From the IMG/VR virus record IMGVR_UViG_3300034062_006395, positions 53,228-73,227 of that record: a stretch of DNA of 20,000 bases. One strand, given 5' to 3'. Under the pieces are notes generated by a model that worked only from the letters and a program-made list of their open reading frames with translations, was not told the DNA's origin and did not search any database. This document shows, one piece after another, positions 1 to 20,000 of this stretch. The DNA is from an uncultured virus (IMG/VR IMGVR_UViG_3300034062_006395) (lineage: Duplodnaviria; Heunggongvirae; Uroviricota; Caudoviricetes). Position 1 is the stretch's first letter; the number at the start of each line of letters is the position of its first letter. The position numbers and the translations under genes were made by a program.

Positions 1-1500
1 AAGTGGACGACCAACTTTCATTGCTGAATCAAATACAATTTCATCGATATTTTTATTCTCCATAAAATCATTTAACTTTCTTAATTTAGCGAACATTGGA
101 TTGCTTAATAACTCTTTAGTTAAAACGATTGAAGAGTATTTTAACATCACAGGCATTGCAACGTTATCTTTAGATAAAACTTCATAATGTGCAGGTTTCA
201 TTACGTTTCCTACATTATATGAATCCCCGTACATTACAGCTAATTGATTAGCTCTTTTTTCAGTCATGAAACCTTGCCCATCTGTCATGTCATAACCTTT
301 ATCTGAATATTGTTTTAATAATTGTTGAGCTATTAATTTAACTTGTACTTGAGTTTTTTCATCTAATGTTTTTAATGTTAATCCTTTTTTACCAGTTAAC
401 ATTTCAAGTGTGAATTCTTCAACACTATCTAATAATGGCTTACCATCTTTTTCTGCATACTTTGGAAATGTTCTATCTTCTAATGTAACAACATTGAATG
501 TTCTATATTTAGTATAGTCACCACGTTCACCAGGTGCAAATGCACCAGATAAACGTTTACCAACATCTTCTGCATTTTTAAAGTATGCGTAATCACCAAC
601 TACTAATTGACCTAAGAAATAACTATTCAAATAATCATTGATAAAAAATAATTGTATAAACTCTCTTAAGTTTTCTTTATCAATCTTATATTGTTTTTCT
701 TTGTTTCTAAATTCATAATTAGTTGTAACTGAACTTTTTGATTTTAAAAACCCATTTTCATGTAACTTGTTAATTAATTGATTAACTCTTTTATCAATTG
801 GTAATTCATCATCTTCTATTTTATCAAGAAGTTTTTCACCTTCTTTTAGCAAGTCTTCATAAACATTTTCAACAAGTTTATCTAATTTCTTTTCTGAAAG
901 ACTATTAGCAAATACAATATCTTTATAAGGTCTTAATATTTCAGCATTCACTAAAGATTCTACATTATAACCTGCTGCATTAACATTTTCTGGTCTTGCT
1001 CTTAGTTGAAGTATTAAATTTTTAATGGCTTGCTTTTGTTCTTTTTCATTTAATAGACCAACTTCCATACCTTGTGTAGTTGGTTTATTTGAAACTGTAT
1101 ATAAGAACTGAGCATATCTAAAGGTTTTTCTTGACATTAATTCATCAATGAAACCACCATTTAGATGTCTATCTAACCAGTCAGTATCTTTTTCATTTCT
1201 ATAAACAATAACATTATCTCTTGATTTAGTTCCTTCAAAATCAAGATACTGATATATTGTATTTAAAGGATAGTTACCAATAAATATATTATGTTTATAA
1301 AAATCTGTTGTTAAATAATCAGGTGTTTTACTTGTCTTTTTATTACCAACAAGTTTAGTATAAACATCAAATGCATGAGATGAATATCTATGCAAATAGA
1401 TCTTTTTACCATCAACAGTTATTGCAGAAGTTGCACGTACATACTTAACGTTATTAGAAAGAAATGCTGAAAGTTCAGATAAAAATCTTGATTCATTTTC
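1..1500 (-). other. N-terminal (beta-like) part of crAss-type two-barrel virion RNA polymerase; right boundary approximate
   Basis: GDYAYFKNAEDVGKRLSGAFAPG (GD...KR at 553-597), MTDGQGFMT (TDGQG at 271-285), MKP, LKYS and FDSAMKVG (10-33) resemble motifs I recall from crAss-like RNAPs, and the position after the tail/cargo genes matches. The catalytic DxDxD motif was not seen in the window. Confidence 0.78.
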
Positions 1501-4500
1501 TAATATTTCTGGCATATCTTTAGTTATTTTACTATTGATATTATCTTCAGAAACATTATCTTTAACTTCTTTATCATCTCTTATAGAACCTAATCTTTCT
1601 CCAAAATAAAATATATCAGTTAATAAAGCATTAAATTCACCACCTTTAGAATCAATAATTCTATCTTCAACAAGCATTGAAGATAATCCTAAATGTGCAA
1701 TTATTTCTTTAAATGTTTTAAGTTTTAATTCATAAGTTTCACCCATTGACTTCTTTTTTTCTGCAATGAATTTACTTGCTTTAATTCTTGATTCTTCAGT
1801 GGAAAACTTTTTATTTAAAACATCTTTTACTTTAGTTTTAACTTGTTCATTTGTATCTACAATTCTACTATTACGTAGAACACCGTTGTATGTATTTCCA
1901 GTAGTTGATTTTTCATAATACTTTAATCTCAATTCACGTAATGAATTATATAAAGTAACTATTTCAGAAAACATATTTCTATAATATGCTCTTCTCCATT
2001 GATTTACTAAAGTAGTTCTAAATTCAACATTTGATAAATTAAATGTTTCAGATTCTGCAAATGTTATATCACGTAAAAACAAAGCATAGTTTGTAACTTC
2101 TTTAGATTTAGACGTATAAGCATTATACGAATAAACTCTTGTGCCATCTAATGCTTCAACTTCACTTTCTGTTTTACCAGTTAAATCATATTTATTATTA
2201 AAATAAAATTTAATATCTTGGTTACGTGTTGTAACTAACATATGAGGATGTTGTTCAACCTCATTTTCTTTTTCAATTTCAATTAAATTTGTACCAATTA
2301 AATTCATTAATTGAGTATTTCCATTTACACGTACATTTTCAATAATAGATTTTCTAAAATTATCTAAATCAATATTGTCCATTAAAGAGATTGTAATTGC
2401 AAATACAGTTCTTGGATCTTTACCTGTAATAGATAATAAGAAATCTTTTACTGCATCTGAAAGTTTAGTTTCTTTATTAATGTATATATCATCTTTAATT
2501 TCATTTAAGATACCAGTAGGATCTTCTTCTTTACTAATAGCTTCTAAAGTTGAATCATCATATGTATATTCATAACCTATTTTTTTAGAAGACATATTTC
2601 CAACATAAGTTGGAAATAATTCTGAAATTATTTCATTAAATATTTTAGTTTTATTATTATTGTCTGTTGATAATAACTTATTAATTACATCAAGTTCAAA
2701 TTGTTCTTCAGATGATAAATTTGTTTTTTCAGACAGTTCTTTTTGTTCTCTTATTAATTCAGATTTGTAAAAAAGAATAGCTTCTTTTTTAGGAAGTATC
2801 AAATAATAAGAGATTCTTTTACCATCAGGTTTATAAAATTTAACACCAACATTGTTATCTCCAGTAACATCGTCATAATTACGTGAATAAATATCATTAA
2901 AAAATTGTAATGATTTATTTTTAATTGCCCTGTACATTTCAACAGAGCCGTAATCATTTTTAATATCTAATGCTGTTCTTTCTGTTAAAAAGAATTCTCC
3001 ACCAGTTCTGTATGCATATATACCAGTTTCTATTTGGTCAAAGAATTTCTCAATATTTTTTACATTAGTTTTATAAAGACCTAATAAATTTAAAAGTCTA
3101 TTGAATAGATTTTTAAGAGAATATATAATTCCACTTTCATTTCTATTTTTAGTATATACTTGAAACTTCTCAGCTAAGAACTCTTCCATTTCAATATAGT
3201 TCATTTGCTTAGTTTCAGGATACTGCTTATTAAGTTGTTCAGTTAATTGATTACGTTCTTGTGGTGTTAAATGATAATTCCAAATTTTATGGAAAATCTC
3301 ATGACGTAAAATATTTTCATGAACACTTAGTTTAGTACCATCCATGATCTTTTCAACATAGACAGTACCATTTTTCATTAAACCAATAACATCATTCTTT
3401 TTGAAATTAATTAAAGAAGACATTACATGTCGAGTAACAAATTTTAAATCATTATCTTTAAGTTTAGGAAATAATCTTTTAGCTATTTTATAAGCTTCTT
3501 CTTCTGTTATAACAGTTCCTAAGAATGTATTTCTATCTTCAGTTAAAAGTTTTTTACCTTGAGTATCCTCAAAATACATATCAATTTCTTCAATAAGATT
3601 CTCTTTAGAATTACTTTTAAAAGTTACCGGTTGAGAATCTTTATTTAAGAATGTAACTGAGAACTCTCCGTTATTTTCTATAATACTATTGATTGCTTCA
3701 TTATATGTTGAAGGTTGATTTGCAACAGGTTGATCTGTAATTATAGGTTCAACTATTGGTTTTGCCGATGGTTGACTTGAAGGTTTAACTTCTTCTGGTT
3801 TAGACGTAACACTTATCTTAGTTGGTAAAACTCTATCAAAATAAGTTTCAACCATTGGAGCTAATTCAGCTTCTACGTTTTTATTTATATTTAAAGAATC
3901 ATCAAATAAAGTTTTTCCTTTTTCATTAAACGCTGCACGGTTAATAGGTAAACGTAAATAGCTACCTCCTCTTAAAGAACTAATACCGTTAGAATCAAAT
4001 TGGAAAGCTGATTTAAGAACATCTAATGAAAGAACTCCGCTATGAGCAATTCTATTCTCATTCAATTGTTCAGGTGTAAATAAAGGACTTGCTTCAGTAC
4101 TAAAAACTTCAGTAGTAAATACTTTTTCAAGATATTTAATATCATCCTGAATAGTTTTAACCATCTGTTGAGCTTCTAATTGTTGTTGTGGATTTCCAGA
4201 ACCTTTAAGTCTATAATATCTTTCAAGACCCATGTAAACAAATTCAATAGGTTTACCATCTCTTTGTAAATCATATCTTCTGGCTAATGATTTTAAAAAG
4301 GTATAATAACTTTTAGTATAACCAAATATTTCAAATTCATCTGTACTTTTTCCTACTAATGGTTTTCCTTTAATGTTAACACGATCTTTATTTTTTTCTT
4401 TATATCTTGTAATTAAAGATAAATGAGAAGTGTTAAAAATATTAGGATCTTCTGCTACTCTATTTTTAGTATGATGTGAATTTGCTTTAGCAATTTTATT

Positions 4501-7500
4501 AAGTGCTTTAGATGCTTCTCCTTGATTTATTTTTATAACAGGATGATATTTTATTTTACCATCAACACCTTTACCTATGAGTTTATGATATTTACTGTTT
4601 TTACTTTTAATAAGATCGTAATCATTTTTTAATTCTTCAGAAGCTTCATATTCTTCTTCAGTAACAGTTTGCTTCTCATGTTCAACACCATATACAAGTA
4701 AGAACAGTTCAGTCCACAAATCTTGATTTGGATCTTTTACAATGTCTTTAGTTTTTTCAATTTGATATGATTGACTAATTGTAAAATTATCTTTGAATGA
4801 TTCTAATTTTTCTCTAAACTCTTTAGTACTTAATTTTAAACCACTTGCTGCTTCAAGTTTTTCAACAACATCAATAAATTTTAATATAGGTTTAACAACA
4901 TCATCTCCTTTTTTAAGTCTTCTTGCATTTAAACGTATAGCTTGTGGCTTATAACCTGGAGTTTCAAATATTAAATAAGGAATACCTGATTTTAATTGTA
5001 AATCAGAAGCATTAACATTGTTTGGTAATATCTGATTGTTTGCTGGTATCCACATATAGATTTTTCCAACTGAAGGTTTTAACCCTGCCTTAATGAAATA
5101 ACCTTTTACAAATTGATTAACAATATCAGAAATATTAGGATTTTCAACTCTTTTATTTTTATTATATATATAAGTCAAAGGTCTTGCAATATTTACTTTA
5201 CCTTCTAATATAACATTAGACATATCTGATGAAGGTATCGTGAATACACCAGCATCTGAAAAAATTTCATCTTTTAATCTTACTGATTTTGCGTTATTAT
5301 ATTTTTCAAGTAATTGTTTACCAAAATCAGTTTTAAATTCTTCTTCACTAACAATACCAATCAAAGCCCATTTATCTTCAGTATCACGAACTTTAGCTAA
5401 AACTAAAAGTTGAGATTTTTTTTCGTATTTAGCTTTAACATATATAACATCGTTCCCAGTTTTAACTAAAGGGTTTCCTTTATTATCGTATATTTTATTT
5501 TTAGTTGGAAAAGCTAAAACATGCTCATGGTCAAATAGATCAACTTTAACTGGTAGATCTGGATCGTTTCCATTATCAATAACATCACTATCTAAACTTT
5601 GACCTTTTAGTGTTGCACCATCATCAGTAGTATCATCTTCAAAATCATCATCAGTATCAAAAAATTCATCCTCATCTTTTATTACAACATTTTCTACTGT
5701 GTCTTTTATATCCTCTGGTTTTACTTCAGATGCAGGTTTACTATCTTGTTTAATTTTTACAACAATACCTTTAGCATCAGGTACAAAAGATTTAAATATT
5801 TGATTATCTAATAACAACTGACCGTAGAATCTTTCTTCATTTTGAACCTTCATTTCTTCTGATTCAGTAGATGTAACAGCAATCTTTGGATTAACGTGGT
5901 GATCTATTTTTTGTCCATTACGTTTAATTACAACGTGATTTTTTGCACGACTAATAGAAGTGTACATTGCTGTATTAAAAGTATAAGTATCAAAAGATTG
6001 ATTGAAACTATTTTTTTCAGCTTCATTCAAATCTATAAATACTTCATCAAACGTTTGTCCTTGAACTTCTTCATAAGTCATCACTTGAGTTTTATCATCA
6101 ATAAGAGATTTATATTTATCTTTTGATTGTTGATTATTAACTATGATTACTTTATTAGCTGAAGAAGAATTTTTAATAATATCACCAAAATCATTTACAA
6201 CGTGAACACCTTGAGCATTCGTATTTCCAAGTGAAGTATTAGCTTCAAATGTAGCATCTTGTACTTTATTATAATTTGAACGAAATACATCGGCTGCATT
6301 ATTAATTGAAGATACATCTGAACGATAAGGAACACTTAAAGCATTTAAGTGTGTTATATTAACATATTCTTTTTTAAATTCAATTTCTGGAAATTGAGAT
6401 TCTGTTATTTGTGTCGGATCACCAGTTAATAAAAAAGTTATATTTTTTGATTTAAGTTTAGCTAATTCTTGAAATGCTTCTGGTTTTTGAGATAAATTAA
6501 TTGCATTAGCTTCATCTATGATAATTAAATATTTTTTTTCAGGATCAAAATTATATGTTTTTATATCTTCAAGTTTAATTCCTTTTGTATTATCACCATG
6601 AATTGATTGACTGATATTCTTAGTTGCGTTTTCAGTAGCAGCGGTTACAATAACTTCATCGATTTTTCCCTGCATTTTTAAAATATCAGAAATCCATTTA
6701 GAAGCAATTGTAGATTTACCTGTACCTGCTATACCTTTTAAATAAGCGAAGTTTCCAAATTCAACAGATTTGTTTTGTGAATCAAAGAATTTTAAAAATT
6801 GATTAATTACAATTTCTTGTTGTATTCCAGGAGTCAATACTATTGATTTATCATTTTCTTCTTTTAGCTCATTATATTTAGCATCTAATGATAATAATAA
6901 ATCATTGATATTAAAATCAGAAGTTATTTGTTTGTAAGCTTCTAATGTACTTATATAATCTAAAATAGTATTTGTTATTTCTAAGATTGTATCTTTTTCA
7001 AATTTATATGAAGATTCGTCTTTATAATTCTTTAAAGCTTCTAAAAATGAATATGGATCATTATCTTTAAGAAATACAAAGTATGGATGTGATTTATCAT
7101 TCTTAGCTTCTACTTGAACTAAGTTAAATAAACCAACATCATTAATAAATTTATTTAATGTAGTAGTACCGTTTCCTTTGTTAATTTCAAATGATTCAGA
7201 AAGAACACCTTCAATAAAAGTTATTTTAGCTTTAAGTATTTCTTCAATTTCTTTTTTACTATCCTTAGATAATTGCTGAAGTTTATATAAAATAATTTCA
7301 CCATATATAGGATTCAAAGGATCTGGTGAATCTTTATAATCAACTGCATTTTCAGCTTCTTTTAATATTTTATTTAATTCTTCTTTACCTAATACTTTTT
7401 CTATAGCATTGAATAAAGTTGAATGTTGTTGAGGTTCAAGAAAATCAATATCCAAAGATCTATATATTCTTAAAGCTTTAGCTGCTCTAAATTTCTTTTG

Positions 7501-10422
7501 TTTAATTAAACGATCTTCTTTATTTTTTATAGCAACTTGAAATAGTAATTCTAATTTAACTAAATCTTCTTTTATTTGTTTTACAACTGGAGCAATATGT
7601 TTATTTTTTGTAATACCATCTTTTTCCCAAACATCTAATAGAGCATTTAAAACATTAATTAAATTATTAATTTTTTGGTAATCACTGTAATCACTGTTTT
7701 CTATATCTTGACCAGCTTCAGTAAAAATTATATCAGCTTCTTTACGAATTTTACGACCATAGGCAGCTCTTGAAAATTCTAAACTATTTTTATAATTTCT
7801 AAATGTATTTTTTTTACGATTTGATTCTTTACTTAAATTAAAAACTTCTTCATAAGTATCTGCAATTTTTTTATCAATATTTTTTAAATTATCTATCTCA
7901 TCAAGTATTTGCATATATTCTTGACTGAATTCTTCTACTTTATCTATTTTAGCATCTAAGTCATCTATTTTTTGTTGGTTTAAAACCCTTGCTTCATCAA
8001 GAAATTTAAAAACTTTATCTCTTGTTGCAGCATCAAAGTTATAAACACCATCTGTTGTTTCAATTTTTGCATTACGAACAATATCTAATACTTCGTCTAA
8101 AGATATTTTACCTTCTTTATAATTGTCAAAAGCATTATTTAAAGAAGCTTTACCAATATGATCTTTACCTATTCTGAAATAATGTTCATTAAGAAATGAT
8201 TCACTATCATTAACACGTTCAATTTCATTTCTACCTACATCAAGTATTGGTCTTTTATATTGATACACTATTGGGTTAAATTCTATACCGTGAACAAAAC
8301 CAGCTTCTTGTTGTCTGATTATTTTTTCATTCTCAAGTAGAACAAGTTCATCATTAAGTTTTTGTTTTACAGATTCTTCAGTAGCAGTTTTAATTTCTTC
8401 TTTTTTAGAATCTATTTTAGTTTCTATATCTTCAAATGTTGGAACTTTTGTTTTCTCATTAAGTTCTTTAATTTTTGATGGATTAGTCAGAAGATCAAAA
8501 TTGTTATTAGAATCTTCTAACATTTTATTTAAAGCTTCATTTGTATTATCAATATCTTTTAAAGCAGCAGCATCAACTTGAGGTATGCCAGAAAGATTAT
8601 CTTTCCTTGCTTCGTTTTCTTGAATTAATCTTTTAATGCTGTCTTGTCTTACAGCTTCTCCGTATTGAGCTTTCAGAATCTTTTCTTGTAATGAAGCATC
8701 AATATTCTTCAGTTCTGGATTTTGCTTTGCAGACTCTTTAATACCTTTAAATAAATTAAAGAATCTATCTACTTGTTCTAATCTTTTATTTAGAATATCA
8801 GATGCTTCTGGTTGAGATTTTTTTAATTCTTCAGCATGAAGCTTCATAGTGCTTTTTAAAACATCTAAACCTTCTTCACCATATACACTGTCAAGACCAA
8901 ACATACCTAATGCGTAACGAGCTGCAATCAAGTCTGTGAGTATTTCAAAACCTACTGCATCGTTTCTATTTGCTAAATCAAGTTGTTCATCATATAATGA
9001 TTTTGTAGTCATTATTTGAAAACCTAATTTAGATAAAGCTTCTTGATTTATTTCTGGTTTGTTATTTGCATCACGAATGATTTCTCCTTGTTTATCAAGT
9101 TTATAAATAGTAGAAACATTTGATTTAAATACAGCATCAGAATAGTTAATTATTTTTTCAAGAGAACCTAATTGTTCTTGTTCTTGTTTAGTTTGACGAA
9201 CAGCGCCAACTGTTGACATACCAGAACCTAGTAGAGCACCTAAGAAGATAGATGTCTGACCATCAGTTTTTCCAAAGTTAGTTACTAAGCTTCCAACATA
9301 ATCTCCAAGCCAATCGTTATATTCACCAAGCATTACTTTATCTTGGGTAGCATATCTTTTTTGAGCTTCTTGAATACCAAACTGAATGTTTTCTTCATAA
9401 CCACCTTCAACAGCAGCACCTTTTAAAACATTCTTTCCTAAGTTTTTAGAAAGACTTGGTGCAAACTGAGCTAATTTAGTTTTATCAAGTTTACCATCAA
9501 CAATAGAATTTCTAATTATTTTTTTAGTATCTGCTAATGAACCAAATACCATCTTAGCTTCCCATAGATTAGAAGCAGCTAATGCAGCCATGTTTGATAT
9601 TGAAGTATTAAATGCAGCACGTACTGCATCTTCTTCAGAAACACCTTTAGAAATTAAATCATCATAAATATCTTTACCTTCAAATCCAGACTCACTAATT
9701 GTATTATATAATGTAATAGCACCTAAATCAATTTGATTAGCTAATTTAGAAACATCTCTGACAGATTGTCCAAGAGCTGCTGCATTATCAACGCTTTGTA
9801 TTCCAAGTTTAGAATCAATCAAAGCTTTATTTAATCCTCTAATGTTATTAGCTAAACCTTTTCCAAGACCAGCTTTACCAATAAGACCAGCTTTGCTTGC
9901 AAGACCAGCAGGTACAAAAGCAGAAGCAGCAAAAGCAACACCATCTAAAAAATCAGAACCCCAAAATTCAGCAGTACCTATTTTATCAAAGAAGTTACCA
10001 TTACTGTACAATTTAGTTTTATATATTGGATCAACACCAAAGCTCAACCAGCTACTTTCGTTCTTTAATTGATCATCCATTTCTTTTAAAAAACGAACCA
10101 TTTGATTATCAAACCAAAGTTTTTCATCACCTGTTACAGAAGCACCAATAGCACCACCAACGTGAGCAAGACCTTCACCAAATTTTAAAACAACATCTTG
10201 ACCTAAACGTGCAGCACCACGCCAGAATTTACCACCTTGAGCTTGTGCTCTAAGTTCATCAACATCTTCATAACCGAATATAGGATCTTGAATATAATCA
10301 CGATAATTAGAATCATAATTACCAGCACCTATTGAATTTTTACTTGCTGATTTTCCTGTACGAAAAGCTAAATCTGGGCGAATTGGTTTTCCTTCTAAAT
10401 GTGTTATTGGGTCTAAACTCAT
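1..10422 (-). CDS. Giant virion cargo polyprotein (>3474 aa, 3' end outside the window): N-terminal hydrophobic region + SF1 helicase + zincin metallopeptidase + crAss-type virion RNA polymerase (partial)
   Basis: ATG at 10422-10420, 2 nt after the TAA of the upstream gene (MSLDPITHLEGKPIRPDLAF...). The same frame is coding wherever checked (about 9400, 6700, 5950, 3300, 600 and 1-60, ending ...IDEIVFDSAMKVGRPL). The ORF track lists no stop-terminated ORF in this frame, which fits an ORF open to the edge. Motifs read directly: GIAGTGKST, IIIDEA, GDPTQ, YRS, QGQTFD, MYTSISRA, HEIFH...MEEFLAE, GDYAYFK...KR, TDGQGF, SAMKVG. Confidence 0.92.
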   Translation of the reverse strand, partial: MSLDPITHLEGKPIRPDLAFRTGKSASKNSIGAGNYDSNYRDYIQDPIFGYEDVDELRAQAQGGKFWRGAARLGQDVVLKFGEGLAHVGGAIGASVTGDEKLWFDNQMVRFLKEMDDQLKNESSWLSFGVDPIYKTKLYSNGNFFDKIGTAEFWGSDFLDGVAFAASAFVPAGLASKAGLIGKAGLGKGLANNIRGLNKALIDSKLGIQSVDNAAALGQSVRDVSKLANQIDLGAITLYNTISESGFEGKDIYDDLISKGVSEEDAVRAAFNTSISNMAALAASNLWEAKMVFGSLADTKKIIRNSIVDGKLDKTKLAQFAPSLSKNLGKNVLKGAAVEGGYEENIQFGIQEAQKRYATQDKVMLGEYNDWLGDYVGSLVTNFGKTDGQTSIFLGALLGSGMSTVGAVRQTKQEQEQLGSLEKIINYSDAVFKSNVSTIYKLDKQGEIIRDANNKPEINQEALSKLGFQIMTTKSLYDEQLDLANRNDAVGFEILTDLIAARYALGMFGLDSVYGEEGLDVLKSTMKLHAEELKKSQPEASDILNKRLEQVDRFFNLFKGIKESAKQNPELKNIDASLQEKILKAQYGEAVRQDSIKRLIQENEARKDNLSGIPQVDAAALKDIDNTNEALNKMLEDSNNNFDLLTNPSKIKELNEKTKVPTFEDIETKIDSKKEEIKTATEESVKQKLNDELVLLENEKIIRQQEAGFVHGIEFNPIVYQYKRPILDVGRNEIERVNDSESFLNEHYFRIGKDHIGKASLNNAFDNYKEGKISLDEVLDIVRNAKIETTDGVYNFDAATRDKVFKFLDEARVLNQQKIDDLDAKIDKVEEFSQEYMQILDEIDNLKNIDKKIADTYEEVFNLSKESNRKKNTFRNYKNSLEFSRAAYGRKIRKEADIIFTEAGQDIENSDYSDYQKINNLINVLNALLDVWEKDGITKNKHIAPVVKQIKEDLVKLELLFQVAIKNKEDRLIKQKKFRAAKALRIYRSLDIDFLEPQQHSTLFNAIEKVLGKEELNKILKEAENAVDYKDSPDPLNPIYGEIILYKLQQLSKDSKKEIEEILKAKITFIEGVLSESFEINKGNGTTTLNKFINDVGLFNLVQVEAKNDKSHPYFVFLKDNDPYSFLEALKNYKDESSYKFEKDTILEITNTILDYISTLEAYKQITSDFNINDLLLSLDAKYNELKEENDKSIVLTPGIQQEIVINQFLKFFDSQNKSVEFGNFAYLKGIAGTGKSTIASKWISDILKMQGKIDEVIVTAATENATKNISQSIHGDNTKGIKLEDIKTYNFDPEKKYLIIIDEANAINLSQKPEAFQELAKLKSKNITFLLTGDPTQITESQFPEIEFKKEYVNITHLNALSVPYRSDVSSINNAADVFRSNYNKVQDATFEANTSLGNTNAQGVHVVNDFGDIIKNSSSANKVIIVNNQQSKDKYKSLIDDKTQVMTYEEVQGQTFDEVFIDLNEAEKNSFNQSFDTYTFNTAMYTSISRAKNHVVIKRNGQKIDHHVNPKIAVTSTESEEMKVQNEERFYGQLLLDNQIFKSFVPDAKGIVVKIKQDSKPASEVKPEDIKDTVENVVIKDEDEFFDTDDDFEDDTTDDGATLKGQSLDSDVIDNGNDPDLPVKVDLFDHEHVLAFPTKNKIYDNKGNPLVKTGNDVIYVKAKYEKKSQLLVLAKVRDTEDKWALIGIVSEEEFKTDFGKQLLEKYNNAKSVRLKDEIFSDAGVFTIPSSDMSNVILEGKVNIARPLTYIYNKNKRVENPNISDIVNQFVKGYFIKAGLKPSVGKIYMWIPANNQILPNNVNASDLQLKSGIPYLIFETPGYKPQAIRLNARRLKKGDDVVKPILKFIDVVEKLEAASGLKLSTKEFREKLESFKDNFTISQSYQIEKTKDIVKDPNQDLWTELFLLVYGVEHEKQTVTEEEYEASEELKNDYDLIKSKNSKYHKLIGKGVDGKIKYHPVIKINQGEASKALNKIAKANSHHTKNRVAEDPNIFNTSHLSLITRYKEKNKDRVNIKGKPLVGKSTDEFEIFGYTKSYYTFLKSLARRYDLQRDGKPIEFVYMGLERYYRLKGSGNPQQQLEAQQMVKTIQDDIKYLEKVFTTEVFSTEASPLFTPEQLNENRIAHSGVLSLDVLKSAFQFDSNGISSLRGGSYLRLPINRAAFNEKGKTLFDDSLNINKNVEAELAPMVETYFDRVLPTKISVTSKPEEVKPSSQPSAKPIVEPIITDQPVANQPSTYNEAINSIIENNGEFSVTFLNKDSQPVTFKSNSKENLIEEIDMYFEDTQGKKLLTEDRNTFLGTVITEEEAYKIAKRLFPKLKDNDLKFVTRHVMSSLINFKKNDVIGLMKNGTVYVEKIMDGTKLSVHENILRHEIFHKIWNYHLTPQERNQLTEQLNKQYPETKQMNYIEMEEFLAEKFQVYTKNRNESGIIYSLKNLFNRLLNLLGLYKTNVKNIEKFFDQIETGIYAYRTGGEFFLTERTALDIKNDYGSVEMYRAIKNKSLQFFNDIYSRNYDDVTGDNNVGVKFYKPDGKRISYYLILPKKEAILFYKSELIREQKELSEKTNLSSEEQFELDVINKLLSTDNNNKTKIFNEIISELFPTYVGNMSSKKIGYEYTYDDSTLEAISKEEDPTGILNEIKDDIYINKETKLSDAVKDFLLSITGKDPRTVFAITISLMDNIDLDNFRKSIIENVRVNGNTQLMNLIGTNLIEIEKENEVEQHPHMLVTTRNQDIKFYFNNKYDLTGKTESEVEALDGTRVYSYNAYTSKSKEVTNYALFLRDITFAESETFNLSNVEFRTTLVNQWRRAYYRNMFSEIVTLYNSLRELRLKYYEKSTTGNTYNGVLRNSRIVDTNEQVKTKVKDVLNKKFSTEESRIKASKFIAEKKKSMGETYELKLKTFKEIIAHLGLSSMLVEDRIIDSKGGEFNALLTDIFYFGERLGSIRDDKEVKDNVSEDNINSKITKDMPEILENESRFLSELSAFLSNNVKYVRATSAITVDGKKIYLHRYSSHAFDVYTKLVGNKKTSKTPDYLTTDFYKHNIFIGNYPLNTIYQYLDFEGTKSRDNVIVYRNEKDTDWLDRHLNGGFIDELMSRKTFRYAQFLYTVSNKPTTQGMEVGLLNEKEQKQAIKNLILQLRARPENVNAAGYNVESLVNAEILRPYKDIVFANSLSEKKLDKLVENVYEDLLKEGEKLLDKIEDDELPIDKRVNQLINKLHENGFLKSKSSVTTNYEFRNKEKQYKIDKENLREFIQLFFINDYLNSYFLGQLVVGDYAYFKNAEDVGKRLSGAFAPGERGDYTKYRTFNVVTLEDRTFPKYAEKDGKPLLDSVEEFTLEMLTGKKGLTLKTLDEKTQVQVKLIAQQLLKQYSDKGYDMTDGQGFMTEKRANQLAVMYGDSYNVGNVMKPAHYEVLSKDNVAMPVMLKYSSIVLTKELLSNPMFAKLRKLNDFMENKNIDEIVFDSAMKVGRPL
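3070..3500 (-). other. Zincin-like metallopeptidase domain within the giant ORF (boundaries approximate)
   Basis: ILRHEIFHKIW (HExxH at 3289-3303) followed by MEEFLAEKF (MEEFLAE at 3169-3189) and an amphipathic helix LKNLFNRLLNLLG. This pattern is typical of zincins found with crAss RNAP and phage polyvalent proteins. Confidence 0.85.
5941..6840 (-). other. Superfamily 1 (RecD/Dda/Pif1-like) helicase domain within the giant ORF
   Basis: Walker A GIAGTGKST (6709-6735), Walker B IIIDEA (6508-6525), motif III GDPTQ (6409-6423), motif IV YRS (6319-6327), motif V QGQTFD (6046-6063) and motif VI MYTSISRAK (5941-5967), all in frame and in canonical order. Confidence 0.9.
9865..9909. repeat. Short in-frame 18-bp-period repeat (AAGACCAGC x3) encoding AGLASK-AGLIGK-AGLGK
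   Basis: AAGACCAGC occurs at 9865, 9883 and 9901, within the Gly-rich N-terminal region of the giant ORF. Confidence 0.6.
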
Positions 10423-10424
10423 CT

Positions 10425-12977
10425 TTATTTTGTTTGTTGTGTGTTGCTAATTTGATTTTTAAGTTCTTGTATGTTATAAACTAATCCAGAAATAATTCTT
10501 TTCTCTGTTTCGTTTTCAGCAGCTAATGGTATCAATGTACCAGTCTGTAAATACTTTTCGTATAATCCTCTTAAAAAGTCATTGTTCTCTATTTGACCTA
10601 CTAATTTACTTGCTAATTCAGGATCACTTGCTGCAATTTCTTGTAAATCCATTCTTAAATTTTCAGAGGTGTATTGAGTACCATCTTGATTTGTTAATAC
10701 GTTTACAGGTCTAACTCCGTTTTGTCCTCTGATTTTTTCTGTTTTAAATGATAAACCTGAATTATATAAATCTGTACCAGATGCTCCAGTATCTCCTGTA
10801 GCTCCTCTATACATCTCTTCAAGAACTTGTTCTCCAGCTTCACCCAAGTGAGATAAGATAAATACTGTAGCACCATTAGGATCAAAATTAATTGGTAATT
10901 TTAAATCAACCCAATTCATTTTAGTATCATCTCCTTCTTTAGTTTCAAATTCAAGTTTTAAAAATACTTCATTGGTAGCATTATCTAATTTAACATTGTC
11001 AACTACCATGTTACCTTTAACATTTAAATTGTTTGTTAATACGTTTCTAAGTACTTCTTTATTTTTATCATTAGAACCAGTTCTTGTTAATTCTTCTTTT
11101 CCATTTTCTCCAACTTGTCTATGAACTGTAACGTTAAATTCACCTGCATTTATTACACGTTTTAAATTTTCAGTAAAAGAAGTCATTTGTCCACTCGACA
11201 TATTTACAGGAACATAACCTGTTGCTTTAGTTTCAAAAGATTTTAAATAATTTGTAAATTCATTATCATATTCTTTTTTATTATTTTCATATTCTTTATA
11301 ACCTTGAGAATTAAATAACGCATTACCTTCTTTTAATTTTTCGTATTGATCTTTTTCTATAATTTTTTTATTTTTAATAGCATTTACTTTACTATTACTA
11401 CTTGGATAATATTCGTAATCTCCAGTTTTTTCATTATAAATTATAGAAGCTTTTGTCATTGGATGGCTTGCTTTAACACCATTAACATCACGTGTAATTA
11501 CTTCAGTCGGTATTTCATCAGTTGATTCAATTTCTAATGGTAATTCAGATGATTTCATTATTGTAGCATGAACATATGCATCTGATTTAGTAATTTGTGT
11601 AATTTTACTCAAAGCTGAATTCTTTGCACCTTTCTGAGCAGCATTTTCAATTTGAGTATTTACAATCCAGTTATCAGGATTAAATATACCACCAGGAAAC
11701 GGATAGATATTTTCAACATCAGCTCCTTGTGAATTATTTAATTCCTTTGTTGCTATTTTTAAATCATCGTTTACTTTTTCAACATAATTTAAAACTTCTT
11801 TTTCTTCATCAGCAAGTGATGTTTCATAATCAAATAATTTAGTTGCTAATTCTGCACCTTTGGCACTTTTACCATCAGCGTTTGTTATAAATGCACCTTC
11901 TGCTTTTTCAAGAATTGCTATGTTGTTTTTAGCTTCTACTTTTTGTTGTTCTGAAGAAGTTTCACTTTCTAATATTTTTCTACTTTCTTCAATAGCTTGA
12001 TTATAATTTACATATTTGTCAAGTAAATTTAATGGTTGTCCAGCTTCTGGAGTTTGAACGTAACCACCTTTAAATGGTGGATTGCTTCCATTACCGTTAC
12101 TTCCTTCATCGTTAGGATCACGATGAATACTTGTTTTTAAATCTGTATCATAAAAAGTTGCGGCAGTAACACCACCAGAAATCATTGACTCAATATTTTG
12201 TGCAGCTTGTTCTCCTAAACCATGATAACTCATTGCTTTATAATAATCCTGAATTTCTGGATCACCATAAATTGTTTGTGCAATTGCTGCGTAAGCTTTA
12301 TCTTTTGACACATAAGTTTGCTTACCATCTTGTGTCATTAACCATTGATTATTAGATTTATCAAATTGAACAACACCTCCATCAAACTGTATTGGCGAAC
12401 CATCAGCTTTAATATTATCTGCGATTCTATTTATCTTTTCAGATATATCAGGTGTTTTAAATAAATAAGGAGATTCAAAGTTTGTTACATAATCACCTCT
12501 TTCATTTCTTAGTTGATTACCATAAGGTTGAACTTTACTTAAATAAGTATTATAAGCAATTCTTGCTTCTTCTGGATTTGTTTTAGAAAACTCTTCTATA
12601 GTTTTTAGATAGCTATCATGTTGTGCTTTACGTTGAGACAATGCCCAAATATCACCAGATGATGCATCTCGTTTGTATTTACCTCTTATTTGATAAAAGT
12701 TTTTTAAAGCTCCTTGAATGTTATCATTGTTAATCAAATCATCAGCAGCTGTATTTAATTGATTCATATAGTCATCTCTAATCTTTTGTCCTGTTTGTTG
12801 ATCATAGTTCATAAAATCAACTCTTGGATCAAATTCTGAAAGATACTGTAAAGTATTATCAAATGCTTGTTGTCTTGTCGCTAAAGCTTGTAAAGCTACA
12901 TTCGCATCAATTTGTGTTGGTACAAATTGAGACATGTAACTATTAGGTCTATATTGTTCAAATCTATTGCGTGGCAT
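10425..12977 (-). CDS. Probable virion cargo/ejection protein (850 aa), function unknown
   Basis: Long ORF 3 nt from the upstream stop and 2 nt from the next start. It has a helical N-terminal half and lies between the cargo-1-like gene and the RNAP polyprotein, where crAss-like phages encode internal virion proteins. No catalytic motif recognised. Confidence 0.65.
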   Translation of the reverse strand: MPRNRFEQYRPNSYMSQFVPTQIDANVALQALATRQQAFDNTLQYLSEFDPRVDFMNYDQQTGQKIRDDYMNQLNTAADDLINNDNIQGALKNFYQIRGKYKRDASSGDIWALSQRKAQHDSYLKTIEEFSKTNPEEARIAYNTYLSKVQPYGNQLRNERGDYVTNFESPYLFKTPDISEKINRIADNIKADGSPIQFDGGVVQFDKSNNQWLMTQDGKQTYVSKDKAYAAIAQTIYGDPEIQDYYKAMSYHGLGEQAAQNIESMISGGVTAATFYDTDLKTSIHRDPNDEGSNGNGSNPPFKGGYVQTPEAGQPLNLLDKYVNYNQAIEESRKILESETSSEQQKVEAKNNIAILEKAEGAFITNADGKSAKGAELATKLFDYETSLADEEKEVLNYVEKVNDDLKIATKELNNSQGADVENIYPFPGGIFNPDNWIVNTQIENAAQKGAKNSALSKITQITKSDAYVHATIMKSSELPLEIESTDEIPTEVITRDVNGVKASHPMTKASIIYNEKTGDYEYYPSSNSKVNAIKNKKIIEKDQYEKLKEGNALFNSQGYKEYENNKKEYDNEFTNYLKSFETKATGYVPVNMSSGQMTSFTENLKRVINAGEFNVTVHRQVGENGKEELTRTGSNDKNKEVLRNVLTNNLNVKGNMVVDNVKLDNATNEVFLKLEFETKEGDDTKMNWVDLKLPINFDPNGATVFILSHLGEAGEQVLEEMYRGATGDTGASGTDLYNSGLSFKTEKIRGQNGVRPVNVLTNQDGTQYTSENLRMDLQEIAASDPELASKLVGQIENNDFLRGLYEKYLQTGTLIPLAAENETEKRIISGLVYNIQELKNQISNTQQTK

Positions 12978-12980
12978 ATG

Positions 12981-14657
12981 TTATCCGTTTACATGTTGAT
13001 TCATCATAGGGTCAAACATATATCTTAGACCTAATGAGTTTAACATATTTAATGTTCTTGTATTGTTTACATCTTGAGCATTAGCCATATTAACATCTCG
13101 TAAATAACCTGCTCCAATATTACCTAAATCAGTTAGAGAACCATATATAGCATCTCTATACGCAGCTCTTTGTTGTTGTCTTGCTATTTGTTCTTGATTA
13201 CCTATTTGAGTATTCATTTGATTCTGTTGACCTTTGATTTGCGCATTTTGGTTACGCTCATTCATTTGTATCTGATTTACTCTATCAGCGGTATCACCAG
13301 CAATAAATGCCTCAGCACCTATTGAATTTATAATAGCATTACCAGATGTTTGCGCGTTTTTTCTAATATCAGCTCTAATGTTTCCACGAGCTATATTTGC
13401 TTGTCTTTCAGTTGTATTTAACAAAGGATCATAATCTACTGTTGGTAATTTAACTCTTTCAAAATTAACTGGATCTGGTTTACCACCAGCTAATGTTCCA
13501 ATCAATTGTGCAGCTGGACCAATCATATTTAAACCCATTCCTAATGGACTAACTTTAGTTGCCAAACCAGCGGCTGTTCCAGCAAGATTTGAGAAATCTA
13601 AACCAGAATTTTGTGGGAAGTTTTTCTTATCTACTGGTACAGGTTGTCCTAAAACTTGAGATGCTGTTCTAACTTGACCACCTTCAACTGGTGTTGTAAA
13701 TTGTTGATTACCTTTAGCATGAGGACTTCTACGATTAGGACTGTAACCACCGTAGTATCCATCATTTGCTGGAGCAACAGGATCTTGATACATGTTATAA
13801 TCTTGTGAACCAAGATAATCTAACATCGTTCTTGTGTCAACAGTTGGAAATCCACCATAAGTAAATTTATTTTTTTCTTCTTTAGCACGACCTTTAAGAA
13901 TTCCAGGATCATTTTCAACTCTTTGCTTTAACGCATCAAGCTGTCGCTGTTTTGATTCTTCAGATATTTTATCACCTTTTCGTTTTTTATAAATGCGTTC
14001 AACTTCTTCTGAAAGCTGAGCAGCTGTTTTTGAATCCTTACCTAATTTTGGATTAGCTGGATCTTTATACAACTTTATATTAGGGAATATATATTGTCCT
14101 TTTGGATCTAAAGTTTCACCATCTTCAACTTCACCGAATGGCATTTTTATTCCACCTTGTTCATGAGAAGCTCCATTGAATTCAATCAAACCTCCGTTAT
14201 TATATTTATTCATTTCTCCTCCGTATTTTTTGAAATACATATTTCCTTTTGGTATTGATACACCATCAGGTAATAAATTATTATATGATAAACCTTTTAA
14301 TATTCCTTCTTTGTAACTAGTCGGTACAGGTAATCGTCCTACTTGTGATCCTACATAATTATTAAATAAATCTTCTGCAGTACTCATTAATGCGTTACCC
14401 AAACCTTCATGTTTAACATTCTGTGGAAGCTTGTATAATTCATATCCAGCTCCTAAAGCATTAGCCGTTATTGAACCATACTTTTCTGTTGTGTACATTC
14501 CTGCAGCAGCATGTCTTAAATTATCAATTGGGTCTTCATTTGGTGATAGATTCTGACTTGATAATTTACGAGCTTTTGCAATTGGTCCACCAAGAAAAGA
14601 ATCTAAGTTATCCTCATATCCTTTGATAGGTGGTTTCTTTGGTTTAGGTTGTTGCAT
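12981..14657 (-). CDS. Cargo protein 1-like internal virion protein (558 aa) with an extra N-terminal DUF6973/SAA-like helical domain
   Basis: Immediately follows the muzzle gene. Contains GASHEQGG...EVEDGET (a motif I recall from crAss cargo proteins), repeated aromatic-x-x-GG motifs, a Gly/Ala-rich hydrophobic segment (aa 358-392) and a Gln/Asn-rich helical C-terminus. Confidence 0.7.
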   Translation of the reverse strand: MQQPKPKKPPIKGYEDNLDSFLGGPIAKARKLSSQNLSPNEDPIDNLRHAAAGMYTTEKYGSITANALGAGYELYKLPQNVKHEGLGNALMSTAEDLFNNYVGSQVGRLPVPTSYKEGILKGLSYNNLLPDGVSIPKGNMYFKKYGGEMNKYNNGGLIEFNGASHEQGGIKMPFGEVEDGETLDPKGQYIFPNIKLYKDPANPKLGKDSKTAAQLSEEVERIYKKRKGDKISEESKQRQLDALKQRVENDPGILKGRAKEEKNKFTYGGFPTVDTRTMLDYLGSQDYNMYQDPVAPANDGYYGGYSPNRRSPHAKGNQQFTTPVEGGQVRTASQVLGQPVPVDKKNFPQNSGLDFSNLAGTAAGLATKVSPLGMGLNMIGPAAQLIGTLAGGKPDPVNFERVKLPTVDYDPLLNTTERQANIARGNIRADIRKNAQTSGNAIINSIGAEAFIAGDTADRVNQIQMNERNQNAQIKGQQNQMNTQIGNQEQIARQQQRAAYRDAIYGSLTDLGNIGAGYLRDVNMANAQDVNNTRTLNMLNSLGLRYMFDPMMNQHVNG

Positions 14658-14679
14658 AATTACTTAAAAAATTAATATA

Positions 14680-14711
14680 CAAAAATAAAGCAAAACAATT
14701 TGATAAACAAA
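14680..14711 (-). promoter_or_regulatory. Bacteroidota sigma-A type promoter (-33 TTTG, -7 TAnnTTTG)
   Basis: The minus strand reads TTTG (14711-14708), a 20-nt spacer, then TATTTTTG (14687-14680), ending 22 nt upstream of the ATG at 14657. This matches the TTTG-N19-21-TAnnTTTG consensus and sits in the only real intergenic gap. Confidence 0.75.
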
Positions 14712-14720
14712 TTATCTTGC
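14690..14720. repeat. Imperfect inverted repeat overlapping the promoter (operator or weak terminator hairpin)
   Basis: GCAA-aac-AATTTG-ataaa-CAAATT-atc-TTGC. On the minus strand it is followed by the T-rich run TTTATTTTT. Confidence 0.5.
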
Positions 14721-14747
14721 TATTATTTTCTAATGATTGTTATTATT

Positions 14748-17700
14748 TTATGTTAGAAAATAACTTAGAATATCATGAGCTATAAATCTCTTATTGTCGT
14801 TATTGTTAAAAGTTAGTTCAGTGAATATCCATGGATTTCTAATCCTCGCTTGGTTCGTTGAATTATTATCTCGTTGTATAGCATGCCTCCATGTGCGAAA
14901 CCTACGTCTAATTGTACTTGGACTTGTAAGTACGACCAGTCCTGTGTCCTGATGTTCATTAGTAATTCGTATAGAGTTAAATGTTTCATCGTATATGTCA
15001 TTAGAGGTTCCGTCATAACATTCAGAATTAAATTCTAAATTAGTCCATATCTTAGTTACATGCGACTGACCATTTGTAACTACTTTAATAGTTGACACAT
15101 CTGGTGCAGCATCGTAGAAAACACCATACTCACCTTCATCATGTTGGTAAACTTTTCCACGTTTATCTGTTTGAGAATCTACTGATAACAACTTTCTACC
15201 TGTTGATAAATAAAGAACAGGTTCAAAAGAATAAAAAGATTCAAAACAATCAAATAGTTCATTGAACGAAAACGTTGCATTTTTATACGGTGGTCTATCT
15301 TCATCATCAAATGGACCATTTTCTGTATTACGTATTGTAAACAAAACTCTATTATATCTATGTTCGTAAGCTCCATGTACTGAATATGGAAGTAATGAAG
15401 TTTGTTTATCTTTAGATTCTAAAGGAGTATGCTTTAAATATTCATCTAAATAAGATGATAAACCTTTTATATCTGACAATGGATTTGGAGAATTATCAAA
15501 TTTAAATACTTTCTTCAATCTTGTATCTAAATGATAAATAGCTTTATCAGATGGCACAACAGCAGATGTTTGAGATACACCTGTGTGTGTTGATATATAA
15601 ACATAATCATTTAATACATCACCTGTACCAATAGTTATTTCAGAACCGTTTTCATTACCAATAGCTACACGTTGATTTACAGAAGCTAAACCAAAGGCTT
15701 TTTCTTGGTAGAATAATAACTTATCGTTAAACGTTTCAAGTCGATTAATCTCTCCGTGAATACCATCTACGTCAATTTTATTATTAGTTAAAAACTTAGT
15801 CCATGAATCTGTAAACTCCCCATTGAATTTCTTTTCAGATGCCCACATTGTATATGGTTGTTCATCTACTGGGTCTGCTAAAAAGTCCTTCGCAAAGAAT
15901 TGTTTTTTAACATTATTCTCTTGTGTATATACAGGATTTAAAACATAATTCTGTAAAGTATATTGTATATTATCATTAGCAAATTCAGAATACAATCTTT
16001 TATCTGAAGGTGATGTTGAATTATATGCTAAATATGTATTAATATCTGTTTCAACTGGGAAGACTGTTATATAACAATACTCAGTATCAGACGTTGATGT
16101 TAATCCATTTAATGTAATTATAGACTCATAATCAAAATAAGTAATGTAAGTATCACCTCCGTAAACTCTAAAAGTAGAAGATTGATTAGTATTAGCAAAA
16201 TGATTAGTACTAATGTACCTTTGTTTTGATCTACTTTCATAAGAATTTCCTCCGTATTGATTTATTAAATCTCTACAATATGATGCATAGTTAACATGAA
16301 TAACTCCACTACCAGTAAAAGGATAGTCTTGGTCTAAGCCAAACCAAGTTTTTAAATTACTTGAATGAGTTAATCCATCTAATTGCATTCCGTTATTTCT
16401 TATATTATAAGAACCTGCAACTCCTAAAGTGTTTAATACATCACCTTGTTCAATATTATATATTGAATGGAATCTTCCAAGAGTATTTAATTTTAATTGA
16501 TCTGATGGATTAGACGTATAACCAAGAATTTTACTTATTTGTATATGTCTAAATGATGTAGAAGATGCTGCAGCAATTAATATTCTTGTACCTGGATATA
16601 CTGCACTATATCTTGCAATACCTATATGCTTTAAATAATCTCCGTTCTTATAAGACCAGTCAGAAGAATTTGATGAAAACAATGTAGTTGGTGAAACAAA
16701 TCCTACAATATTTTTTTGTGGATAAGTTGATTCAGTACCATAAGGTAACTTTGGTTCCATATAACCAGAATCTTCTGTACAGTGATGTATAATACCACCG
16801 CCAAATCTTGATTTATCATTAGCTAAGCGAGGTGCTCTAACAATAGAATATCCAGATATTTTATCTTCTAACGCAGAAGGTATAATAACTTCAAATTGTA
16901 AACCAAGTACATTAGCTTGTAGTTTATCTGAAGTACTTCCATATCCATTGTTAGTAATACCATTTGTATAATGATGTGAACCTGTTCCAAATGTTGCTGT
17001 GTTAAATGGTGGCATTTTAATATCTGCAATCCATTTAGCAAAAGAAGGTTGTCCTTTTTTATTGTAAAACACAATAGCAAATCGATATATCTCTTCTCGC
17101 ATGTATCCACCATACCATGTGTGTACAAATGGAGATTTATATGAATCAAATTGGTTTATAGCTTCTTGTGTTTCTGATGTACCAAAATCTTCTTGTAATG
17201 TAGTTCTGGCAATCGTGCCAACCATTGGTGTATCGTTACCTGAGTTATATACACTGTTTCCTCTATCATTGAGTAATACTTTCTTAGAAGTAAATGAGAA
17301 TTTAATATATTTACCTTCTCCTCCATGTGTTACTCCATCAGATTGATAAACATATAAATCATCAAATAATGAATTACTTTCATTATAGTTTCTTGGACAA
17401 ATAGCATCGTGTGTATAACTTAATTGAAAATCTGGAGATGTAACTGTATTAGCATTACCTGCTTTATCATATACAATTGTTGAACCAGAATTGTTTTTAA
17501 AACAATAAGCTCTTGAATCAAATTCTTCATCAGTTATTTCAAACTTTTGATTTCTTAAATTACCAATAATTAATCGATTATCTTTAGAAGTTATTGTTTT
17601 ACATATATTTATTTCAGAACCTAGACTGTTAAGTTCTTGTTCTGTTAATGATTGAAGTTCTTCATCATTTGTAAAAGTAACTGTTAAAGACCCATTAGAT

Positions 17701-18833
17701 GGTATATTTTCTTCCTTGAATATATATATCTGCGGAGCATTCTCAAATTCATATATGATTGCTATATGTTGTATAACATCATAGTCTGTATCTATATCAT
17801 CAATTTTATAAGTTATTGATTTTGCAAGACCTGCTCCTTGTGCATTTCCAGCTAATGTTTCAAAATCATCTGTAAATGGATTTTTTTCGTATAATGGAAT
17901 TAAATCTGATAATGGAGAAACAATAGTTTCTTTACCACCAGAGATTAATCTATAACCAACTTGAACGACAGATGCGTATGGAATACCACCTCCATCATCA
18001 ATAGATACTAATAGAGGCTTTGAGAAGTCTACTGTTGGACTTAATTCCATATCAGAAGGTAATATATCAAATCCTTCTGGATCGTATAAATTAAAGCTTC
18101 TAATAGGGTTATAATTATCAGTCCAATAAACTCTTGCTATTTTAGAATTTTCATATCTAACAACAGAACCAGTTATTGCATTTTCAGTAGACAGGTTTAA
18201 TTTACCATTATATTTTAAATGAACAGACGGAATTAAACATCCGTTAGCATCTAAGTTTGTAATTTCATTTAAATCTTCATCATATGTTACATACCATATT
18301 TGACCATCTGATGCTGTTGGATTTTCTTCACTTGATGAAGTTGTAAATAATATAATATTATCATTTAAATGATTCCATCCAATTATCTTAAGATCCTGTA
18401 AAGCAGTAACAACTACTTCGGTTGTTGGATTATTCTCAGTTAAATCAAGATTATCAATACCTACGATAAGAACATAATCGTCATGAAGATATAATTGAAA
18501 TTCATTATCAGATATAAACTGTTGTATATTAACATCGTTGTTTATCTGATTGTATATATCGATTATAGAGCTTCCAGCAGCAATAGGAAATGTAATACCA
18601 TTGATTGTTAAAAAGGTATTAACATCTGGAGATATGATTTTAAATATACCTTGTGTATCTGGAATACAGAAATCAAGCTTATTTCCTTTTTCATTAACTA
18701 AGGCTCCTGTTGAAGAGCCTTTATCAGTTACGATTTTAAAGTTTAAAGCATGAAAATAACTATCTTGTCCACGTTTAATATGTGACAAGTCTTGATTTAT
18801 ACCTTTGTTAAATGTATTTCCAGTAACAGCCAT
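14748..18833 (-). CDS. Tail stabilization / muzzle protein (P22 gp10-like, crAss-type), 1361 aa
   Basis: N-terminal NTFNKGINQD, YWTDNYNPIR, GYMREEIYRFAIVFYNKKG...WIADIKMP, YGGDTYITYFDY and C-terminal FESFYSF resemble crAss muzzle proteins. Size and position after the ring protein also fit. The start overlaps the upstream stop (TAATG). Confidence 0.85.
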   Translation of the reverse strand: MAVTGNTFNKGINQDLSHIKRGQDSYFHALNFKIVTDKGSSTGALVNEKGNKLDFCIPDTQGIFKIISPDVNTFLTINGITFPIAAGSSIIDIYNQINNDVNIQQFISDNEFQLYLHDDYVLIVGIDNLDLTENNPTTEVVVTALQDLKIIGWNHLNDNIILFTTSSSEENPTASDGQIWYVTYDEDLNEITNLDANGCLIPSVHLKYNGKLNLSTENAITGSVVRYENSKIARVYWTDNYNPIRSFNLYDPEGFDILPSDMELSPTVDFSKPLLVSIDDGGGIPYASVVQVGYRLISGGKETIVSPLSDLIPLYEKNPFTDDFETLAGNAQGAGLAKSITYKIDDIDTDYDVIQHIAIIYEFENAPQIYIFKEENIPSNGSLTVTFTNDEELQSLTEQELNSLGSEINICKTITSKDNRLIIGNLRNQKFEITDEEFDSRAYCFKNNSGSTIVYDKAGNANTVTSPDFQLSYTHDAICPRNYNESNSLFDDLYVYQSDGVTHGGEGKYIKFSFTSKKVLLNDRGNSVYNSGNDTPMVGTIARTTLQEDFGTSETQEAINQFDSYKSPFVHTWYGGYMREEIYRFAIVFYNKKGQPSFAKWIADIKMPPFNTATFGTGSHHYTNGITNNGYGSTSDKLQANVLGLQFEVIIPSALEDKISGYSIVRAPRLANDKSRFGGGIIHHCTEDSGYMEPKLPYGTESTYPQKNIVGFVSPTTLFSSNSSDWSYKNGDYLKHIGIARYSAVYPGTRILIAAASSTSFRHIQISKILGYTSNPSDQLKLNTLGRFHSIYNIEQGDVLNTLGVAGSYNIRNNGMQLDGLTHSSNLKTWFGLDQDYPFTGSGVIHVNYASYCRDLINQYGGNSYESRSKQRYISTNHFANTNQSSTFRVYGGDTYITYFDYESIITLNGLTSTSDTEYCYITVFPVETDINTYLAYNSTSPSDKRLYSEFANDNIQYTLQNYVLNPVYTQENNVKKQFFAKDFLADPVDEQPYTMWASEKKFNGEFTDSWTKFLTNNKIDVDGIHGEINRLETFNDKLLFYQEKAFGLASVNQRVAIGNENGSEITIGTGDVLNDYVYISTHTGVSQTSAVVPSDKAIYHLDTRLKKVFKFDNSPNPLSDIKGLSSYLDEYLKHTPLESKDKQTSLLPYSVHGAYEHRYNRVLFTIRNTENGPFDDEDRPPYKNATFSFNELFDCFESFYSFEPVLYLSTGRKLLSVDSQTDKRGKVYQHDEGEYGVFYDAAPDVSTIKVVTNGQSHVTKIWTNLEFNSECYDGTSNDIYDETFNSIRITNEHQDTGLVVLTSPSTIRRRFRTWRHAIQRDNNSTNQARIRNPWIFTELTFNNNDNKRFIAHDILSYFLT

Positions 18834-19573
18834 TATGTATTATCTCCTTGATTAAAGTTATTTGTATTATGATTGATTCTATTTTGTTGCTCTCCTCTTG
18901 ATTTAAACTGAGTAGCATGTTCATTAATCTTTGGAATCAATCTTAATGTCATGTTTTTCCAAGATTCTAATTGATCTTTAGTCAATCGTTTAGTTCTGGT
19001 GATGGCTTTTCCCATGTACCAGTCTTTTTCTTTATTGATAAACTGTAGTTTCTTATCTGACAGTCTATCATTTAACCATAGTTTATAAGCTATTCTATAA
19101 GCTACATACCATTCAAGTGCTTCAACAAAAGCTTCATCATCAGGTACTAATGGAAATCCTCTATCATCTACAGGAAATGCAGTATATGATAAAAGAACTT
19201 CACCTTCATCAAATGATGTATAAATATAATTATTGTTTAATTTATATGTTATATCACATGATGAAGAAAGATTTGGACATTCTGAACAATGAAGATTTAT
19301 AAAGAAAGGATCACCAGTATATCTCATTGGAAGACTATTTGACTTCTCTTTGAACATATCTATCTGAAGTAAATCAGAAGGTAATTCACCACGATAATTT
19401 TCGATAGTAATACATTCAACTTTCTGAATGTATATTTCAGGTGCACTCATTAATTTAAGTGCTTTACCAATCCACTCAAGAGCGTCTGTCCATTCAAAAT
19501 CATTTTGGAAACCGTGATTCATATACACGTTTTCAATGATTCTATCTACTGGTATGTATTTAGTTGTTAACAT
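18833..19573 (-). CDS. Tail tubular / ring protein (P22 gp4-like, crAss-type), 246 aa
   Basis: EWIGKALKL...IENYRGELPSDL...YIYTSFDEGEVLLSYTAFPVDDRGFPLVPD...ALEWY is characteristic of crAss tail tubular proteins. It lies between the IHF-like and muzzle genes. Confidence 0.82.
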   Translation of the reverse strand: MLTTKYIPVDRIIENVYMNHGFQNDFEWTDALEWIGKALKLMSAPEIYIQKVECITIENYRGELPSDLLQIDMFKEKSNSLPMRYTGDPFFINLHCSECPNLSSSCDITYKLNNNYIYTSFDEGEVLLSYTAFPVDDRGFPLVPDDEAFVEALEWYVAYRIAYKLWLNDRLSDKKLQFINKEKDWYMGKAITRTKRLTKDQLESWKNMTLRLIPKINEHATQFKSRGEQQNRINHNTNNFNQGDNT

Positions 19574-19574
19574 A

Positions 19575-20000
19575 TTACTCGAAATAATCTACTTTAATAT
19601 TAGGATTCAATAATAAATCACCTAATGCTCTGTTGTTAAACCTTGAAGCATTAAAATAATACACGCTCATGTTTTTCAACCTTGTAGTAGTTTTATCAAA
19701 ATAGTATTTATATTGAAAACCGTCGGTATGTACATTGGTGTAATATATGAATTTCTTTTTTTCTTTTAATTCAGGATTGTTCTTCCATAAATCCCTTGTA
19801 GCTTTCCAATTAATAGTTAATGATTTTGTATCTACATTACCATTATCTAATAGTTTAATCTTCTTTTTGTATTTCTTTATTCTAATTGTAGCAATACCAA
19901 AAGGTAATCGATAAATGAAGTTTTCATTTCTCATTTTATCCATTATCTTCTTGTGGTATTCTTTTATAATTTTATTACAAACAGGACGTTCGTATTTATT
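19575..20000 (-). CDS. IHF/HU-like protein of the crAss structural module (5' end probably outside the window)
   Basis: The frame stays open upstream of the track's ATG at 19943 to the edge (NKYERPVCNKIIKEYHKKIMDKM...). A helix followed by FIYRLPFGIATIRIKK, INWKATRDLW and HTDGFQY fits the basic crAss IHF-like family that precedes the tail tubular gene. Confidence 0.72.
   Translation of the reverse strand, partial: NKYERPVCNKIIKEYHKKIMDKMRNENFIYRLPFGIATIRIKKYKKKIKLLDNGNVDTKSLTINWKATRDLWKNNPELKEKKKFIYYTNVHTDGFQYKYYFDKTTTRLKNMSVYYFNASRFNNRALGDLLLNPNIKVDYFE

Follow-up and report, generated by a model that had tools for sequence, protein, structure and literature searches.

A predicted minimal SF1 ATPase domain in a crAss-type RNA polymerase polyprotein

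What might an SF1 helicase domain do inside a polyprotein that also carries a crAss-type RNA polymerase? The question is raised by a gene in the 20,000-nucleotide stretch of DNA analysed here (the window), which covers the final 20 kb of a linear virus record 73,227 bases long, with an estimated completeness of 77%. The polyprotein contains zero cysteines along its whole length of 6,105 aa, of which the window encodes aa 1-3474, and has the order gp67-like cargo, zincin, RNA polymerase, zincin, PD-(D/E)xK, gp65-like end. The window contains the following features:

1..10422, minus strand: polyprotein, first 3,474 of 6,105 codons, from the ORF call (record coordinates 63649->45332)
1..678, minus strand: start of the part resembling the crAss001 gp50 RNA polymerase (aa 3249-3719; tblastn E 9e-11; phmmer matches to gp50 and gp66)
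3289..3303, minus strand: zincin-type HExxH motif HEIFH (aa 2374-2378), from a motif scan
3808..5520, minus strand: conserved region with no fold assigned (aa ~1635-2205), from conservation across 89 long relatives
5920..6840, minus strand: predicted minimal SF1 ATPase domain, RecA-like domains 1A and 2A only (aa ~1195-1500), from Pfam and PHROG profiles, model, fold searches and motifs
8335..10332, minus strand: gp67-like N-terminal region, homologous to phi14:2 gp67 (a virion protein) and crAss001 gp47
10425..12977, minus strand: 850-aa protein with the position and approximate size of crAss001 cargo protein gp45 (size from PMC10172136)
12981..14657, minus strand: 558-aa protein with the position and approximate size of cargo protein gp46
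14748..18833, minus strand: crassvirus muzzle protein (Pfam crAss_MUZ, E 7.2e-152)
18833..19573, minus strand: crassvirus tail ring protein (Pfam CrAss_Ring_1, E 9.2e-54)

The polyprotein has the features of a crAss-type polymerase block: a DFDxD motif in a gp66/gp50-like region, and gp67-like and gp65-like partners in order, adjoining the muzzle and ring genes. Residues 31-696 match phi14:2 gp67 (phmmer E 1.9e-30; tblastn E 1e-23), the family profile matches crAss001 gp47 (E 3e-37), and the C-terminal part gives matches to gp65 (E 1.4e-5) and gp49 (E 9.2e-5). The polymerase motif, DFDVD, is at aa 3710, ~700 bases beyond the window; a second HExxH motif is at aa 4708, and a PD-(D/E)xK motif is at aa 5112. 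A phmmer search of the polymerase region against the PDB did not retrieve gp66, and the link to gp66 is provided by the tblastn and phmmer matches to phage proteins. The gp67-like N-terminal region contains two stretches of mild hydrophobicity (aa 158-176 and aa 390-408), and the conserved region at aa ~1635-2205, which follows an acidic linker and closes the gp67-like unit, has no Pfam family and no usable Atlas match. The SF1 domain lies within the gp67-like part of the chain, ~2,200 residues ahead of the polymerase motif. The initial annotation had placed the domain in a virion-RNAP polyprotein; the domain does share one chain with a crAss-type polymerase, but it sits in the gp67-like part, and the polymerase motif is outside the window. 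Of the two proteins encoded next to the polyprotein, the 850-aa protein has no match among 12 cargo-block proteins from four other phages (a set without crAss001 gp45), and the one match of the 558-aa protein, to Fpv3 gp30, is weak and covers 31 aa (E 0.0016).

In phi14:2 (gp67-gp66-gp65) and crAss001 (gp47-gp50-gp49), a homologous N-terminal part, polymerase and C-terminal part occur in the same order as in the polyprotein, but as separate proteins and with no helicase; gp66 has been demonstrated to be an RNA polymerase that is injected. All three phi14:2 proteins are marked in the phi14:2 record as detected by virion MS/MS, and fused forms of gp67/gp66/gp65 are reported in 10.1101/2020.03.07.982082. 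Packaging and injection have been established for the homologues in phi14:2 and crAss001. From the homology to phi14:2 gp67, gp66 and gp65, we infer that the SF1 domain would be packaged and injected.

The initial annotation had described motifs I to VI as intact within about 265 aa. All are present on the minus strand in ORF 10422->1, with a span of 264 aa, and are listed here, with a Q motif and motifs Ia and Ib, under the names of established SF1 nomenclature:

6811-6831, minus strand: Q motif
6709..6735, minus strand: motif I (Walker A) GIAGTGKST, aa 1230-1238; K in 30/30 distinct relatives
6613-6645, minus strand: motif Ia
6562-6582, minus strand: motif Ib
6508..6525, minus strand: motif II (Walker B) IIIDEA, aa 1300-1305, ~20 aa after motif Ib
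6409-6423, minus strand: motif III GDPTQ
6319-6339, minus strand: motif IV YRS
6058..6078, minus strand: motif V TYEEVQG, aa 1449-1455, ~21 aa after motif IVa
5944..5964, minus strand: motif VI YTSISRA, arginine finger R1492; R in 30/30

Profile searches and structure prediction give the same result. Pfam matches to the domain are Viral_helicase1 (E 6.9e-13; residues 48-318 of 327; 49.4 bits, cut-off 21), AAA_30 (E 7.9e-10) and AAA_19 (E 1.3e-9), the first two being families that the initial annotation had named, and the PHROG Dda-like helicase profile matches with E 2.8e-17. An AlphaFold model of the domain (pLDDT 88.7, pTM 0.83) has the tandem RecA fold, and the best match to the fold among 48,161 chains is T4 Dda (PDB 3UPU; Z 22.4, rmsd 3.4, 269 aligned), followed by Deep-Sea Helicase 9 (8JX6; Z 21.7) and Leptospirillum Dda (9KWF; Z 19.3), with SLFN11, Rep, RecD2, Upf1, Pif1 and HelD at Z 16-19 (17.4 and 16.1 for HelD). 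The catalytic residues are invariant in the 30 distinct polymerase-first domains, where G and K of motif I, DE of motif II, D and Q of motif III, R of motif IV and R of motif VI are each found in 30/30. In a larger alignment (140 rows, with P0006 dropped and six stand-alone helicases included), the residues of motifs I, II, III, IV and VI are found in 131/131, 135/135, 137/137, 135/138 and 129/130, respectively. One lineage, comprising L029 and L042, carries inside Walker A an intein-like insert that has Cys first and His-Asn-Thr last. The motifs Q, I, II, III, IV, V and VI with their catalytic residues, together with the predicted tandem RecA-like domains, confirm an SF1 core with an intact ATP site, as modelled.

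The compactness of the domain extends further than had been supposed. The initial annotation had noted that the interval between motifs IV and V was short and left little room for a 2B/SH3 insertion. That interval is 87 aa in this polyprotein (R1367->Q1454) and, across the family, 87-111 aa in an alignment with n=129 and 88-112 aa in the n=30 polymerase-first domains, the n=129 alignment including one RecD2, P0137, that was excluded from the later profile and counts. The model has a single helix between the strands of motifs IVa and V, and, because the family-wide spacing of 87-111 aa compares with about 220 in T4 Dda, we conclude that 2B/SH3 is absent throughout the family. The interval between motifs Ib and II is also short, being 16-27 aa in 26 family rows vs. 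28-42 aa in 17/19 others (24 aa in one and 89 aa in one), and in the hhalign alignment the domain has no counterpart for 15 residues of T4 Dda, 87-101, which form the 1B pin. The SF1 fold and ATP site that the initial annotation described thus stood, but the domain is more reduced than stated, having lost the 1B pin and the Dda-type contacts of motifs Ia, Ib and V.

The changes in the DNA contacts are clearest in motif V. At the position that carries the DNA-binding Lys in Dda/RecD/Pif1-type enzymes (K362 of BsPif1), this polyprotein has Glu, and the polymerase-first family domains have D/E in 25/30 and K/R in 0/30; in contrast, K is present in 23/23 stand-alone matches with a readable motif (of 25), and K/R is present in 19/19 tree outgroup rows. 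A few family members, P0004 and P0026, retain the K. Motifs Ia and Ib are highly variable across the family, and this polyprotein has Lys where motif Ib has Thr; the backbone-binding Thr/Ser is kept in part (67% for Ib and 72% for V, in the alignment that includes P0137). The family domains are slightly more acidic than the stand-alone relatives, with median charges per 100 aa of -1.2 vs. 0.0 and overlapping ranges. In BsPif1, according to PMC4824106, the DNA contacts are T66, H68, S69, T359, H361 and K362, and substitution K362A reduces unwinding 200-600-fold. Unwinding by BsPif1 also requires movement of 2B. For the pin, we found no passage in the available portions of PMC12143592 or PMC4716839. 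Loss of the pin, together with failure to keep the Dda-type contacts of motifs Ia, Ib and V, weakens the reading of the domain as a plain duplex-DNA unwinder. Lacking its own wedge or lid, the domain should unwind weakly in isolation, and neighbouring domains or the polymerase would have to supply the missing part; the conserved region at aa ~1635-2205 is a candidate stand-in. Judged by its sequence, the domain has an SF1 core and would work most like an SF1B motor, yet lacks three features of the Dda/RecD2/Pif1 group: the 1B pin, the SH3-like 2B domain, and the ssDNA-binding residues of motifs Ib (T-x-H-S) and V (T-x-H-K).

The minimal domain is fixed in one clade of crAss-like phages. A search of proteins of 3,357-10,684 aa yielded 20 matches among 1,568 candidates, query included, and all 20 contain the polymerase motif; a search of 50%-identity representatives yielded 122 matches, six of which are stand-alone helicases (P0137-P0141 and P0143). 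The family comprises 135 rows: the chain includes the polymerase motif in 55, lacks it but reaches >=2,000 aa in 35, and is shorter, probably a fragment, in 45. Because ATPase and polymerase motif share one chain in 55/135 matches, an assembly or frame artefact is ruled out. A sample drawn from the polymerase, instead of from the domain, gave a consistent picture. With a codon pattern for HGSDFDVD, which matched 40 IMG/VR loci (one not a polymerase, six with too little upstream DNA, and 33 testable), the domain was found in 33/33 testable loci, 2,060-3,230 codons upstream, in the same open frame in 24 and past a stop or in another frame in 9. These 33 loci represent 30 distinct domains, 22 of them <56% identical to earlier matches. 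The polymerase motif is C-terminal to the ATPase in 54/54 fusions with coordinates (55 in all) and in 33/33 loci. The HGSDFDVD pattern picks one clade, and the 33/33 retention is therefore silent on crAss-like phages at large.

In a genome-wide profile check of five records, the whole genomes of phi14:2 and crAss001 gave zero candidates, those of crAssphage and cr127_1 matched through stand-alone SF1 genes only, and that of Fpv3 gave one weak short match; the cargo proteins of phi14:2, crAss001 (gp47 minus its first 43 residues), Fpv3 and crAssphage gave background scores only. It follows from the results with phi14:2 and crAss001 that the domain is not universally required for genome entry or early transcription. 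Searches with single sequences were likewise empty: tblastn of the domain against the named phages gave no match (query P0082 gave three weak unrelated matches), a search of IMG/VR gave none, and a metagenome search gave one 22% match, to a stand-alone 489-aa ORF, and nothing useful. These searches thus found no cultured carrier of the minimal form. Nor were shorter gp67-like proteins (query aa 31-700) found among 7,999 scored candidates.

A cysteine occurs within the last three residues in 24/35 long polymerase-motif-free matches (0.05 expected), and the cysteines of phi14:2 gp67, gp66 and gp65 are confined to the facing ends. The presence of end cysteines in split forms and in phi14:2, and of none in the fused chain, suggests that each split form may be a whole protein that remains linked to the polymerase.

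The nearest relatives of the domain are of the T4 Dda/RecD/RecD2/Pif1 type, which it resembles in best fold and profile matches and in ATP motifs; the 25 nearest matches outside the family are mostly Dda/RecD/Pif1 type. Unlike that group, the domain has no 1B pin and no 2B/SH3, has D/E in place of the motif V Lys, and is embedded in a virion-type chain. In a 45-row tree, the family (26 rows) forms one side of a 100/100 branch. The domain also shares the compact 1A+2A layout of the SF1 cores of +RNA viruses (ToMV 3VKW, PRRSV nsp10 and alphavirus nsP2), which typically have an acidic motif V residue. Viral_helicase1 is the best single Pfam match, covers the whole domain without a gap (Atlas feature score 0.94), and is matched by 26/45 aligned members. 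The +RNA virus helicases have lower fold scores (Z 13.7-16.2) and a weak profile match (6JIM, E 0.23), and the likeness is most simply explained as convergence in size. Descent from +RNA virus helicases, an idea prompted by the Pfam and Atlas scores, was set aside as less likely, the nearest sequences and best folds being Dda/RecD-like; the tree is one without viral sequences of this kind.

SF1 helicases are present in other crAss polymerase blocks. The Suoliviridae phages cr50_1 (QOR58058; 4,774 aa) and cr118_1 (QOR58373; 4,946 aa), reached via BFVD, have an SF1 helicase and a crAss-type DxDxD polymerase in one chain, and these chains bear the GenBank label 'DNA helicase'. Their helicase is C-terminal to the polymerase and full-size (IV->V about 240 aa), with a basic motif V; the domain studied here, unlike the Suoliviridae form, is N-terminal to the polymerase, in the gp67-like unit, and minimal. 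In the free tree, cr50_1 and cr118_1 nest among stand-alone Dda-like enzymes, and the AU test does not reject a constraint that places them in one clade with the family (p 0.135). Because position and size differ, we favour two separate SF1 recruitments, in Suoliviridae and in the minimal form, which the tree does not prove; the presence of a full-size SF1 fused elsewhere in the Suoliviridae polymerase chain indicates that the SF1-polymerase pairing recurs. For the zeta-group transcription block, an SF1 helicase, a metalloprotease and a PDDEXK nuclease are named in the figure key of PMC7886860, Supplementary Fig. 13. The surprise implied by the initial annotation was therefore overstated, in view of that key and of the two Suoliviridae chains with a helicase label. 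A search of the literature found no paper on helicase-domain function in these chains, and the word 'helicase' is absent from Bayfield 2023; the minimal form may already have been depicted elsewhere, for example in the 2018 crAss-family paper. GajB, considered as a precedent for an SF1 protein without unwinding, was dropped, as the available text of PMC10781630 gives no backing. We conclude that SF1 in the crAss transcription block was already known and that, from its sequence features, the minimal form, with no pin, no SH3 and no basic motif V, appears to be a new variant.

The reading that we tentatively favour, short of calling it probable, is that the domain is an injected single-strand translocase serving early transcription, with wedge or lid provided by other parts and with the tracked strand possibly RNA instead of DNA. 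According to this proposal, the gp67-like cargo unit of the crAss-type virion polymerase chain incorporates a minimal SF1 ATPase that is active; this ATPase would be packaged, would enter the cell as a thread together with the polymerase, and would refold beside it. It would move along a single strand by ATP-driven inchworm steps, probably 5'->3' as in its Dda/RecD/Pif1 relatives, and, at the early transcription bubble, would keep the template single-stranded or strip nascent RNA from the template. The polymerase served would be one that works poorly on duplex DNA, and gp66 alone, according to 10.1101/2020.03.07.982082, is poor on duplex templates and crystallises in a self-inhibited form whose activation is unexplained. 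Translocation is favoured by the invariant ATP and coupling residues, both RecA domains, the 33/33 retention and the partial Ib/V Thr/Ser, as well as by the gap-free match to working RNA helicases of +RNA viruses and the recurrence of fusion in Suoliviridae. It is disfavoured by the absence of the DNA-grip residues and of 2B, both of which BsPif1 needs, by the 2,200 residues that separate the domain from the active site of the polymerase, and by the occurrence of the domain in a separate protein in many relatives (35/135). What weighs most heavily against a general role is that neither phi14:2 nor crAss001 needs the domain and that phi14:2 still transcribes its early genes.

The contrast between invariant ATP-site residues and a variable nucleic-acid face, together with the missing pin and SH3, would also be expected of a two-domain ATP switch that does not track but acts on protein, for polymerase release, HelD-like recycling, or timing of cargo-chain refolding or separation. 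The self-inhibited crystal form of gp66, the presence of HelD among the fold matches and the slightly acidic charge agree with such a switch; however, HelD scores below the Dda-type enzymes, the Thr/Ser of motifs Ib and V are partly retained, +RNA virus helicases of the same size do move on RNA, and the phi14:2 polymerase is activated without the domain, and we consider a switch possible but somewhat unlikely. Location in a cargo unit that has hydrophobic N-terminal segments and is first in gene order would suit an ejection motor, in which several copies at the cytoplasmic end of a gp67-like channel would use host ATP to pull in the genome or the cargo thread. The crAss001 capsid has room for each large cargo protein in about six copies (PMC10172136), and a motor of ejected polymerase has been put forward for Schitoviridae and raised as a possibility for crAss-like phages (PMC11445570). 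The domain has no duplex-binding accessory domain, and the cargo proteins of phi14:2, crAss001 and Fpv3 lack the domain altogether. SF1 cores track single strands, but the phage genome is duplex, and we regard an ejection motor as improbable.

The PD-(D/E)xK motif and two HExxH motifs in the same chain, and the Dda/RecD-like character of the nearest stand-alone relatives, raise the alternative of an injected takeover or counter-defence function, in which the domain would clear host proteins or guide-RNA R-loops or would feed the same-chain nuclease in the manner of RecBD. Most fusions of 4,200-5,200 aa, and all split forms, have no nuclease motif in the ATPase chain, and retention in 33/33 loci resembles core machinery, not a swappable defence module; such a function is likewise improbable. 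It would be a greater surprise if the domain were the Dda-like replication or recombination helicase of the phage, relocated to a late cargo gene and acting late as an unpackaged protein, a very unlikely reading. In crAssphage and its relatives, the replication block does contain a stand-alone SF1 and the cargo genes contain none, and this genome, at 77% complete, has no second SF1 match; but the unwinding parts of Dda are missing, the free tree places the domain apart from the stand-alone SF1s of crAss phages, and the gene sits in a late structural block. The reduced anatomy, and the absence of the domain from cultured models, might suggest a decaying relic or a structural spacer with no ATPase role, which is hardly credible given catalytic residues in 30/30 domains that are mostly 27-55% identical to earlier matches and contain no stops.

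A bolder reading, which we consider unlikely, is that the domain represents a distinct minimal SF1 class, fixed in an entire clade of environmental crAss-like phages, in which Dda-type unwinding has been lost, delivered by the virion as an entry motor that pulls genome or cargo or unlocks the polymerase, and a second independent recruitment. The importance of the domain is limited by the prior annotation of SF1 in this block and by its absence from the cultured models. Within those limits, it offers a discrete, 300-residue handle, predicted to be well folded, accessible to a one-residue knock-out and fixed in a broad clade. It may bear on how the crAss-type virion polymerase gains access to duplex DNA and how it is activated after ejection, and it would provide a natural test of the behaviour of an SF1 core without pin, SH3 domain or DNA-gripping lysine.

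In L029 and L042, two loci identified by their polymerase motif, an intein-like insert of ~283 aa interrupts Walker A of the SF1 ATPase domain; measured from that polymerase motif, the insert lies ~2,700-2,400 codons upstream. In the 6,105-aa virion polymerase chain, the acidic linker is followed directly by a conserved beta-rich stretch that may resemble a HIRAN or SH3-type barrel and that could substitute for the absent 2B domain. The far, gp65-like end of the same chain contains three further features.

Window 5320-5520, minus strand: conserved beta-rich stretch, aa ~1635-1700.
G000 C1 (full virus record) 45332-49550, minus strand: gp65-like end, aa 4700-6105, of the chain at the virus's own polymerase locus, L001.
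aa 4708, minus strand: second HExxH, in the gp65-like end.
aa 5112, minus strand: PD-(D/E)xK nuclease motif, in the gp65-like end.
aa 5977-5995, minus strand: hydrophobic segment, in the gp65-like end.

Elsewhere in the record, outside the window, there is an ORF run at G000 C1 19857-30528 on the plus strand, with N-termini that we take to resemble an amidoligase, a gamma-glutamylcyclotransferase, and two class II glutamine amidotransferases, a run that we would liken to phiEco32-type peptide-modifying clusters.

The top viral fold match to the SF1 ATPase domain, A0A8S5RTY8 (BFVD), is a large 'RecD-like protein' from a genetic-code-4 phage, and is perhaps a Zeta-group chain. The search hit P0020 (7,577 aa) is a full family member that NCBI files under a moss species; it is likely phage DNA inside a plant assembly. 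Three polymerase loci (L026, L034, and L057) match the profile well despite stops, under table 11, near the polymerase motif; these are probably recoded stops or introns.

The full 6,105-aa fused chain (window 1-10422, minus strand, and its continuation outside the window) contains no cysteine, and the neighbouring 850-aa and 558-aa proteins are likewise cysteine-free. Among the sequences compared (including P0023-P0133, L002, L003, and L006-L008), the cysteines of split relatives are nearly confined to the termini that face the next protein, and those of the phi14:2, crAss001, cr50_1, cr118_1, and Fpv3 cargo proteins occur almost exclusively at such ends. Of the 35 split forms, 24 show the facing-end pattern, as do 25 of the 33 two-part fusions and 1 of the 22 chains of at least 5,300 aa. 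From these sequences, a head-to-tail disulfide chain is possible.
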